Positions 1 through 64,000 of a stretch of DNA of 64,000 nt are shown here, one piece after another (the stretch's first letter is position 1; each line of letters starts with the position of its first letter). The stretch comes from Chthoniobacterales bacterium. Its GTDB lineage: Bacteria; Verrucomicrobiota; Verrucomicrobiia; Chthoniobacterales; Chthoniobacteraceae. Both the position numbers and the translations under genes were made by a program. Where the stretch lies: positions 64,001-128,000 of the forward strand of contig JBBQZX010000006.1 of the NCBI GenBank assembly GCA_038207335.1, written 5' to 3'. The notes under the pieces are model-generated. The model saw only the letters and a list, made by a program, of their open reading frames with translations. It had not been told where the DNA came from and did not search any database.

Positions 1-534
1 ACCGGCACGACGCTGAACGTGAACGGCGTCATGCCCGCCAATGACGGCAACTACACGCTCGTCGCGACGAACACGGCAGGCGTCGTTTCGAGCAACGTCG
101 CGAAACTCTTGGTGACGCAGAATTTCTCGCAATGGGCCACAACTCAGGGCCTCACGGGCAACAACGCGCTGCCCGGTGCCGACCCCGATGGCGATGGGAT
201 CACGAACATTCAGGAGCTGTTCCATCACCTGAATCCAAACGCCGAGGCGGGCGCCTCGGACATGGACGCGCTGCCGAAAGTCGGCGTCGAGCCCGCGACC
301 GGCACACCTCAATACCTCACGCTCACCTATCGTACCAACCCGCGCGCGACCTTCATGCTCGTAGAGCACCAAATCTCCGCCACGCTCGGCAGTGGCACAT
401 GGACGACGCTAGCCCCCGACGTGATCGAACCGCTCGCGCCCGACCCCGCCACCGGCGACCCTCGCGTGCGCGTGAAATTCTCGATCCAGCCCGGCGACAC
501 AAAGAAATTCCTGCGACTGCAACTCACGCCGTAA
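1..534 (+). CDS. 3' end of a secreted Ig-domain protein with a Verrucomicrobia-type C-terminal domain (5'-truncated by window)
   Basis: Frame is open from base 1. It has an Ig I-set-like end (NDGNYTLVATNTAG), a DPDGDGxxNxxE Ca-binding-like motif and the terminal KKFLRLQLTP. Confidence 0.7.
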   Translation, partial: TGTTLNVNGVMPANDGNYTLVATNTAGVVSSNVAKLLVTQNFSQWATTQGLTGNNALPGADPDGDGITNIQELFHHLNPNAEAGASDMDALPKVGVEPATGTPQYLTLTYRTNPRATFMLVEHQISATLGSGTWTTLAPDVIEPLAPDPATGDPRVRVKFSIQPGDTKKFLRLQLTP

Positions 535-551
535 CTGGCGGGTCGCGCCAC

Positions 552-1982
552 CTACGCGATCAGCTCCTGCACGATATTTCCGTGCACATCGGTGAGGCGG
601 AAGTCGCGGCCGGCGTAGCGGTAAGTGAGTTTCTCGTGATCGAAGCCGAGAAGCCGCAGAATCGTGGCATGCAGGTCGTGGACGTGGACGGGTTTTTCAA
701 CTGCTTTGAATCCGAACTCGTCTGTTGCGCCGTGAACGTATCCGCCTTTCGCGCCGCCGCCTGCAAGCCATGTGGTGAAGCCGTAGTGGTTGTGATCGCG
801 GCCATTGATTTTGCCCGCGTTCGAGCCCGGCGTGGGCATCTCGACGGTCGGCGTGCGCCCGAATTCGCCGCCCCAAATCACGAGTGTTTCGTCGAGCATT
901 CCGCGCTGCTTGAGGTCTTTCAAAAGCGCGCCGATGCCCTGGTCGCACTCTTTCGCCAGCCGGCGGTGGTTCACCTCGATGTCGTCGTGCGAATCCCACG
1001 GCTGACCTTCGCCGTGCCAGACCTGCACGACACGCACGCCGCGCTCGATGAGTCGCCGCGCGATGAGGAGCTGCCGCGCCTGCGTGCCCGCGCCGTACAT
1101 GTCGCGGATGTGCTGCGGCTCCTTTGAGATATCGAACGCATCCGCGGCATCCATCTGCATCCGATACGCGAGTTCGAAAGACTGCACGCGCGACTCGAGT
1201 TGCGCGTCATTGGCGCGTCGTTGTGCGTGTTCGGCGTTGAGTTGCTGGAGCAAATCTAGCTGCTGCCGTTGCGCCGGCAGCGAGATGTGCGAGTTGCGGA
1301 TGTTCTCGATGAGCTTCTCGACCTCGGTGTGCTTCGTGTCGATGTAGGTGCCCTGGTAAACGCCGGGCAGGAACGCCGACTGCCAATTTTGCGACTCCTG
1401 AATCGGATACCCGCCGGGGCACATCGTGATGAAGCCCGGCATGTTTTGATTCACGCTGCCGAGCCCGTAAGTGAGCCACGAACCCATGCTGGGTCTTATT
1501 TGGCGGGCATCCCCGCAATTCATCAGCAGCAGCGACGGCTCGTGATTTGGCACGTCGGCCTGCATGGAGCGGATGACGCAGATATCGTCGATCGACTCCG
1601 CGGTTTTTGCAAAAAGCTCGCTCACTTCGATTCCGCTCTGCCCGTATTTTTGGAAGGTGAACGGCGATTTGAAAGCCGCGCCGGTTTTGCGCTCGGTCTT
1701 CAAATCTAGCGGCACGGCCTTGCCATGATACGCGGTGAGCTGCGGCTTCGGGTCGAAGGTATCGACGTGCGACGGCCCGCCATTCATGAAGAGGTGAATG
1801 ACGTTTTTGGCTTTCGCCGGAAGCGGCGGGAGCTTCGGCGCGAGGGGATTCAGCGACTCGGCGGCGTGCGAATTTCCAGCGAGAACGCTGCCCATCGCGA
1901 GCGCGCCAAAGCCCATGCCGCACCGCTGGAGAAAGTCGCGGCGGGTCAGGAAAAGGTGTTCGTGATCGAAGACGTGCGGCAT
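552..1982 (-). CDS. DUF1501 domain protein (PVC-typical, sulfatase-like fold)
   Basis: Twin-Arg-like TRRDFLQR; motifs LFMNGGPSHVDTFDPKP, WDSH, WGGEFGRTP, GRDH and HVHDLHAT are characteristic of DUF1501. Confidence 0.9.
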   Translation of the reverse strand: MPHVFDHEHLFLTRRDFLQRCGMGFGALAMGSVLAGNSHAAESLNPLAPKLPPLPAKAKNVIHLFMNGGPSHVDTFDPKPQLTAYHGKAVPLDLKTERKTGAAFKSPFTFQKYGQSGIEVSELFAKTAESIDDICVIRSMQADVPNHEPSLLLMNCGDARQIRPSMGSWLTYGLGSVNQNMPGFITMCPGGYPIQESQNWQSAFLPGVYQGTYIDTKHTEVEKLIENIRNSHISLPAQRQQLDLLQQLNAEHAQRRANDAQLESRVQSFELAYRMQMDAADAFDISKEPQHIRDMYGAGTQARQLLIARRLIERGVRVVQVWHGEGQPWDSHDDIEVNHRRLAKECDQGIGALLKDLKQRGMLDETLVIWGGEFGRTPTVEMPTPGSNAGKINGRDHNHYGFTTWLAGGGAKGGYVHGATDEFGFKAVEKPVHVHDLHATILRLLGFDHEKLTYRYAGRDFRLTDVHGNIVQELIA

Positions 1983-2108
1983 GTGCGTCGGGGATAACCT
2001 AGCACGGCGTGGGAAAATTAGCGGGGCGGAAACGCGGAAAGATTTTCCGAGGAGCGTGCGGGACGGCTCCCCGGTGTGTGGACCGAGCGCACATGGTGCT
2101 CAGGCAGA

Positions 2109-3758
2109 CTACGCGGCTGGCATCGGAAAGGGCCTTGAAGAAGGCAGCGGAGTGTCGCTTTTCTCGACCCGATCGGAGGGATATGCGACGCGGCTGTGCA
2201 TCATGCTTTGCAGCGTGAATTTAAAGCTCTCGGAGATGACCTCGAGTTCGCGCAGCGTGATGTCGCAGTCTTTGAGCTGACCGTCCATGATCCGCTTTTC
2301 GATGAGGCTCGAGATGAGTGCGTCGAGCTTTTGCGGGGTGACGCGCTCAAGGCTGCGCGACGCGCTTTCGATGCAGTCGGCGAGGCTGATGATCCCGCAT
2401 TCCTTTGTTTGCGGGCGCGGGCCACCGTATCGGAAACTTTCCTCGCGCACCTCGGGGATGTCCTCCTCGCGGATGTTCATGATTTTCCCGCCGGCGCGTG
2501 CGTCCTCCTGCTGCTGGATCGCGCGTTTGTAAAAATAGAAGACGAGCGAGGTGCCGTGGTGCTGCTGGATGATGTCGATGATCTGCTGGTTGAGCCCGTG
2601 CTTGAGCGCGAGATCCACGCCTTCCTTCACATGCGCGATGATGACGAGCGCGCTCATGGTCGGCGCGAGTTCGTCGTGCGGATTGCGGTCGTGCCGCATG
2701 TTTTCGGTGAAATACTCGGGTTTCACGAGCTTCCCGATGTCGTGAAAAAGCGAGCCAACACGGGCCATCGTGGCGTTTGCGCCGACGGCCTCGGCGGCGG
2801 CTTCGGCGAGGTTCGCGACGACGAGGCTGTGATGATAGGTGCCGGGCGCCTCGATGGTCATGCGCTTGAGCAGCGGGTGATTCAGGTCGGCGAGCTCGAG
2901 CCATTTGATGTCGGTTGTGACGCCGAAGAGCGTCTCGCAGACCGGGATGATCCCGCCGCCGACGATGAACGCGACGACGATCGGCGTGCCGATCGCGACG
3001 AGACTCTGCCAGCCAATCATCTGCCACGTGTTAGACGACCCGGCGGAGCCGAATGCGAATGGCAGTGGGCCGATCCACACAAACAAAAGCGCGAGCACCC
3101 AAGTCGCGATACCGACGAAAAATCCGGCGCGAATGAGCCGGCTGCGGCGGCGCACCTGCTGCGTGACGAAGACCGCGATGAAGCCAGTGATGAGGCTGAT
3201 GACCAGGAATTTCGCATCCAGCGCGCGGTAGATGATCGCGCCCCACATGCTCACGAAAACGGCGGCGAAGGTTCCGTGATTTTTCCCGAGCAGCACCGAG
3301 AGTGTCAGCGGCGCGAGCGCGAACGGGACGGCGAGTTTCCAGAGCTGCATTCGCTCGGCGGAGCTAAACTCCGTGATGGCGGAAAGACCGGCGCGGCGCA
3401 CCTGCGAGTCGGAGGTGACGAGCACGAGCTTCACTGCGGCGAGATGCAGCAGGAAGACCGCGAACATCAGGAGCAGGCGTGAATTTTGACGCCATGTCGC
3501 GGGATGATTGATCCAGAGCTGCGCGAGCGCGGTGAGGAAAATGAGGAGGCCGATGAGCGCGCGCTCGGCGGGCTGCTTCCACGAGTCGGAGTAAATGATC
3601 GCCCACAGGCCGAGCATGAAGCCGATAAAGATCGCGAGCTTCGCGCCGTCGCCGAACTCGAGCGTCTGGAAGAGTTCGCTCTCGGTGCGGCGGCGGCGGA
3701 GCTTGGAGCAAGCGAAGCCTTTCTTGACGAGGCGCTGGCGGTCGAAAATTCCGAACAT
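2109..3758 (-). CDS. 7TM-HDIG membrane HD-domain phosphohydrolase (PgpH-like, putative c-di-AMP phosphodiesterase)
   Basis: Multiple TM helices followed by LELADLNHPLL, APGTYHHS, HDIGK, HV, HHGT and FRYxGPxPQTKE...LAD motifs. Confidence 0.85.
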   Translation of the reverse strand: MFGIFDRQRLVKKGFACSKLRRRRTESELFQTLEFGDGAKLAIFIGFMLGLWAIIYSDSWKQPAERALIGLLIFLTALAQLWINHPATWRQNSRLLLMFAVFLLHLAAVKLVLVTSDSQVRRAGLSAITEFSSAERMQLWKLAVPFALAPLTLSVLLGKNHGTFAAVFVSMWGAIIYRALDAKFLVISLITGFIAVFVTQQVRRRSRLIRAGFFVGIATWVLALLFVWIGPLPFAFGSAGSSNTWQMIGWQSLVAIGTPIVVAFIVGGGIIPVCETLFGVTTDIKWLELADLNHPLLKRMTIEAPGTYHHSLVVANLAEAAAEAVGANATMARVGSLFHDIGKLVKPEYFTENMRHDRNPHDELAPTMSALVIIAHVKEGVDLALKHGLNQQIIDIIQQHHGTSLVFYFYKRAIQQQEDARAGGKIMNIREEDIPEVREESFRYGGPRPQTKECGIISLADCIESASRSLERVTPQKLDALISSLIEKRIMDGQLKDCDITLRELEVISESFKFTLQSMMHSRVAYPSDRVEKSDTPLPSSRPFPMPAA

Positions 3759-3842
3759 AGGCAGCCGGAAACCTCTGCCGCCGGTGCAGTTTTATCAATG
3801 ATTTCCTCGCGGGCCTGTGCCACACATTCGCGTCCTCCCACC

Positions 3843-5339
3843 ATGATTCAAAACATCCTAGTCCTCGGCTCCGGCAGCGCCGGCTTGCTCGCCGCCATTT
3901 CTCTCAAGATCAAAATCCCGCAGCTCGCGGTTCGCATCGTGCGGAGCCCGGAGATCGGGGTGATCGGCGTGGGCGAGGGAACGACTCCGAATTTCCCGCG
4001 CCATCTTTTCGAATATCTCGGGATCAGCCGCCGCGATTTTTACCGCCTAGCGGAGCCGACTTGGAAGCTCGGCATCCGCTTCCTGTGGGGGCCGCGCGAG
4101 AGTTTCGATTACGGTTTTGCGCTTCAGCTCGACTCGCACTGGACGGATTTGCCGAGGCCGAATGGCTACTATTGCGACGACGATTTTCGCGACGCGAATG
4201 TGCCGGCGGCGATGATGTCGCACGGCAAAGTTTTCGCGCAGCAGCCGAATGGCGGCGGGCCGGATGTGCAGCCGTGGCACGCGTTTCACATAGAAAATAA
4301 GAAGTTCGTCGAGGTGCTGGAGCTGGTCGCGAAGAAGGTCGGTGTCGAGATCACGGATGGGAAAGTGAGTGGCAGTGAGCGCGGACCGCATGGGGTCGCG
4401 GCGGTTATTCTCGATGACGGGCGCCGGCTGGAGGCGGACTTTTTCATCGATGCGAGCGGCTTCCGCAGCGAGTTGCTGGGCAAGGCGCTGGAGGAACCGT
4501 TCGTCGCGTTCGACCGCTCGCTTTTCTGCGACCGCGCGGTGGTCGGCGGCTGGGATCGCACGGACGAACCGATCCTCCCCTACACGACCGCGGAGACGAT
4601 GGATGCGGGCTGGTCGTGGCAGATCGAGCATGAGCATCACATCAATCGCGGATACGTCTATTCGTCGCAGCACACGTCGGACGACGAGGCGTGCGCGGAA
4701 TTTCAGCGCAAAAATCCGAAGGTGCCTGCCGACCTGCGCGTCGTGAAATTTCGCTCGGGCCGGCGGCAGCGGTTGTGGGTGGATAATGTCGTCGCGATCG
4801 GGAATTCGGGCGGATTCGTGGAGCCGCTGGAGGCGACATCGCTCATGGTCGTCTGCTCGGAGACGCAGACGCTCATCGACATGCTGCAGCATTGCGCGCT
4901 GACGCCAACGCCGACGATGCGTCAGCTTTTCAACAACGTGACCTCGCGGACGTGGGACGAAATCCGCGACTTTCTCGCGCTGCACTACAAGCTGAACACG
5001 CGGCTCGACACGCCGTTCTGGAAGATGTGCCGCGAGGACACGGACGTGTCGGGCATCAAGCCGCTGCTCGACTTCTATGGCGAAAATGGGCCGACGGGAT
5101 TTGCGCGGCACACTCTGCGGAGCACGGACACGGATTTCGGGATCGAGGGCTATCTCGTGATGCTCGTGGGGAATCAGTATCCTTATAGCGGGCGGCATGT
5201 CGCGCAGCCTGAGGAGGTGGTGAAATGGAACGCGCACCGCGCGCGTTTCGCCGCGGAAGCGAAGAACGGGCTGACGGTGAAGGAAGCCCTCGCTTACGTG
5301 CGGCACCCCGGCTGGCGCTGGCATGGGGAGCCAGCGTGA
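3843..5339 (+). CDS. Tryptophan halogenase-family flavin-dependent halogenase
   Basis: GSGSAG Rossmann motif, IGVGEGT, catalytic-Lys region TWKLGIRF, DASG, WSWQI (WxWxIP-like) and GFVEPLEAT. Start placed at ATG 3843 (MIQNILVLG). Confidence 0.85.
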   Translation: MIQNILVLGSGSAGLLAAISLKIKIPQLAVRIVRSPEIGVIGVGEGTTPNFPRHLFEYLGISRRDFYRLAEPTWKLGIRFLWGPRESFDYGFALQLDSHWTDLPRPNGYYCDDDFRDANVPAAMMSHGKVFAQQPNGGGPDVQPWHAFHIENKKFVEVLELVAKKVGVEITDGKVSGSERGPHGVAAVILDDGRRLEADFFIDASGFRSELLGKALEEPFVAFDRSLFCDRAVVGGWDRTDEPILPYTTAETMDAGWSWQIEHEHHINRGYVYSSQHTSDDEACAEFQRKNPKVPADLRVVKFRSGRRQRLWVDNVVAIGNSGGFVEPLEATSLMVVCSETQTLIDMLQHCALTPTPTMRQLFNNVTSRTWDEIRDFLALHYKLNTRLDTPFWKMCREDTDVSGIKPLLDFYGENGPTGFARHTLRSTDTDFGIEGYLVMLVGNQYPYSGRHVAQPEEVVKWNAHRARFAAEAKNGLTVKEALAYVRHPGWRWHGEPA

Positions 5340-5342
5340 GAC

Positions 5343-6758
5343 TCAAACCCCTTCGGTCGATCCGACGATGCGGAGCTGGACGGTGTCGAGGCGTTCTTCA
5401 CCGACGTAGATGTAGCTGACGATGACGAGGCGGTCGCCGTCGGTGACGAGTTTTCTCTGAACGAGGAAGTCTTGCGCGGCGGCGATGGTGCGGAGTGGGT
5501 TGGCGTCGAAGGGGATGGAGAATGGGACGAGGCCCCAATTTAGCACTGCGCGGCGGCACAGCTCGAAGGTCGGCGCGAAGCAGTAGATGGGAGCGTCGGG
5601 GCGCAGATTCGAGACGAAATCGGGCATGACTCCGCGCCGGGTGAAGATCACAAGCTTTGAGCCGGGCAGGGAATTGGCGAGGACGACCGCGGCCTGGACG
5701 GTTTTCTCGCGGTCGCGCTCGAGGATCGCTTCCTTTGCATAGCCCGCGCCGCCGCTCTGCTCGATGCGGCGCGCGACTCGGTCGAATACGCGGACGCATT
5801 CGGCGGGATATTTTCCCACCGTCGTTTCTCCGCTGAGCATGATCGCGTCGGCCTGCTCGAAGACGGCGTTGGCGACGTCGGTGACTTCGGCGCGCGTCGG
5901 GACAGGGCTGGAGATCATCGACTCGAGCATGTGCGTGGCGACGATGACGGGGCGTCCGAGGATGAGGCACCGCTTCACGATCATGCGCTGGATGATCGGC
6001 AGCTCCTCCATCGCGCACTCGATCCCCAGATCCCCGCGCGCCACCATGATGATATCCGTGCGCTCGATGATCGAGTCGATGTTTTTGACGGCGAGCTGGT
6101 CTTCGATTTTCGCGACGATGCGCGCCGTGCTGCTGTGGGAGTGCAGGACTTTCCGCAGTTCATCGACGTCGCTCGCTTCTCGGCAAAAGCTGAGCGCGAC
6201 GAAATCGACGCCGACCTCGCAGCCGACTGCGACATCGGCGAGGTCTTTCTCGGTGAGCGGAGGGAGGTTGACGCGAACGCCGGGGAGATTGATGTGGCGG
6301 CGCGAGCCCATGACGCCTGCGGTGAGGACTTCGCAACGGATGCGAACGCCGGATTTGGCGAGCACCTTCATGTGGATCATGCCGTTATCGACGAGGACGA
6401 CGTCGCCCACCGAGATGTCATCGACGAGCCCGTCGTAATTCACATCGACGCTGCGCTCTTCCTCACTCTGTGCGCCGCGGACGGTGAACTCGAAGATGTC
6501 GCCGGCCTTCAGGTCGAGCTTGGTGGGCAGGTCCCCGGTGCGGATGGCCGGCCCCTGCGTGTCCATGAGGATGCCGACGATAACGTCGAGCTCTTTGGCG
6601 ATGGCGCGGATGCGGGGGACAATGACGCGGACCCAATCGTGCGTGGCGTGGCTCATGTTGAGCCGGAAGACGTTCGCCCCTGCGGCGATCATCTCGTGCA
6701 GCACCTCGGCCGATTCAGTCGCGGGCCCGAGCGTGCAGATGATTTTCGTTTTGCGCAT
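5343..6758 (-). CDS. pyk: Pyruvate kinase
   Basis: MRKTKIICTLGPAT, RLNMSH, AKIE, MVARGDLG, ATHMLESM, PTRAEVTDVANA and MLSGET. Confidence 0.97.
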   Translation of the reverse strand: MRKTKIICTLGPATESAEVLHEMIAAGANVFRLNMSHATHDWVRVIVPRIRAIAKELDVIVGILMDTQGPAIRTGDLPTKLDLKAGDIFEFTVRGAQSEEERSVDVNYDGLVDDISVGDVVLVDNGMIHMKVLAKSGVRIRCEVLTAGVMGSRRHINLPGVRVNLPPLTEKDLADVAVGCEVGVDFVALSFCREASDVDELRKVLHSHSSTARIVAKIEDQLAVKNIDSIIERTDIIMVARGDLGIECAMEELPIIQRMIVKRCLILGRPVIVATHMLESMISSPVPTRAEVTDVANAVFEQADAIMLSGETTVGKYPAECVRVFDRVARRIEQSGGAGYAKEAILERDREKTVQAAVVLANSLPGSKLVIFTRRGVMPDFVSNLRPDAPIYCFAPTFELCRRAVLNWGLVPFSIPFDANPLRTIAAAQDFLVQRKLVTDGDRLVIVSYIYVGEERLDTVQLRIVGSTEGV

Positions 6759-6851
6759 GGCGAGTTGAAGCAAGCGCGGCACGGGAAGGCAAGCAAACAC
6801 AAGGCTTCCGGGCAATTTGCTTGCCGACCACGGGCTCGACTGATGGCTGCG

Positions 6852-9134
<2,283 letters not shown>

Positions 9135-9390
9135 TTTTAAAAAAAGAGTGCCGCGCCCACATCGGAGCGCGCGTGGTTTTTGGCCGCGCGGAAGAAACTG
9201 CCGCACCGCCCGGATGTCGAGCCCAGGCTCCCCCGACCTAGCACTAAATGCATCGCGACGTCGCTAAGCGGCTTTCCGGCAAAAGCGCGTGGCTGCTCGC
9301 CGCCTGTCGTTGCTCTTGCTTGCGCCTGAGTCGGATGATGCCGCGCAGTTCAGACGGCTGCGCAGAGGCGCAGATGCGATTCGTCTGTCT

Positions 9391-9639
9391 ATGTCCGATC
9401 CACGAAACGTCGCCCACGACAAAAAGGTCCTGCAGGAAAAGAAGCATCACGGAGAAGACCCGGCAGCGGGCGCCGTGGCAGATGTCGTGCAGCCCGGCAA
9501 AAAGCCGGAAATGAAGCACGAGGAGGAGCACCAGGATCCTGCGACTGAGCGCGCGGAGGAGGCGGTGCAGGCGGCTGAGGACGTGAAGGAAGCCGTCGAG
9601 TCCCACGCGGAGAAAACAGACATTCACAAGCGGTCGTGA
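9391..9639 (+). CDS. Small highly charged hydrophilic hypothetical protein (82 aa)
   Basis: ATG start, E/K/H/D/A-rich sequence with typical GC-rich codon usage; fills the gap between glgX and the DoxX-like gene. Confidence 0.55.
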   Translation: MSDPRNVAHDKKVLQEKKHHGEDPAAGAVADVVQPGKKPEMKHEEEHQDPATERAEEAVQAAEDVKEAVESHAEKTDIHKRS

Positions 9640-9687
9640 ATTGCTGCGCCGTACGGCTCCGGCGGGGCGACCTGAGATTTTGAAGCC

Positions 9688-10119
9688 ATGACTGCCGCAT
9701 TCGAGCCGCCCGGACGTCTTCCGGTTGCACTGCTGTTGCTTCGCTGCAGTGTGTTTCTCGTGATGGTGATGTGGACGGCGGACAAATTCATCCACTCAGA
9801 CCACGCAGTGAAAGTTTACGAGAAGTACTATTTCCTCTCGGGCATCGGGATCACAACGATGTTCGTCGTCGGCGGGCTCGAGATTCTGCTGTTGCTGGCA
9901 TTTCTTGCCGGCGTTTGGAGGCGCGTGAGCTACGGCCTCGTGACACTCATCCACGCAGTCTCCACGTTCTCTGCATTCAAAATGTATCTCACGCCAGGCG
10001 AGCCGTATCACCTTCTCTTCTTCGCCGCGTGGCCGATGCTCGCGGCCTGCGTCGCGCTCTATCTGCTGCGCGAGCACGACACGCTTTTTACTTTCAACTC
10101 ACCGCCCAGCGTTTCGTGA
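9688..10119 (+). CDS. DoxX-family membrane protein
   Basis: About 4 TM helices with LLLLR...W..DK and G.LE patterns typical of DoxX. Confidence 0.7.
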   Translation: MTAAFEPPGRLPVALLLLRCSVFLVMVMWTADKFIHSDHAVKVYEKYYFLSGIGITTMFVVGGLEILLLLAFLAGVWRRVSYGLVTLIHAVSTFSAFKMYLTPGEPYHLLFFAAWPMLAACVALYLLREHDTLFTFNSPPSVS

Positions 10120-10229
10120 AAAGCACAATCCGCGGGTTTTCCGCGGCTACGTCTGATTTGCTTGAACCTGCCTCTGTCGCGGCGTAGTTGAATGCATCCG
10201 CGGTTTCTTGACCGCGGTTCGAGCAACAT

Positions 10230-10317
10230 GGAGGGGTGGCAGAGTGGTCGATCGCGCCGGTCTTGAAAACCGGAGAGCCGCAAGGTTCCGTGGGTTCGAA
10301 TCCCACCCCCTCCGCCA
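10230..10317 (+). tRNA. tRNA-Ser(TGA)
   Basis: Acceptor stem GGAGGGG/CCCCTCC, anticodon arm CCGGT-CTTGAAA-ACCGG, long variable arm, GTTCGAATC T-loop, encoded CCA. Confidence 0.97.
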
Positions 10318-10322
10318 GTTTT

Positions 10323-11300
10323 CTAAATCTCCAAGGCACTATCCGAAGGTCGCTCCCGCCTCGTGATCCCATCTGCGATGCTTCGCGAACGGGGTGATTT
10401 GCCTTTGCGTGCGGGCCAGCCTTCGCGCTGCGTCGTGCGATCGCCGTCGGAATCCTCGGTTTGGTCGTGGAAAAGGACTTGCTGTGTGGGGAAGGGGAGA
10501 TCGATCCCATTTTCCACGAGTGCTTTTTTCGCCGCCTCGAGCACGAGATCGACGGAGTGCACGACTTCGCTGCGTTTCGGCGGATTGATCCACCAGCGGG
10601 CGCGCAGATTCACCGAGCTGCCCGCGAGTTCCGTCACGAGCACCTCAGGCGCCGGATCGTCGAGGACCTCGGGCGCGTTGCGCATGACATTCATGATGAT
10701 CTCCTTCGCTTTGGCGATGTCGTCGCCGTATCCGATGCCGATGTCGTATTGCATCCTGCGCGAGGGGTATGCCGTGTTTACGATCACGGGGTTTGAGAAA
10801 AGTTGACTGTTTGGGATCACCACGCGCCGCCCGTCGTACGTGCGGATCATGGTGGCGCGCGTTTGGATCGATTCAACATTTCCCTCGAAATCGCCCATCT
10901 TGATCTGGTCGCCGATCTCAAACGGCTGATTCCAGAGGATCAAAATACCAGCGAGAAAATTCTGGAGGATGTCGCGAAAAGCGAAACCGATGGCGACGCT
11001 GGTGATGCCGAGGAAATCGACGAGTTGCGCAGGCTTGAAGGTGGGCAGTGCGATTACCAGCGAGATAAGCAGGCCGAGGAAAACCATGACCGCTTGGGCG
11101 AGCCGGCCCATAAGAAGACCGATATTCCGATGCCGCTTCCTGCGTTGCGCGACGTTACGGATGAGCGCTCGCACGCCTTTCGCTGCAAAGTAAAACGCAA
11201 AGAACACCAATAACGCGAGGACGATGTAAGGCAGGCGCAGGTAGAACCCGTCGCCCATTTCCCTGACTCCTTTGAGCGATTCGCCAAAATTGAAATTCAT
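10323..11300 (-). CDS. MscS-family mechanosensitive channel
   Basis: Three TM helices, then VAIGFAFRDILQNFLAG, PFEIGD.I, G.VE.I..R.T, IPNS and I.LPFP motifs. Confidence 0.92.
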   Translation of the reverse strand: MNFNFGESLKGVREMGDGFYLRLPYIVLALLVFFAFYFAAKGVRALIRNVAQRRKRHRNIGLLMGRLAQAVMVFLGLLISLVIALPTFKPAQLVDFLGITSVAIGFAFRDILQNFLAGILILWNQPFEIGDQIKMGDFEGNVESIQTRATMIRTYDGRRVVIPNSQLFSNPVIVNTAYPSRRMQYDIGIGYGDDIAKAKEIIMNVMRNAPEVLDDPAPEVLVTELAGSSVNLRARWWINPPKRSEVVHSVDLVLEAAKKALVENGIDLPFPTQQVLFHDQTEDSDGDRTTQREGWPARKGKSPRSRSIADGITRRERPSDSALEI

Positions 11301-11407
11301 ACCGGGGCATCGGCGCTCGCTCTTCGCTCGCTCCCATATTCCAAGCGAAAAGCCGTTGTCCGCTCAAATCGCACATGCCGCGCGATTCCTCCCCAGCCAC
11401 TCCACCC

Positions 11408-12757
11408 ATGCACAAATTTTGGATCGAAATTCGCTCGAGTCTCTGGTTCGTCCCCGCCTGCCTCGTATTGGCTGCCATAGCGGCCGGCCTTGCTTTCGTA
11501 GAGATCGATGTCCTTTTCGCCGATCAGCTCAAGCCGCTTGGCTGGATGCCCTTTCTGAATACCGGCGCCGAGGGCGCCCGCGGCATGCTCTCCTCCATCG
11601 CCAGCTCGATGATCACGGTGGCCGGTGTGGCCTTTTCCATCACGATCGTCGCGTTGTCCCTCGCCTCCACCCAGTACACCCCGCGCATTCTGAGGAATTT
11701 CATGCGCGATGGGACGAATCAGTGCGTCCTCGGCGTCTTCGCCGGGATCTACGTCTATTGCCTCATCGTGCTGCGATCCATCCGCGGCGGCTCTGAGGAT
11801 GGCGGCTTTGTCCCCCTCATCGCCGTCTTCGTAGCCCTCCTGCTTGCGCTCGTGGGCATCGGTTATCTCATCTACTTCATCCACCACATTGCCAGCTCGA
11901 TTCAGGCGTCCTACATTCTGGAGTCCATCGCCGCCGAGACTCTTGACGCCATCGATCGAGCCCATCCTCGCGACAGCGGTCTCTCTGAGGAAACGGTCCC
12001 GTGCGCATTCGAGCCGGAGAAACTCGCCGCATGGCAGCCTGTCGATGCCCACGCGAGCGGTTACCTCCAGGCCGTAGATTGTGACGCTCTCGTGGATTTC
12101 GCCAGCAGCACCGACACGTGTCTCCGCCTGCACGCGGGACTTGGCGACTTCGTGGTGAAAAATGCGCCTCTTCTCCACATCGACCGCGCTCTCGATGACC
12201 CCGCCGCGGGCAGGCTCCGCGGTGCCTTCGTCATCGGCAATTTTCGGACCGTCGATCAAGACCCAGGCTTTGGCATCCGCCAAATCGTCGATATTGCGCT
12301 CAAAGCTCTCTCGCCCGGCGTGAACGACACCAGCACGGCTGTTTCGTGTCTCGATTATCTCAGTGTCCTCCTCACAGACCTCGCCCGTCGGCGCATTACG
12401 AGTCCCTACCGTCCCGCCGAGGATGAGCCGCCGCGCATTTTCGCGTCCGCCCCGCTTTTTTCCGAGTATCTCGCCCGCGCTCTCGACGAAATCCGGCTCT
12501 GCGCCTCCGGCAATGTCACCATCATTCTCGCCATCCTCATCCTCCTCACGCGAGTCGCCGGTGCCACTGCCGACCCCGCCCGCCGTCTCCTCCTCCTGAT
12601 CCACGCCGGCACGCTCACTGACCTCGCCGACACCAGCGTGCGCGACCCATATGATCGCGCCCGGGTGAATGCCGGCCTCGCGCAACTCCGCACCGCTCTC
12701 GGCCCCCGCGCGCAGATTGCCGCCCTATCCATGAGCGGCGTAAGCGACGGGCGCTGA
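11408..12757 (+). CDS. DUF2254 predicted membrane protein
   Basis: SLWFVP, SITIVALSLASTQYTPR, RTVDQD..FGIRQIVDIALKALSPGVND.STA motifs. Confidence 0.85.
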   Translation: MHKFWIEIRSSLWFVPACLVLAAIAAGLAFVEIDVLFADQLKPLGWMPFLNTGAEGARGMLSSIASSMITVAGVAFSITIVALSLASTQYTPRILRNFMRDGTNQCVLGVFAGIYVYCLIVLRSIRGGSEDGGFVPLIAVFVALLLALVGIGYLIYFIHHIASSIQASYILESIAAETLDAIDRAHPRDSGLSEETVPCAFEPEKLAAWQPVDAHASGYLQAVDCDALVDFASSTDTCLRLHAGLGDFVVKNAPLLHIDRALDDPAAGRLRGAFVIGNFRTVDQDPGFGIRQIVDIALKALSPGVNDTSTAVSCLDYLSVLLTDLARRRITSPYRPAEDEPPRIFASAPLFSEYLARALDEIRLCASGNVTIILAILILLTRVAGATADPARRLLLLIHAGTLTDLADTSVRDPYDRARVNAGLAQLRTALGPRAQIAALSMSGVSDGR

Positions 12758-12886
12758 AGCCTGGCCGCCAAAATGGGCGGGCGCAGCCGGACTAAGGGCA
12801 AGTAGCCGATGTTTTTCTTTTGCGTGTCGAACTCGTCGCGCTAATATGACAATGCGGAGACTTCCCCCTCCCCGCCATTGCCCCCC

Positions 12887-15800
12887 ATGAACAAACACAC
12901 GGACAATTCTCTCGTTTTCAAATCTGTGTTTTCCAAAAGGCGCGGCACGATCCACACCAAGCGACTGGCAAGTGCCTGCCTGGCGGGTGTTTCTGTGGCT
13001 TCCGCTGCGATTTTCACATGGGATAATGTGACGAGTCCCTGGAGCGTTGCCTTGAACTGGCTGGGAGACGTAGCGCCGGGGAGTGCGGCGGACAATGAAT
13101 TGGTATTCGGTGGGACGGACCCAAGTTACACCGCGACGCACGATCTCGGTGCGGATTTCAATCTGAACATCCTGCGTTTAAATAGCGCAGTAACGACGGC
13201 GACGCAGACTCTAAACGCTTCCGGCGGCTCGACGCTGTCGTTCGTAGCGAGTGGCGCGACGAACCCGTCGCTGGTGCAGCAAGGGGCGGGAGCTTTCAAT
13301 ATCGACATCCCGATAGTGTTGAATGCGGCGTCGACTTTCACTGGTACGGCAGGCAGCGGGCTCGTGTCGCTTTTCGGGCCGGTGGGCGGCGGCGGCGCGG
13401 TGTCGATCGCAGGTGGCTCGTGGGCGTTCCGCGATAACGGGAGCACGTACAATGGCGCGGCTACAATCTCGGGCGGGGCGGCGGTGGAGCTGAAAGTGGA
13501 GGGGACGGGAAACCTGGGGATCAATTTCGCGGGGTCCGGGACGACGGGAATTTTCGGGACGAATAACACAGTCACGATTAATGGCGGCTCGTTGCGGCTC
13601 ACCACGCAGGGGACCGGAAGCCTAACGCTGGGGACGAATCGGGTGCTGGCATTCGGAACGAACGGCGGGACATTGACTCTCCTGAACAGCAATCCGTCGG
13701 CACCGGCGACTCACGCGGGGCAGATTGCGAGCGGCGACTTCGCGCTTACACTGGGCAATGCGACGGGTAACCCTGCGGTGATTCAATTCAACGGCGGACA
13801 AGTGGGACTTTCGAGCCTTGCGACTCCGTTTGGCGGGGACTGGAGTTCAGGAGGAAATGTGCTGCGCTTCCGCAGCCAGACGGGCTCGGGGCCGCTGCGG
13901 ATCGAGTTGACGAATGGCGCGATGGCGCGGGCCGGAAACGGCACGGCGGGGACGGTGAATATCGCGAATCCGATGACGATCAGCGGCGTGCCGGGGGGTG
14001 ACCCGACTTCGGGGTTTACGGGGACGCCAGCGGCCGATGGGCAGGTGGATACGGGCGTAACAGTGACAACGGGGCGATATCTTTTGGATTCATCGTCCAT
14101 CGTAAACAACTCGGCCGGACTGACTTTTGAGAATGCTGTGCAGGTGACAGTCGCCGGCGCTGCGAGGGCGTTTGATGGAAATATCACGGTGGCGGGGAAT
14201 GGATATGTGTCTTTCGCAGGACGGGGGACGGGAACGGTGGTGGGAACACCTCTTGGCGCGGTCGGGGCGAATACGGCGAACGCGAATAACGCGCTTTATC
14301 TCGGGCAAGGAGGGAATGACACGCTGACGGTTCAGAGTGGCGGGACGGCGGTTTTCGACGCGCGATTTCGGCGCGATCAAGGAACTTCGCACGGAGTCGT
14401 GCTGAATGCGCAGGCATTGATCCAAGCGGGCGGGACGCTGCGCATCCTTCAGTCACTTTCGAATAATTTCGGCGGGATCACAGCGGCGACGGTGGCGAAT
14501 ACGGTGCTTCAGGGAAATATCGTGGGGCAGGGCAGTACGACGAGCGATGCGAGGCTGGATCTTTTCCTCCCGGCGGAGACCGGTGTTTTCGATGCCTTCG
14601 GGCGACTGCAGGTGGATGCGACGTCGAATATCGTCGTGAATGGCACGGGCTTTGGCGGGCTGCGGATCACGGGGTTTGCGCGGCAGAACAAGCTTTTTGC
14701 GGGCGGCGCGGCGGATCCGGACACCACGAGCTCGAAAGTGAACGCGTATCTGACTCCGGCGCGGATGAATGCGCTGACTGGGAGCGGCGGATACCTGACG
14801 GCGGCGGCGCGTGGTGAAACGTACGTGCTGCCAGCGGCGGAGTGGGCGGGCGCAGTGAGCGTGGGATTGAAAGTGGCGGACAGCAATCTGGGAGGCGTGG
14901 ATGTGCAATTCGACCCCGGCAAAACGAGCTGGGCGCACAATCTTGCAGTCGATGCGGGGGCCGAACTGAGCACCGGAGCGTCGCCTTTTACCCTAACCGC
15001 CGCGACGCTGAACGGAACTGGGAAGGTGAGTGGCACCGGCGGCATCACGATCGCAGCGGGGGCGAATCTCGCGCCGGGACTCGGCGGAATCGGGACGCTG
15101 ACGGTGGGGGACATTACGATCGCGGGCGCGCTGCTCGGAGATGTGTCGAGCACGGGGGTGAGCGATCTATTGAATGTGGGCGGCGCGCTGACGTTCGATC
15201 CGGCGAGCGCGTTTCAGGTGACGGCGGGGAGCACTTTCAACAACAGCAATTACACTCTGATCACGTATTCTGGAGCGCTAACCGGGACGTTTGGGTCCGT
15301 GATAGGGCTGCCGCTCGGCTACACGGTGAATTACGCGATTCCGGGGCAGGTGCGGTTGGTCTTCACGCCGCTAAGCTTCAAGACGTGGAATGGGGCACCG
15401 GGGACCGTCTGGAGCTCGAAGCCTTTGGATGCCAATTGGCAGGGCGGCGTGTCGTTCGTGGATGGTGACGTAGTGGTGCTCGATGACACTGCGGCGGGGA
15501 GCACGACTGTGAACGTGAGCGGGCTCGTACAGCCCGGCCTCGTTACTTTCAACAACTCGACGAAGAACTACGTGATCAACGCGCCGGCTTCCGGAGATAC
15601 GATCGGTGGGTCGGCGTTGTTGACGAAAAATGGGACGGGATCGCTGACGCTAAACGGCTCGCACAGCTATGGCGGCGGCACCGTGCTGAATGCGGGGACG
15701 ATCATTCTCGGAAACAATGACGCGTTGCCAAATGTCGGTAACGTCAGTGTGGCGGCGGGCGCCACCCTCAATGTGAACGGCAAGTCTGACACGATCGGGG

Positions 15801-17860
15801 CGCTCAGTGTATCGGGCACAGTGACAGCGGGGAGTCTGACGGTGTCCGGGCTTACGTTGGAAGACGGGGCGGCGGTTGCTGCGAATCTCGCGTTTGCTGG
15901 GGATGTGACAAAGAACGGGACGGCAGCGGTCACGCTGCCCGGGACGATCGATTTGGGCGGACCGCGGGTGTTCACTGTGGCAGCGGCGACTACGCCGCCG
16001 GGGCTGACGCTCTCCGGCGTGGTATCGAATGGCGCGCTGGTAAAAGCGGGCCTGGGTGAGCTGCGGCTGGCGGTCGCGAATTCCTATACAGGCGGGACTA
16101 CGGTGAACGCGGGCACGCTTACGTCGGGCGCGTCCGGCGCGATCCCCGATGGTGCGCTGACGATCAACGGCGGGACCGCAAACTTGGCGGGCTTCAGCTT
16201 CGTGGCCAGTTCGCTGACCGGCACCGGTGGCACGTTGGCAATGGGAGGTGGCGGACTGGCGATTATTAACGCTGTGAACGGAAGCTTTGCGGGAGCGATC
16301 ACCGGCGGCGGCACGGGCATCACGAAGCTCGGCGCTGGCGTGCAGACGCTGAGCGGTGCGAGCACTTTCACTGGCGGCATCTTAATCCTCGAGGGGCGTG
16401 TGAATCTCAACGGCACCGCCGCCGCCGGCGCGATGGCCGGAATCGTGACGGTGAGCAGCGGGACCGGGTTGCAATCGGGCGCGGCGATCGCGAACAATAT
16501 CGAACTCGCGGGTGGCATCCTTTCAGCGAGCGGTTCCACAAACGTGACCAGCGGCCAACTCAACGTCACCGCAGCCTCGACCATCGACCTTTTCAACCGC
16601 GACACGAATGCGATCAGCGACGTCATCCTGCTCGGCACGCTGCGAGGCAGCGGAAATATCAACCTCCTCGCGAGCACCGCGCAGGCGAACGCCGACGGCG
16701 GAATGGGCCTGCGCATCCGCGGGACGACCGCCAGCGATTACAGCGGCACGGTGAATGTGAACCAAAAGGCGAAATTCGAAATCCAGATGGCCACCGCCAC
16801 CGCCCCGAATCCCTTCGGCACCGGTGCCATCGTCCTCAACGCCGGGACGAGCACCGGCGCGGTGGGTGGCACCTATTCGCAAATCCAGGCGCGTCTCGTC
16901 GCCGGGAGCCAGACCTACGTGCTCGGCAACAACGTGCAGGTCGTCGGCACCGGATACGTGAATGCGAACATCCTCGGCGGCACCGATGTCGTCGCGCAGT
17001 ACGGCAACCTGCAGATCGGTGGCGGGCAGATATTCGGAGCGAGCAAAAACGACATCAACAACCGCACCATCGAATTCACCACCGTCTCGCTGACCGGCGG
17101 CAACGCGGAATTCCGCGCATTCGACGCCGCCTTCAGCACTGCTGCCGCTCGCGGCGGTGCGAATATCCGCCTCGGCGTCATCTCGGAGATGATTGGCGGC
17201 TCGGGGATCATCCTCAAATCCGGCACTGGATATCGCAACGAGATCACCGGCGTTTCGACTTACACCGGCCCGACGCGGGTGGATGAAGGCGTGCTGCATG
17301 TTGGCATCACCGGCTCGATTGCGAGTTCATCGCGCATCGACCTCGCGAGCGGTACGAAATTCGAGGTGCTCGATTTTGGCGCAGCCGGATATGCCATCCC
17401 CGCGGGGCAGACGCTCGCCGGCCTCGGCGATGTGGACGGGCGGATCGTCCAGGGTGGGACGCTCGCTCCCGGTGTGGGCGGCATCGGCACTCTCACCGGC
17501 GATGATTTCACGTTAAACGGCAGCGCGCCGCTGACATTCGACCTGAGCACATTTGACAATTCCTCCGACCGGCTCGGGCTTATCGGTGCTTTTGAAAAGG
17601 GAAGCGCCGGGACGTTTCAGTTCAACTTCCTCGGCACCGGGCTGGATGGCCAGACCTACACGCTCGTGACCTTTGCGAGCACCACTTTCAGCGCGTCGGA
17701 TTTCAGCTACACTGGGCTCGCTGCGGGAGTCGCGGGCACGTTCCAGATGACGCCGACGGAGTTGCAATTTGTCGCCGTACCGGAGCCGCGTGCCGCATTC
17801 TCGCTGCTTGGCGGGCTCGGGATGCTGCTTGGCCTGCGCCGCTTCCGCCGCCGCGCGTGA
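12887..17860 (+). CDS. Large Gly/Thr/Asn-rich surface protein with autotransporter-associated beta-strand (PATR) repeats and a PEP-CTERM sorting signal
   Basis: N-terminal signal-like segment; repeats LTKNGTGSLTLNGSHSYGGGTVLNAGTI, LVKAGLGELRLAVANSYTGGTTVNAGTL and ITKLGAGVQTLSGASTFTGG; C-terminus VPEP-hydrophobic-RRFRRRA. Confidence 0.92.
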   Translation: MNKHTDNSLVFKSVFSKRRGTIHTKRLASACLAGVSVASAAIFTWDNVTSPWSVALNWLGDVAPGSAADNELVFGGTDPSYTATHDLGADFNLNILRLNSAVTTATQTLNASGGSTLSFVASGATNPSLVQQGAGAFNIDIPIVLNAASTFTGTAGSGLVSLFGPVGGGGAVSIAGGSWAFRDNGSTYNGAATISGGAAVELKVEGTGNLGINFAGSGTTGIFGTNNTVTINGGSLRLTTQGTGSLTLGTNRVLAFGTNGGTLTLLNSNPSAPATHAGQIASGDFALTLGNATGNPAVIQFNGGQVGLSSLATPFGGDWSSGGNVLRFRSQTGSGPLRIELTNGAMARAGNGTAGTVNIANPMTISGVPGGDPTSGFTGTPAADGQVDTGVTVTTGRYLLDSSSIVNNSAGLTFENAVQVTVAGAARAFDGNITVAGNGYVSFAGRGTGTVVGTPLGAVGANTANANNALYLGQGGNDTLTVQSGGTAVFDARFRRDQGTSHGVVLNAQALIQAGGTLRILQSLSNNFGGITAATVANTVLQGNIVGQGSTTSDARLDLFLPAETGVFDAFGRLQVDATSNIVVNGTGFGGLRITGFARQNKLFAGGAADPDTTSSKVNAYLTPARMNALTGSGGYLTAAARGETYVLPAAEWAGAVSVGLKVADSNLGGVDVQFDPGKTSWAHNLAVDAGAELSTGASPFTLTAATLNGTGKVSGTGGITIAAGANLAPGLGGIGTLTVGDITIAGALLGDVSSTGVSDLLNVGGALTFDPASAFQVTAGSTFNNSNYTLITYSGALTGTFGSVIGLPLGYTVNYAIPGQVRLVFTPLSFKTWNGAPGTVWSSKPLDANWQGGVSFVDGDVVVLDDTAAGSTTVNVSGLVQPGLVTFNNSTKNYVINAPASGDTIGGSALLTKNGTGSLTLNGSHSYGGGTVLNAGTIILGNNDALPNVGNVSVAAGATLNVNGKSDTIGALSVSGTVTAGSLTVSGLTLEDGAAVAANLAFAGDVTKNGTAAVTLPGTIDLGGPRVFTVAAATTPPGLTLSGVVSNGALVKAGLGELRLAVANSYTGGTTVNAGTLTSGASGAIPDGALTINGGTANLAGFSFVASSLTGTGGTLAMGGGGLAIINAVNGSFAGAITGGGTGITKLGAGVQTLSGASTFTGGILILEGRVNLNGTAAAGAMAGIVTVSSGTGLQSGAAIANNIELAGGILSASGSTNVTSGQLNVTAASTIDLFNRDTNAISDVILLGTLRGSGNINLLASTAQANADGGMGLRIRGTTASDYSGTVNVNQKAKFEIQMATATAPNPFGTGAIVLNAGTSTGAVGGTYSQIQARLVAGSQTYVLGNNVQVVGTGYVNANILGGTDVVAQYGNLQIGGGQIFGASKNDINNRTIEFTTVSLTGGNAEFRAFDAAFSTAAARGGANIRLGVISEMIGGSGIILKSGTGYRNEITGVSTYTGPTRVDEGVLHVGITGSIASSSRIDLASGTKFEVLDFGAAGYAIPAGQTLAGLGDVDGRIVQGGTLAPGVGGIGTLTGDDFTLNGSAPLTFDLSTFDNSSDRLGLIGAFEKGSAGTFQFNFLGTGLDGQTYTLVTFASTTFSASDFSYTGLAAGVAGTFQMTPTELQFVAVPEPRAAFSLLGGLGMLLGLRRFRRRA

Positions 17861-17926
17861 GCTCCGCACCTGTTTCGCGAATTGCTCACCCACGCTGCTC
17901 GCAAACGCCTTGTCGGCGTCGTGTGG

Positions 17927-18880
17927 CTACGCGAGGCAGCCTTCGATCTGCGCGCGGAGGCGCGGCTCGTCGAGGTGCTTGCCGATAAAGACGAGCTGGC
18001 TCGTGCGCTGCTCGCCTTTCTCCCACAGCCGGTCCCACAGGATCGTAAACCGGTTGTTCACTCCGTGGAAAATTGCGCGGCGCGGGTTTCCGTCGATTTG
18101 CAGGAAGCCCTTCGATCGGAAAATCTTCTCCTTCACCGAGAGTTCCTGCACAAAATGCTCGAATTTTTCCACGCTGAACGACCTCGTGAACTCGAACGAA
18201 ATCGAATTGATCTCGTGATGATGCCGCTGGTTCAGTTCGTTCAGAAACTCAGGATCGACCGCCAGCTTTTGGTCGATGTCAAAGGCGTTCATATCTAGCA
18301 ATTCCTTGAGATTCACCTGCGACTGGTTCGTGCGGAAAATCTGAGCGTGCGGGTTTAGCTCACGCATCTTGCTCTCGGTTTGCGCGAGGTGCGGCTCATC
18401 GACGAGGTCGGTCTTGTTTAGTAGGACAAAATCGGCCATCGCGATTTGCTCGCGCGCGGTTTCGACGTCGGTCATCTGTTTGTCGATCTGCTCGGCATCG
18501 ACAACAGTGATGATCGAATCGAGCCGCACGAGTTGCTGGAGTTGCGGGATGTTTAAAAAAGTCTGCGCGACCGGGCCGGGGTCGGCGATGCCAGTGGTTT
18601 CGATGAGCAGGTAGTCGAATCCGCCGCGCTTGATGAGCTTTTGCACGCCTTGCACGAGGTCTTTGCGGATGGTGCAGCAGACGCAGCCATTGTTCATCTG
18701 CATGATCTCCTCCTGCTGGTTCTCCACCAGCATTCCGTCGATACCGATCTTGCCGATCTCATTGACGATTACTGCGAATTTGTAGCCATGCTGTTGCTTG
18801 AGGATGTAGTTGAGCAGCGTGGTTTTGCCGGCTCCGAGGAAGCCGGTGAGGATGGTGACGGGGACAGGTTTGGCGGTCAT
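17927..18880 (-). CDS. COG0523/CobW-family G3E GTPase metallochaperone
   Basis: LTGFLGAGKTT, GCVCCT (CxCC), IETTG.A.P, NKTD and a C-terminal CobW_C domain (RSKG, LVFIG). Confidence 0.93.
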   Translation of the reverse strand: MTAKPVPVTILTGFLGAGKTTLLNYILKQQHGYKFAVIVNEIGKIGIDGMLVENQQEEIMQMNNGCVCCTIRKDLVQGVQKLIKRGGFDYLLIETTGIADPGPVAQTFLNIPQLQQLVRLDSIITVVDAEQIDKQMTDVETAREQIAMADFVLLNKTDLVDEPHLAQTESKMRELNPHAQIFRTNQSQVNLKELLDMNAFDIDQKLAVDPEFLNELNQRHHHEINSISFEFTRSFSVEKFEHFVQELSVKEKIFRSKGFLQIDGNPRRAIFHGVNNRFTILWDRLWEKGEQRTSQLVFIGKHLDEPRLRAQIEGCLA

Positions 18881-18900
18881 GGTGCGGTGTGATTTTGAGA

Positions 18901-18936
18901 AAGAAAAAGGCGGTCCGAGTCGAGACTCGGACCGCC
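18901..18936 (-). terminator. Intrinsic terminator after the rpmB-small ORF pair
   Basis: Perfect inverted repeat GGCGGTCCGAGTC-GA-GACTCGGACCGCC, followed on the minus strand by TTTTTCTT. Confidence 0.85.
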
Positions 18937-18961
18937 AGTCAAATGTTCAAGATTGCGCGGA

Positions 18962-19165
18962 TTAGCGCTTCTTTTTCAGCAGCGGCAGGCCAGTCTTGCT
19001 GTTCTCGGAAACTTCGTAACCGTCCGGCAGCGCGTCGATCGCGCCTTCTTTTGCCTCGCCGCCAAAGTAGTAGAGCATCACGCGCTGACCGCCCTTGAGC
19101 TCTTGGTTGCGCGAGTGGAGGAAGTAGGTTTTGCCGGACTTCTGGCTGACGACGCTGAATGCCAT
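18962..19165 (-). CDS. Small basic conserved hypothetical protein (67 aa)
   Basis: MAFSVVSQKSGKTYFLH...YYF...LPDGYEVSENSKTGLPLLKKKR. It lies between rpmB and the terminator and resembles a widespread uncharacterised family (from memory, not searched). Confidence 0.75.
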   Translation of the reverse strand: MAFSVVSQKSGKTYFLHSRNQELKGGQRVMLYYFGGEAKEGAIDALPDGYEVSENSKTGLPLLKKKR

Positions 19166-19197
19166 ACGAGGTGGAGTTGTTTTGGGGTTGGGGTTTG

Positions 19198-19461
19198 CTA
19201 GATCACGCCAGCGCTTTTCAATGTCGCGTAAGCGCCATTTTTCGTGACGGTCTTCATCGCTCGCGCCGTGAGTTTCACGCGGATGAATTTCTTCAGCTCG
19301 GTGACCCAGATGCGCTTGCTCTGGAGATTCGGGTAAAAGGTGCGAGGCACGACTTTTGTGACGTGCTGGCCGATGCCGCCTTTTTTCTTCGCGAGACCGC
19401 GCCGGTGAATAATCGAGCCCTTGGTGGGGCGCGCCTTGGTGATGCTGCAAACTTTGCTCAT
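19198..19461 (-). CDS. rpmB: 50S ribosomal protein L28 (long PVC type)
   Basis: MSKVCSIT...RRGLAKKKGGIG...R.F.PNLQ.KRIW; basic, 87 aa. Confidence 0.93.
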   Translation of the reverse strand: MSKVCSITKARPTKGSIIHRRGLAKKKGGIGQHVTKVVPRTFYPNLQSKRIWVTELKKFIRVKLTARAMKTVTKNGAYATLKSAGVI

Positions 19462-19679
19462 AAAAATAGGTCGTTGGTGGACGAGGGGCGGCGACGATGG
19501 AGGCGACGCGAAGCGTGGTCAAGGGAGATTTTGCATTTTCCCCACTTCTCGTCATCTCCATGAACCGCCGCGAGCGCCGCCATAAAAATCACCTTTTTCC
19601 CTCGCATCCAGACGGACGAACATCTAAGCCTCTGCCCGCTCAAGCGACGGGCGTGGGTGCCAGCCGCCGGGCCGAATTT

Positions 19680-22600
19680 ATGCGAAATATTTTCTTCTCG
19701 TCGCTGCTAGCGCTCACGCTCGGCTTGGGCATTATGCCCGCTTCGCTCGGGCAGCAGAGCGAGGCCGATGCGAGCACGAAAAGCGGAGTTGGGCCGCCGC
19801 TCTCGGTGCCGCTTTTGCCGACGAAAAGAGACGCACCGCTGCCAAAGGAAACCGAGCCGACGCTTGAGCTCATTCCTGGAGCGACGGGCTCTGGGCCGAA
19901 GACTTCTGCGCCGCGTCCGGTGGCCGCGACACGTTCGGGAGTAGTGCGGAATTGGATCGACCAGACAGAGGCGGAAGCGCAGCGAAAGAGCGCGGGCTGT
20001 GTGCAGTGCCACGTCTCGACCGATGCTCACACGATGCACACTTCGCGCAACGTCGTGCTCGGCTGCATCGACTGCCACGGGGGGAATCCCGCGCGCGGGC
20101 TCCCGATCGAGCAGGCACATGTGCCACCGCATAATCCGGAGTTTTGGCGCACATCGGCGAACCCCGCGAACGCGACTGTCGTGCTCAACCACGAATCGCC
20201 GGAGTTCATCCGCTTCGTGAATCCCGGCGATCTCCGCGCGGCGGAAAAAGCGTGCGGACTATGCCACGGCGACATCGTGAAGCGCGTCGGAAATTCCATG
20301 ATGAACCACGGCACGATGCTCTGGAATGCCGCAGCGTACAACAACGGCGCAATCGACTCGAAGAATGCGATCGTCGGTCAGGCGTATGGCGAGGACGGCG
20401 TGCCGCTGATCCTGAACAACCCCTTTAAGCCGACCGCCGAGGAGACGCGCAAATACGGCTTCATCGCGCAGCTCGTGCCGCTTCCACGCTTCAATCGCGG
20501 GATGCCCGGCAACACCCTCCGCATCTTCGAAAAGGGCGGAATGCTCCCGCTTTCGCTCGGCATCCCGACGCTCGACGAACCGCCCGGAAAGCCTGAGCGA
20601 AGGCTCTCCGACCGCGGCCTCGGCACGCTCAACCGCACCGATCCCGTCATCCTCGGCGCATCGAAAACGCGCCTCCACGATCCGATGCTCGGCTTCATGG
20701 GGTCGAACGACCGCCCCGGCGATTACCGCTCGAGCGGCTGCTCCGCGTGCCACGTGGTGTATGCCAACGACCGCTCGCCGACCAACTCCGGCTGGTGGTC
20801 GAAATACGGCCACCAAGGCCTCAGCTTCTCGAAAGACCCGACCATTTCCAAAAACGAAAGCGGGCATCCGATCTTGCATCAGTTCACCCGATCGATCCCG
20901 TCCGCGCAGTGCATGAACTGCCACATGCACCAGGGGAATCTCTTCGTGAATCCCTTCCTCGGCTACACGTGGTGGGATCAGGAAACAGACGCCGATCTGA
21001 TGTATCCGAAAGAGCAGCACGACCCGACCGACGACGAACTCGTCCGCGCGACCGTGCAAAATCCCGAGGCCGCGGCGGCGCGCGGGAACTGGGGTAATCC
21101 CGATTTTCTCCAGAAAGTCGCCGAGCTGAACCCGCTGCTAAAGCACACGCAATTTGCCGACTACCACGGCCACGGCTGGGTTTTCCGCGCCGTCTTCAAG
21201 CAGGACAAAAAGGGCAACCGTCTCGACCTCAACGACAACATCATCGAGCACAGCGACTTCAAACACGCGGTGCATCTCAATGACGTTCACATCCAAAAAG
21301 GCATGCAGTGCGTGGACTGCCATTTCGAGATCGAAGTCCACGGAAACGGCCTGCTCTACGGCGAGCCGCGCAACGTCACGACGATCACCTGCGTGGACTG
21401 CCACGGCACCGTGGAAAAGCGCCCGAGGCTCGTCACCACAGGCGCGGGCGGGCATTGGAACGAAAAGGCGCACATGCTGCAGCCGATCGATTTGCAGAAG
21501 ACCGCGACGCCGTGGAAGCCGCGCTTCGAGTGGGAAGGCGACCGCCTTTTCCAGAACTCCACGCTCTCGCCCGACATCCGCTGGGAGATCCCGCAGACCG
21601 TCGATGTCATCGACCCGCTCTCTCCGAAATACAACGCGAAGGCGCGCTACGCGAAGACGCTCCAGCGCGATGGCGAGACGTGGGGTTCCGTGCCCGACTC
21701 GCCCGAGCAGTGCGCGGCCAAGCTCGCGCACTCAAACAAGGCGATGGATTGCCAAATCTGCCACACGTCCTGGGCCACGAGCTGCTTCGGCTGCCACTTG
21801 CCCATGAAGGCGAACCAGCGCGTCGCGCAGAACAAATACGAGGGCGTGATCGACCGGAACTACACCACCTACAATCCGCAGGTCGTCCGCGACGATGTCT
21901 TCATGCTCGGCATCGATGGGACCGTGAAAAAGCACCGCATGGCCGTCCTCCGCTCATCCAGCGCGGTGGTCGTCAGCTCGCAGAACCAGAACCGCGAGTG
22001 GGTTTATTCGCAGGCGCAGACGGTGAGCGGCGACGGCTACAGCGGGCAGGCTTTCAACCCGCATTTCCCGCACACCACCAGCGGGCGGGGGACGACCAAA
22101 AATTGCACCGATTGCCATCTTTCAAAGAACAACGACAACAACGCGTGGATGACCTCCCTCCTCGGCTTCGGCACGGGCACCGTGAATTTCTTCGGGCGCT
22201 ACGCATGGGTCGGCGGCGAGCATGCGCTGCACGGCGTCGTGTGGACGGAGGCCGACGAGCCGCAGTCGCCGATCGGCAGCTCATTCCAGAGCAAGGCGTA
22301 TCCGCGCGACTTCGCGGACCACTTGAAAAACAAGCGCGTCCTGAAGACCGCCTACGAGCACCACGCGAGCGAGATCAACGACCTCACGCTCCACGGCGAA
22401 TACCTCTACACCGCGAACGGCAAGAGCGGGCTCGAGGTCTTCGACGTCGCGAACATCGACCAGAAGGGTTTCAGCGAGCGGTTCAACAGCGCGCCCGTCT
22501 CGCCGCTCGGGCAGCGGACTTATGTGCGGACGAAATTTGCGACCTCCGCAGCGCTCGCGGGGACGATGGTGAACGACCCGGTGCGCATCCAGAATCCCGA

Positions 22601-23684
22601 GAATGAGGAGCAGCCCATCCACCCGATTTACGGCTGCATTTTCGTCACGGACTTGGAGGAGGGCCTCGTGGTCGTGGACATCAACTGCCTGCGCGACGGC
22701 AACCCCGAGAACAACTTCCTCCGCCGCATGAAGCTCCACGACGACAAGGGCTCCGACGGCGACCACTACAATCCCGGCGGCGTGCTGACCGGCGCGACTT
22801 ACGGCGTCTGCGCCGGCACGCGACTCTACGTCACCACGCGGCGCGGCCTCGCGGTCGTGGATATTTCAAAGCCCGACCAGCCCCGCCTCATCGGGGAGCT
22901 CGCGGATGGGTTCCTCAAAAATCCGCGCGCCGTCTTCACCCAGTTCCGCTACGCGTTCGTCACGGACGACGATGGGTTGAAAGTCGTGGACATCACCGAT
23001 CCCGTGCGCCCGCGGGCGATCCCCGGCGCTGTCGTGCCGCTACGCGACCCGCATAAACTCTACGTGGCGCGCACCTACGCGTATGTCGCCGATGGGCGCG
23101 ATGGGCTCGCGATCATCGACGTGCAGAATCCTGAGCGGCCCAGACTCGACCAGATTTTCAACGCCAACGGCGTGCTCAACGACACGCGCGCGGTGCAAAT
23201 CGGCTCCGTCGCTGCGTCCATGTATGCGCTCGTCGCGGATGGCCACAACGGCCTCCGCATCCTGCAAATGATCTCGCCGGACACGGTCGAAGGCGCCGCC
23301 GGATTCAGCCCGCGCCCGGCCCCGCGCCTCATCGCCACGTATCCGACGAAAGAGCCGATGCTCGCCGTCTCGCGCGGCCTCGACCGCGACCGCGTGACCG
23401 ACGAGACCGGCCACCAGACCGTGGTCTTCGGCCGCCGCGGCGCGCGCCCCTTCCATCTGGATGAGATGCGCCCCTTCCTCCGCCACTCGGACGGCACGCT
23501 CTACAAGGTCGATGACGTAAAAATGAAGACCTTCATGGACGAGACGACCGACGCCACCGGCGCGAAACAGCGCACCGTCCGCACCGCGCTCTTCACGAAA
23601 GGCGGCCGCGAGATCGCCGCGCCGCCGCTCCCGAAGCCCGCGCCCGTCGAATCCGCCGAACTCGCGCCGCCCGTGACGCAGTAG
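19680..23684 (+). CDS. Secreted decaheme cytochrome c fused to a C-terminal LVIVD-repeat domain
   Basis: Sec-type signal and 10 CxxCH motifs (CVQCH, CIDCH, CGLCH, CSACH, CMNCH, CVDCH x2, CQICH, CFGCH, CTDCH). About 6 LVIVD-like repeats follow (e.g. YAYVADGRDGLAIIDVQNP, YAFVTDDDGLKVVDITDP). Confidence 0.88.
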   Translation: MRNIFFSSLLALTLGLGIMPASLGQQSEADASTKSGVGPPLSVPLLPTKRDAPLPKETEPTLELIPGATGSGPKTSAPRPVAATRSGVVRNWIDQTEAEAQRKSAGCVQCHVSTDAHTMHTSRNVVLGCIDCHGGNPARGLPIEQAHVPPHNPEFWRTSANPANATVVLNHESPEFIRFVNPGDLRAAEKACGLCHGDIVKRVGNSMMNHGTMLWNAAAYNNGAIDSKNAIVGQAYGEDGVPLILNNPFKPTAEETRKYGFIAQLVPLPRFNRGMPGNTLRIFEKGGMLPLSLGIPTLDEPPGKPERRLSDRGLGTLNRTDPVILGASKTRLHDPMLGFMGSNDRPGDYRSSGCSACHVVYANDRSPTNSGWWSKYGHQGLSFSKDPTISKNESGHPILHQFTRSIPSAQCMNCHMHQGNLFVNPFLGYTWWDQETDADLMYPKEQHDPTDDELVRATVQNPEAAAARGNWGNPDFLQKVAELNPLLKHTQFADYHGHGWVFRAVFKQDKKGNRLDLNDNIIEHSDFKHAVHLNDVHIQKGMQCVDCHFEIEVHGNGLLYGEPRNVTTITCVDCHGTVEKRPRLVTTGAGGHWNEKAHMLQPIDLQKTATPWKPRFEWEGDRLFQNSTLSPDIRWEIPQTVDVIDPLSPKYNAKARYAKTLQRDGETWGSVPDSPEQCAAKLAHSNKAMDCQICHTSWATSCFGCHLPMKANQRVAQNKYEGVIDRNYTTYNPQVVRDDVFMLGIDGTVKKHRMAVLRSSSAVVVSSQNQNREWVYSQAQTVSGDGYSGQAFNPHFPHTTSGRGTTKNCTDCHLSKNNDNNAWMTSLLGFGTGTVNFFGRYAWVGGEHALHGVVWTEADEPQSPIGSSFQSKAYPRDFADHLKNKRVLKTAYEHHASEINDLTLHGEYLYTANGKSGLEVFDVANIDQKGFSERFNSAPVSPLGQRTYVRTKFATSAALAGTMVNDPVRIQNPENEEQPIHPIYGCIFVTDLEEGLVVVDINCLRDGNPENNFLRRMKLHDDKGSDGDHYNPGGVLTGATYGVCAGTRLYVTTRRGLAVVDISKPDQPRLIGELADGFLKNPRAVFTQFRYAFVTDDDGLKVVDITDPVRPRAIPGAVVPLRDPHKLYVARTYAYVADGRDGLAIIDVQNPERPRLDQIFNANGVLNDTRAVQIGSVAASMYALVADGHNGLRILQMISPDTVEGAAGFSPRPAPRLIATYPTKEPMLAVSRGLDRDRVTDETGHQTVVFGRRGARPFHLDEMRPFLRHSDGTLYKVDDVKMKTFMDETTDATGAKQRTVRTALFTKGGREIAAPPLPKPAPVESAELAPPVTQ

Positions 23685-23728
23685 GGCGGCGGGGGGGGGA
23701 GGCCGCGAATGGGGCTAGTCTGTGCGTT

Positions 23729-23784
23729 TGTAGGGCGGCCACCCTGGCTGCCTGGGGCCGGGCGGCGAAAATCGCCGCCCTACA
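23729..23784. repeat. GTAG-type REP-like palindromic element
   Basis: TGTAGGGCGGC ... GCCGCCCTACA inverted termini with an internal hairpin GGGCGGCGA-AAA-TCGCCGCCC. A second GTAGGGCGGC overlaps the cytochrome stop at 23681. Confidence 0.55.
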
Positions 23785-23841
23785 ACCAGGAATGTGCTTG
23801 CGCCGCGGGCGCTGTTTCCTAGGATGCCGGAGCGTTTTTGA

Positions 23842-24105
23842 GTCCAGCAGTGTCGCGATGTCGGAGGAGTCGGGGATGGGGAGGGCGTTCCGGGGCTGTT
23901 CACGCGGCGGGTGGATGCGGCGGCGCTGGGGCTGGCGTACACGGTGGAGTTTAGCGGCGATCTCACGGCGTGGGAGCCGAGCACTGCAACGCCGGCGGTG
24001 CTGGCGTCCAGCGGGAGCTACGAGATCGTGAGTGTGCCTTACCCGGCGCTGGCGGGCGGGCTGCCGGCGCGCTTTTTCCGCGTGCGAGTGACGCTGGCGC
24101 CATGA
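23842..24105 (+). pseudogene. Remnant: isolated C-terminal domain of a secreted Verrucomicrobia-type protein
   Basis: LFTRRVDAAALGLAYTVEFSGDLTAW...ARFFRVRVTLAP*, the same domain style as the end of the 1..534 ORF. An in-frame TGA at 23839 lies upstream and there is no signal peptide. Confidence 0.55.
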
Positions 24106-24211
24106 GGCGGCAGGGCACCCTGAGCTTGCTGCGCTCGGGGGGCGAAATAAAGTCGGCGTTTTGGTGAACTAACGCGTTGCACTCCGCGCGCGGATTTTCT
24201 ACACCAAACGC

Positions 24212-24451
24212 ATGGCTGATAAATCAATCAAAGTACCCGGAAACGTGGCTGGCGCATGGTATGTGGACACGACCTGCACCCCTTGCCGCACCTGCATGGA
24301 AGTCGCAGGCGTCGATGCGCTCCTAAAGTGGAACGACGATGAGACGCAGGTCTTCTTCCACGCGCAACCGGCCGACGACGCGCAGACTGCGATCGCCGAC
24401 GAAGCGATGGCCGTCTGCCCGACTGCGGCGATCGGCAACGACGGCGAGTAA
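24212..24451 (+). CDS. Single-cluster ferredoxin
   Basis: NVAGAWYVDTTCTPCRTC ... CPTAAI (CxxCxxC...CP), acidic, 79 aa. Confidence 0.9.
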   Translation: MADKSIKVPGNVAGAWYVDTTCTPCRTCMEVAGVDALLKWNDDETQVFFHAQPADDAQTAIADEAMAVCPTAAIGNDGE

Positions 24452-24475
24452 ATCGCCCGTCGCCCGCGAGCCCTG

Positions 24476-25108
24476 TCATTTCAAGGCTTCGTGGACTGCG
24501 GCATCCCAGCGCGGCCAGTCCGCGCCGTAGTTTTTCCTGAGCAGCAGTTCGAGATTTTCGCGCGCCTGCGCGCTGAAGGGATGCGCGGGATTTTCCGCAA
24601 TCGCGAGCAGTGTCGGCAGGGCGATGGCGTCCGGTCTTTCGAGAAGATCGGCGAAAAGCACGCCGAGCACGCGCCCGTGTGTTTGCGGATTGAGCAAGCG
24701 CACCGAAGCCGAGGCGTAGGCGGAATCCGGGAGCCTTTCGCCGGCCTCGCGCGCGGCGTCGTCCAGCGCCTCGGGTGGGAGCGAATCGAGCATCGCGAGC
24801 AGCGCTTTCGCTTTTCCCGCGTCGTCGAGCGCGCCGTTCCGGGTCACGAGCGCGATGCGTGCTTCCCACTCGGGCGCACCGCGATCGAGTGCCAGCGGGG
24901 GAGGCGTCGTGGGCGCGGGTTCGTCAAACGGCATCGCGGGATCGGCGTGCAAAATCGGCTGCGGCGCGGGCGTCGAGCTGATCGGTGCGATTTCTCCCGA
25001 CCGCGCAGGAGCCGAACTTCGCGGCACGGCGTCCCGGTCTTTGTGTCGAGAAAGGAGCGCAATCACGACGCACGCCACCGCTACGACAAAGAGAAAGCGC
25101 ACACGCAT
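24476..25108 (-). CDS. Hypothetical protein: N-terminal anchor, Pro-rich linker, helical domain
   Basis: Hydrophobic N-terminus, PAP-rich linker, Ala/Leu-rich helical C-terminus; fills the gap before tRNA-Arg. Confidence 0.65.
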   Translation of the reverse strand: MRVRFLFVVAVACVVIALLSRHKDRDAVPRSSAPARSGEIAPISSTPAPQPILHADPAMPFDEPAPTTPPPLALDRGAPEWEARIALVTRNGALDDAGKAKALLAMLDSLPPEALDDAAREAGERLPDSAYASASVRLLNPQTHGRVLGVLFADLLERPDAIALPTLLAIAENPAHPFSAQARENLELLLRKNYGADWPRWDAAVHEALK

Positions 25109-25241
25109 CGCTCGGACCCTAGCTCGCCGCTCTGCCGCGCTTCAATCTCCGCGGTGCATTCACGCTACCGTTCGCAAATCACCACTTTTCCAATGACAAG
25201 GTGCCCCGCATCGGCCTAAATAATCCTCCGCGTCATCGCAC

Positions 25242-25315
25242 GCGTCCGTAGCTCAACTGGATAGAGCGCTGCCCTCCGAAGGCAGAGGTTGTGGGTTCAA
25301 ATCCCGCCGGGCGCA
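25242..25315 (+). tRNA. tRNA-Arg(CCG)
   Basis: GCGTCCG/CGGGCGC acceptor, CTGCC-CTCCGAA-GGCAG anticodon arm, GTTCAAATC T-loop; CCA not encoded. Confidence 0.96.
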
Positions 25316-25325
25316 CGTCGCTTTC

Positions 25326-26045
25326 TCAGTCGGCAAATCGAAACCGTACGGGCACCTCGACCTTTGCGCGGACCGCCACTCCGTTCCTCGTCGCAGGGTC
25401 GAAACGCCAGGTACGCACCGAATCCAGCGCCGCGCGATCCAGCGCCGGATGGCCGCTGCCGTGCTGGATCGCTGCGCGGCTGACCCGGCCCGAAGGATCC
25501 ACAGATACGAGCACGACCACGATGCCTTCCAAGTGCTCCGCGCGAGCGGAGGCGGGGTAGGGGGGCTTGTATCGCGTGCGATACCGTGGCGGCGTGTAAT
25601 CTCCCCGCTGCCCGCCGCCGCTGCCACCGCCGATTTGTGCGCCGCCCTCGTTTCCATTTGCCCCGCGTCTCGGCGCGATTTCCTTGCGGCGAGCAGGCGC
25701 GGCCTCTCGCTTTGCGCTGACTTTTTCCAAGGGAGGTGAAATGTCCGCCGCAACCGCGAGCGGTCCCACGCTAGTGAGCTGTGGAGGCAGGGGCGGCGGC
25801 GTCACCAAGACGGGTGGCTCCACCGGTTGTGTGAAAATTGCCACCTCCGGTTCTGGCGGGCTCGCTGCTGGTTGCTCCACGCCTACTAGCGGTTCCGCGT
25901 AGGCGTCACTTTCGATCAAAAACGAAACCGTGGGCTCGGCCCTTCCCGGCCCGTGGTCGGTGGCATGAGAGCCCGCCCAGTCGCCGAACAAGGCCAGCGC
26001 TCCGGCATGAAGCGCGAGCGAAACCGTGAATGCAGCCCGCGACAT
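25326..26045 (-). CDS. tonB: Energy transducer TonB-family protein
   Basis: N-terminal TM with SLALH (SxxxH), Pro-rich linker, TonB_C domain (PPYPASAR...EG.V.V.V.VD..GRV...SG...LDRAALD.V..WRF.PA). Confidence 0.88.
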   Translation of the reverse strand: MSRAAFTVSLALHAGALALFGDWAGSHATDHGPGRAEPTVSFLIESDAYAEPLVGVEQPAASPPEPEVAIFTQPVEPPVLVTPPPLPPQLTSVGPLAVAADISPPLEKVSAKREAAPARRKEIAPRRGANGNEGGAQIGGGSGGGQRGDYTPPRYRTRYKPPYPASARAEHLEGIVVVLVSVDPSGRVSRAAIQHGSGHPALDRAALDSVRTWRFDPATRNGVAVRAKVEVPVRFRFAD

Positions 26046-26094
26046 GATCTTAAACCTCAACGACGATTCAAAATTCGGCGAAGCGCAAACTTCA

Positions 26095-26985
26095 TCAGTT
26101 CTGCCGCCCGCTGGTCGGCACGTATGCCTGCTCGCTGTGCCTGCCGGGGCCGAAATCGTAGCCGAGAATCAGGAACGCGATTTGGCAATCGGTGTCGCGA
26201 TTCGTCCCGAACATGCACGACAAATCGACGTGCGTGTGCCGCGTCGGCCGCCACTGCGCGCTTGGCCCCATGCTGAACTGATCCATCGCATCACCGCGCT
26301 CTCCACGCACGCTGTCGTGGTCATAAAGAAACTCCACGCCGAGGCTCAGCTTTCCGTCGATGATCGCGTAGCTCAGCCCGCCGGGAATCTGAAACTCCTG
26401 CTCGCGTTCGCCGCCGATCGCCGCTTCCCAGACGAAATTCACCGCCCAATGCCAGCGCTTCGCGAACTCGTCGCCGAGCAGCAGCTTGCACTCATAGACA
26501 TCCGGGCCCCAATGCTGGTCGGCGAATTTGTATTCCGCATACAGCGTCGGGTTGCCCCAGATTTTACCCCAGTCAGCGAGCGCCCACCGCAACTCCACAT
26601 TGAAACTTTGGTAGTGAAACCGCCCGCGGTCGTCCCCCTCGATGTCGTTGTAAAGATCGAGCTGCATCCGGTACGGCAGGCCGATTTCCACCTCTTCGAG
26701 AAGGCGATGTGAAAGCGAACCATCGCGGTGATTCTTGATCCTCCACCAACTCTCGACGCCCACCTCCCACGGCTCTTGTTGGATGTAAACGCGCGCGCCG
26801 GGAAAGCGCCTCGCGCTAGTCCACTCGGGTCTTCCGGTAAGACCGATCGGCGTGCTTTCGGTGAGCACGGAATTGAGCGCAGTAGTGGTCGTCTCGGGAA
26901 GGCGGGTCGCGGCGCGGTCCTGCGCGTGAACGTTGGCGAGCGAAGCGATGGCGAGGATGAAAATGCGAAGGTGGAATCGGATCAT
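26095..26985 (-). CDS. Secreted hypothetical protein, probable small outer-membrane beta-barrel
   Basis: Sec signal (AIASLANVHA-Q); aromatic-rich alternating beta-strand pattern, ending ...FLILGYDF before a short tail. Confidence 0.65.
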   Translation of the reverse strand: MIRFHLRIFILAIASLANVHAQDRAATRLPETTTTALNSVLTESTPIGLTGRPEWTSARRFPGARVYIQQEPWEVGVESWWRIKNHRDGSLSHRLLEEVEIGLPYRMQLDLYNDIEGDDRGRFHYQSFNVELRWALADWGKIWGNPTLYAEYKFADQHWGPDVYECKLLLGDEFAKRWHWAVNFVWEAAIGGEREQEFQIPGGLSYAIIDGKLSLGVEFLYDHDSVRGERGDAMDQFSMGPSAQWRPTRHTHVDLSCMFGTNRDTDCQIAFLILGYDFGPGRHSEQAYVPTSGRQN

Positions 26986-27014
26986 GGATGGTGGGTTGAA
27001 GTGCGGCACCCTTT

Positions 27015-27031
27015 AGCAGCGCAAATGCCAA
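27015..27031 (-). promoter_or_regulatory. Sigma54 (-24/-12) promoter for the OMP-tonB operon
   Basis: Minus strand reads TTGGCATTTGCGCTGCT (GG-N10-GC), 30 nt upstream of ATG 26985. A sigma54 activator is encoded divergently. Confidence 0.7.
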
Positions 27032-27140
27032 GGGGGTTTTTGGGCGATGCAAAGCAGCGCAAGCGAATCGCGTTTTCAAATGTCGAGTCGGCTTGAAAGG
27101 CTGATTCCATCAGCTTCTCCCGCTCACCGTGTGTGTGATT

Positions 27141-27236
27141 GCTAAAAATTTATCCGATCTCTTGGCGGCAACCGTGGCATAATTAATCGGGATACAAATG
27201 CACCTGACTCTTGTCAGTCATGAATACATAATATCC
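27141..27236. promoter_or_regulatory. Candidate enhancer (UAS) sites for the adjacent activator
   Basis: Three imperfect GGATA-N5-TATCC-like palindromes (27141-27155, 27190-27204, 27222-27236) plus CTGAC-N4-GTCAG, in an AT-rich patch 110-200 bp upstream of the sigma54 site. Confidence 0.4.
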
Positions 27237-27246
27237 ACTCCTTGCC

Positions 27247-28605
27247 GTGCCGCTTCGACTCCGCATCCCCACGTTTTGGCTCCGCATTGCGCTACCTTTT
27301 CTACTTTTCGTCGCGGCGGGTTCGGTCGCGCTCGCGCTCTGGATTCAGCGCGCCGCGCAGCGCGAATCGGATGCCGTATTCGCCGCGCTTGCGCGCACGA
27401 ACGCCGAATTTTTTCGCGACCGACGTCTGGCTCTCAGCGAGCGAATGGCTGGCTACATTAGCCAGATGCTCAATGCGCACGCGTTCGTCCGGCGCGGTTC
27501 GGAACTCCTCCCGGAACCCGATTCGGAGCTCGCCGGGCAACGCGAGCAACTTCTCGCCCTGCGTGCGGATCAAGGCGTGATGCGGATTGGCGGTGTGTTC
27601 GAGGCAATCGCCGCGCCGGTCGATGGTGAGGTTTCGCTACTGCTTGCACGGCCTGCGGCGCGACCGTTTGCATTCCTGCTGCAGCGCGAGACGCTGCTTG
27701 TGCTCGTTGCATTCTGGCTGCTCTCGATCGCGCTCGCATGGGCGATCACGCGTGGAGTCGTGCGTCCGCTCCGCCTGCTCGCGCTGCGGCTGCCGCACAT
27801 CGGTCACGACTCCGAAGCCACGCTGCCCGGCACCGATCGCGACGACGAAATCGGCCAACTGGCGCGCGCCTATCTCGTCACCCGCGCGCAGCTCGCGGAG
27901 GAGCGTGCACGCCGCGAGCAAGCCGAGCGGCTCGCGATCCTCGGGCGCATGGCCACCGGCCTCGCGCACGAGATTCACAATCCACTCTCGGCCATCCGAA
28001 TGCACAGCCAGCTCATCGATTGCGCGCCGCCTGGCGACGTCGAAGACGCCGCGCGCACATCGATTCCCGTGCTCCTCGGTGAGACGGCGAAAATCGAGAG
28101 TCTCGTGAATCAGTGGATGTTCCTCGCGCGCCCCGCGCCGCCCGAAACAACACGCACCGACCTAGCGGAGCTCGTCGCTGAAGTCGTGCGCGCCCAATGC
28201 GCGCACGCCGCTCACGCTGAGGTCATTTTGGAAAACTCAACCGCCGCTGGCCTGGTCGTCGCTGCGGATTCGCGTCGCCTGTCCCAAGCGCTCAGCAATG
28301 TCGTCATTAACGCGATTCAAGCCATGCCCGACGGCGGCACGCTCCGCATCACGGGCGAGCTCGAGGAGGCCCACGCACGACTCGTTTTCCACGACACCGG
28401 CCCTGGCTTTTCGAGCGCCGCACTCGACCGCCACAGCGAGCTTTTCTTCTCCGAAAAGGAAGGCGGCATGGGCATCGGGCTCAACGTAACCGCGGAGATT
28501 TTGAAAGCTCACGGCGGGGCGCTCACCACCGCAAATTCTCCGCACGGCGGCGCGATCGTGACGCTCGAAGTCCCGATCATCTCAACTCCCGACTCTCAAC
28601 TCTAA
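27247..28605 (+). CDS. Membrane sensor histidine kinase (HAMP-HisKA-HATPase)
   Basis: Two TM helices, HAMP (DEIGQLA), H-box LAHEIHNPL, N-box NAIQAM, DTGPG, GGMGIGL. Confidence 0.92.
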   Translation: MPLRLRIPTFWLRIALPFLLFVAAGSVALALWIQRAAQRESDAVFAALARTNAEFFRDRRLALSERMAGYISQMLNAHAFVRRGSELLPEPDSELAGQREQLLALRADQGVMRIGGVFEAIAAPVDGEVSLLLARPAARPFAFLLQRETLLVLVAFWLLSIALAWAITRGVVRPLRLLALRLPHIGHDSEATLPGTDRDDEIGQLARAYLVTRAQLAEERARREQAERLAILGRMATGLAHEIHNPLSAIRMHSQLIDCAPPGDVEDAARTSIPVLLGETAKIESLVNQWMFLARPAPPETTRTDLAELVAEVVRAQCAHAAHAEVILENSTAAGLVVAADSRRLSQALSNVVINAIQAMPDGGTLRITGELEEAHARLVFHDTGPGFSSAALDRHSELFFSEKEGGMGIGLNVTAEILKAHGGALTTANSPHGGAIVTLEVPIISTPDSQL

Positions 28606-28613
28606 ACCCGCCT

Positions 28614-29966
28614 TTGAACCCGATTCTCATCATCGAAGACGAGCACGCGCTCGCGTCCGCGCTCGTCGCTGTCTGCCAGCGTCTCGGCCGCACCGCGCAG
28701 CCGTGCTACTCCGCAAAACGCGGACTCGACGCAGCCGCGCGCGCCGAGTTCGACCTTGTGATTTTGGACATCGGGTTGCCGGACATGAGCGGGCTCGACG
28801 TGTTGAAAAAACTGCGCGCCTCGGCTCCCGCGCTGCCCGTCGTCATCGTCACTGCGCACGGCAGCCTCGATAACGCCGTGGCCGCCCGAAAACACGGCGC
28901 GGTCGCGTATCTCGTGAAGCCGCTCGACCTGCACGAAGTCCAGGAAACCGTGCGCATCGCGCTCGCCGCGCTGCGCCCCTCCGCGGTGCGAAAAGCCGAG
29001 CCGCGAACGCTGCTCATCGGCGGTACCACCGCGCTTCAAAAAAGCTTCGTGGAAATCGCGCACGCCTGCGCCAGCGACGCGCCCGTCCTGCTATCCGGCG
29101 CGACCGGCACGGGCAAGACGCTGACCGCGCGAATCATCCACACGAACAGTGCGCGAGCCGACGCGCCATTCGTCGCGCTGCATTGCAGCGCGCTGCCGGA
29201 GGCGCTCTTGGAGAGCGAGCTTTTCGGTCATGAGAAGCACGCCTTCACCGGTGCCAACACCGCGCGCGCCGGGCACATCGAGCGTGCGGAAGGCGGCACG
29301 CTTTTCCTCGACGAAATCGCGGACATCTCGCTCGCGATCCAAGCGAAGCTTTTGCGCTTCGTAGAAGAGCGCGCCTTCCATCGAGTTGGCGGTCGCGAAG
29401 ATCGGCGTGTCGATTGCCGCATCATCACTGCGACCAATAAAAGCCTGCGCGAAGAAGTGAAGGCGGGTCGCTTCCGCGAGGATTTATATTACCGCCTGCA
29501 CGTCCTCGAAATCGAGATGCCTGCGCTCCGCGAGCGCCGCGCGGACATCCCTGCGCTCGCTCGATATTTCCTCGCGCAACTCGCGCCACAGCGCCTCCTC
29601 GAACTCGGCAACGAAACGCTGCGACTGCTCGAAAGGCACGACTGGCCCGGCAACGTCCGCGAGCTCCGCAACGTGATGGAACACGTCGTCGCAGTCACGC
29701 CTGCGGCGACGATCCTGCCGTCTCACCTGCCGCGCGATTTTGCGCCCGCGCGAAAATCAGCACCCGCACCTGCCTTGCGTCCCGCGCTTCATGAATGGCT
29801 CACGCAGCAACTCGAAAGAGGAGCGAATTTTGACCAAATCGAGCACGCCCTCGAAGCACTGGTGCTGCAAGACTTGCTCCCGCGTTACGACGAAAAGCCA
29901 ACGCTGATGGCGCGCGAATTGGAAATCAACCGCGTGACTCTTCGACGGAAAATGAGTCGGCTTTAG
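28614..29966 (+). CDS. NtrC-family sigma54-dependent response regulator (REC-AAA+-HTH)
   Basis: REC domain (IEDE, LDIGLPD, KP), Walker A GATGTGKT, ESELFGHEKHAFTGA, LFLDEI, FREDLYYRL, WPGNVREL; TTG start. Confidence 0.93.
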   Translation: MNPILIIEDEHALASALVAVCQRLGRTAQPCYSAKRGLDAAARAEFDLVILDIGLPDMSGLDVLKKLRASAPALPVVIVTAHGSLDNAVAARKHGAVAYLVKPLDLHEVQETVRIALAALRPSAVRKAEPRTLLIGGTTALQKSFVEIAHACASDAPVLLSGATGTGKTLTARIIHTNSARADAPFVALHCSALPEALLESELFGHEKHAFTGANTARAGHIERAEGGTLFLDEIADISLAIQAKLLRFVEERAFHRVGGREDRRVDCRIITATNKSLREEVKAGRFREDLYYRLHVLEIEMPALRERRADIPALARYFLAQLAPQRLLELGNETLRLLERHDWPGNVRELRNVMEHVVAVTPAATILPSHLPRDFAPARKSAPAPALRPALHEWLTQQLERGANFDQIEHALEALVLQDLLPRYDEKPTLMARELEINRVTLRRKMSRL

Positions 29967-29982
29967 CGATCTCGATCAGCTT

Positions 29983-30513
29983 CTACTTTGTCGCGTCCTT
30001 GATCGTGTCGCCGATTTTCTGCGCGGTTTCTTCGATCGCGTTGCCTGCCTTTTTCGCGCCCGCCTCGAGTTCCGCGCCGACGTGCACCGTGGCGTCTTTT
30101 GCTTTCTCCGCGCCAGTCCGCGCGTCTGGCGCGGGCTCGATGCCCACAGCGGATTTCGTCTCCATCGCGGAAAAGCGCGCGGCCTGTTTGATTCGGTAGG
30201 ATTCGAGATTTTTCCGTTTCACGGCAGCCTCCGCGCGATCGTCCCCCGCAGTTTTTGCCACGCGCGCATCGAGTTCCGCGATCTCGCCATCGAGTTCGGC
30301 CATCGCCGTTTTCACGTCGGCCCGATGCTCTGCGGTGGGCGCGCGATCGAACGCATCGATCGCGTCGCCGAGCCGCATTGTCTCCAGCGTTTTGGTCTGT
30401 ACATCAGGTTCCGCCATCGACGCGGTCGGAGCGGTGACCGCGGTTTTGCGATCGCACGCGGTGACAAAGATGAATGAGGTCGTTGCGATTGCGGCGGCGG
30501 TGGATGCGTTCAT
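29983..30513 (-). CDS. Putative lipoprotein, Ala/Lys-rich coiled coil
   Basis: Lipobox-like FVTA-C; helical, LEA/YtxH-like C-terminus. Confidence 0.6.
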   Translation of the reverse strand: MNASTAAAIATTSFIFVTACDRKTAVTAPTASMAEPDVQTKTLETMRLGDAIDAFDRAPTAEHRADVKTAMAELDGEIAELDARVAKTAGDDRAEAAVKRKNLESYRIKQAARFSAMETKSAVGIEPAPDARTGAEKAKDATVHVGAELEAGAKKAGNAIEETAQKIGDTIKDATK

Positions 30514-30592
30514 ATTCAAAGGATTCGCGGTTGCAGCCGGGTTCGGCGGTGTTGCGCACAGTCGCGTTTCGTCGAGGATGCGCGCCCGCAAA

Positions 30593-31843
30593 ATGTCATC
30601 AACTTCCACCAAACCCTACGCCCTGCTGCGGCGCGGACCCTTCGCCCGCTACATGGCCGGCGACGCGATCTCCATGATGGGCTCGTGGATGCAGCAGATG
30701 GCACAGGGGTGGGTAGTTGCGGGGCTCACGACGAGCGCCTTCACGCTCGGGCTCGTGAATTTCGCCTCCGGCCTGCCGATGCTCGTGCTCACGATGTTTG
30801 GTGGTGTGATCGCCGATCGTTACGACAAAAGGCGCATCCTCGGCGCGGTGCTGATCGCGCAGGCGGCGCTCGCGATCGCTGTGGGCTGGCTGGTCCGCAG
30901 CGGACACATTGAAATCTGGCATGTCGCGTTCGCCGGGATGCTGCTCGGAGTTTCCACCGCCTTCGAGGTGCCCGCCGCCGCCGCGATCGTGCCGGAACTC
31001 GTGGCGAAAGAAGAGCTGCAGGCCGCCATCGCGATCGACCGTTCCGTCTTTCACGCGACGCGCCTCGTCGGCCCCGCGCTCGGCGGATGGATAATCGGAA
31101 CGCTCGGCACGGCCTCCGCGTTCTTCGCAAACGCGGCCAGCTACTCCGCGATGCTGATCGCGCTTTTCACGATCTCGCCGAGAAAACGAGGCACCGATGC
31201 GGAGGAACATGCGCGGCAGAAAGGCGGAATGCGCGATGGCCTCGTGTATGTGCGCGCCGACGCGCCGACGCGCTCTATGATCGCGCTGATGACTGTCTCC
31301 ACGATTTTCATCGCGCCGTTTTTCATGGTGCTCTTGCCTCTGTATTCGCGGCAGGTGCTCGCTTTCACGCCACGTCAGCACGGGTTGCTGATGGCCTCCT
31401 CCGGCTTTGGCGCGCTGGTCGGCTCTGTGCGCCTGCTCGCGATTGCGCAGGCGCATCGTGCGATTTATTTGCGCTGCGGCGCTGGGCTGCTGTCGCTCGC
31501 GATGGCCGTGTTGTCAGCGGCGCGCGTGCTCGGCGTCGCGATGCCCGCGATGATCGCACTAACCATCGGCACATCGACGATCTGGGGCCTCGCAAACACC
31601 ATCGTGCAGGAGCGCGCTCCGGACCACATTCGCGGGCGCATCTCCGCGATCACGGGCCTCAGCTTTTTCGGCGTCCTGCCTTTCGCCGGGCTGCTTGCAT
31701 CGAAGCTCGCGGACTTTGCAGGGATGCGGAGCGCGATGCTCTCCGGCGCGATTTGCTTCGCTTTGTGCGCGATCTATTTGCTCCGCTCGAAACGTTGCAT
31801 CCCGGAAACCTGCGGCACTCCCGACGAAACACCGCCCGCCTGA
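30593..31843 (+). CDS. MFS transporter (MFS_3/EntS-like)
   Basis: About 12 TM helices, GSWMQQ.AQGW, motif A GGVIADRYDKRR, P.HIRGRI. Confidence 0.88.
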   Translation: MSSTSTKPYALLRRGPFARYMAGDAISMMGSWMQQMAQGWVVAGLTTSAFTLGLVNFASGLPMLVLTMFGGVIADRYDKRRILGAVLIAQAALAIAVGWLVRSGHIEIWHVAFAGMLLGVSTAFEVPAAAAIVPELVAKEELQAAIAIDRSVFHATRLVGPALGGWIIGTLGTASAFFANAASYSAMLIALFTISPRKRGTDAEEHARQKGGMRDGLVYVRADAPTRSMIALMTVSTIFIAPFFMVLLPLYSRQVLAFTPRQHGLLMASSGFGALVGSVRLLAIAQAHRAIYLRCGAGLLSLAMAVLSAARVLGVAMPAMIALTIGTSTIWGLANTIVQERAPDHIRGRISAITGLSFFGVLPFAGLLASKLADFAGMRSAMLSGAICFALCAIYLLRSKRCIPETCGTPDETPPA

Positions 31844-32425
31844 CTACGGCAGTTCCTTGAGCTGGATGTGCCGGTATTCCATCTGCCCGCGGTCGGCCTC
31901 CAGCCCGATCGGGCCGGTAGCCGGGACTTTGAGCGCGGCCTCGAGCACCTCGCCGTTGCAGGTGCAGTGCGCGACGCCGTCCTTCACCGTCACCTCAATG
32001 TCGTTCCAATCCTGCGCGCGATATTGTTTCAGTTCCTTATATGGACCGGCGACGAGGTAGTCGCGGCACTGGAGCTGCGGCTTGCGGATGAAAATCCCGC
32101 TGTCGGCATTCACCGCCGCGCGGAATTGCATCTTGAGCACGAAGTCTTTCGGAAACTCCTGCGTGGTCGAGAGCTGCCTCAGCCGCTGCCCGCCCTCATT
32201 CACCGGATTCACGATGAGCACGCCGTCCTTCGCCGTGTAGCGGCCATCACTCGCCTCGGTCTTGCCATCGAGTTTGTCGTCCGCCGTGTATTGCCAGCCG
32301 GTCAGGTCCTTTCCATTGAAAAGGCTCACGTATCCGGCTTCGGGAGTGAATTCATCGGCTCGCGCGGAGAGCGCAGGTGCGAGCGCGAGGAGGAGGGCAG
32401 GGAGGAGCGAGTGGAGGAATTTCAT
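31844..32425 (-). CDS. DUF1080 (3-keto-glycoside hydrolase-like) secreted protein
   Basis: Signal peptide; SLFNGKDLTGW, DSGIF.R, WN..E, G.IGLE, YR.I. Confidence 0.88.
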   Translation of the reverse strand: MKFLHSLLPALLLALAPALSARADEFTPEAGYVSLFNGKDLTGWQYTADDKLDGKTEASDGRYTAKDGVLIVNPVNEGGQRLRQLSTTQEFPKDFVLKMQFRAAVNADSGIFIRKPQLQCRDYLVAGPYKELKQYRAQDWNDIEVTVKDGVAHCTCNGEVLEAALKVPATGPIGLEADRGQMEYRHIQLKELP

Positions 32426-32544
32426 GCGACGGAGATTCCCCAAAGCGCGCCATTTTGAAAGCCGCAAAATGCAGACGCTCACGTCTCCCGCGCCTCGTTG
32501 CGATTCTCCTCTGAAATCTCCTGTGGTTTTCAGTGAAAAAGAGA

Positions 32545-32572
32545 TTGCCAAGCGAGAGTCGCCCGCTACTTT
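32545..32572 (+). promoter_or_regulatory. Sigma70-like promoter of the rpmI operon
   Basis: TTGCCA-N16-TACTTT, ending 9 nt before the rpmI ATG. Confidence 0.5.
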
Positions 32573-32581
32573 CCCCGCCCC

Positions 32582-32791
32582 ATGCCAAGATCGATCGCAC
32601 GTCGCAAGACGAAAAAAGCCGCTGCAAAACGGTTCAAAGTTACCGGCACCGGCAAGATCATGCGCCGCAAAGCCGGCCTGCGCCACCTCGCCTCTTCAAA
32701 GACTTCCAAGCAGAAACGCAAGCTCGGCAAGGACGGCGAAGTCCATGTAACCATGGTTCCTCGCATCCGCGAGTGCCTGCCGTTCGCGTAA
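32582..32791 (+). CDS. rpmI: 50S ribosomal protein L35
   Basis: KTKKAAAKRFKVTGTGKI...RH; directly upstream of rplT. Confidence 0.96.
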   Translation: MPRSIARRKTKKAAAKRFKVTGTGKIMRRKAGLRHLASSKTSKQKRKLGKDGEVHVTMVPRIRECLPFA

Positions 32792-32904
32792 GCGAGCGAG
32801 CCAGATCCGTCCGCCTGCCCGGCCTCTTTTGCCGGGCGATTTCGGCCCGCGAGACTGCGGATCTTTCACCCTAAAAACAGCGGGCCGACAGAAACCAAAA
32901 CACC

Positions 32905-33303
32905 ATGCCAAGAGCCACAAACGCGCCCGCCAGCCGCGAGCGCAGAAAGAAAGTCGTCGATAAAGCCCGCGGATTCCGCGGTCGCCGTTCCAAGCTGTTC
33001 CGCTACGCGAAGAACGCCGTGATGAAGGCGGAATACTGGTCTTATCGCGATCGCAAAGTCCGCAAGCGCGAATTCCGCAAGCTCTGGCAGCAGCGCATCA
33101 ATGCCGCCGCGCGAGCGCACGGGCTGACCTACAGCCGCTTCATGGAAGGCGTCAAAGCCGCGGGCATCCTGCTTGATCGCAAGATTCTCGCCGACATGGC
33201 CGTCACCGACGAAGCCGCTTTCAAAGCCATCTTTGACCAGGCAAATACCGCGCTCGAAAACAAGCGCAAGGACGCACCCGAGGCGAAGCAGAAAGCCGCG
33301 TAA
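32905..33303 (+). CDS. rplT: 50S ribosomal protein L20
   Basis: [40 protein letters not shown]. Confidence 0.97.
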
Positions 33304-33326
33304 CCCACACCGCGCAGAACCTTTCC

Positions 33327-33369
33327 ACAGCCTCGAATGCGCCCCGCGTGTTCGAGGCTGTTTCGTTTC
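33327..33369 (+). terminator. Hairpin/terminator between rplT and pheS
   Basis: ACAGCCTCGAA...TTCGAGGCTGT stem followed by TTCGTTTC. Confidence 0.6.
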
Positions 33370-33391
33370 TCGCCGACCCTTTCTTTCCAAA

Positions 33392-34405
33392 ATGGATCAA
33401 CAACTTGAACAACTCCGCGCGACGGCTGTCGTTGAGATAGCGGGCACTTCAGACGAGGCTTCGCTCGAAGCCGCGCGCATCAAATTCCTCGGCCAATCCG
33501 GCGCACTCACGGCGCTCAGCAAGGGGATGAAGGACATCTCGAAAGACGACAAGCCGCGCCTCGGAAAACTGCTGAACGAAGTCCGCGCCGCGGTCACCGC
33601 CGCGCTCGATGAACGCAAGGCTGCGCTGCTTGCGAATGCCGACGCGCAGGCGTTCTCCGGCGTCGATGTCACGCTGCCCGGCATCGCGCATCGCACCGGC
33701 ACTCTGCACCCGATCACGCAGCTTCAGGATCGCGCGATTCAGATTTTCCGACGGATGGGATTTGCCCTCGCCGACGGCCCGGACATCGAGACCGAGTGGC
33801 ATTGCTTCGACGCGCTGAATACGCCAGCCGACCATCCGGCGCGCAACGAGCAGGACACTTTCTACATGGCCGACGGACGCCTGCTGCGCACGCACACGAG
33901 CACCGTGCAGATTCGCACGATGGAAAAATCCGCGCCTCCGATCCGCATCATCGCGCCGGGAGCCGCGTATCGACGCGACGAAATCGACGCCACGCATCTC
34001 GCGCAGTTCACGCAGATGGAAGGGCTCTACGTCGATGAAGGCGTCAGCGTCGCCGACCTCAAAGGCACACTGGAATTCTTCTTCCGCGAGCTTTTCGGCA
34101 GCGATGCGAAGTTCCGTTTTCGCCCGCACTTTTTCCCGTTCACCGAGCCGAGCTACGAGGTCGATATCAAAGCTACCGCGCTCGGCAGCGCCGACCGCTG
34201 GCTCGAAATCGCCGGCTGCGGAATGGTCGATCCCGCCGTCTTTGAGTCGATCAACAAAGCGCGCGGTGACGCTGCTTTCGACCCAGAAAAATACACTGGC
34301 TTTGCCTTCGGCTTTGGCCTCGACCGCCTCGCGATGATCATGTCCGGCGTTCCTGACATCCGCTACTTCACCGACAACGACCAGCGTTTCCTCGGACGGT
34401 TTTGA
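33392..34405 (+). CDS. pheS: Phenylalanine-tRNA ligase alpha subunit
   Basis: FDALN.P.DHPAR..QDTFY, LLRTHTS.VQIR, FPFTEPS, GCGMV, GFAFG.G.DR. Confidence 0.97.
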   Translation: MDQQLEQLRATAVVEIAGTSDEASLEAARIKFLGQSGALTALSKGMKDISKDDKPRLGKLLNEVRAAVTAALDERKAALLANADAQAFSGVDVTLPGIAHRTGTLHPITQLQDRAIQIFRRMGFALADGPDIETEWHCFDALNTPADHPARNEQDTFYMADGRLLRTHTSTVQIRTMEKSAPPIRIIAPGAAYRRDEIDATHLAQFTQMEGLYVDEGVSVADLKGTLEFFFRELFGSDAKFRFRPHFFPFTEPSYEVDIKATALGSADRWLEIAGCGMVDPAVFESINKARGDAAFDPEKYTGFAFGFGLDRLAMIMSGVPDIRYFTDNDQRFLGRF

Positions 34406-34409
34406 TTTT

Positions 34410-36821
34410 ATGAAAATCTCACTCAACTGGCTCCGCGAACTCGTCGAGCTGCCGCCGACGACCAATGCCCTTGTCGATCTGCTCACGCTTGCGGGCGTCG
34501 AGGTCGAGGGCATCGAGACGCACGGCGTCGCCATCCCGAATGTCGTCGTCGCGCAGATTCGCGAAAGCGTGCAGCACCCGAATGCCGACCGGCTCAGCGT
34601 CTGCCAGGTCGATGACGGCTCGGGCGTCGCTCGGCAAATCGTGTGCGGTGCCAAAAACTACGTCGTCGGCGACAAGGTCCCGCTGGCGCTGCCCGGCGCG
34701 GTGCTCGGGCCGGATTTCAAAATCAAAGTCGGAAAGCTGCGCGGCGTCGAAAGCCAGGGAATGCTGTGCAGCGCGGACGAACTCGGATTGCCGAAAGGCG
34801 CGGACGGCTTGCTCATCCTCCCGCCCGATGCGACACCCGGCGCGCCTTTGTCTGAGCTGTTTCCCGGCGACACGATCCTCGATCTGGAAATCACTCCTAA
34901 TCGCCCGGACCTTCTCAGCGTCCATGGCATCGCACGCGAAATCGGCGCGCTCACTGGCAAACCATGGGGCGAAGATCACAGCGTCGATAAGATCGAGTCC
35001 GGCGTTCCTGTCAGCGTCTCGGTCGATGCCGCTGCGTGTCCGGTTTACACCGTGCGCCGCATCGCGGATGTCACCGTCGGGTCGAGCCCGGCTTGGCTGC
35101 GGCAAAAGCTCGAAGCCGTCGGGCTGCGCTCCATCAACAACATCGTGGACGTCACCAATTTCGTGATGCTCGAGCTGGGCCAGCCGCTCCACGCCTTCGA
35201 CGCCGACAAGCTCAGCGGCGACATCCGCGTCCGCACCGCCAGCGCGGGGGAGGAATTCGCATCTCTCGATGGGCGCACGTACCGGCTCGCCGCGGAGCAA
35301 GTCGTCATCGCCGATGGCAGCCGCGCGCTCGCGCTCGGTGGCGTCATGGGCGGCGCTGAAAGCGGTGTCACCGACGCCACGAAAACCATCCTGCTCGAGA
35401 GCGCCATTTTCGATCCCGCCACCATCCGCCGCACCTCGCGCGGCCTCGGCCTTGCGAGCGATTCCAGCTACCGCTTCGAGCGCGGAGTCGATCGCGCGGG
35501 CGTCTCTGGAGCATCCCAGCGTGCCGCCGCGCTCATCGTCGAGCTCGCGGGCGGCACCGCCGGCTCGCTATCTGCCGGATTCTCTCGCGAGACGCCCTTC
35601 GGCGCACAACTCACCTCCGCCGTCGTGGACATGGGCGGCGCGGTCCTCAGCCACGAAGTCGCGCTCCGCCACTCACGCGTCGAGCGCCTCCTCGGAGTCG
35701 ATGTGCCCCCCGCGCGTATCGACACCATCCTCACCGGCTTCGGCTTGCAAAAAGCCGACGGCGACCGCTGGCACATCCCATCATGGCGGCAGGATCTCAC
35801 CCGTGAGATCGATCTCATCGAGGAGATCGCTCGCGTTGTGGGCATGGACATCATCCCCGCCAAGACCCACGCTCGCTTCGCTCCCGCCAGCGCCACCGAC
35901 CGCGCCTACGACCGCGCCATGGACCTGCGCCGCGCCCTCGTCGCTCACGGCCTCCACGAGGCGCGCAGCCTCACCCTCGTCTCCGCCGAGCCGCGCGGCG
36001 CAGCCTTCACTCAGACCGCGCCGGGCACTCTGCAGCGCGTCAAAAACCCGATGATCGACGACCAGGTCGTCCTCCGCCCCAACCTCCTCCACGGCCTCCT
36101 CGAAGCCGTCTCCCGCAACATCCGGGCCGGCGCGAAAACCATCCGCCTCTTCGAAATCGGCCGCACATTCTCCACCCTCGCCCCCGAGGAATTCGCCCAC
36201 GCCGCCCTCGTCCTCAGCGGCCCCGCCCGCGCCCGCACATGGCGCGGCGCCGAGAGCCCAGACGCCGACCTCTACGCCCTCAAAGGCATCGTCGCTGCGG
36301 TCATCGGCCACGGCGTCACCTTCGAGCCCGAGGAAAATCCCGCCCTCGCGCTCTCCCTCGCCATCAAAGTCAACGGCCAGCCCTTCGGCCTCGCCGGCCA
36401 GCTCTGGCCCGCCGACTCCCGCGCCCTCGATGGCACCGCGCCCGTCCTCTTCGCCGAGCTCGACCTCGCCGCCCTCCAGCACGCGCGCACCGCCATCGCC
36501 GGGCAGGGCAGGTACCGCGAGATCCCGCGCTTCCCAGCCACCTCGCGGGACATTGCACTCCTCGCCCCGCGCGACCTCGCACACGCCTCCGTCGAACGCG
36601 TCCTCCGCACCGCCGAGCAGTCCCTCCTAGCCCACATCGAGCTCTTCGACCTCTTCACCGACCCCACCGGCGAAAAGCTCCCCGCCGACAAAAAATCCCT
36701 CGCCTACTCGTTGACATACCGCGCGCAGGATCGGACACTCACAGCTGACGAAGTGAACGCCGCCCACGGGCAGCTCCGAGAGCGATTAAAAGCCCAGCTC
36801 GGCGTCACCTTCCGCGAGTAG
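34410..36821 (+). CDS. pheT: Phenylalanine-tRNA ligase beta subunit
   Basis: MKISLNWL, HPNADRL, IVCGA, ITPNR.D, NNIVDVTN, QPLHAFD, RFERG, DLIEEIAR and a C-terminal FDX-ACB domain. Confidence 0.97.
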   Translation: MKISLNWLRELVELPPTTNALVDLLTLAGVEVEGIETHGVAIPNVVVAQIRESVQHPNADRLSVCQVDDGSGVARQIVCGAKNYVVGDKVPLALPGAVLGPDFKIKVGKLRGVESQGMLCSADELGLPKGADGLLILPPDATPGAPLSELFPGDTILDLEITPNRPDLLSVHGIAREIGALTGKPWGEDHSVDKIESGVPVSVSVDAAACPVYTVRRIADVTVGSSPAWLRQKLEAVGLRSINNIVDVTNFVMLELGQPLHAFDADKLSGDIRVRTASAGEEFASLDGRTYRLAAEQVVIADGSRALALGGVMGGAESGVTDATKTILLESAIFDPATIRRTSRGLGLASDSSYRFERGVDRAGVSGASQRAAALIVELAGGTAGSLSAGFSRETPFGAQLTSAVVDMGGAVLSHEVALRHSRVERLLGVDVPPARIDTILTGFGLQKADGDRWHIPSWRQDLTREIDLIEEIARVVGMDIIPAKTHARFAPASATDRAYDRAMDLRRALVAHGLHEARSLTLVSAEPRGAAFTQTAPGTLQRVKNPMIDDQVVLRPNLLHGLLEAVSRNIRAGAKTIRLFEIGRTFSTLAPEEFAHAALVLSGPARARTWRGAESPDADLYALKGIVAAVIGHGVTFEPEENPALALSLAIKVNGQPFGLAGQLWPADSRALDGTAPVLFAELDLAALQHARTAIAGQGRYREIPRFPATSRDIALLAPRDLAHASVERVLRTAEQSLLAHIELFDLFTDPTGEKLPADKKSLAYSLTYRAQDRTLTADEVNAAHGQLRERLKAQLGVTFRE

Positions 36822-36879
36822 TTCTTTTCCAGAAAAGCCGAGCGAAGGGAGAAAATCCCGCCCCTCTGCTTCAACCAAT

Positions 36880-37060
36880 TTGCCCTGCGTTGTGCGACCA
36901 ATCGGCGGAAATCCCGATCCGGTATTTAACACAACTCAGGAGGCCGGGGTGGGCGGTCAATGTCATGCCTTCGTTGGAAGACAAGCACCCGTCTCAGGTC
37001 ATCCGCCCGTTACCCTTAGGGGGAACGTGGAACTCCGTCGCGACGGCAATCGCGGGGCAA
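36880..37060 (+). ncRNA. ssrS: 6S RNA
   Basis: 181-nt rod. TTGCCCTGCG pairs with CGCGGGGCAA, GCGAC with GTCGC and CGGA with TCCG. There is a central A-rich bubble (TATTTAACACAACTCA) and an apical stem GGA-GGCC-GGGGTGGG / CCCGTCTC-AGGTC-ATCC. It sits just after pheT and is followed by a terminator. Confidence 0.8.
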
Positions 37061-37061
37061 T

Positions 37062-37115
37062 ATAAGGCGTCTCGGGCACGGCTGCTGATTGCCAGCCCGG
37101 GGCGCCTTATTTTTT
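37062..37115 (+). terminator. Intrinsic terminator after the 6S RNA
   Basis: ATAAGGCGTCTCGGGC ... GCCCGGGGCGCCTTAT stem followed by TTTTT. Confidence 0.75.
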
Positions 37116-37390
37116 GGAAAAGTCCAACTTCGCCTGCTCGGGAGGCGGTGAGGGGAACGCTCCAGTCCAAGCGAGTGCGGTTCACCCGCTACACTGACAG
37201 CACAACAGTGTCGTCTCGCATCGAGCAAATATCTTGCGAATAGGCACTTGGAATAATTATTACGCTAATAAGATATTCTTGTAGACGTGATGCTTGCGGA
37301 AATGATTTAAGCCATTGTCAGCGAGCCTGGCTTACTTTTTGCCCTCGGCTTCGTTGCTTGGCACAACTCTCCACAGCGCCCGGGGGGACG

Positions 37391-37462
37391 TGCGACGTGA
37401 GGGGATCGAACCCCCGACCCATTCCGTGTAAAGGAATCGCTCTACCGCTGAGCTAACGTCGC
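37391..37462 (-). tRNA. tRNA-Val(TAC)
   Basis: Minus strand GCGACGT...ACGTCGC-A, anticodon loop TTTACAC, GTTCGATCC T-loop; CCA not encoded. Confidence 0.95.
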
Positions 37463-37515
37463 GGACGGGGGAAGGTGCCGGGATGCAAGGGATTTTGCAA
37501 GGTGCTTTGAGAGGG

Positions 37516-38565
37516 TCACGAGGCGCGGAGGGCCCAGCGGAGTTTGGCACTGCTGGAGCGGGGGTTTTCGTGGAGTTCGGCGGGCGTAGGTCGGGTGACG
37601 TCTTCGGCGATAGCGGCGTAGTGGCCGGTGCGGTGGCCGGCTTTGAATGCGTGTTTGACGCGGCGGTCTTCGCCGGAGTGGAAGGTGAGGATGGCGGCGC
37701 GCCCGCCGGGGGCGAGGCAGGCGGGGAGGTGGCGGAGGAAGGTTTCGAGGGCGCCGAATTCGTCGTTGACGGCGATGCGGAGGGCTTGGAAGACGCGGCG
37801 AATGGTATCGTCGGGGCTCACGCCGGTGCTGGTACAGGTGAGGCGGATGATTTTCGCGAGGCCAGTGGTGGTGGCGATGGGTGCGCGCTCGCGGGCGACG
37901 ATGAGGGCGCGGGCGATGTGGGGGGCGCGGGGCTCGTCGGCGTTTTCGGTGAGCAGCGCGACGAGGTCAGGCTCGGGGATGTTGTCGAGGAGGGCGCTCG
38001 CGGACTGGGCGCGGGCGGGGTTCATGCGGAGGTCGAGGGGGCCTTCGCGCTTGAAGGTGAAGCCGCGGGCGGGGTCGTCGATCTGCATGGATGAGACGCC
38101 AAGGTCGGCGAGGAGGAGGTCAGCACCGCGCGGGGCCTCGGCGGCGAGGAACTGCGGGAGGCCGGCGAAATTCATGCGGCGGATGAGGAGGGTGTCGCCG
38201 CGGAGGGGGAGGGCGCGGAGGCGGGCCTCGGTTTTGGGGAGTTCGATGGGGTCGGTATCGATGGCGATGAGGCGGCCGCCGGGCTGGACTGCGCGCCAGA
38301 GCTCGCGAGCGTGGCCGCCGTAGCCGAGGGTGCAATCGACGGCGGTGTCGCCGGGGCGCGGGGCGAGGGCGTAGAGGATTTCGCGGACCATGATGGGCCG
38401 GTGGGTGCCGGCGGGGGTCTTACCGCTGGCGAGGATTTTCTCGACGTCGGCGGCGTAGCGCTCGGGCTGCTGTTCTTTGTATTTGTCGGCGAAGGTGCGC
38501 GGGTGGGTGCCGCGGTAGCGCGTGCGGCGCGGGGGGCGGCTTTCGCCCGGTGGGTCGTCGCTCAC
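37516..38565 (-). CDS. rsmH: RsmH/MraW-family 16S rRNA m4C1402 methyltransferase with an N-terminal extension
   Basis: H.PIMV.E, DCTLGYGGH, DLGVSSMQID...RGF, PLDLRM, FQALRIAVNDE, TFHSGEDR.VK, NPRS.SAKLR. Confidence 0.88.
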   Translation of the reverse strand: MSDDPPGESRPPRRTRYRGTHPRTFADKYKEQQPERYAADVEKILASGKTPAGTHRPIMVREILYALAPRPGDTAVDCTLGYGGHARELWRAVQPGGRLIAIDTDPIELPKTEARLRALPLRGDTLLIRRMNFAGLPQFLAAEAPRGADLLLADLGVSSMQIDDPARGFTFKREGPLDLRMNPARAQSASALLDNIPEPDLVALLTENADEPRAPHIARALIVARERAPIATTTGLAKIIRLTCTSTGVSPDDTIRRVFQALRIAVNDEFGALETFLRHLPACLAPGGRAAILTFHSGEDRRVKHAFKAGHRTGHYAAIAEDVTRPTPAELHENPRSSSAKLRWALRAS

Positions 38566-38650
38566 GGTTTCGCGATTTTACGGCAACCGCTTCGATTCCG
38601 GGCAGGCGAAGCTTTCGCCATGCGAATGATTCCGTCGCTGGCTTCGTTCC

Positions 38651-39637
38651 TCACGGGTTGGCTTTCGTCGCTTCCAACTCGAGGTGTGTTTCCTCGAGTT
38701 CCGCGGCGTGTTTTGCCGCTAACTCGCGGATCCTCTTTTCACTTTCGTCGGCTTTCGCTTTTGCTTCGTCAATCGGGAGGCCTTTCGCGATGCCGGGGCG
38801 AAGATGGCCGGTATCGGTGAGCCACGCGTCGCCGAGGATGCGTCCGCGTTGGTGGATCAGCTCGAAAAACTCTTTCTGTCGCTCGCCCTTGGGTACCTCG
38901 AAGCCATACGCCCTAAGAGGAAGGTCATACGAAGGTGCGATCGAATCGATGAGAGCTCTCGCGATGACGCGATGTCCGGTGGGACTGGGATGGACGCCGT
39001 CTTTTGAAAAATAAAACCCGGGGTCGGCGGCGCGATGGCGGGCGAGTTCTGCGTTCATGGGGCCGTGGATGTCGATGACGCGCCAGCCATTCGCGCGCTG
39101 TTCGAGCAGCCAGGCGGAGTAGCGATCGAGGACGTCGTTGTAGTTGAATTTTCCCTCCGCCGGATGGGGCCCTAGGTCGAAGGTCGGCGGCGTCAGATGG
39201 ATGATTTGTGCGCCCGCCGCGGCGACTTTTTCGTGGAGCCGTGTCATGCCCTCGCGGAATTTGGCGAAGCGGGTTTCGTCGAGGGGGAGGTAGATGCCGT
39301 CGTTCATGCCGTAGCAGGCGAACACGAGGTCGGGCTTGGTCTTGGCGAGGATGCGGTCGATGCGCTCGGCGAGGTCGGGGCGCGGGAATTTGCCGCCGGC
39401 GTGACCTTGCTCGGAAAGGCCGGAGACGGTCTCGCTGGCGAGGCCGAGATTCATGACGTCGATGTGGCGCTTGGGGAATTTGGTGAAGAGGAAGGCCTCG
39501 AAGTCGTCCACGTACTGGCCGCTCTGGGTGATGCTGTCGCCGAGGAAGAGGATGCGCTGGATGCCGGGGAGGAAGTCATCGGCGCCGGCGGCGAGCGCGG
39601 TGAGGAGGCAGGCGGCGAGGAGGAAAAAGGTGCGCAT
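38651..39637 (-). CDS. Secreted SGNH/GDSL hydrolase
   Basis: Signal peptide; FLGDSIT, G, YGMND, DGVHP. Confidence 0.9.
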   Translation of the reverse strand: MRTFFLLAACLLTALAAGADDFLPGIQRILFLGDSITQSGQYVDDFEAFLFTKFPKRHIDVMNLGLASETVSGLSEQGHAGGKFPRPDLAERIDRILAKTKPDLVFACYGMNDGIYLPLDETRFAKFREGMTRLHEKVAAAGAQIIHLTPPTFDLGPHPAEGKFNYNDVLDRYSAWLLEQRANGWRVIDIHGPMNAELARHRAADPGFYFSKDGVHPSPTGHRVIARALIDSIAPSYDLPLRAYGFEVPKGERQKEFFELIHQRGRILGDAWLTDTGHLRPGIAKGLPIDEAKAKADESEKRIRELAAKHAAELEETHLELEATKANP

Positions 39638-39667
39638 GGGAGTGAGTGGATGAGTCGGTGAGGGGTA

Positions 39668-41233
39668 TTAGTATTTGCGATGAAAGACGGTGACGTCGTC
39701 GGGCGCGGTGTCGATGGGGACGAGGTCGAAGTTTTGCTCGAGGTGCTGGAAGAGCAGGGGATTCGTGTGGCGGAAGCGGAGGTCTTCGCGTCCGTCTAGC
39801 TTTACGTCCTGGATCATGACCCATGCGACATTGTGCGCGGCCATGTCGGCGAGTTCCTCGGCCTCCTGCTCGGGCGTGGCGGGGTAGATGAGGTAGATGG
39901 GTTTAATCGGCGAGAGGGTGTCGGTGGCGGCGTAGAGGCCGGGGAAGTAGGGGGCGAAGAGGACGCCTTCGCCGGGACGCGCGAGGGCGTGCGTGATGTG
40001 CTGTGCGGTGTCGAGGATGGCGGCTTCTTTCGGTGAAAGGCGCATCGCTTTTCCGCCGAGCTCGCGCTCGATGTAGGAGCTCGCGGGGCGCATCGCGAGC
40101 GAGTAAAAGCCGGAGTAATAGATGGTCGGCGGCAGGCTGAGGCCGAGTAGTGCGAGGGTGGCAAATGTGGGGGCGAAGCAGCGAATGCGCGGTCCGAGGG
40201 TATGTGCGAGCGCCGCGGTGCCGAGGATCATCGCGGGGACGCTGTGGGTGAGGTGCCAGGCGTCGGGCCGCGAGAAGGCATAGTGCGTGTAGGTCAATGC
40301 CACACAGCTTCCCGCGGCGAAGGCGGGCTCGCTGATCGAGATTTTTCTCCCAGCGAATAGGAAGCGAAGGAGCGCGACCGCAATGAAGACGAGGAGCACG
40401 ACGAAGAGCCAGCCCTCGGCGACGGCGTCCCAACGCGCGTGGCCATAGAGCCACTCGGAGACCTCCCAAGGCCACGGGACGGGCATGGCGAGGTTTGTGC
40501 CGAATTTCACGTCGATGCGGAGCTGCTCGGCGTAGGCCGCGAAGTATCCGGGGACGAAGATGGCGATGGCGATTTGCGGGAGGTATCCGAGGGCGATGCC
40601 GCCGGCCCACGCGCCGGTGCGCTGGAGGAATGCGAGGACGCCGCCGCGCACGATGAGGAGGATGATGAGCGCGAATGCGACGGCGAGATAGAGGCCGTGG
40701 TTTCGCCCCATGAACGCCATGAAGCCGATGAACAGCCCGCTGATGAAATGCTGCCGGATGGTGGGCCTTTCGATGTGCCGCACGCCGACGTAGATGGCGA
40801 TGAGGGAGATGGATTGCTCGAAGATTTTGTAACGCGGAAACATCCACAGCGAGAGGGTGATCGCGAGGGGCAGGAGGAAATACCAGCGCCGCGAAATGCG
40901 GCACGCCGCGAGCAAACCAAGCGTGAGCCCGATCCACGAAAAGATGACGCAGGCGAGGCGGAGCGCGAGGAGGCTATCGCCGAAGATCAAGCTCCAGAGA
41001 GCACTCCAGACGTATCGCCCGGGATCGTAGGCCTGGAAATCGCGGATTGGAACAAAGCCGACTTTGAGGGCTTTCATGCCGTACCAGAGGAATCCCTCGT
41101 CGGCGAAATCGATGTCGGTGCCGAGGCTTCCGTCGATGGCGAAGACGCCGAAAAGCAGCGCGGCGGCGAGCAGGCAGAGCGCGATGCCGAGGCCGTGCTG
41201 GCGCAGATTTTCGCGAAATGGGGAGCGAGTCAT
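39668..41233 (-). CDS. Polytopic membrane protein, probable GT-C-fold (GtrII/ArnT-like) glycosyltransferase
   Basis: About 12 TM helices; DE motif (ADEGF) in the loop after TM1 followed by P.RDF..Y.PG; C-terminal soluble domain; adjacent to a GtrB-like GT2. Confidence 0.6.
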   Translation of the reverse strand: MTRSPFRENLRQHGLGIALCLLAAALLFGVFAIDGSLGTDIDFADEGFLWYGMKALKVGFVPIRDFQAYDPGRYVWSALWSLIFGDSLLALRLACVIFSWIGLTLGLLAACRISRRWYFLLPLAITLSLWMFPRYKIFEQSISLIAIYVGVRHIERPTIRQHFISGLFIGFMAFMGRNHGLYLAVAFALIILLIVRGGVLAFLQRTGAWAGGIALGYLPQIAIAIFVPGYFAAYAEQLRIDVKFGTNLAMPVPWPWEVSEWLYGHARWDAVAEGWLFVVLLVFIAVALLRFLFAGRKISISEPAFAAGSCVALTYTHYAFSRPDAWHLTHSVPAMILGTAALAHTLGPRIRCFAPTFATLALLGLSLPPTIYYSGFYSLAMRPASSYIERELGGKAMRLSPKEAAILDTAQHITHALARPGEGVLFAPYFPGLYAATDTLSPIKPIYLIYPATPEQEAEELADMAAHNVAWVMIQDVKLDGREDLRFRHTNPLLFQHLEQNFDLVPIDTAPDDVTVFHRKY

Positions 41234-41336
41234 TCGGCGCGGAGTGTGCGGAAAAGCGGGACGCGGGCAAGGCGCGGGAACTTTGGATTGCGTTGACGCT
41301 CCATGCTCGCGCGATAGCGTCGGCGGCTTTCGCGCC

Positions 41337-42179
41337 ATGCCAGTTTCGACTCCCACCGCCGCCGCCGATCCGCGCGCTTTGGCCGCGCACCTGAAGCGCG
41401 GGGAGGATGGCGTGTGGTACGCGGGCGAGCGTGAGCCGATCTCATACGCGGAGGATGGGAATGCGCAGTGTTTCGAGCTGGAGGAGAAGTCGTTTTGGTT
41501 CGCGCACCGCTGCGCATGTCTTCGCGCTGTGGTGCGGAGCTTTCCGCCCGCTGGCGCGATTTTCGACATCGGCGGCGGCAATGGCTTTGTGGCGAAGACG
41601 CTGATCGACGCGGGCTTTGAGACGGTGCTCGTGGAGCCGGGCGAGACGGGCGCGCGCAACGCGGCGCGGCGCGGGGTGCCGACGGTGATTTGCGCGACGC
41701 TGGCGACGGCGAAATTCGCGGACAGCTCGCTCCCGGCGGTCGGGATGTTCGACGTGCTGGAGCATGTGGAGGACGACGAGGGATTTCTCCGCGAGGTGCA
41801 TCGCTGTCTCGCGCCGGGCGGGCGGCTTTATCTCACGGTTCCGGCATTCTCGTGGCTCTGGTCTCACGATGACGTGAGCGCCGGTCATTTCCGCCGCTAC
41901 ACGCTCGCGAGCCTTTCGGAGCGTGTGAAAGCCGCCGGAATCGCGCCGCTTTTCGCGAGCTACTTTTTCTCGATCCTCCCGCTGCCGCTGCTTGCGCTGC
42001 GATCGCTGCCGAGCCTCTTCGGACGCCGCGCGCTGCCGCCGCAGAGCTACGGAAAACTTCACAAGCCGCGCGCACGCGGGCTGACGGATCGCGTGTGGGA
42101 ATCGGAGCTGCGCCGGATCGAAAACGGGCGCGCGATTGCATTCGGGAGCAGTTGTCTGCTCGTCGCGGAGAAACGCTGA
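41337..42179 (+). CDS. Class I SAM-dependent methyltransferase
   Basis: FWF..R, DIGGGNG, FDVLEH..DD, LAPGG...LTVPA...LWS..D...GH.RRY. Confidence 0.88.
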   Translation: MPVSTPTAAADPRALAAHLKRGEDGVWYAGEREPISYAEDGNAQCFELEEKSFWFAHRCACLRAVVRSFPPAGAIFDIGGGNGFVAKTLIDAGFETVLVEPGETGARNAARRGVPTVICATLATAKFADSSLPAVGMFDVLEHVEDDEGFLREVHRCLAPGGRLYLTVPAFSWLWSHDDVSAGHFRRYTLASLSERVKAAGIAPLFASYFFSILPLPLLALRSLPSLFGRRALPPQSYGKLHKPRARGLTDRVWESELRRIENGRAIAFGSSCLLVAEKR

Positions 42180-42182
42180 ACG

Positions 42183-43118
42183 ATGTCCGACGCGCTCCCA
42201 TCGATCTCCGTCGTCGTGCCGGTTTACAACAGCGAGCAGACGCTCGCGCCGCTCGTTGCGCGGCTGCGCACCGCGCTCGGCGGCAAGGCGCGCTCTCTGG
42301 AAATCATCCTCGTGAACGACGGCAGCCGCGACCGCAGCGGTGAAGTGGCGCGCGGGCTCGCGATGGAAAATCCCGGTGTGCGCGCGATCAGCCTAATGCG
42401 GAATTACGGGCAGCATAACGCGCTGCTGGCCGGCATCCGCGCGGCGCGACACGAACTCATCGTGACGATCGATGACGACCTGCAAAATCCGCCCGAGGAA
42501 ATCCCGAAACTGCTGGCGCAGATCGCCGCGGGATTCGACGTGGTGTACGGTGTGCCGGAGCGGGAGCAGCACGGCTTCCTGCGCGACCTCGCGTCGCAGG
42601 TCACGAAGCTCACTTTGCAAAACGCGATGGGAGCGGAGACGGCGCGGCACATCAGCGCGTTTCGCGCGTTTCGCACGAATCTGCGCGACGGATTCAGTCA
42701 ATATCGCGGCTCGTTTGTGTCGATCGACGTTCTGCTGACATGGGCGACGACGCGCTTCACTGCAGTCGTCGTGCAGCACGAGCCTCGCACGATCGGCGCG
42801 TCGAATTACACGCTCGGAAAGCTCATCATCCACGCGGCAAACATGATGACCGGCTTCAGCACGATGCCGCTGCAAATCGCGAGCCTGATTGGTTTTGCGT
42901 TCACGCTTCTGGGCGTGCTGGTCTTTCTGTTTGTGCTCGCACGTTACCTGATCGAGGGCGGCAGCGTGCCGGGATTTCCGTTCCTCGCGTCGATCATCGC
43001 GGTCTTTTCCGGCGCGCAGTTGTTCGCGCTCGGCATCATCGGCGAATATCTCGCGCGCGTGCATTTTCGCACGATGGACAAGCCGGCCTACACGGTGCGG
43101 GAGGAAGTGGAGAGTTGA
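42183..43118 (+). CDS. GT2 polyprenyl-phosphate glycosyltransferase (GtrB/ArnC-like)
   Basis: SVVVPVYN, VNDGS.D, RNYGQHNA, DDDLQNPP, two C-terminal TM helices, LGIIGEY. Confidence 0.92.
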   Translation: MSDALPSISVVVPVYNSEQTLAPLVARLRTALGGKARSLEIILVNDGSRDRSGEVARGLAMENPGVRAISLMRNYGQHNALLAGIRAARHELIVTIDDDLQNPPEEIPKLLAQIAAGFDVVYGVPEREQHGFLRDLASQVTKLTLQNAMGAETARHISAFRAFRTNLRDGFSQYRGSFVSIDVLLTWATTRFTAVVVQHEPRTIGASNYTLGKLIIHAANMMTGFSTMPLQIASLIGFAFTLLGVLVFLFVLARYLIEGGSVPGFPFLASIIAVFSGAQLFALGIIGEYLARVHFRTMDKPAYTVREEVES

Positions 43119-43123
43119 GCGCG

Positions 43124-43855
43124 ATGCGTGAGCGGTGTCGGTTTCTGGAGTGGGACAGCGCGTTTTTCAAAAAGCGCATCGCGCGGCTCGATGGGAGTCG
43201 GTTGTCCACGGATCAAGTGCCAGAGCTGTTCGGATGGTGTGTAGAGGAGCGGATCGACTGCATATACTTCCTCGCCGACAGCAGCGATCCCGAAACGATC
43301 GAGACGGTGGAAGCCGCCGGTTTCGGGCTGAAAGATTTGCGGATGACTTACGAATGGAGGTCGTCGCTCGGCGCGCTCGGCATCCGGCCGAGCATCGGCG
43401 AGCGCGTGTCTGTGCGCGCATTTCGGGAGGACGATCTCGACGCGCTCGTGCCGATCGCGCGTGCCGCCCACACCGACAGCCGCTTTTTTTTTGACAGCCG
43501 CTTCGACCGCGCCGCCGCCGCGCTTTTGTACGAGACCTGGCTCCGGAAAGCCTGCGCCGGTGCAGCTCGCGTGCTCGTCGGCGAAACCGGCGGCGTCCCC
43601 GCGGGCTACATCTCCTGCGAACTTTCAGCCGCAGGCGAAGGCCAAATCGGCCTCGTCGCCGTCGCGGAAAAATTCCATGGCCAAGGTATCGGTCGCGCGA
43701 TGATCGAGGAGGCGCTCCGCTGGTTTGCAGCGCAAAACGCGACGACGATCCGAGTCGTGACGCAAGGCCGCAACGTCGCCGCGCACCGCTTCTACCAAAG
43801 CGCCGGTTTCCTCACCCGCGCCCTGGAAAGCTGGCACCACAAATGGTTTTCGTGA
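43124..43855 (+). CDS. GNAT acetyltransferase, WecD/RffC-like (dTDP-fucosamine acetyltransferase)
   Basis: LEWDS.FF, SRFF.D.RF, LY..W, IGLVAV...GQGIG, V.TQ..N..A.RFY..AGF. Confidence 0.8.
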   Translation: MRERCRFLEWDSAFFKKRIARLDGSRLSTDQVPELFGWCVEERIDCIYFLADSSDPETIETVEAAGFGLKDLRMTYEWRSSLGALGIRPSIGERVSVRAFREDDLDALVPIARAAHTDSRFFFDSRFDRAAAALLYETWLRKACAGAARVLVGETGGVPAGYISCELSAAGEGQIGLVAVAEKFHGQGIGRAMIEEALRWFAAQNATTIRVVTQGRNVAAHRFYQSAGFLTRALESWHHKWFS

Positions 43856-43861
43856 GGCGCG

Positions 43862-46381
43862 TTACGCCTTCCGCACGCGGCAGGCGAAGCACTTGTAGGC
43901 TTGCTGACCGCTGAGGTTGTCGAAGTAGCGGTCGTCCACGAGGAGGTTTGCGGGCTCATAGCGCGGGTCGCCGAATTCGTCGCCCATCGCCTGCGCGGGG
44001 CCGAAGCTGTTCGGGACAAAAATCGTATCCTCACGGATGCCGTCCCACACGAGCGCGGTGCCGGTCACGGAGCCGCGCGGACTTTCCACCACGAGTTTGT
44101 CGCCGTCAGCGACTCCCGCCGACGCGGCTGCTTTCGGATGAAGCTGGATGAGTCGCACACCGTTCATTTGCTTGCCGAGATACGTCCATTGCGTGACGCC
44201 TGCGAAGTGCACGACGCTCGCGCGGCCGATCATTCCCATGAGCGGAAACTCTGCGTGGACCTTGCCGTCGCTGAGCCCGCCGAGCGTCACATTCGGCGTG
44301 ACCGCGCCGGGATTGATCGGGTTCTGGACGAGTTCCTGTGCGTATTCGATCGACGGATTTTTTCCCGTGACCTCGGGATGCGTGTAGAAAAGCGGAAGCG
44401 CAGCGTGCCCTGCGGTGCCGAGCTTTTTGTCGAGGTCGGCGGTGTGGATTTCGACTTTGCCGCTCGGAGTGAGAAAGCGTTTGCCCCTGTTCTTCGGGTC
44501 GAGCGATTCGGCGGCGGCGTACCACGACTTGTGGTCGAGGTAGAGCGTGCTGACGCTCGGCTTGTCTTCCGCGGGGCAGGGCCAGCGGAGCGGTTCGGTG
44601 CGCGCCTCCATCCGCGCCTGCGTCATGCCGCCGACGCCGGGCGTCCGCGCGACGAATTCGACCCACAGCTTTCCGTAGTCCTTCCATTCAGCCAGCAGGT
44701 TGCCGGTCCAGTATTCGGGCGCATTTTTCTTGTCGTGGCGCGCCATCGCGGCAGCGAGGTCAATCCAGATTTCGATGTCGGTCCGCGACTCGCCGACGCG
44801 CGGGACGGCGGCGTGCTGCCAGCGGATGGAGCGGTCGTCGCGCCGCATGTAAACGCCGTCCATTTCAAAGCCGCTGGCGACTGGCAGGATAACGTCGGCG
44901 AAATACGCGGGCTCCTCCATGAAGAGGCCGGTGAAGACGTAGAACTCAAGCTGCTTGAAGGCTTCGCGGACCTTTGCAGTGTTGGCGCTGCCGATGATCG
45001 GGTTGCCCTCGGTGACGATCGCCTTGAGCTGATACGGGCGTTTATTGAGGATCGACTCCGCAAACCAGTCCGGCCCAACCGGCAGCGACGTCCCTTTTTC
45101 CGGCATCTTCGTTTCCGCGGCGACCGGCGGGAGATTTAGCCCGCCCGGCCAGGTGTTGTGCATGAAGTTACAGCCGCCGCCATTCACGCCGATATTGCCG
45201 GTGATCGCGGCGAGAAAAGTGAGCGCACGGTAAGTGTCGAAGGCGCTGAGTTGATGGGAGATTCCCGCGTTGCAAAAGATCGCGGCGGGTTTCGCCTTCG
45301 CATAATCCTCGGCAATCTTTTTGATCTTCGCAGCAGGCACGCCGGTCACTCCTTCGGCCCACTCGGGCGTGTATTGTTTCTCGCCGAGATGCGTCTTCAA
45401 TTCGTCGAATCCGAGCACCCACTTCGCCACGAAAGCCTTGTCGTGAAGCCCCTTTGCAATGATGTGCGACAGCATCGCGAGCACGAGCGCGAGGTCGGTG
45501 TGCGGCTTCGGCGCGAGCCATTCATCCGCCTGTGCGCCGGTCGGTGTGAGGCGCGGGTCGACGACGACGAGCCTGGCTTTCATCTTCGCCCGCTCGCGGA
45601 GCAGATAGGCGAAAGTTACGGGGTGCGTCTCGGCTTGGTTGGTGCCGAAGAAGAGCAGGTATTTCGAGCTGCCGAGGTCTTCTTTCCCCGTGTTTTCGTC
45701 GAGCCCGTAGCCGTTCGTGAAGTTTCCCATTCCGAACGTCGCCGCCAGCGCGTTGCCTCCCGCGTCGTTGCAGACCGGGCCGACGTCCGTGTCGTTCGGC
45801 GAGCCGAGCAGCGTGAAAAATCGGCCGATGATCGAGCCCGTACCGCGCTGCAAACGACCGCTCGTTTTATTGGCAATCGCGTGCCCCTCGCCGGCGTCCC
45901 GCAGTGCGATGAATTTCTGCGCGATCAGGTCCAGCGCTTCATCCCACGAGCACGCCTCGAACTTCGACTCGGCCGCCCCTTTCTCGCCGCCGACGCGCTT
46001 CAGCGGCTTCGTGAGGCGGAAGCGATTATACACGAGCTGCGTCATCATCGGCGCCTTCACGCAGATGCCGCCGTCCTGCACCGGGTCGCCGGTTTCGCCG
46101 GTCACGTCGATGATTCGCCCGTCTTTGAGATGCACTTTGAGGCGGCAGCACGAGTTGCAAAACTGGCATACGGAATCGACGATTTTGTCCGCCTGCAGCG
46201 CGCCGCTCTGTTTTGTAAAATCAAACGTGGACGCGGGCGTGGAAGCCGCTGGGGAATGTCCAACAGTCGCGGCTTCCGCCTCGCGGCTGACGAATGGCGC
46301 GGTGCTCGCGGCGAGGGCGCCGAGCGCACCTCCGCGGAGAAAGCTGCGGCGTGAGACGGCGTTTGAATCGGTGGTTCTCAT
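43862..46381 (-). CDS. Tat-exported Mo/W-bisPGD oxidoreductase (DMSO reductase superfamily) catalytic subunit, substrate unknown
   Basis: Tat motif SRRSFLR; [4Fe-4S] motif CQFCNSCC...ICVK; RL.KPLKR.G..G..KF...SWDEA; probable Mo-ligand Cys in GPVCNDAG; N.AETHP, VVDPR, ADVILP, TPSGK.E; C-terminal molydopterin-binding domain. SD AAAGGA precedes ATG 46381. Confidence 0.92.
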   Translation of the reverse strand: MRTTDSNAVSRRSFLRGGALGALAASTAPFVSREAEAATVGHSPAASTPASTFDFTKQSGALQADKIVDSVCQFCNSCCRLKVHLKDGRIIDVTGETGDPVQDGGICVKAPMMTQLVYNRFRLTKPLKRVGGEKGAAESKFEACSWDEALDLIAQKFIALRDAGEGHAIANKTSGRLQRGTGSIIGRFFTLLGSPNDTDVGPVCNDAGGNALAATFGMGNFTNGYGLDENTGKEDLGSSKYLLFFGTNQAETHPVTFAYLLRERAKMKARLVVVDPRLTPTGAQADEWLAPKPHTDLALVLAMLSHIIAKGLHDKAFVAKWVLGFDELKTHLGEKQYTPEWAEGVTGVPAAKIKKIAEDYAKAKPAAIFCNAGISHQLSAFDTYRALTFLAAITGNIGVNGGGCNFMHNTWPGGLNLPPVAAETKMPEKGTSLPVGPDWFAESILNKRPYQLKAIVTEGNPIIGSANTAKVREAFKQLEFYVFTGLFMEEPAYFADVILPVASGFEMDGVYMRRDDRSIRWQHAAVPRVGESRTDIEIWIDLAAAMARHDKKNAPEYWTGNLLAEWKDYGKLWVEFVARTPGVGGMTQARMEARTEPLRWPCPAEDKPSVSTLYLDHKSWYAAAESLDPKNRGKRFLTPSGKVEIHTADLDKKLGTAGHAALPLFYTHPEVTGKNPSIEYAQELVQNPINPGAVTPNVTLGGLSDGKVHAEFPLMGMIGRASVVHFAGVTQWTYLGKQMNGVRLIQLHPKAAASAGVADGDKLVVESPRGSVTGTALVWDGIREDTIFVPNSFGPAQAMGDEFGDPRYEPANLLVDDRYFDNLSGQQAYKCFACRVRKA

Positions 46382-46409
46382 GGAGTGTCCTTTCGTGCGG
46401 TGCACGTTC

Positions 46410-46427
46410 ATGCGCGCATCGGCATAT
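46410..46427. promoter_or_regulatory. Candidate ArsR/SmtB-type operator in the divergent promoter
   Basis: ATG-N10-CATAT (ATGCGCGCATCGGCATAT). A second inverted repeat GCATG-N7-CATGC at 46470-46487 overlaps the regulator's start codon. Confidence 0.35.
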
Positions 46428-46482
46428 TTACCCTCCGCGTTTTTCGGTCGAGCAAATCCAGCCGCCGACGCATGATTTTCAC

Positions 46483-46788
46483 ATGCCAACGATCGATTGC
46501 ATGGAAATCTTGAAAGCCCTCGCCGACCGGACGCGGCTGCGGCTGATCAAGCTCTTGATCGCAAACGACTCCGGCGTGAGCGAACTCACGGAGGCGCTCG
46601 GGATTTCGCAGTACAACACGTCGAAGCACTTGCGCGTGCTGCGCGAGGCTGGAGTCGTGGATGTGCGGGCGCTCGGCACGCGACGCGAGTATTTCATCGA
46701 GCCGGATTTCCGTCGGCGGCTGCAGCGTGAAGGACCGGTGCTGGATTTTGGATGCTGCACGTTTCGGTTCGATCAGTTGCCGAACTGA
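46483..46788 (+). CDS. ArsR/SmtB-family transcriptional regulator with C-terminal vicinal cysteines
   Basis: LKALAD.TRL.L..LL, V.EL...LGISQ...SKHL.VLREAG.V; C-terminal DFGCCTFRF. Confidence 0.92.
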   Translation: MPTIDCMEILKALADRTRLRLIKLLIANDSGVSELTEALGISQYNTSKHLRVLREAGVVDVRALGTRREYFIEPDFRRRLQREGPVLDFGCCTFRFDQLPN

Positions 46789-46924
46789 GAAGAGCATCGC
46801 GGATAACGCCGAATTTCGTCTCTTTCCACTCCGCGTCCTCCGCGAATTCCGCGGTTCTATTCTCTACTGCCATTGCGGGCGAATTCCGTTGCGGACGGGG
46901 CTGCTGCAATATGCAATCCCGCGC

Positions 46925-47800
46925 ATGTTTCCTTCACTCACTCGTTTCAAGAATGTCACCGCATTGTCACTCGTCTCGGTCGCGCTTCCGGTTGGGGCTT
47001 TTGCTGAGACACTGAAGATCAACGGCTCGACGACCGTCAATTTGCCAGCGGCGGAGGCTGCGGAAAATCTGCGCGCCGAGAAGAAAATGGATATTCAGGT
47101 GGATACGCAGGGCGGGAGTTCGGGCGGCATTTCGATGCTCGGCGAGGGGCTCGTGCAAATCGGAATGGCGTCGAAGCCCGTGAGCGATGACGACCGCGCG
47201 AAGTTTCCGAAAGTGACGTTCAAGGAGATTCACGTCGGCGAGGATGCGGTCGCGATCATCGTTTCGAAGGACGTATGGGATGGCGGCGTTCACGAGATGA
47301 GCAAGGCACAGGTGAAGGACATCTACGAGGGGAAGATCACCAACTGGAAAGAGGTTGGCGGCAAGTCGCAGAAGATTGTGTTTTTCAACAAAGAGCCGGG
47401 GCGTGGGACGTGGGAGGTCTTTGCGCACTGGGCGTATGGCGACCCGAAGAAAGCGCCGGAGGTGAGCTTCCCGGAGGTCGGCGGGAATGAAGAGACGCGG
47501 AACAAAGTGGCCTCCACGCGCGGGGCGATGTCGCAGCTTTCCTCCTCGTGGGCGGATGGGAAAAAGGTCTTCGCGCTCGGGATTGAGGGGAAAGATGGGA
47601 AGGTGATCCAGCCGACGAATGAGAACATCGCGACGCATGCGTATCCGATGAGCCGTCCGCTGTTTTTGCTGACGAATGGCGAGCCGACGGGCGAGGCGAA
47701 AACGTTCGTTGAGTATATGCTCTCGCCTGCGGGACAGGCGCTCGTACGGAAGCACGGATACCTCTCGTTGGATCAAGTCGCCTCGCCGGCTGCGAAGTAG
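46925..47800 (+). CDS. pstS: PstS-family periplasmic oxyanion-binding protein (atypical binding motif)
   Basis: Sec signal; INGSTTV, GGSSGG, IGMASK, DAVAIIV, IY.GKITNWKEVGG, YP.SRPLF; NKEPGRGT in place of R...SGT. Confidence 0.8.
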   Translation: MFPSLTRFKNVTALSLVSVALPVGAFAETLKINGSTTVNLPAAEAAENLRAEKKMDIQVDTQGGSSGGISMLGEGLVQIGMASKPVSDDDRAKFPKVTFKEIHVGEDAVAIIVSKDVWDGGVHEMSKAQVKDIYEGKITNWKEVGGKSQKIVFFNKEPGRGTWEVFAHWAYGDPKKAPEVSFPEVGGNEETRNKVASTRGAMSQLSSSWADGKKVFALGIEGKDGKVIQPTNENIATHAYPMSRPLFLLTNGEPTGEAKTFVEYMLSPAGQALVRKHGYLSLDQVASPAAK

Positions 47801-47812
47801 TCGCTTGCGGCG

Positions 47813-48682
47813 ATGACGAAGTTTTTCAGCGTCGCATTCAGCCTCTTAGCGCTCGCGTTTTTCGCTGTGTTGCTAGGCACGTTTGCTTGGCAGAGCTTGC
47901 CTGTGTGGAGGCATGAAGGGCTGGCGTATATCACCGGCACGAAGTGGTATTTCCGGACGCATCAATTCGGCGCGCTGCCGATGATTTATGGGACGATCGT
48001 CGTCGCGGCGGTGGCGCTTGTGCTCGCGGCGCCTGTTGGTTTTGCGTCTGCGATTTTCACCGCGGAGTATCTGCCGCGGCGCGCGCGAATCGCGGTGAAA
48101 GTGCTCATCGAGCTGCTTGCGGGGATTCCCTCGGTAATCTACGGACTGCTCGGAATTCTGCTTCTGAGGAACTGGATTTACGACCTGTTCACGCGCTTCG
48201 ACATCGCAAGCGGCGACACGCTGCTGACGGCCGGAGTGCTGCTCGCGGTGATGATTTTGCCGACGGTCGTCACGCTCAGCGACGACGCGCTACGCGGTGT
48301 CGGGAGCGCGCAGCGGCAGGCGGCACGGGCGCTCGGACTCACGCGCGCGGAGACGATTTTCTCGGTCTCGCTGCGGCAGAGCGGGCGCGGGTTGATGTCC
48401 GCGCTTTTGCTCGGGCTCGGGCGCGCGCTGGGCGAGACGATCGCGGTTTTCCTCGTCGTCGGGCGGCAGGACAACAACGTGCCAGAGCACTGGTTTTCAT
48501 TAGCGCCGCTGCTCGAATCCGGGCAGACGCTGGCCAGCAAACTTGGCGGCTCCGAGACGAACATCGCGTATGGCGATTCTCTGCATTGGGGGGCGGTCGT
48601 CGGACTCGGATTGCTCCTGCTGCTCATCGTCGCGGCAACGACGATCGCGGGGACTTGGAAACGCAAACCTGACGATGCGTAA
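47813..48682 (+). CDS. pstC: Phosphate-type ABC permease PstC
   Basis: FGALPMIYGT, ELLAGIPSVIYG, MILPT, LGLGRALGETIAV. Confidence 0.85.
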   Translation: MTKFFSVAFSLLALAFFAVLLGTFAWQSLPVWRHEGLAYITGTKWYFRTHQFGALPMIYGTIVVAAVALVLAAPVGFASAIFTAEYLPRRARIAVKVLIELLAGIPSVIYGLLGILLLRNWIYDLFTRFDIASGDTLLTAGVLLAVMILPTVVTLSDDALRGVGSAQRQAARALGLTRAETIFSVSLRQSGRGLMSALLLGLGRALGETIAVFLVVGRQDNNVPEHWFSLAPLLESGQTLASKLGGSETNIAYGDSLHWGAVVGLGLLLLLIVAATTIAGTWKRKPDDA

Positions 48683-49523
48683 GGCCGCGGATCGGCTTCT
48701 GGCTTTGATTTGCGGGGCATCGGCGCTTTTTGTCTGCGCACTGCTGCTCGGGCTGATTTTTGTGATCTGGCAGCGCGGCGCACCGGCGATGAGCTGGCGT
48801 TTTCTCACCGAGCAAATCCGTCAGGTCGGCGCGGACGGCGGCATTTTCTACAACCTAGTCGGCACGGTGATCCTCATCGTCACGGCGCTCTTTGTCTGTG
48901 CGCCGATCGCCGTCGGCTTCGCGCTGCTCGAGCGCGTTTTCCTCCGATCGGCAGGCGCGCGGCGAGGGCTCACGCTGTTCCTTTATTTGCTGAATGGGCT
49001 GCCTTCGATCGTGTTCGGCATCTTCGGCTTCCTCGTTTTTGTGAAGTGGCTCGGCTGGGGAAAATCGTGGCTCGCGGGCGGAATTTTACTCGCGGCGATG
49101 ATCCTGCCGACCGTCACGGTTGCGCTCGTCGAGAGGATCAAGGCATTGCCTTCCAAATACACCGAAGCGGCAGCCGCGCTTGGGCTCACGCAGTCGCAAA
49201 TCATCTGGTCGGTGATCCTGCCGCAGTCGTGGGCCGGACTGCTCACGGGCTCGCTGCTCGGGCTCGCGCGGGCGGCGGGCGAGACGGCGCCGATCATGTT
49301 CACCGCCACGATTTTTGCGGGCGCGTCGCTGCCAACAGGGATTAAGGACAGCCCGGTGCTTTCGCTGCCATATCACATTTTTATTCTCGCGCAGGACTCG
49401 TTTGATCCTGCGGTTGGCGCAAAGCTGTGGGGCTCCGCGCTCGTGCTGCTCGCGCTCGTCGTCGGGCTCAGCCTCATCGCGCTGCCGAGCCGCCTGAAAT
49501 TGCATGAAGAAGCCAATGTCTGA
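48675..49523 (+). CDS. pstA: Phosphate-type ABC permease PstA
   Basis: GGI...LVGT, L.GLPSIVFGIFG, EAAAALG, LARAAGETAP..FT; 8-nt overlap with pstC. Confidence 0.85.
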   Translation: MRKAADRLLALICGASALFVCALLLGLIFVIWQRGAPAMSWRFLTEQIRQVGADGGIFYNLVGTVILIVTALFVCAPIAVGFALLERVFLRSAGARRGLTLFLYLLNGLPSIVFGIFGFLVFVKWLGWGKSWLAGGILLAAMILPTVTVALVERIKALPSKYTEAAAALGLTQSQIIWSVILPQSWAGLLTGSLLGLARAAGETAPIMFTATIFAGASLPTGIKDSPVLSLPYHIFILAQDSFDPAVGAKLWGSALVLLALVVGLSLIALPSRLKLHEEANV

Positions 49524-50316
49524 ACCTGTCTGCCAGCCCGCCGTCCGCGCCGATGCGCCCGTGCTTTCCGCCCGCGATGTGTCGGTCACGGCGAATGGAA
49601 AGCCACTGCTGCGAAACGTGCGATTCGATGTCCGCGCAGGTCAGGTTTTCGGAATCATTGGCCCATCCGGCGCAGGGAAGAGCACGCTGTTGCGGACGCT
49701 GAACCGGCTTGTGGACTTGATTCCCGCGCTGCGCGTGAGCGGCGACGTGCGGCTGCGCGGCGAGTCGATTTACGCGCCGGGCGTAGATGTGAATGCGTTG
49801 CGCGTCCGCATCGGGATGCTGTTTCAGCAGCCCGTGGTCTTCCCCGGCAGCATCGGAGAGAACGTGCTTTTCGGGGCGAAACGGCTTCGGCGGCTCGGGC
49901 GCGAGGAGCGGCACGCTCTGGTCGAGAGCGCGCTGCGCGAAGCGGCGCTTTGGGATGAAGTAAAGGACCGTCTCCGCCATTCGGCGTTCGCACTTTCCGT
50001 CGGGCAGCAGCAGCGACTCTGCCTGGCGCGAGCGCTGGCGGTGCAGCCCGAGGTTCTGCTGATGGACGAGCCGACGAGCGCGCTCGACCCGCGCTCCACG
50101 GCGGCGATTGAGGAACTCATCACACGGCTGCGCGAACGGCACACGATCGTGCTAGTCACGCACAACGTCGCGCAGGCGCGGCGCGTCACCGACTGGATCG
50201 CGTGCGTCTGCGTACGCGACGGGGCGGGGGAGATCGTGGAAAGCGCGTGCTGCGACGCGGTGCTGGACAATCCGCAATGCCGCGAGGTGATCGAGTACCT
50301 CGAACACGCGGGGTGA
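49516..50316 (+). CDS. pstB: Phosphate-type ABC ATPase PstB with a Cys-rich C-terminus
   Basis: GPSGAGKST, LNRL.D, GMLFQQP, AALWDEVKDRL, LSVGQQQRLCLAR, LLMDEPTSALDP, VTHN..QA.R; 8-nt overlap with pstA. Confidence 0.88.
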   Translation: MSEPVCQPAVRADAPVLSARDVSVTANGKPLLRNVRFDVRAGQVFGIIGPSGAGKSTLLRTLNRLVDLIPALRVSGDVRLRGESIYAPGVDVNALRVRIGMLFQQPVVFPGSIGENVLFGAKRLRRLGREERHALVESALREAALWDEVKDRLRHSAFALSVGQQQRLCLARALAVQPEVLLMDEPTSALDPRSTAAIEELITRLRERHTIVLVTHNVAQARRVTDWIACVCVRDGAGEIVESACCDAVLDNPQCREVIEYLEHAG

Positions 50317-50328
50317 GCGCAGCGCGGG

Positions 50329-51057
50329 CTACTTCACGAATATTTCGGGCTCTTCGTGCCAGACGTGTTCGATTTCACGCATGATGAGGGCGTGATCGAA
50401 TGTGACGCTTCCGGACGGGAAGACAGGTTCGTCGGCGAAAAAGGACGTTGCGATGTGATCGATGGCGAGAGGGCGGACATTCCAGTCGTCGATTTCGAGG
50501 CGAAGGCCATCCAATCGGCAACCGGCGCGCGTGGCGGAATATCCGACGCTGCCGCCCTCGAAAAACTCCGACGACGCGGCCAGCGAATCGAAGCATGAAG
50601 ACGCTGGAAATGAATCGGTCTCGTGAGCACGAATCTCCGCTGTCATGCCGTGATCGCGTGCGCGGATGGACATGGAAATCTGCGAGCCGTCGTCGGTGAC
50701 CGCGAACTCAGCGAGATGATGCTCGCCGGGGAAAATGCGACCGCCCGTGAAATGATTGAGGCGCGAATCGGTGTCGCGGCGCGGAATGTAAACGCCCTCG
50801 CGAGTTTCGCCGGTACGCGTCTCCCACTGCACGGCGATGCGATGGGCTGCGTTCTCGCTGGAGATGCCGCAGAGGCGCGGCAGCCACGCGGGGCGAACCT
50901 GCTCCAGGCGGATGAGACAGATGCCGGCGATGGCGTTTCCGCGATGAAGTTTCGGACGAAAGGGAGAGGGCAAAAAGCGCCCCATGACTTCCGCATCCAC
51001 GCGAAAATTCGCGAGTATTCTGCGACGAATTAGCCCGTGAATGACTGGCAGTCGCAT
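50329..51057 (-). CDS. DUF2071/YqjF-like protein
   Basis: I.RRILANFRVD, GICLIRL..VRP, SENAAHRIAV.W, GVYIPRRDT.S, FPG.H. Confidence 0.7.
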   Translation of the reverse strand: MRLPVIHGLIRRRILANFRVDAEVMGRFLPSPFRPKLHRGNAIAGICLIRLEQVRPAWLPRLCGISSENAAHRIAVQWETRTGETREGVYIPRRDTDSRLNHFTGGRIFPGEHHLAEFAVTDDGSQISMSIRARDHGMTAEIRAHETDSFPASSCFDSLAASSEFFEGGSVGYSATRAGCRLDGLRLEIDDWNVRPLAIDHIATSFFADEPVFPSGSVTFDHALIMREIEHVWHEEPEIFVK

Positions 51058-51087
51058 CACAGATCTTCGCCGCTTTTCGAGCGTTTG

Positions 51088-51957
51088 CTACTTCACGAAG
51101 CCCTGCACCTTTAACCAGTAAAGGCAGTCGTTCGTCCACGGGTGCAGGACGCCGTCCTTGCCGCCGAGGCCCATGCCGTGGCCGCCTTTTTCGTAGATGT
51201 GCAGGTCGAATTTCACCCCGGCGCGGCGCAGCGCGGCGGCGAAGTCGAGGGAGTTCTCGACCTTCACCGCGCCGTCCTCCCACGTGTGCCAGATGAAGCA
51301 CGGCGGGGTCTGCGGCGTGACTTGTTTTTCGTTGGAGAGGAGTTCGATCAGTGCGGGGTCTGGCTCGTTGCCGAGGAGATTTTGACGGGAGCCGGCGTGG
51401 GTCGTCGGGCCCATCGAGATGACGGCGTAGCAGAGGATGCCGCAGTCGGGACGCGAGCTTTCGCGCTCGACCGGGTCGGTGGCGTCGGCTTTTCCGGCAT
51501 CGAAATGCGTGAGCAATGTGGACGCGAGATGCCCGCCAGCGCTTGATCCCATGACTCCGACGCGCTTCGGGTCGATCTTCCACTCGGCGGCTTTGGAGCG
51601 CAAAAGGCGGATGCCGCGCGAGGCGTCGTTCAGCATCGCCGGGTGATGGTAGCCGCCGGGGCCGAGCCGATATTTCAGCACGATGCCGGCGACGCCGTGG
51701 TCGGCTAGCCACTCGGCGTAGCCTGCGCCTTCATGCGGCGCGAGCCCTCCGTAACCGCCGCCGGGGCAGATGAGCATTGCGGCGCCCGTCGCCTTTTCCG
51801 GCGAAGGGAGGAAGGCGGTGAGGGTCGGGATGTCTTTGTCGGCGGTGCCGAGTGCGCCGGGCGCGCCATCGGGCCAGAGCGGGATGGGGGCAAGCGGCGC
51901 GGATTGGGCTGCGGAGGCTGCAATCATCAGGGTGGCGAGGAGGGCGGGGATTTTCAT
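51088..51957 (-). CDS. Secreted alpha/beta hydrolase (carbohydrate esterase-like)
   Basis: Signal peptide; CPGGGY, GSSAGG nucleophile elbow, D..V, GGHG. Confidence 0.88.
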   Translation of the reverse strand: MKIPALLATLMIAASAAQSAPLAPIPLWPDGAPGALGTADKDIPTLTAFLPSPEKATGAAMLICPGGGYGGLAPHEGAGYAEWLADHGVAGIVLKYRLGPGGYHHPAMLNDASRGIRLLRSKAAEWKIDPKRVGVMGSSAGGHLASTLLTHFDAGKADATDPVERESSRPDCGILCYAVISMGPTTHAGSRQNLLGNEPDPALIELLSNEKQVTPQTPPCFIWHTWEDGAVKVENSLDFAAALRRAGVKFDLHIYEKGGHGMGLGGKDGVLHPWTNDCLYWLKVQGFVK

Positions 51958-52484
51958 GCGGGTTGTTTGTTTGATCGAAGAAATAGCGAAGCGAGTGCGA
52001 CAGAGGCGGATGGGAGCCAAATCCATTTCAGCTCGGAGAGGAATACTGACAATCCGCGGGCGGAGAAGAAGCCCGCGCCGATGGGCGAGACTTCGATCGG
52101 TGTGTCGGGGAAAAAGAAACGCTCGTTTGAGAAGGGCCAGAGCAGCGCGATGCCGAGTCCGCCGTCGGTCAGCATGTCGATGAGCGGATGCGAAATCGTG
52201 GCAATGAACAGGTAGGCGAAGAGCAGCCCGCGGGCGGCAAATCTCCGCCACTCGCAGAGCGTGAAGATAGCGGCGATGGCGAGCGCGAAGACGATAGAAT
52301 GCGTCGCGCCACGGTGGCCGAAAGGCGACGCGTAGGGAATTCGCAGGACGAACGAAACGACATCGGCATCGGGCGCAATGGACGCGATGGCGCCGAGCAC
52401 CCAGTAGCGCGGCGGCAACCGTCGCGGGCCGAGCACGCAGCCGAGCGCGAGCGGGATCGCGGGATGGCTGAGGATCGAGGCCAC
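51954..52484 (-). CDS. YdjM/YbcI-family membrane metal-dependent hydrolase
   Basis: SH, PD.D, HRGATHS, SH.L.D..T.GG.G..L.WPF. Confidence 0.88.
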   Translation of the reverse strand: MASILSHPAIPLALGCVLGPRRLPPRYWVLGAIASIAPDADVVSFVLRIPYASPFGHRGATHSIVFALAIAAIFTLCEWRRFAARGLLFAYLFIATISHPLIDMLTDGGLGIALLWPFSNERFFFPDTPIEVSPIGAGFFSARGLSVFLSELKWIWLPSASVALASLFLRSNKQPA

Positions 52485-52493
52485 ACGCGGCTT

Positions 52494-53954
52494 TTAGACC
52501 GTCGCGGGGACGATGAAGGGAGCGCGGTATTCGCGGGTGAGGAGCTTGTCGGCTTCGGGGCTGCCGGTGAATTTTTCGGTCGCCGTGTCCATCTTCAAAA
52601 ACTCCCCGAGCGCGAGTTGATCGACTTTCAGATCCACGTCATTCGCGGCGAGATGCGCGGCGAGCCGGTCGAAGGAATCCATCGCCTCTTTGTTGCCCTT
52701 GAGCTTTTCGGCGATCGCGTCGGGACCGAGTTTTTTGCCGAGGCGGACGGAGATGTTGCCGGTGTGGCAGAGCGCGCTGGAGATGTGGCCGTCGAGGATC
52801 TTGCCGTGGAGGTCCGCGGCTTTCCGGCTGCGGACTACGTCGAGGAAATTCGCGTAATGATTCTCCGCGTTGGCAGGCGCGTCTTTGCCTTTGGCGAATT
52901 TCTGAATCTCTTTCCCGTCCGCGTCGAAGGCGACCGCGTCGGTGTAATTTGGCACGAGGATGTGCCCCTTTTCATACTGAACGACGACGCCCACACTGGC
53001 GCCGCGGTATTTGTCCATTTCCTTCGAGTCGGTCTTCGATGGCAGCCCGCGCACCTCGAAGATGAGCGGCGCTTTTGCGTAGTCCTGAAACACGAACATC
53101 GAGTTCGGAGTCTCGCCGTCGTCGATGTATCCGAGCCTGCCGCCGACAGAGAAGACCTTTGGCGCGAGCGCCTGCTCGCCGGTGAAACGGCGCGCGATAT
53201 CCATCTGGTGGATGCCTTGGTTGCCGAGGTCGCCGTTGCCCGTATTCCAGACCCAATGCCAGTCGTAGTGCAGGTTCTTGCGGTGAAGATCGAGCTTCTC
53301 CGCGGGGCCGCACCACAGATCGTAGTCCACCGTTTCCGGCACCGGCTGCGCGCCTTCGGTTTTGCCGATGCTCGCGCGGCGTTTGTAGCAGAGCCCGCGC
53401 GCATATTTCAACGCGCCAAGGTGCCCGGCATTCGCCCACTCGATTGCCTCGGCGATGCCGATGGCCGAGCGGCTTTGCACGCCCATTTGCACGATGCGCT
53501 CGTGCTTCGCCGCCGCTTTTACGAGCTGCCGACCCTCCCACACGTTGTGCGAGACGGGCTTCTCGACATACACATCCTTGCCCGCTTGGATCGCCCAGAT
53601 CGCCGCGAGCGAATGCCAGTGATTCGGCGTGGCGATGGAAACGACATCGATCTCTTTGCTCTCGAGCAGCTTTCGCAGGTCCTGAAACGGCGTCACTTCC
53701 TGCCCCTTTGCCTTGAGCTGCGCGACGCCCTTTTCGAGCACCTTCGAATCGACATCGCACAGCGCTACGATGCGCGCGCCCTTTTGCTTGAGGTAGTTGC
53801 CGATGTGGTCCTGCCCGCGGCCATTGAAGCCGATGACGGCGATGCGGATGTCGCCATTTGCGCCCTCACTCGCGGCGCGCAGGCGCGGCGAGAGGGAGAG
53901 GGCGGCGGTGAAAAGGAGGGAGGTTTTGAGGAAGTCGCGGCGTGTGGGGTTCAT
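52494..53954 (-). CDS. Tat-exported Gfo/Idh/MocA oxidoreductase
   Basis: TRRDFLK; IG..GRG, IATPNHWH, KDVYVEKP, DYDLWCGPA, G.GDLGNQG.H..D. Confidence 0.92.
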   Translation of the reverse strand: MNPTRRDFLKTSLLFTAALSLSPRLRAASEGANGDIRIAVIGFNGRGQDHIGNYLKQKGARIVALCDVDSKVLEKGVAQLKAKGQEVTPFQDLRKLLESKEIDVVSIATPNHWHSLAAIWAIQAGKDVYVEKPVSHNVWEGRQLVKAAAKHERIVQMGVQSRSAIGIAEAIEWANAGHLGALKYARGLCYKRRASIGKTEGAQPVPETVDYDLWCGPAEKLDLHRKNLHYDWHWVWNTGNGDLGNQGIHQMDIARRFTGEQALAPKVFSVGGRLGYIDDGETPNSMFVFQDYAKAPLIFEVRGLPSKTDSKEMDKYRGASVGVVVQYEKGHILVPNYTDAVAFDADGKEIQKFAKGKDAPANAENHYANFLDVVRSRKAADLHGKILDGHISSALCHTGNISVRLGKKLGPDAIAEKLKGNKEAMDSFDRLAAHLAANDVDLKVDQLALGEFLKMDTATEKFTGSPEADKLLTREYRAPFIVPATV

Positions 53955-53960
53955 GGTGGG

Positions 53961-54929
53961 TTACTTGGTAAAAGTAGCAAATTGCTCTGCGATCTTCGCA
54001 GCCGCGGCGTCGCCGGGGTGGAGGATGATGCGGTAGCGGAAGGTGACGTTTTTCCCAGCCTCCACCTTGAAGTCGCCCGCGCCTTTGGCCTTTGTTTTGT
54101 CCATCTCTGCCTCGCAGAAGGGGTTCGCAGCGAAGAGGCCGTAGTCGCGCGCGTGCCAGCGCGGCGGGTGGCGCGGATTGCGCGGGTCGTCGAACAGCGC
54201 GATGCCGACGGTCTTGCCGTCGACGGGGCCCGACATATCGACCCACGCCGCGTGTTCGCCCCAGACTTTGTCATCTGCCACGCCTTCGCTGTTGATGATG
54301 TGGCCTTCGCCGGGCTTCTTTTTCGGCTGCGCGAGGCGCATGGATTCGGCGATTCGCAGGGCCATCGTGCCTTCCTTTGTATCGCCGAAGATCACGTCTT
54401 TTTCGCCGGCTGTGAGCTCCACGGTGAAGTCGATCACGCGCTCGTCATCCGGGCCTTTGGAAACTTGGAAAGTCTGCACGCTGGTGAGAGGGACGGTGTC
54501 GTCGGGGGCGACCCATTTTAAAGAATCGCGGATGGTGGCGTCTCTCGGCCCGCCTTTGAGTTCGAGGAATTTCTCGTGCTCGATTTTGCCGGTCGGGTGG
54601 CCCTTGCCGTTGCCGAAGCTCTTCGATTCGGCCCAGAAATCGACGCCATTGAGGTCGCCGTGAGCGAACCAGAGGGAGCGGTGGTGCGGGTGGTCGTGCT
54701 CCTCGCCGGGAACATCTTGCATAGGCCACGAGCGTGTCATTTTCACCCCACCGGGTCCGATCAATGGCCAGAAATAAACGTGCTGCGCGCCAGAGTAGCA
54801 GTATTCGGTGAAGAGTTGGCCGTCGATTTCGACGCGGACTTTGCCGTCGGCGTCCTTCACCGTGATGTCGGCGCGGGCGAGGGGAGTGGCGAGCATGAGG
54901 ACGGCGGCGAGGCAGGCAGGGAGGCGCAT
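53961..54929 (-). CDS. Secreted 'PmoA family'/DUF6807 protein (beta-sandwich; not a methane monooxygenase)
   Basis: Signal peptide; DHPHHRSLWFAHG..NG.DFW, FGDTKEG, WH.R.YGLF.ANPF. Confidence 0.75.
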   Translation of the reverse strand: MRLPACLAAVLMLATPLARADITVKDADGKVRVEIDGQLFTEYCYSGAQHVYFWPLIGPGGVKMTRSWPMQDVPGEEHDHPHHRSLWFAHGDLNGVDFWAESKSFGNGKGHPTGKIEHEKFLELKGGPRDATIRDSLKWVAPDDTVPLTSVQTFQVSKGPDDERVIDFTVELTAGEKDVIFGDTKEGTMALRIAESMRLAQPKKKPGEGHIINSEGVADDKVWGEHAAWVDMSGPVDGKTVGIALFDDPRNPRHPPRWHARDYGLFAANPFCEAEMDKTKAKGAGDFKVEAGKNVTFRYRIILHPGDAAAAKIAEQFATFTK

Positions 54930-55058
54930 GGGGGAGTGGAAAGTGTGACGATGCAAACCGCGAGGCGAGCGATTTGTTTGCGGAGAAAAGTGGCGGGGCA
55001 TCCTCGAATGCGCTCACCGGCCTAAGCTCACGGCGCTCGCGAGATTGTTGCAGTTCCC

Positions 55059-58000
55059 ATGCGTGCCATTTTTCTCATCCTCGCCACTGCCGCCGTCCTC
55101 CACGCGGAGACGCCGACCCCTCCGCTCGTCGCCGATACCGCGCTGCGGATCGAAGCGGTCGCTACTTTTCCCGATGTGGAGGCCAGCACGACGGTCTGCG
55201 GGGGGCCGGACGGCGCGATCTACGCGGGGAATGATCCGCGCGATGGGCACCTCTCCACGGCGAAGCCCGAGGCGAGCATCGTGCGCTTCGGCCCCATAGA
55301 ATCGCCGGACCTCCTCCGCCTGCCCGATGGCAAGTTCGCGCCGCCCGGCCCGCCGCACCGCAAGCGCACGATTTTCGCCGACAAAATCTACTCGCCGGCG
55401 GGCAGCGCGTGGCACGACGGATACCTTTACGTGCTGCACGATCCGATGCTCACGCGCTTCAAGGACACCAATGGCGACGGCGTGGCCGATGTGCGGGAAG
55501 ACCTCGTGACGGGCATCGGCCTGCCGCCTTACGACGGGCTGAACGATCACGTCGTCTCCGGCTTCACGCTCGGGATGGATGGGTTCTTTTACATCAGCGT
55601 CGGCGACCGGGGTATTTATAAGGCAGTGGCTCGCGACGGCTCCACGATCACCATGCAGGGCGGGGGGATCGTCCGCGTGCGCACGGATGGCACGCAGCTC
55701 GAGATTTTCTCCACCGGCACGCGAAATCATCTCGAAGTGAATCTCGACGCGGAGGACAACGCCTTCACGCGGGACAACACCGACGACGGCAACGGCTGGT
55801 GGACGCGACTCACGCACCACATCGAGGGCGGCTATTACGGGTATCCTTTCGACTTCCGCAAGATCGCCAACTACGGGGTTGCGCAGCCGAGCCCGCAGAC
55901 GCTCGACGCTATCAAGCAGCACGGCGGCACGATCGACCGCACGGCCACGATGTTGGATGGGCGAAAAGTAAGCGATGTCGTTCCAGGCGCGGACAGCGCC
56001 GTGGCGCCGAACAACAAATTCCTCCCCGCGATGGCGGACTTCGGCGGCGGCTCTCCGACGGGCGGACTGTGCTATCTCAGCGACGGGCTCCCGGAGAAAT
56101 ATCGCGGGCGGCATTTTTTCAGCGAGTGGGGAAAGGGGGGCGTCTTCGTGTCTGAGGTGGCGCGCGATGGAGCGACGTTCAAGCTCGTGAGCGACATGAA
56201 ACTGATCGAGCCGGAGAAAGGCGGGGATTTTCGCCCGATGCAGCTCAGCGTCGCCGCCGACGGTTCGCTGCTCATCGCTGACTGGGGCTACGGCGGCTGG
56301 AAAAGCCCGAAGCGCACGGGGGCCATCTGGCGTGCCTATTGGCCGGAGGCGCATCCCGCGTCGCGTCTCGGAGATGAGAGCAAGGCGACGACCGAGCAGC
56401 TCATCGCGGCGCTCGCGCATCCTGATCGTGATCAGCGGCTGCGGGCGGAGTATGCGCTGGCGGCGAAAGGCAGATCTGTCGCGGAGAAAGTGGCGGCTGC
56501 CTTGAAAGACGAGCGCGCTCCGATTGAGCAGCGCACTCATGCGCTGTGGGTCTTGGAGGAAATCGCGCGCGGCTCGGGCTCCACCGCAGCCGCTCCCGCG
56601 CTCGCCCGCTCGCAGCCCGGGGGTCTCGTGGATGTTCGTCGAGATTCGCCCGCAAATGCCGCGACCTCGCCCGAGCAAGCGCTCGCGCCTTTGATCGAAG
56701 CTCTCCGATCCCCGGCCACCGCCGCGCAGGCTGCACGGGCGCTTGGCGAGTTGCGCGCGGCGTCTGCTCTTCCCGCGTTTGCGTCCGTATTTCCCAAAGC
56801 CGCCCCGGAAGTCCGTCGCGCGATCCTCACCGCTATCGCCCGCATCGGTCGCGACCCCGGCATCGATCTCGCGGGCGCGCTCACGGACTCGGACCCATGG
56901 GTGCGCTTCACTGCGCGCCGCACGATCCAGAGTCTCGGAGCGTGGGCGAGCATCGCTCCTGCCTTGCGCGATCCCGCGAATCCTCTTTTCGAAGCCGCGT
57001 GGGAGACCGCCAGCGGCGTCTTCGATCCCGGTTTGGTGGAAATGTTCACCACTCTCCGCGATGCAGCACGGCCGGTCCGCGTCCGCGCCACTGCCGCTCT
57101 CGGGCGCATCGCGCTGAAGCCCGCGCCGTACGAGGGCCACTGGTGGGGCACGCAGCCGGTCAAGTCCCCGCTGCCGCCCGCGCCTCTCGCATGGGCGGAA
57201 ACCCCGCGCGCCATCGGCGCACTCACGGCGGCGCTCGACGACGCCGCGCCGGAGGTGCGACTCGCGGCGGCGCTGGCGTTCACGGAGTTCGTGCTCGGCG
57301 GGGAAAAGTCGGACGCGCTGGCGGCTTTACGGACGCGACTTTCACTGGAAAAGGAACCGTCGGTGCGGCGGCAGCTCATCGAGGCGCTCGGCGTTCAGAA
57401 GGACCCGGCGGCGGCGGAGACTTTTCGGAAGATCGCGCTGGATGCGGGGGCGGAGCCGGAGTTCCGCGAGGCGGCCATCGCGGCCATCGTGGGGATCGGT
57501 GGCGATGATGCGAAGAAGACCATCGCGCAGATCGCGGGCGCTTCACTTTCGGCCGCCGCCACCCGCAGCGTGATCGTCGCCGCCGGGGACCTGCGCGTGG
57601 TTGAGGCCGCGCCCGCCCTAGTCGCCCACCTCACTGATCCGAACGCCGGGAACCGCGAAGCTGCCGCGCATTCGCTCGGGCAGATCGGCGCGAAATCAGG
57701 TGCGGGTGCGGCGTTGATCGGCACTCTGGACGACAAGGACGGCAAGGTGGCAACCGCCGCCGTCATCGCGCTCGGCGACCTGCGGGAAAAGAGCGCGATC
57801 CCGGCGCTTATCGCGCTCGCCGAGAAGCACAAATCGCAACGGGAGGTAATCGCGGCGCTCGCCTCGATGCCTGATCCGAGCGCGATCCCGGTGCTCGTTG
57901 AGACGCTGAGGAGCAAGGATGCTGGCCAGAGGCGCAGTGCGATCAAGGCGCTCAAGACGATGCGCGCCGAGGCGATGCCGGCGGTGCAAGCGCTGCTCGC

Positions 58001-59042
58001 GAGCGGGCGTGTGCCGCTGGAGCTGGCACCGGAAATCCAGCAGGCATTTGAGGGCGGCGCGATCGCGCAGTGGAAGATGATCGGGCCATTTGAGAACGTC
58101 TGGGAAGCGGTGCATCCGCCCGAAACCGACGCGCTCGCCGGCGACGCGTTCCTTTCCAAAAAATACGTGAACGCCGAGGGCAAGGAAGTCGGCTGGAGCG
58201 ACGTGAGCGCGGACTCCGACGGGCGGGTGAATATGGAGCGCGTCTTCCACACGAACGCGATGGTGTGCGCCTACGCGGTGGCGGAAATCACCGCGAGCGA
58301 GGCGGCGAGTACGAAGCTCTTCCTCGGCGTCGATGACCAAATGGCTGTGTGGCTCAATGGCAAGCGCGTCTATGACAGTGGGCCGGCGAGTGGCGGCTTC
58401 GAGATGGACAAGACCGAGGTGCCGCTGGAGCTGGTCGCGGGGAAGAACACGCTGCTGCTGAAGATCGGGAATGTGGGCGGCGGGTGGGAGTTCGCCGCGC
58501 GCGTCCCCGGCCTGAACGGCCTCACTTTCACAAAGAGCAAAGAACCGACGGCGGAGGAAAAGCAGCGCGTCTATGCGATGACCGCAAAGCCCGACGGTGC
58601 GTGGGAGCACGCTGGCGACGCGGCGCGCGGCGCGAAGATTTTCGCCGACCCGGCGGGGCCGCTCGCGGGCATCTGCGCGACCTGCCACGCGGTGAAGGGC
58701 AAAGGCGGGCAGGTCGGCCCCGACCTCGGCGCGGTGGCGGTGAACTACAAGCGGCCCGACCTGATTGTCTCTATCCACGAGCCGAGTAAAACCATCGCGC
58801 TGGGCTTTGAGCAGGTGATGGTCGAGACGAAAGCCGGCGACACGGTTCTCGGCGCGCTCCGCTCGGAGACGCCGGACGCGCTGACGCTGCTGGGCGCCGA
58901 TGCTGCGCCGCATGTGGTGAAAGTCGCGGACATTAAGACGCGCGCCCCAGTCCCGATCTCGCTCATGCCACCCGGCCTCACGCTCGGCCTCACGCCGGAG
59001 CAATTCGTAGATCTGCTGGCATTTCTCGAAACCATGAAGTAG
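55059..59042 (+). CDS. PVC-type membrane-bound dehydrogenase-like protein: beta-propeller, HEAT repeats, beta-sandwich and CxxCH cytochrome c
   Basis: DTNGDGVAD, G.DG..Y.SVGD, G.RN, FRP, DG...IADW; HEAT repeats; C-terminal G..IF...CATCH...GG.VGPDL...SLMP.G. Confidence 0.88.
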   Translation: MRAIFLILATAAVLHAETPTPPLVADTALRIEAVATFPDVEASTTVCGGPDGAIYAGNDPRDGHLSTAKPEASIVRFGPIESPDLLRLPDGKFAPPGPPHRKRTIFADKIYSPAGSAWHDGYLYVLHDPMLTRFKDTNGDGVADVREDLVTGIGLPPYDGLNDHVVSGFTLGMDGFFYISVGDRGIYKAVARDGSTITMQGGGIVRVRTDGTQLEIFSTGTRNHLEVNLDAEDNAFTRDNTDDGNGWWTRLTHHIEGGYYGYPFDFRKIANYGVAQPSPQTLDAIKQHGGTIDRTATMLDGRKVSDVVPGADSAVAPNNKFLPAMADFGGGSPTGGLCYLSDGLPEKYRGRHFFSEWGKGGVFVSEVARDGATFKLVSDMKLIEPEKGGDFRPMQLSVAADGSLLIADWGYGGWKSPKRTGAIWRAYWPEAHPASRLGDESKATTEQLIAALAHPDRDQRLRAEYALAAKGRSVAEKVAAALKDERAPIEQRTHALWVLEEIARGSGSTAAAPALARSQPGGLVDVRRDSPANAATSPEQALAPLIEALRSPATAAQAARALGELRAASALPAFASVFPKAAPEVRRAILTAIARIGRDPGIDLAGALTDSDPWVRFTARRTIQSLGAWASIAPALRDPANPLFEAAWETASGVFDPGLVEMFTTLRDAARPVRVRATAALGRIALKPAPYEGHWWGTQPVKSPLPPAPLAWAETPRAIGALTAALDDAAPEVRLAAALAFTEFVLGGEKSDALAALRTRLSLEKEPSVRRQLIEALGVQKDPAAAETFRKIALDAGAEPEFREAAIAAIVGIGGDDAKKTIAQIAGASLSAAATRSVIVAAGDLRVVEAAPALVAHLTDPNAGNREAAAHSLGQIGAKSGAGAALIGTLDDKDGKVATAAVIALGDLREKSAIPALIALAEKHKSQREVIAALASMPDPSAIPVLVETLRSKDAGQRRSAIKALKTMRAEAMPAVQALLASGRVPLELAPEIQQAFEGGAIAQWKMIGPFENVWEAVHPPETDALAGDAFLSKKYVNAEGKEVGWSDVSADSDGRVNMERVFHTNAMVCAYAVAEITASEAASTKLFLGVDDQMAVWLNGKRVYDSGPASGGFEMDKTEVPLELVAGKNTLLLKIGNVGGGWEFAARVPGLNGLTFTKSKEPTAEEKQRVYAMTAKPDGAWEHAGDAARGAKIFADPAGPLAGICATCHAVKGKGGQVGPDLGAVAVNYKRPDLIVSIHEPSKTIALGFEQVMVETKAGDTVLGALRSETPDALTLLGADAAPHVVKVADIKTRAPVPISLMPPGLTLGLTPEQFVDLLAFLETMK

Positions 59043-59054
59043 CCCGTCCTGCTT

Positions 59055-59687
59055 ATGCGAAAGCTTCTGACCGGCTGCGGAATCGTGATCTTGATCGTGT
59101 TCGCGACGTTGGTCGGGACATGCTTTTTCGGAGGGAGCCTGTGGCAGAAACGCATATCGCATTTCCAGGACAAGGTCGCAGCGGAAGAGGCGCTGGAGAA
59201 ATCGTGGCGCCCGCCCGCCCCGGAGCTCGGTCGCGAGTGGTTCCCGGCAAAAGTCACCGGTTGGTCGCTCTCGGGGAGTAACGCCGCGCCCGGCTTTCCC
59301 ACCCTCGACCTCGATCGCGGCGGCTGGCAGGGGACGTACACATCTGGGAAGGAAAACATTCAGGTTTCCGTGGCGCCGGCAAATGCCACAGAACGCGACG
59401 CGCTGATGTCGCGTGTGGAAGCCGCGCTGACGAAACCGACGACGACGGTGAAGCAATTCGGCAACGGGACGAGCACGAGCGGGAGCTTTACCTTCTCGTC
59501 AGACAACTCGCACTGGATGACGCGCTTCGGCAGCCGAATGTCAGTCACCCACAACGGCCAGAAGAGCCAGGTGCGCGCGCTCAACGATTGGCTCTTCATC
59601 TTCCAAGGGATCGAGGGCGCTGACCCGGAAGACTTCGTAAAAGAATATTTGAAGGCGATTGACGCGGGTTCGGGTAGCGCGTTTTGA
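59055..59687 (+). CDS. Hypothetical membrane-anchored protein
   Basis: N-terminal TM helix (GCGIVILIV...); starts 12 nt after the preceding gene. Confidence 0.65.
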   Translation: MRKLLTGCGIVILIVFATLVGTCFFGGSLWQKRISHFQDKVAAEEALEKSWRPPAPELGREWFPAKVTGWSLSGSNAAPGFPTLDLDRGGWQGTYTSGKENIQVSVAPANATERDALMSRVEAALTKPTTTVKQFGNGTSTSGSFTFSSDNSHWMTRFGSRMSVTHNGQKSQVRALNDWLFIFQGIEGADPEDFVKEYLKAIDAGSGSAF

Positions 59688-59782
59688 GCGTCGGAAGTTG
59701 AGCGTTGCAATCGCGCAAGCCTGCGCACTGGCGTGGTTTTTTCATTGTCCCACCGTGCCTGCGTTCGCATCCTCCGCCGCCT

Positions 59783-61150
59783 ATGTCCACTCCCTCCCGC
59801 GAACTCCCGTGGTGGCGTCAGCTCACCGGCTACCATTGGTTCGTCTTCATCGTCGCGAGCGCGGCGTGGTTCTTCGATTGCCTCGACCAACGGCTCTTTT
59901 CCCTCGCCCGCATCCCCGCGCTCTCGTCGCTGATGCATCTGCCGGCCGGCGCGCCTGAAGTGCAGGCATTTGGCAAGGTGGTGACGGCGTGGTTCCTGAT
60001 CGGGTGGGGAGTCGGCGGGATGATTTTCGGCGCGCTCGGCGACCGGTACGGCCGCGCGAAGATGCTGACGCTGACCATCCTAATCTACTCGGCCTTTACG
60101 GGCTTGAGCTTTTTCAGCCAGGGAAATATCGACTTCACTATCTTCCGATTCCTCACGGGCGTCGGAGTCGGCGGCGTCTTCGGTCTCGCAGTGGCACTCA
60201 TCGCGGAAACCGTCCCGAGCGGCGCGCGGGTGCAGGCGCTCGGGATGTTGCAGGTGCTTTCCACGATCGGAAATCTCGCTGCGGGTCTGGGAAAGATGAC
60301 GGTCGATTCGCTGGAGAGTTCACACTCGATCACGTCCGGGCAGGGCTGGCGGTGGATGTTTCTAATCGGCGCGCTTCCCGCGCTGATGGTCGTATTCACG
60401 CGCAAATATCTGCGCGAACCCGAGCCGTGGCTGCGCCAGAAAGCTGCGGGGCATTTGCCGACCGGCAGCATCTTCGCGCCCTACGCCTTACTCCTCGCGG
60501 ATCGTCGCTGGCGGAAGAATCTCATTGTCGGCGCGCTCATCGCCGCGACCGGCGTGGTCGGTCTCTGGGCCATCGGCGAGTACGCCGTCGATCTGCAAAA
60601 GACGGTCTTCAACACGTATTTTGAAAAGGCGGGATTCCTCGGCGATGAGATGAAGTCGAAGGTCAACGGGGCGATCACCAATGCCTACCTGCTGAACATG
60701 CTCGGCGCGGCGATCGGCATGTGGATTTTCACGCGCGTGGCGAAGGCGCTCGGGCGGCGGCCGGCGTTTTTCATGGGCTTCACGCTCGCGCTGCTCGTGA
60801 CGGCGTTCGTGTATTGGAAAATGGAGTCGCCGCAGGATGCCTACTGGATGATGCCTTTGATGGGAGCGGTGCAGCTCGGACCGTTCGCGGGCTTCGCGAT
60901 CTATTTACCAGAGCTCTTTCCCAGCCGGCTGCGCAGTACGGGCATTTCCTTCTGCTACAATCTCGGCCGCTTCGCCGCGGCCGCTGGCAGCTTTTTCTCC
61001 TCGATCCTGACGGTGCAAGTATTCGGCCATTTCGCCAAGCCGCTGCCATACCGCTACTCCGCGATGACGATGTGCGTGATCTTCCTCGTCGGCATCGTCA
61101 CCGTCTTCTTCGCGCCCGAGACGAAAGGGCAGCCGCTGCCGGAAGATTGA
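59783..61150 (+). CDS. MFS transporter (sugar/organic acid-like)
   Basis: W.FD..D, GALGDRYGR, RFLTG.GVGG, ALIAE, PELFP.RLR.TG.SF.YN.GR, APETKG. Confidence 0.9.
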   Translation: MSTPSRELPWWRQLTGYHWFVFIVASAAWFFDCLDQRLFSLARIPALSSLMHLPAGAPEVQAFGKVVTAWFLIGWGVGGMIFGALGDRYGRAKMLTLTILIYSAFTGLSFFSQGNIDFTIFRFLTGVGVGGVFGLAVALIAETVPSGARVQALGMLQVLSTIGNLAAGLGKMTVDSLESSHSITSGQGWRWMFLIGALPALMVVFTRKYLREPEPWLRQKAAGHLPTGSIFAPYALLLADRRWRKNLIVGALIAATGVVGLWAIGEYAVDLQKTVFNTYFEKAGFLGDEMKSKVNGAITNAYLLNMLGAAIGMWIFTRVAKALGRRPAFFMGFTLALLVTAFVYWKMESPQDAYWMMPLMGAVQLGPFAGFAIYLPELFPSRLRSTGISFCYNLGRFAAAAGSFFSSILTVQVFGHFAKPLPYRYSAMTMCVIFLVGIVTVFFAPETKGQPLPED

Positions 61151-61216
61151 GTTACAACGGCTGGGCCTGGGAAACGCGGCCTTCCGCTTCCGGCCTTCCC
61201 GCTGAGAATCCTCCGC

Positions 61217-62086
61217 TCAGACGTCGCAAATCCGCACGCTCTGCGCCAGCGAAGCGACCGGGTCGCGCACCGGGATGAATTCCTGCCCGACGAAGCCCGT
61301 GTAGCCCACGTCGAGGAGCGCCTGCATGAGCGGGGCGTAGTTCAGCTCCTGCGTCTCGTCGATTTCACCGCGACCCGGTACTCCCGCCGTGTGGATGTGT
61401 GCAATGAAGTCCTTGTGCTGCTGAATCCGCGCGATCACGTCGCCGTGCATGATCTGCACGTGGTAGATGTCGAAGAGCACCTTCAGGCGCGGGGAGCCGA
61501 TGGCTTTGCAGATGTCCACCGAGCGCTCGATGTCGTCGCAGAAGTAATCCGGGTGGCCTTTCATCGTCGTCGGCACGCGGGAGTTCAGCATCTCGAGGCA
61601 GAGAGTGACGCCCTTTTCCTCGGCGAAAGGGACGATCTTCTTGAGCCCGGCGATCATGTTTTTCATCCCGTCCTCCGTTGCGAGTCCGCGGCGGAATCCG
61701 GAGAACGTGATGACCCGCTCGACGCCCGCCGCGGCGCTCGCCTCGATGCTCGCGTGCAGCTTTGTAATGCACTCGTCGTGTTCCTCCGGGTGCGCGAATC
61801 CCTTTGCAAAGCCGTGGCTCCCCGCGATGGCGCACGTCAGCCCGAGCGCCTTCAGCTCCGGCCAGAACTTCGGGTCGCAGAGTTCGACCGACTGCATCCC
61901 GAGCGCCGCCGCGTGCCGCGCGAGTGCCGGCACCGGCATGGGGTTGAAACACCACGACACCACGGACTGCCGGATGCGTCCGTTTTTCGCCCGATAAAGC
62001 GCGGGATCCTCCGCCTTTGCGCCCATCCCCAGCGCAGCGGAAGCGACAAGACCTTTCAAAGTGGCGCGGCGGGAGAGGGGATTCAT
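61217..62086 (-). CDS. Hydroxypyruvate isomerase/AP-endonuclease-2 TIM-barrel protein with a Tat-like signal
   Basis: SRRATLK; LEMLNS, LFDIYHVQI..GD, H.HTAG.PGR.E, QELNY, GQEF.P. Confidence 0.88.
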   Translation of the reverse strand: MNPLSRRATLKGLVASAALGMGAKAEDPALYRAKNGRIRQSVVSWCFNPMPVPALARHAAALGMQSVELCDPKFWPELKALGLTCAIAGSHGFAKGFAHPEEHDECITKLHASIEASAAAGVERVITFSGFRRGLATEDGMKNMIAGLKKIVPFAEEKGVTLCLEMLNSRVPTTMKGHPDYFCDDIERSVDICKAIGSPRLKVLFDIYHVQIMHGDVIARIQQHKDFIAHIHTAGVPGRGEIDETQELNYAPLMQALLDVGYTGFVGQEFIPVRDPVASLAQSVRICDV

Positions 62087-62168
62087 CCCGCAAAAATGCG
62101 CGTCTCTCATGCCCCACGCGAGCCCTTTCCCATTGCCGCCGAAGGTCGCGGCAAAGACGCTGACGCCA

Positions 62169-63998
62169 ATGTTTCCCCGCATCCTAATCCTCTGCCTTCT
62201 CGCCGCGACCGCCACGCACGCCGCGGTTCCCCCGCCGAATATCGTCTTCATCCTCGCCGACGACCTCGGCATCAACGACCTCGGCTGCTACGGACGCGCC
62301 GACCAGCCGACACCCAATCTCGACCGCCTCGCCGCCGAGGGAATGCGCTTCACCGCGGCCTATGCGCAGCCGCTCTGCTCCCCTACGCGCGCCTCACTCC
62401 TCACCGGCAAATCCGCAGCGCGACTCCACATCACGACCTATCTCCCGGGCCGCGCCGACGCGCCGACGCAGATGCTCCTGCATCCGAAGATCGAGCAGCA
62501 GCTCCCGCTCGCCGAGCAGACCATCCCTGAGCTCCTGGCATCCGCCGGATACATCAGCGCGTGCATCGGAAAGTGGCACGTCGGTGGCGCGAGATTCGGT
62601 CCCGCCCAGCAGGGATTCGACGTGGTCTTCGCGGGTCATCCGGTCACCAAGCCGACCGCCGACGAGGGAGGAAAGGGCGAATACGAACTCACTGCGCACG
62701 CCGAGCAATTCATCGAGGAAAACAAGGCGCGTCCGTTCTTCCTCTACCTCGCGCACAACACCGTCCACGTCCCGCTCGGCGCAAAAGCGGCGCTCATCGA
62801 AAAGCACGCCGACGCCTTCAACCCGCTCTACGCCGCGATGGTCGAGTCGCTCGACGACTGCGTCGGCCGAATCATCGCAAAGCTAGACGCGACGGACCTC
62901 CGCGAGCGGACGCTGCTAGTCTTCATGTCCGACAACGGCGGCCTGCATGTCCCCGAGCTGCCGCACACGCCCGCGACTTTCAACGCCCCGTTCCGCGCCG
63001 GAAAAGGCTTCGTGTACGAAGGTGGCATCCGTGTCCCTCTCATCGCCCGCTGGCCCGGCCACATCGCTCCGGGCGAGAACGCCACGCCCGTCCGCGAGAG
63101 CGACTGGCTCCCCACATTTCTCGATCTGGCAAAAGTCGCGCCGCTTGCAAATCTCGACGGAATCAGCCTCGTCGGCCTGCTCACCGCCTCCGCGCCGCTC
63201 CAACCGCGCGCGCTCTTCTGGCACCAGCCGCATTATTCGAATCAAGGCGGACGTCCCACGGGCGCGATCCGCGAAGGCGACTGGAAGCTCGTCGAGCAAT
63301 ACGAAAACGGAAGCGCGGAACTCTACAATCTCGCCACCGATTCCGGCGAGATGACTGACCTCTCGATGAAAGAACCGAAGCGCACCGCCGACCTGCGCGG
63401 CAAGCTCGCCGAGTGGCTTCAGGAAAATGGCGCGCAGGAGAACATGCCGAATCCGAGTTTTGACCCCGCTCGCCATCGTGAACTCTACATCTCCACCGAT
63501 CCATCGCGCATCGCCGCCGCGCCGACTGCCGCCGAAACCGCTTCCCCGCTTGCTTCGTGGCGCGAGAAGATGGACGCCGCCCTGAAGCCGAACACGCCTG
63601 CGGGCATCGGCCCGGTCCTCATTTTGTCGGCAAAAAGCGCGGCAATCCACGGCACGACCGCCCGCTACGAACCGCAGCCACACAAGAACACGATCGGCTT
63701 TTGGACAAAGCCGGAGGACTGGGCGAGCTGGGATTTTGATGTCACGCAGCCCGGCACATTCGAGATCGAAATCCTCCAAGGCTGCGCAGGCGGCGGCAGC
63801 GAAGTCGCGGTGAAAGTCGGTGATCAAGTGCTCACTTTCACCGTCCTCGACACCGGCCATTTTCAAAACTTCGTCCCGTACAAAATCGGCGTCGTCACGC
63901 TTCCCACCGGCCATCACACACTCGAACTGCGGCCCAAAAACAAAGTCGGTGGCGCAGTGATGGACGTGCGACGCGTCACATTGATTCCGAAAGCGTAA
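62169..63998 (+). CDS. Formylglycine-dependent (Cys-type) sulfatase with a C-terminal beta-sandwich (CBM-like) domain
   Basis: Signal peptide; PNIVFILADDLG, CSPTRASLLTG, GKWH, SDNG, GKG..YEGG.RVP; extra ~120-aa C-terminal domain. Confidence 0.93.
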   Translation: MFPRILILCLLAATATHAAVPPPNIVFILADDLGINDLGCYGRADQPTPNLDRLAAEGMRFTAAYAQPLCSPTRASLLTGKSAARLHITTYLPGRADAPTQMLLHPKIEQQLPLAEQTIPELLASAGYISACIGKWHVGGARFGPAQQGFDVVFAGHPVTKPTADEGGKGEYELTAHAEQFIEENKARPFFLYLAHNTVHVPLGAKAALIEKHADAFNPLYAAMVESLDDCVGRIIAKLDATDLRERTLLVFMSDNGGLHVPELPHTPATFNAPFRAGKGFVYEGGIRVPLIARWPGHIAPGENATPVRESDWLPTFLDLAKVAPLANLDGISLVGLLTASAPLQPRALFWHQPHYSNQGGRPTGAIREGDWKLVEQYENGSAELYNLATDSGEMTDLSMKEPKRTADLRGKLAEWLQENGAQENMPNPSFDPARHRELYISTDPSRIAAAPTAAETASPLASWREKMDAALKPNTPAGIGPVLILSAKSAAIHGTTARYEPQPHKNTIGFWTKPEDWASWDFDVTQPGTFEIEILQGCAGGGSEVAVKVGDQVLTFTVLDTGHFQNFVPYKIGVVTLPTGHHTLELRPKNKVGGAVMDVRRVTLIPKA

Positions 63999-64000
63999 CA

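Follow-up and report, generated by a model that had tools for sequence, protein, structure and literature searches.

Among molybdoenzymes we know of only two arsenite oxidases (Aio and Arx) and one respiratory arsenate reductase (Arr), and to our knowledge surveys of arsenic cycling in soil count these three only. The Fe-S cluster of AioA is of the 3Fe-4S type, its molybdenum (Mo) is without a protein ligand, and the twin-arginine (Tat) signal is carried by its Rieske partner. In formate dehydrogenases (Fdh), a His adjacent to the Mo ligand and a loop Arg are held to be essential. Oxidases can use general electron acceptors; periplasmic reductases as a rule have their own quinol-linked donor.

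Here we describe a catalytic subunit of the DMSO-reductase family (MopB) encoded in the window, by which we mean the whole stretch of 64,000 nucleotides that was analysed (Table 1). The open reading frame agrees exactly with the position given to it by the sequence-only reading, which had proposed a single-subunit enzyme outside the familiar clades.

Table 1. Features of the MopB gene and its surroundings in window positions (residues of the MopB protein are counted from Met1 at 46381).
Feature	Position	Strand	Basis and details
MopB catalytic subunit gene	43862..46381	-	839 aa + stop, Met1 at 46381; ORF and translation
C-terminal KCFAC (Cys831, Cys834)	43880..43894	-	63/65 rows; second Cys shared with Nas-like C-terminus
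GGGCNFMHNTWPG active-site loop (Cys404, His408), replaces Fdh ...NPLRGQNNVQG loop	45143..45181	-	HMMER alignment to 7bkb; invariant
VGPVCNDAGG, Cys204 at Mo-ligand position, Asn205 in place of Fdh His	45755..45784	-	alignment with Fdh chains
[4Fe-4S] (FS0) motif C72-x2-C75-x3-C79-x27-C107-VK	46061..46168	-	Pfam PF04879; four Cys in 65/65 rows
Twin-arginine signal peptide, residues 1-37	46271..46381	-	SRRSFL at residues 10-15; predicted cleavage after AEA
Imperfect palindrome ATGCGC-N5-GGCATAT, candidate ArsR operator	46410..46427		in 101-base gap between MopB and arsR start codons
arsR, 101 aa, ArsR/SmtB metalloregulator, Cys6 and C-terminal GCC	46483..46788	+	NCBIfam HTH_metalloreg 71.9 bits, cut-off 55
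pstS-like phosphate-binding protein, signal peptide	46925..47800	+	Pfam PBP_like_2 5.2e-34; PstS family 186 bits, cut-off 206.6, not reached
pstC permease	47813..48682	+	TIGR02138 231.4 bits, cut-off 196.45
pstA permease	48675..49523	+	TIGR00974 189.3 bits, cut-off 193.45, just under
pstB ATPase	49504..50316	+	TIGR00972 285.7 bits, cut-off 343.2, not reached; best of 189 families

The MopB protein and its family

The assignment to MopB is borne out by three Pfam domains, PF04879 Molybdop_Fe4S4 (46.2 bits against a cut-off of 22.7, E 4.5e-12), PF00384 Molybdopterin (166 against 24, E 1.6e-48) and PF01568 Molydop_binding (57.9 against 26.8, E 1.2e-15), that is, molybdopterin and dinucleotide-binding domains with an N-terminal Fe4S4 domain, and by fold matches at probability 1.00. 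Before a hydrophobic stretch the N-terminus carries a motif of the S/T-R-R-x-F-L-K type (SRRSFLRGGALGALAA), the RR of which is invariant in family alignment A1 and kept in 63 of 64 full-length homologues (the 64th ORF is without its N-terminus). TatC is encoded in the genome, and the protein is predicted from its signal to be Tat-exported. This signal was absent from the earlier description.

The cysteines that had been pointed out before are all in place. The four-Cys Fe-S motif followed by VK consists of Cys72, Cys75, Cys79 and Cys107, and the extra cysteines are Cys370 (CNAG), Cys404 (GGGCNF) and Cys831 and Cys834 (KCFAC). The proposal of GPVCNDAG as putative Mo-ligand context agrees with HMMER alignments, which set Cys204 against the Sec/Cys ligand of FdhH, FdhA and SoFdhA (Cys204-Asn205 on Sec140-His141 of FdhH); VGPVCNDAGG is invariant in 34 family sequences. 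Across the 65 full-length family rows, Cys72, 75, 79, 107, 204, 370, 404 and 602 are kept in every row and Cys831 and Cys834 in 63, with no conservation of Cys78 and Cys144. Cys602 (in WPCP), not listed previously, is common to Fdh chains, and Cys834 aligns with the Cys in the terminal ...YKACAVRV of the Nas-like MopB from the same genome, so that only Cys370, Cys404 and Cys831 are special to the family. In the active-site loop, His408 is aligned with the loop Arg of 7bkb. The structure model is weak at these loops (pLDDT <50 at 200-206 and 408-414, in a numbering one higher than that from Met1).

Relatives with 64-84% identity were found at 80 loci in six phyla (Verrucomicrobiota, Planctomycetota, Acidobacteriota, Cyanobacteriota, Actinomycetota and Myxococcota). 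Within the order to which the window belongs the distribution is patchy, with the gene in 4 of 200 further genomes. The next plasmid-borne MopBs follow at ~25-31%, the solved structures are all ~22-24% identical, and matches in the ESM Atlas are generic Fdh/Mo-oxidoreductase clusters only. None of the 29 NCBIfam models matched by the protein reaches its cut-off; besides the models treated below, this holds for TtrA (43.6 bits against 1750), DmsA/YnfE (194.5 against 777.7), TorA (95.8 against 909) and NasC (235.9 against 1100).

In the tree the family is monophyletic (SH-aLRT 100) and lies outside the FdhF, PhsA, DmsA/BisC, Nas-like, YdeP-like and AioA reference rows, with PhsA as nearest named clade (SH-aLRT 88). 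Together with the identity gap and the NCBIfam scores, this starred clade supports the separate subfamily that had been suggested; nesting inside a characterised clade was not seen for the references in the tree, from which ArrA, ArxA, PsrA, TtrA, SrrA, IdrA and bona fide NapA are absent. Apart from NapA, these names were also looked for in tblastn searches of the plasmid collection, and none occurs among the records listed (60 of 759 and 60 of 351). Beyond the tree, ArrA, NapA, TtrA and AioA were compared by HMM score only, all of them far under cut-off. Judged from these sequence comparisons and a tree without ArrA and ArxA, the gene product is a distinct clade within MopB. Searches of the open full-text literature, including passages of PMC6620896, PMC10579247, PMC7331816 and PMC11502398, turned up no account of the family.

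Arsenic and phosphate genes around the enzyme gene

In the window the MopB gene is divergent from an arsR-pstSCAB operon (start and Cys pattern of arsR were set by alignment with 12 like ArsRs), with a conserved palindrome in between. Besides the window, 5 of the 6 Chthoniobacterales loci that have the same ArsR type keep the palindrome (L011, L009, L006, L008 and L015; L077 differs). It always precedes arsR, whose regulation may be its only role. Given that the 5.17-Mb genome has no second site, the MopB gene is not tied by the palindrome to the other ars loci, and its use as a regulon mark at those loci was rejected. Around the MopB gene, a sigma-70 promoter scan gave no promoter-like sites and terminator-like sites occur at chance level (4 against 4.6 expected).

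Flanks of 4 kb or more are available for 66 related loci, and in 40 of these one or more members of an ars or phosphate-transport cluster are present (ArsR in 25, specific ars genes in 23 and phosphate transporters in 23). The neighbours comprise ArsR, ArsM, ArsS, ArsC, ACR3, ArsO, ArsH, an aquaporin and PstSCAB/Pit, and representatives of six ars families score over their NCBIfam cut-offs: arsenosugar ArsM (583 bits against 400), ArsS (419 and 414 against 300), ACR3 (422 against 283), ArsC (245 against 158), ArsH (384 against 292) and ArsO (528 against 425). This recurrent linkage to ArsR and ars genes makes the gene a member of ars islands, with predicted As(III) control. The genes can be tightly packed: a cyanobacterial locus (L028) has the order arsM, 12 bases, MopB, 32 bases, arsS, and in L019 an ArsM-like gene, 31 bases, MopB, 108 bases and pstSCAB follow on a single strand. 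Elsewhere PHO4-family genes abut the enzyme gene (at 19 bases in L018 and 24 bases in L051), and ~15 loci have Pst/Pit with or without ArsR and no specific ars gene. In total, 82 of 126 ars/phosphate ORFs lie within 2.5 kb of the gene, a zone that makes up 36.7% of all bases in the flanks (with the proviso that ORFs sharing an operon do not count independently). The other 26 loci have no ars/phosphate neighbours, and 17 of these belong to heterocystous cyanobacteria.

All evidence on the substrate comes from this arsenic and phosphate context, of which the sequence-only reading made no mention. In Actinomycetota and Cyanobacteriota the ArsRs encoded beside the gene have the motif ELCVCDL(C), given as the type 1 As(III) site of ArsR in PMC11868830. 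ArsR is the recurring regulator; no PhoB/PhoR-type regulator recurs beside the gene. The neighbourhood gives the element and not the direction, and adjacency to ArsM/ArsS equally fits a supplier of As(III). AioA is over cut-off in none of 40 carrier genomes and ArrA is matched in none of 41. These absences count weakly towards the oxidase reading given below, because either enzyme is rare in any case and a positive control was lacking for the ArrA search.

A GNAT acetyltransferase was rejected as conserved partner: it lies downstream in a plasmid of Nostoc C052 and at 3 further Nostoc loci only, and the convergent GNAT gene of the window is unrelated. In relatives the enzyme gene is preceded by a gene for an outer-membrane protein, which belongs to no Pfam or NCBIfam family and yields one weak match (OMP_b-brl, E 0.02).

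Partner genes and possible reactions

As the sequence-only reading had it, no gene for an Fe-S beta subunit, Rieske protein, NrfD or TorD/NarJ is present among the 16 ORFs scanned (37.5 to 52.3 kb). The single-subunit make-up extends to 76 of 77 loci, where no donor module (ArrB-type Fe-S protein, NapC/TorC-type cytochrome or NrfD anchor) is found; an ORF with the ferredoxin motif C-x2-C-x2-C-x3-CP lies within 4 kb of the gene in 1 of the 77. Neither the window nor the relatives' loci scanned have a Rieske ORF near the gene, and across relatives no electron acceptor gene is conserved beside it. The genome contains 48 matches to the cytochrome c domain, none near the MopB gene; the 22 over cut-off are candidate acceptors. 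The sequence-only reading had suggested that a soluble periplasmic carrier, such as a c-type cytochrome, serves the enzyme. Actinomycetota, as far as we know, are generally without soluble c-type cytochromes.

Our main reading, to which we give a probability of roughly 40%, is that in the periplasm the enzyme converts arsenite, or a trivalent arsenical related to it, to the pentavalent state by oxidation, without a dedicated partner and induced by As(III). The hosts of the family are mostly aerobes, and the oxidase direction is favoured by the lack of a quinol-linked donor encoded nearby. It is also suggested by the adjacency of Pst, since this is the pattern of As(III) oxidisers: according to a review (PMC7533571), pst/pho operons adjoin aioBA and ArsR controls pstS1 in As(III) oxidisers.

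As(III) entering the cell would cause the repressor ArsR to leave the palindrome that arsR and the enzyme gene share, by which this gene and the arsR-pstSCAB operon would be switched on together. The enzyme would then draw two electrons from As(III) at Mo and pass them, by way of its one [4Fe-4S] cluster, to an acceptor in the periplasm that is not dedicated to it, either a c-type cytochrome or a cupredoxin. The co-induced phosphate transporter would exclude the arsenate formed outside or control its uptake, and in other hosts the ArsM, ArsS, ArsC, ACR3 and aquaporin genes would handle arsenic that gets in.

More tentatively, it might be argued that this is a third, independently evolved arsenite oxidase, partnerless, Cys-ligated and Tat-exported, which spreads with ars and pst genes by gene transfer through aerobic soil bacteria and cyanobacteria; it would give As(III) oxidation to organisms without Aio and Arx, its product feeding the flanking phosphate-transporter and arsenosugar genes. 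If true, an arsenic-linked MopB would alter the gene inventories of soil arsenic cycling, and it would be a candidate for arsenic redox activity in organisms without aio, arx and arr. Its carriers include Chthoniobacterales, Gemmataceae, Acidobacteriota, actinomycetes and lichen- and crust-forming cyanobacteria. For enzymology, it is a one-subunit MopB with multi-subunit nearest relatives, and the set of Cys404, His408 and Asn205 at the active site occurs in no solved structure.

The main rival, which we consider unlikely, is a reductase that acts on pentavalent arsenic in the periplasm (arsenate, or methylated species such as methylarsenate, dimethylarsenate or trimethylarsine oxide), ArrA-like or TMAO/DMSO-reductase-like. 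The arsenic context fits it equally, ArrA likewise has Cys-ligated Mo and an N-terminal [4Fe-4S] cluster, and Shewanella ArrA (6cz7) belongs to the best structural matches, with a TM of 0.69 by target at 22% identity, whereas the ArrA model (NF041714) gives 191.7 bits against a cut-off of 1600 and the donor module is absent from all loci but one. Such an enzyme would keep arsenate off phosphate transporters, or it would supply trivalent arsenic to ArsM and ArsS. The tight order in L028 speaks for this rival, as does the literature searched, which named no methylarsenate-reducing enzyme besides a glutathione-linked route cited in reference lists. Against it, ArsM and ArsS are cytoplasmic and the MopB enzyme is predicted to be exported, the making of more toxic As(III) outside the cell is, we reason, no clear gain for aerobes, and Pst beside the enzyme gene is a mark of oxidisers (PMC7533571).

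It is improbable that the enzyme is a formate dehydrogenase or other non-arsenic oxidoreductase that shares no more than mobility with the ars islands. The 26 loci without arsenic/phosphate context would fit, as would public names of relatives such as 'Formate dehydrogenase' (Chthoniobacter flavus Ellin428) and 'anaerobic selenocysteine-containing dehydrogenase'; against this, the ars association is seen in six phyla and concentrated within 2.5 kb. Fdh provides the best HMM and the best solved relatives, but the Fdh-alpha score stays under its cut-off (see below), and the pattern of Sec/Cys-His with the Arg of the ...LRGQNNVQG loop that is held to be essential in Fdh is lacking, Asn replacing the ligand-adjacent His and His the Arg of the aligned loop.

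Improbable as well is a reaction with a related metalloid or sulfur-arsenic compound, such as the oxidation of antimonite or the turnover of thioarsenate, or one without net redox change as in the partner-free acetylene hydratase. The latter, a partnerless MopB, is matched like the others (2e7z, TM 0.78, 23% identity), PhsA is both the nearest named clade and the second-best HMM (278.8 bits), and the family-specific Cys370, Cys404 and Cys831 could, by reasoning, bind soft metalloids. Rhodanese, sulfur-carrier and sulfur-oxidation genes do not recur, however, in the 16 loci scanned in full, and while type 1 ArsR responds to Sb(III) too, nothing singles out antimony over arsenic.

Very improbable, finally, is an oxidase of phosphite or hypophosphite that delivers periplasmic phosphate to the adjoining Pst/Pit, with the ArsR-type regulators sensing a non-arsenic signal: phosphate transporters occur at as many loci as specific ars genes (23/66 each), PHO4-family genes abut the enzyme gene at two loci, ~15 loci have Pst/Pit without a specific ars gene and the window itself holds arsR-pstSCAB only, but the recurring regulator is ArsR and not PhoB/PhoR, with the As(III)-type site in two phyla, ArsC, ACR3, ArsM, ArsS, ArsH and ArsO have no role in phosphorus use, and we know of no molybdoenzyme that oxidises phosphite.

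Comparison with known systems

The FdhF/FdhA type (E. coli FdhH 1fdi/1aa6; 7bkb) shares with the MopB protein the three Pfam domains, the FS0 motif together with the Lys that follows its last Cys, a Cys in the ligand position and the WPCP motif. It yields the best HMM (TIGR01591, 308 bits, under its cut-off of 666.25), the best PDB sequence match (7bkb, E 6e-59) and the best Foldseek match (1fdi, TM 0.78 by target). Identity is 23%, however, and the MopB protein differs in Asn205 for His, His408 for Arg, its export signal and its arsenic context. PhsA/PsrA are also Tat-exported, Cys-ligated MopBs (2vpw, TM 0.74, 24% identity), with the PhsA score under the NF012032 cut-off of 694, but they work with B (Fe-S) and C (membrane) subunits, which are seen beside phsA in L084 and not at the MopB gene. 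Similar in build is the monomeric NapA of Desulfovibrio desulfuricans (2nap, 2v45), single-subunit, Tat-exported and Cys-ligated with one [4Fe-4S] cluster, which has the highest TM by target (0.81) at 23% identity; NapA scores are under cut-off (NF010055 116.2 against 904 bits, TIGR01706 103.9 against 930.55) and no nap genes lie near the MopB gene.

The starred sister of the family in the tree (P0124, P0125 and P0128; 37-43% identity) is uncharacterised too. It has the CND context of the ligand Cys, the Tat signal, WPCP/APCP and, in P0124, the C-terminal CxxC, but is without Cys370 and Cys404. In contrast to the MopB gene, its genes are accompanied by those for a B subunit of the 4Fe-4S type, a chaperone of the NarJ/TorD type, c-type cytochromes, a membrane protein resembling cytochrome bd-I and a two-component pair of the sigma-54 type, with no ars gene in the 3 loci scanned.

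With AioAB the enzyme would have in common periplasmic As(III) oxidation in aerobes with soluble acceptors, as proposed here, and pst/pho genes adjoin in both (PMC7533571 for aioBA). The two differ in that the MopB protein has four Cys for its cluster, Cys204 as the ligand-position residue, a Tat signal of its own and no Rieske neighbour; its AioA score (TIGR02693) is 67.3 bits against a cut-off of 359.05, where the Thermus AioA reference of the tree, which falls outside the family, scores 1467.7.

ArrA and ArxA, finally, are arsenic oxyanion enzymes with Cys-ligated Mo and [4Fe-4S], and are likewise Tat-exported. Unlike ArrAB and ArxAB, the MopB gene has no ArrB/ArxB, ArxC or ArxD genes beside it and occurs mostly in aerobes. 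By analogy, we think that the MopB enzyme would work like the Arr/Arx enzymes, in the ArxA direction.

The enzyme gene and its surroundings

The sequence-only reading had drawn a single-subunit molybdoenzyme gene of the DMSO-reductase (MopB) family at 43862-46381, which is borne out by the ORF list and the translation. Counting from Met1 (ATG at 46381), the translation contains the cluster motif C72-x2-C75-x3-C79-x27-C107-VK, VGPVCNDAGG (Cys204) and the extra cysteine motifs FCNAGISHQ (Cys370), GGGCNFMHNTWPG (Cys404) and KCFAC (Cys831, Cys834), all as that reading had them; missing from its list was the protein's own twin-arginine signal, and TatC is encoded in the genome. Pfam domains are Molybdop_Fe4S4 (E 4.5e-12), Molybdopterin (1.6e-48) and Molydop_binding (1.2e-15), and in HMMER alignments Cys204 falls where E. 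coli FdhH has Sec140 and where two further Fdh chains have their ligand Cys. None of the 16 ORFs scanned (37.5-52.3 kb of the window) encodes a ferredoxin-like protein, a Rieske protein, NrfD or TorD/NarJ, in agreement with the earlier claim of missing partners; a ferredoxin-motif ORF lies within 4 kb of the MopB gene in 1/77 related loci. CxxCH-bearing ORFs occur in 8 related loci (among them ArsS radical SAM genes, not cytochromes). At the level of sequence, these features establish a one-subunit Mo/[4Fe-4S] enzyme that is predicted to be exported.

Features and their coordinates (window positions unless a handle is given; G000, contigs of the window's own genome; L, loci of MopB relatives in other genomes)
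Feature	Location	Strand	Remarks
MopB enzyme gene	43862-46381	-	839 aa, starts ATG at 46381; translation holds MRTTDSNAVSRRSFLRGGALGALAA
Longest frame at the locus	43862-46489	-	from ORF list
Imperfect palindrome	46410-46427		ATGCGC-N5-GGCATAT
arsR	46483-46788	+	NCBIfam metalloregulator, 71.9 bits (cut-off 55)
pstS	46925-47800	+	then pstC, pstA, pstB; same strand as arsR
663-aa ORF	39668-41659	-	no Pfam or NCBIfam match; overlapped by plus-strand ORFs
One overlapping ORF	41064-42179	+	methyltransferase domain
Nas-like MopB	G000:C6:1278-3557	-	RQCMATS at ligand; C-terminal YKACAVRV
ArsM-like beside ArsS	G000:C1:251242-253243
Aquaporin beside ArsC-like phosphatase	G000:C8:141225-142284
Second ArsR	G000:C3:181307-181603		same type as window's; 68% to that of L015
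Upstream gene (example)	L015:7137-7991	+	signal peptide, C-terminal Phe
Plasmid MopB member	L085:175104-177620		69% identity; Nostoc sp. C052 plasmid pC052_A (542 kb, typed conjugative)
CobW/G3E-family GTPase (example)	L045:6803-7957	+
ArsR HTH-GNAT fusion	L036:10486-11337	-	actinomycete
ArsR HTH-GNAT fusion	L065:3809-4714	-	actinomycete

Downstream, a GNAT-domain ORF, a family 2 glycosyltransferase and a methyltransferase are convergent with the enzyme gene; upstream, the ArsR-family regulator and PstS-C-A-B transporter genes are divergent. The palindrome lies within the 101 bases between the arsR and MopB start codons, recurs in five further Chthoniobacterales loci and has a single occurrence in the 5.17-Mb genome; a conserved TTTTT-N-GTCGAG follows about 20 bases past it. 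Public gene calls use an upstream ATG (849-aa product); since the palindrome overlaps that ATG, the start at 46381 is favoured.

The window's ArsR and 11 alike (Verrucomicrobiota, Acidobacteriota, Planctomycetota) have one N-terminal Cys (Cys6), a C-terminal GCC and no CVC motif; this three-Cys layout differs from each of the four As(III) site types that PMC11868830 describes. In Actinomycetota and Cyanobacteriota, ArsRs adjoining the enzyme gene carry ELCVCDL(C), which is the type 1 As(III) site known from R773 ArsR (PMC11868830).

Five Chthoniobacterales loci (L005, L008, L009, L011, L015) have a gene for a 217-284-aa protein 3-13 bases ahead of the MopB gene, and two more cluster members (L001 and acidobacterial L025) overlap the script-called enzyme ORF. 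The product is probably an outer-membrane beta-barrel; it matches no Pfam or NCBIfam family, apart from one OMP_b-brl match at E 0.02, and the window's genome has no copy.

Spread and phylogeny of the family

A word-indexed protein search with the enzyme scored 7997 candidates, of which 2389 proteins had E values up to 0.001. Identity is 71-100% for the 120 matches listed, and public names are generic, for example 'anaerobic selenocysteine-containing dehydrogenase' and 'Formate dehydrogenase [Chthoniobacter flavus Ellin428]'. A relative is encoded in 215 stretches of species-representative genomes, the best 80 of which (64-84% identity) represent six phyla: Verrucomicrobiota, Planctomycetota, Acidobacteriota, Cyanobacteriota (Nostoc, Scytonema, Chroococcidiopsis, Microcoleus), Actinomycetota (Amycolatopsis, Streptomyces, Nonomuraea, Streptosporangium) and Myxococcota (one genome). 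Identity in at least 64 of 65 family rows is seen at 284 of 840 alignment positions. Of other genomes sampled, 0/300 in the window's phylum, 4/200 in its order and 0/22 in its family have the gene, a patchy spread typical of an accessory gene. The plasmid matches listed are headed by a family member (69%) on a single conjugative Nostoc plasmid, followed by FdhF and PhsA at about 25-31%. A GNAT gene lies 52 bases past the plasmid member and is also found in three other Nostoc loci.

One full-length representative (61%) stands for the whole family in a library clustered at 50% identity. Next come P0124 (42%), P0125 (43%), P0128 (37%) and a group at 35-37%; NCBIfam cut-offs are reached by 0/11 of these more distant representatives, and P0133 is a Fe-S/MopB fusion protein. 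We built a 44-row tree (IQ-TREE quick search, SH-aLRT support only, Thermus AioA as outgroup), whose rows exclude ArrA, ArxA, PsrA, TtrA, SrrA, IdrA and bona fide NapA and which has long branches on many references. The 19 family rows form a single clade (SH-aLRT 100, stem 0.72), with P0124/P0125/P0128 as sister (100) and the 35-37% group next out (99). The E. coli PhsA clade attaches outside all of these (88); further out are DmsA, a BisC-type enzyme, FdhF, three Nas-like proteins, a YdeP-type protein and Thermus AioA. Within the family a Vicinamibacterales row falls in the Verrucomicrobiota group (95-99) and the two Planctomycetota rows are separated, a mixing of phyla that fits gene transfer.

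The genome's sole other Fe4S4-domain MopB, Nas-like and outside the window, is probably an assimilatory nitrate reductase.

Arsenic and phosphate genes around the family

ORFs of the 80 loci were clustered, recurring clusters were named with Pfam and NCBIfam, and counts were made on the 66 loci that have 4 kb of flank or more. An arsenic or phosphate neighbour cluster is present in 40/66: ArsR in 25, any specific ars gene in 23 (ArsM-like methyltransferase 11, ArsO 8, ArsC 6, ACR3 5, ArsS 4), aquaporin (MIP) in 4 and any phosphate transporter in 23 (PstS 11, PHO4/Pit 9, PstB 8, PstC/PstA 7). Neighbour representatives exceed curated cut-offs for arsenosugar ArsM (583 bits/400), ArsS (419/300), ACR3 (422/283), ArsC (245/158), ArsH (384/292) and ArsO (528/425); for the Chthoniobacterales methyltransferases ArsM models are the best match, yet under cut-off.

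In the tightest arrangements, Chroococcidiopsis (L028) has arsM, 12 bases, MopB, 32 bases and arsS; L019 has ArsM-like, MopB and pstSCAB on one strand; in cyanobacterial L047, L068 and L072, MopB is followed by arsR, pstS-like, aquaporin or ACR3, arsH and arsC; arsO lies 101 bases upstream in Streptomyces (L079), and PHO4 genes lie at a distance of 19 bases in L018 and 24 bases in L051. Within 2.5 kb of the MopB gene, a zone of 36.7% of flank bases, lie 82/126 arsenic/phosphate ORFs (same-operon genes not being independent); for a rough background rate, four such places exist in the window's 5.17-Mb genome. Its other arsenic genes are scattered, and tblastn found no ACR3 there. Overall, the family, a clade of its own, travels with arsenic and phosphate genes under predicted ArsR control.

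A CobW/G3E-family GTPase gene, under all NCBIfam cut-offs, adjoins MopB, ArsR and PHO4 genes in 7/66 loci (Actinomycetota, Acidobacteriota, Planctomycetota, Verrucomicrobiota). The ArsR-GNAT fusions near MopB in two loci are possibly akin to arsinothricin-resistance ArsN.

Proposed function and comparison with known systems

We infer that the enzyme acts on arsenic, and tentatively (probability about 0.4) that it oxidises As(III), or methylarsenite or Sb(III). Oxidation is favoured by the hosts, which we take to be mostly aerobes, and by the lack of an encoded donor module, since an oxidase can use general periplasmic carriers, to which electrons would be handed; in the window's genome, 22 matches to cytochrome c domains exceed the cut-off and are candidate acceptors. 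It is also favoured because carrier genomes are without the known enzymes: AioA exceeds its cut-off in 0/40, and ArrA was found in 0/41 in a search without positive control. Reduction of pentavalent arsenicals, the main rival, would suit the same gene neighbourhood; we consider it unlikely. The oxidation reading gains further from the pattern of As(III) oxidisers, in which pst/pho operons adjoin the oxidase genes and pstS1 is under ArsR control (review PMC7533571).

Action on antimony or thioarsenate, or a non-redox reaction, is improbable. Equally improbable is a function outside arsenic, for which speak the 26/66 loci with no arsenic or phosphate neighbour (17 of them heterocystous cyanobacteria), a count against the arsenic link. 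Oxidation of phosphite, beside phosphate transporters, is the least probable.

A separate subfamily, as the sequence-only reading proposed, agrees with the tree and with the 29 NCBIfam models matched, 0/29 of which reach cut-off (bits/cut-off: Fdh-alpha 308/666, PhsA 279/694, NasC 236/1100, DmsA-YnfE 195/778, ArrA 192/1600, NapA 116/904, AioA 67/359, TtrA 44/1750). Among solved structures, sequence comparison puts Fdh chains (7bkb, E 6e-59), PsrA (2vpw) and ArrA (6cz7) closest, with AioA distant (30 bits). An AlphaFold model from 34 family sequences (mean pLDDT 74.2, pTM 0.79, active-site loops poor) gives Foldseek top matches at roughly equal distance (TM 0.69-0.81 by target, 22-24% identity): FdhH, D. 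desulfuricans monomeric NapA, other Fdh, ArrA, acetylene hydratase and PsrA. In Fdh the His after the ligand residue and the Arg of the aligned loop are essential; here Asn follows the ligand Cys and His408 replaces the Arg, which disfavours Fdh membership.

The full-text literature searched, with most subscription journals outside its coverage, holds no description of the family. Sister-clade loci (metagenome contigs L099-L102) encode a histidine kinase, sigma-54 response regulator, MopB, 4Fe-4S dicluster protein, small protein, NarJ/TorD-type chaperone, cytochrome c, cytochrome-bd-I-like membrane protein and cytochrome c, with no ars genes in the 3 loci scanned and no NCBIfam equivalog matched. 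The sister clade (42% identical) is a full multi-subunit system, whereas the family has a single subunit. The enzyme belongs to a new clade and is also new in its subunit make-up against its nearest kin and in its genomic setting.

Follow-up and report, generated by a model that had tools for sequence, protein, structure and literature searches.

Closest described systems

Two described arsenic loci come closest to the one analysed here. In the aioBA-pst1 island of Agrobacterium tumefaciens 5A/GW4, according to the parts of the source papers covered (PMC7965956, PMC7533571), a second pst operon that is As(III)-induced and repressed by an ArsR (ArsR1) adjoins a periplasmic Mo enzyme, the housekeeping pst genes lie elsewhere, as they do in our source genome, and PstS1 is said to bind As(V) and bring it into the cell; the island is a precedent for the reading preferred below. 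The bisenarsan (bsn) cluster of Streptomyces lividans 66 and S. coelicolor is, in the sections covered, arsenate-induced and arsenate-consuming (PMC4943196, PMC12159101). Its gene table (PMC4943196) lists an 840-aa 'anaerobic dehydrogenase', SLI1095, which lies just before bsnM (PMC4943196, PMC12159101), and a phosphate-binding ABC system, SLI1099-1101, accompanied by ArsR genes.

Gene content and comparison

The locus lies in a window (the whole stretch of DNA analysed, 64,000 nucleotides) from a Chthoniobacterales bacterium. The six genes reported in a first-pass annotation (Mo enzyme, ArsR, pstS, pstC, pstA and pstB) are all present where it had placed them, and with two predicted operators the features are as follows.

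43862..46381, minus strand: Mo/W-bisPGD enzyme, Tat-exported, 839 aa, unnamed family (PF04879, PF00384 and PF01568, Pfam)
46408..46427, no strand: predicted ArsR operator 1, TCATGC-N8-GCATAT (10/12), in the divergent promoter (palindrome common to relatives)
46483..46788, plus strand: ArsR/SmtB repressor, 101 aa, with Cys6 and vicinal Cys91-Cys92 (NF033788 passed)
46909..46928, no strand: predicted ArsR operator 2, ATATGC-N8-GCATGT (11/12), overlapping the pstS start codon (genome-wide site score)
46925..47800, plus strand: PstS-like binding protein, 291 aa (TIGR02136, 187 bits, cut-off 206.6)
47813..48682, plus strand: PstC-like permease, 289 aa (TIGR02138, 231 bits, above cut-off)
48675..49523, plus strand: PstA-like permease, 282 aa (TIGR00974, 190 bits, cut-off 193)
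49516..50316, plus strand: PstB-like ATPase, 266 aa, with five Cys in the C-terminal tail (TIGR00972, 286 bits, cut-off 343)

The translations also contain the Tat motif SRRSFL in the enzyme, the Cys91-Cys92 pair in ArsR and the rewritten motif NKEPGRGT in PstS, as had been claimed, and the pstC/pstA and pstA/pstB overlaps are 8 nt each. The reported lack of phoU, phoBR, arsC, acr3 and arsB at the locus agrees with the list of ORFs in positions 36000-58000, inspected by eye, and with genome-wide marker searches, which placed none of them here. A DUF2071 gene at 50329-51057 was considered as a further member; as it is convergent and missing from 80/80 enzyme loci, it falls outside the module.

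The locus differs from the aioBA-pst1 island, as far as the latter is described in the texts covered, in that the enzyme is not AioA (67 bits against a cut-off of 359 for the AioA profile TIGR02693, a Cys ligand, a fourth FeS Cys and no Rieske subunit), AioXSR, PhoB1 and PhoU1 are absent, and a single small ArsR seems to govern both arms. Their protein cluster, length and position, with a primer match of 17/20, make SLI1095 and SLI1099-1101 likely orthologues of the enzyme and transporter; S. coelicolor Q9L212 falls in a 90 % cluster, and the representative of that cluster shares 66 % identity with the enzyme. The bsn cluster carries biosynthetic genes, whereas the window has no bsn biosynthetic genes, and the enzyme and transporter thus make up a portable module that also occurs far from Streptomyces. 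The bsn texts covered assign no function to SLI1095; Hoshino 2023 (JACS) and a 2025 paper on the bsn transporter genes (Hoshino, Chem Pharm Bull) may already have given functions to the enzyme and transporter genes. Literature searches aimed at the enzyme family or the module found no description in the texts covered. The suggestion that the architecture was undescribed needs to be qualified, as Agrobacterium is known to have an ArsR-controlled pst operon next to an arsenite oxidase, and the bisenarsan cluster includes likely orthologues with no function given.

Though the first-pass annotation allowed that the linkage might be unique to this genome and that no metalloid might induce the genes, neighbourhoods of homologues show that the linkage recurs in Verrucomicrobia, one Phycisphaerales genome and Streptomyces, and SLI_1099, the likely Streptomyces orthologue of pstS, is arsenate-induced at low phosphate in the part of PMC4943196 covered. 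The enzyme occurs in 0/400 and the PstS clade in 1/400 other genomes of the phylum, and the two are together in 8/80 enzyme loci, hence their linkage is beyond chance. An obligate enzyme-ArsR-Pst trio was rejected, since enzyme and transporter mostly occur apart: the enzyme is in 0/80 PstS-clade metagenome loci (0/25 of those of at least 8 kb) and in none of eight related genomes that have the PstS clade, which also counts against the reading preferred below. A 63-genome sample of an actinomycete genus contained the enzyme in three and the PstS clade in none. A secreted tandem rhodanese (CGTSRE loop) fills the enzyme's slot in 18/80 PstS-clade loci and is found in 0/80 enzyme loci.

The molybdoenzyme

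The enzyme is one of a close-knit, unnamed family whose members share 63–84 % identity, come from at least five phyla and gave 215 matches among GTDB species genomes; databases label them 'formate dehydrogenase' or 'anaerobic selenocysteine-containing dehydrogenase'. By three Pfam domains that score above cut-off, the enzyme falls in the MopB (DMSO reductase) superfamily, and its structure model (pTM 0.81) has TM-scores of 0.6–0.72 to solved MopB members. No NCBIfam profile reached its cut-off. Scores were 308 against 666 for formate dehydrogenase (TIGR01591), 279 against 694 for PsrA/PhsA (NF012032; no NrfC/NrfD partners) and 192 against 1600 for ArrA (NF041714; no FeS B subunit among the neighbours), and the ArxA model was not among the best 25 matches listed. 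An ESM Atlas search returned generic molybdopterin clusters only. Our FastTree tree, in which the Streptomyces row was marked as Pst-linked from the literature, contained no named reference enzymes and so cannot place the family among known ones. As far as PMC10100899 was covered, its Table 1 of the superfamily gives no partner-less arsenic-linked lineage.

A [4Fe-4S] motif is formed by C71/C74/C78/C107, followed by K109, and R176, R179 and Cys204 are invariant in an alignment of 30. Cys204 aligns with the ligand of FDH, Psr and FdhH, lies in a GPVCND motif found in 206/216 homologues, and is the predicted metal ligand. It sets the enzyme apart from AioA, in which the Mo has no amino-acid ligand, and no adjacent small FeS (AioB) subunit was found among the neighbours. 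In formate dehydrogenases the Cys or Sec is followed by a catalytic His, whereas here Asn-Asp follows in the same 206/216 homologues, and no B or C subunit is nearby. The fold, the N-terminal [4Fe-4S] motif and the Cys metal ligand are common to ArrA/ArxA, PsrA/PhsA, NapA and cytoplasmic FdhF, and Tat export to Arr, Arx, Psr and Nap; however, the best solved folds are only 18–23 % identical to the enzyme and its family scores are far under cut-off. In sequence and in fold, the closest matches are to formate dehydrogenases and to reductases (Psr, Nap, Arr), and not to AioA, which counts against the arsenite-oxidase reading. No hidden partner subunit or electron acceptor was detected among 94 neighbouring genes scanned, and the lack of an electron-accepting partner next to the enzyme counts against the reading preferred below. 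A phosphatase-cytochrome c-like gene lies behind the enzyme in only 3/80 loci and has no match in the source genome.

ArsR and its predicted operators

The vicinal pair (codons at 46753-46758) is present in 64/64 rows of the ArsR clade and an N-terminal Cys in 59/60 rows with an intact start (duplicates included), and Cys6 with Cys91-Cys92 is a predicted three-thiol As(III)/Sb(III) site. In a dimer model, residues 7-19 and 90-95 are at the interface, and the three Cys are conserved in the clade. The model passed (0.39, best control 0.00) a mark reached by 21/30 solved pairs and 0/23 single chains, with contact agreement of at least 81 % and pLDDT of at least 87; as ArsR dimers are textbook knowledge, it adds little. 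Members of this clade head aquaporin-arsC genes in three loci. In the text of PMC13236881 covered, AfArsR, CgArsR and SpArsR have a vicinal Cys pair, C-terminal in AfArsR (C95, C96) and SpArsR as it is here; a third Cys that is N-terminal (Cys6) gives an arrangement outside the four types given there.

The first-pass annotation had described a divergent promoter with inverted repeats. The 101-bp gap (46382-46482) stands, but the repeats from a blind scan measure no more than 6-11 nt and resemble chance matches, and blind repeat and sigma-70 scans found nothing above chance in the promoter. Comparison of relatives revealed a conserved element, ATATGC-N8-GCATAT, before both the enzyme gene and pstS. 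The palindrome with its 8-nt spacer is found in 24/50 arsR upstream regions against a mean of 0.2 in shuffles, at an equal distance from the arsR start in most, and is likely the ArsR operator. Operator 2, missed previously, is a better copy than operator 1 and one of only three sites scoring at least 11/12 in the 5.17-Mb genome.

The Pst-type transporter

The best NCBIfam matches of the four transporter proteins are the PstS, PstC, PstA and PstB models, and only PstC passes its cut-off; the transporter thus belongs to the Pst-type ABC family in the broad sense. It lacks the phoU/phoBR linkage of a canonical Pho-regulon PstSCAB-PhoU system and is not the sole Pst of the genome, a possibility raised earlier, as two further, ordinary pst loci lie elsewhere. 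phoU adjoins both of these, and their PstS proteins retain R-x3-SGT.

Using anion-contact roles from PMC5381212, PstS was compared with the PBP-1 class protein of PDB 4Q8R. Seven of nine contact positions are kept or conservatively changed, and two are rewritten and fixed across the clade (Arg125 to Lys and Ser129 to Arg), so that the phosphate-binding Arg and Ser give way to K156 (47390-92) and R160 (47402-04). Instead of the canonical Arg-x3-Ser-Gly-Thr the protein has K-E-P-G-R-G-T, and NKEPGRGT is found in 118/119 homologues. Both proteins have Ser (Ser83 here) where selective binding proteins carry the Asp that confers a high phosphate-over-arsenate preference (PMC5381212). The five Cys noted in the PstB tail are present in the translation but only partly conserved, with at least five tail Cys in 22/41 clade rows against 0-1 in five canonical PstB rows; they are a possible, putative As(III) gate.

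Arsenic neighbourhoods of the enzyme family

Genes for ars enzymes, transporters or bsnMN lie beside the enzyme in 25/80 loci against 17/2212 windows of the source genome (0.8 %), the loci being related to each other and the markers drawn from the same loci. With at least 12 kb of flank, 16/39 loci have such genes. Against the preferred reading, 19/39 have no arsenic marker of any kind, and in five Nostoc loci the neighbours are phosphatases and phytase. Neighbours picked for NCBIfam searches scored above cut-off as arsenosugar ArsM/ArsS, Acr3, ArsH, ArsC and ArsI. Operon-like orders include arsM-enzyme-arsS in locus L028 and arsR-acr3-arsO-enzyme on plasmid NZ_CP109189. ArsM, ArsS and ArsL work on trivalent arsenic; this would be in keeping with a reductase and counts against oxidation. 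At four loci the enzyme is directly upstream of aroA-gpmI (bsnMN), followed by PiT, and as BsnM is proposed, in the part of PMC12159101 covered, to use As(V), the oxidation direction is favoured. The transporters linked to the enzyme, the Pst clade in the eight loci noted above and PiT in 10/80, never both, are of phosphate/arsenate types. No aioA scored above cut-off in five enzyme-bearing genomes, which is weak evidence as aioA is rare anyway. The source genome carries arsM-arsS and arsC elsewhere.

Interpretation

The gene set, shared palindrome, arsenic-gene neighbourhoods, altered PstS pocket and separate phoU-linked phosphate transporters are established by sequence and comparison. A link of the module to arsenic is very probable. 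The reading we consider best, with a probability of about 0.5, combines As(III) sensing, periplasmic oxidation of As(III) to As(V) and arsenate import. ArsR, a predicted As(III)-sensing repressor, likely controls both the enzyme and the Pst-type importer, and As(III) would bind Cys6/91/92 and lift repression. The exported, single-subunit enzyme, likely an arsenite oxidase judging from gene context, would transfer oxygen to As(III) at its Cys-ligated Mo centre in the periplasm, and its [4Fe-4S] cluster would relay the electrons to a periplasmic carrier encoded elsewhere. As(V), probably together with phosphate, would enter through the ABC importer and supply organoarsenic synthesis or ArsC. Direction and substrate of the enzyme are the uncertain part. 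The first-pass interpretation is supported, with refinements. Where As, Sb, possibly Se/Te or reduced P had been left open as substrates, the evidence points to arsenic specifically and makes Se, Te and reduced P less favoured; of the two import options suggested, uptake of arsenate, the enzyme's product, fits better than arsenate-excluding phosphate uptake.

Pure detoxification, in which the enzyme oxidises As(III) outside and an arsenic-induced, arsenate-excluding phosphate importer protects the phosphate supply, would suit the PstC score above the phosphate-permease cut-off, the resistance genes (aquaporin-arsC, acr3) adjoining the enzyme in seven loci, and the finding that Pst is generally more phosphate-specific than Pit and induced under arsenic (PMC6620896). 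It is nevertheless unlikely, as PstS lacks the selectivity Asp, the less selective PiT occupies the same slot in 10 loci, and the same PstS motif occurs in an island with arsenate-consuming bsnMN. Similarly unlikely is a methylated or thiolated arsenical as substrate, the enzyme oxidising exported MAs(III)/DMA(III) or stripping sulfur from thioarsenate and the ABC system importing the pentavalent product. Organoarsenical genes (ArsM, ArsH, ArsI, ArsK-like, ArsN-like, flavoproteins) are frequent beside the enzyme, the rhodanese takes its slot in other loci, and the rewritten PstS pocket could suit a different anion; however, three conserved ArsR Cys fit inorganic As(III), MAs(III)-selective SpArsR having only two (PMC13236881, in the text covered), and bsnMN clusters begin with inorganic As(V), the bsn cluster containing no SAM enzymes in the part of PMC12159101 covered.

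A non-respiratory periplasmic As(V) or methylarsenate reductase, supplying trivalent arsenic for aquaporin entry and for ArsM, ArsS or ArsL, seems slightly less likely still. Such an enzyme would consume the very substrate on which BsnM and the co-regulated As(V) transporters depend and would raise arsenic toxicity inside resistance operons, and the neighbouring genes include no quinol-linked partner, even though the Cys-ligated, Arg-lined site with its [4Fe-4S] cluster resembles Arr/Psr/Nap, arsM and arsS flank the enzyme in L028, and 5/80 loci have an aquaporin close to it. We find it very unlikely that the module scavenges phosphorus (e.g. phosphite to phosphate) or handles another oxyanion (Sb, Se), with the arsenic genes as mere island co-residents. 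Phosphatase, phytase, PhoX or ordinary pstS genes are near the enzyme in nine loci and ArsR thiol sites also sense Sb(III) (PMC13236881, in the text covered), but control is by a three-Cys ArsR rather than PhoB, and in three phyla the enzyme is tightly placed within runs of ars, arsenosugar and bsn genes.

Beyond the preferred reading of oxidation coupled to arsenate import, we propose, tentatively and as somewhat improbable in its entirety, an additional arsenite oxidase class alongside Aio and Arx that would be single-subunit, Cys-ligated, exported and non-respiratory and occur in soil Verrucomicrobia, Planctomycetes, cyanobacteria and actinomycetes. Its partner would be an ABC importer that prefers arsenate, with As(III) acting as a gate on the ATPase, and the two would serve arsenic acquisition for arsenosugar, arsinothricin-like and arsonate pathways, with the secreted sulfurtransferase as a stand-in for the oxidase.

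Arsenic-cycling surveys count aioA, arxA and arrA, and a family labelled as formate dehydrogenase or anaerobic selenocysteine-containing dehydrogenase is hence invisible to them. As a close relative of the enzyme is present in the model organism S. coelicolor, As(III) oxidation and arsenate preference are testable there. If the enzyme oxidises As(III), it would be a candidate oxidation enzyme for aerobes without aio, and an ABC system with a preference for arsenate, if borne out, would amount to a dedicated importer of arsenic and support the view that some bacteria acquire arsenic and do not only expel it.

The module and its host genome

The module consists of six genes and, judged by gene coordinates and translations, these are arranged just as the first-pass annotation described, including the 101 bp divergent gap and two 8 nt overlaps:

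43862–46381 (−), gene for a predicted Tat-exported Mo/W-bisPGD enzyme (839 aa)
46483–46788 (+), arsR
46925–50316 (+), pstS-pstC-pstA-pstB, encoding a Pst-like ABC transporter

The GC content of the region is the same as that of its flanks. A DUF2071 gene (50329–51057, −) convergent on pstB was rejected as part of the module, as conservation with it is absent. The check for a separate canonical pst-phoU locus found two other pst loci (contigs C2:240420–245537 and C5:114074–119779 of the host genome), each with phoU and, hence, the Pst genes in the window represent a third, extra system. The host genome also includes arsM-arsS on C1, arsR-aquaporin-arsC on C8, moaA, tatC and several NTP-transferase genes, among which MobA was not distinguished.

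The molybdoenzyme

All three Mo-bisPGD enzyme domains were detected using Pfam, and no NCBIfam cut-off was reached (score/cut-off of 308/666 for FDH, 279/694 for PhsA, 192/1600 for ArrA and 67/359 for AioA). Matches to solved folds share 18–23 % identity. The membership tests run ruled out the enzyme as a member of the Aio, Arr/Arx, Psr or FDH groups, and no matching lineage appears in Table 1 of PMC10100899. In alignment, Cys204 takes the place of the FDH and Psr metal ligand, and the residues after it are Asn-Asp, not His. Of 216 homologues, 206 keep GPVCND and 182 have a twin-arginine pattern. The family, which has a long, well supported stem in the tree, reduces to about one full-length representative at 50 % clustering, with full-length sisters at 35–43 % identity. 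The same range applies to sister groups P0130, P0131, P0134, P0136, P0138–P0140 and P0144, three of which retain C-N-D at the ligand; one sister enzyme is on a plasmid (locus L170) with betaine and Rieske genes nearby.

The best 80 of 215 GTDB matches (63–84 % identity; the enzyme loci below) are from Verrucomicrobiota, Planctomycetota, Cyanobacteriota, Actinomycetota, Acidobacteriota and Myxococcota, with the closest named relatives in the Chthoniobacterales. Distribution is patchy, as the enzyme was found in one of 60 related genomes and was missing from all 400 genomes sampled across the phylum. Neither the recurring neighbour clusters nor 94 picked neighbour genes, the latter mostly out of 161 listed flanking genes, revealed a recurrent FeS, NrfD, cytochrome or chaperone gene. 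In Chthoniobacter-like genomes, the gene downstream of the exported enzyme encodes a secreted protein that combines a CX5R loop of the phosphatase type with a CxxCH heme motif at the C-terminus (L006:11806–12714; also L015, L076, L097–L100 and L107). It is possibly an electron partner, or this may be mere synteny.

ArsR and an upstream palindrome

The C-terminal CC is present in 64 of 64 rows of the ArsR clade, and 59 of the 60 with an intact start carry an N-terminal Cys as well (duplicates included in both). Among known repressors, those for As(III) rely on three cysteines and the one selective for MAs(III) on two (PMC13236881). In L004, L076 and L103, an arsR of this clade comes first, ahead of aquaporin-arsC genes.

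The palindrome ATATGC-N8-GCATAT, derived from the very regions scored, agreed at 10 or more of its 12 positions in 24 of the 50 regions upstream of arsR (mean 0.2 in 30 base shuffles), one of the matches (L123) being a mis-cut region; 10 duplicate loci and regions <100 bases had been left out. Changing the spacer to 7 or 9 gave one and zero matches, respectively. Two copies lie in the window, the first in the divergent gap and the second across the pstS start. This second copy is among the three genome sites that score at least 11/12, another being near a paralogous arsR on C3. As there are 38 sites at 10/12 in the genome, the case for the gap copy is its conserved position. At this C3 locus (179670–181732, L086), the paralogous ArsR is 62 % identical, and there is a perfect palindrome at C3:179681, where the gene of a PEP-CTERM-like surface protein begins; a prepilin-type gene comes next. 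In L034, a similar surface protein is encoded upstream of the Mo enzyme.

Neighbourhoods of the enzyme

Genes for ars enzymes or transporters, or the aroA-gpmI pair (bsnMN), were found in 25 of the 80 enzyme loci. Among the 39 loci flanked by 12 kb or more, 16 include such a marker vs 17 of 2212 16 kb windows of the host genome, though the markers were chosen from the enzyme loci themselves, kin loci cannot count as independent and a single genome supplied the background. Counting against an arsenic link, an arsenic marker is absent from 19 of the 39. Among picked neighbour proteins, arsenosugar ArsM, ArsS, Acr3, ArsH, ArsC and ArsI exceeded the NCBIfam cut-off, and ArsN1-like and ArsK-like members fell under it. 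Operon-like orders include arsM-enzyme-arsS (L028), arsR-acr3-arsO-enzyme (a Streptomyces plasmid) and enzyme-aroA-gpmI-x-PiT (L065, L067, L176 and L177). Overall, the neighbours point to arsenic.

In Amycolatopsis, a candidate arsinothricin-like cluster adjoins the enzyme (L036:10486–18395 and L038:10498–18406), comprising an ArsR-ArsN fusion, ATP-grasp, PiT, ArsM-like, CobW-like GTPase, GNAT and radical SAM proteins. The radical SAM protein ends in RCCVKC, the signature of ArsL. CobW-like GTPase genes turn up repeatedly close to the enzyme or the Pst clade (L016, L018, L032, L036, L038, L045, L075, L094 and L097), and a chaperone role for a metal or arsenic is possible. Also counting against an arsenic link, phosphatase and phytase genes adjoin the enzyme in five Nostoc loci (L039, L043, L046, L052 and L055), where very large secreted alkaline phosphatase/phytase/phosphodiesterase fusions occur without a nearby arsenic gene.

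The bisenarsan connection

Pst-type genes have reportedly been tied to As(V) uptake in a 2025 paper on the transporter genes of the bisenarsan cluster. On a Streptomyces plasmid, one island combines the enzyme with aroA-gpmI, ars genes and a PstS bearing KEPGRGT (49 % identity). S. coelicolor Q9L212 and 840 aa S. coelicoflavus proteins belong to one 90 % cluster that shares 66 % identity with the enzyme. According to the supplement of PMC4943196, SLI1095 (840 aa, 97 % to S. coelicoflavus) is immediately upstream of the aroA homologue, and SLI1099–1101 are a phosphate-binding ABC. In the SLI_1099 forward primer, 17 of 20 bases agree with the plasmid pstS (controls 11–12), and the reverse primer shows no such difference (13 vs 13–14), making it likely rather than firm that SLI1099 is an orthologue of the module pstS. 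SLI_1099 and aroA are induced by 500 µM arsenate with 3 µM phosphate (PMC4943196), and As(V) is the proposed starting point of the bisenarsan pathway (PMC12159101).

The transporter

Pst models were the best match for all four ABC subunits. In the phosphate-binding protein PBP-1, phosphate is contacted by Ser11, Thr12, Ser13, Ser41, Ser59, Arg125, Ser129, Gly130 and Thr131, Ser59 replacing the Asp to which other PBPs owe their >500-fold discrimination against arsenate (PMC5381212). The window PstS aligns Ser83 with position 59, Lys156 with Arg125 and Arg160 with Ser129, whereas Arg and Ser are retained in the host's phoU-linked PstS. The motif NKEPGRGT is found in 118 of 119 PstS homologues. 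Judging from these residues, the window PstS is unlikely to bind phosphate with high fidelity. At least five tail cysteines are present in 22 of 41 PstB rows. An orphan PstS-like gene (C2:191921–192886, L085; 34 % identity) has the motif rewritten otherwise (RPQSGYGA) and no adjoining transporter.

A core with a swappable enzyme

Recurrent co-occurrence of Mo enzyme, ArsR and Pst was checked from both sides. Eight of the 80 enzyme loci have the Pst clade next to the enzyme, in several gene orders, and 10 others have PiT there. The enzyme was in none of 80 PstS-clade metagenome loci (0/25 among those of at least 8 kb), this reverse test being the weaker one. ArsR was matched in 48 of these 80 and ArsM in four. 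A secreted tandem rhodanese was present in 18 (some near-duplicates), mostly at the enzyme's position, and was absent from the 80 enzyme loci and the host genome. Among the 60 relatives, the PstS clade is in eight and the rhodanese in nine (pstS-adjacent in three), and the sole enzyme-bearing relative has neither. The module core is ArsR with the Pst-like ABC, and the exported enzyme is swappable. The rhodanese and a further secreted protein are encoded as follows:

L132:1177–2121, between pstS and pstC, the conserved tandem rhodanese (signal peptide, active-site loop CGTSRE), beside the same ArsR and Pst genes; also in 17 other PstS-clade loci and genomes G006, G013 and G036
L011:7207–8001, a 260 aa protein encoded between arsR and the exported enzyme, whether Mo enzyme or rhodanese; also in six other enzyme loci and six PstS-clade loci

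The rhodanese could carry out sulfur transfer on As(III) or thioarsenate. The 260 aa protein, with no match in Pfam or the host genome, is possibly an outer-membrane barrel.

Proposed role

Most likely, As(III) would release ArsR, the exported enzyme would oxidize As(III) to As(V), and the ABC would take As(V) into the cell. Oxidation is favoured because the enzyme is placed with As(V) transporters and the As(V)-consuming BsnM, and it also fits the resistance operons; that the enzyme is a reductase is quite improbable. The rhodanese swap prompted the idea that the substrate is a methylated or thiolated arsenical, which has a low probability. Phosphate uptake that excludes arsenate is equally unlikely, and a module serving phosphorus or other oxyanions is very unlikely.

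The Agrobacterium aioBA-pst1 island operates in the manner proposed (PMC7965956, PMC7533571), and the module would resemble an aio-pst island in the way it works. The logic of the module is a variation on the known aio-pst theme, and the enzyme family is likely to be new in function.
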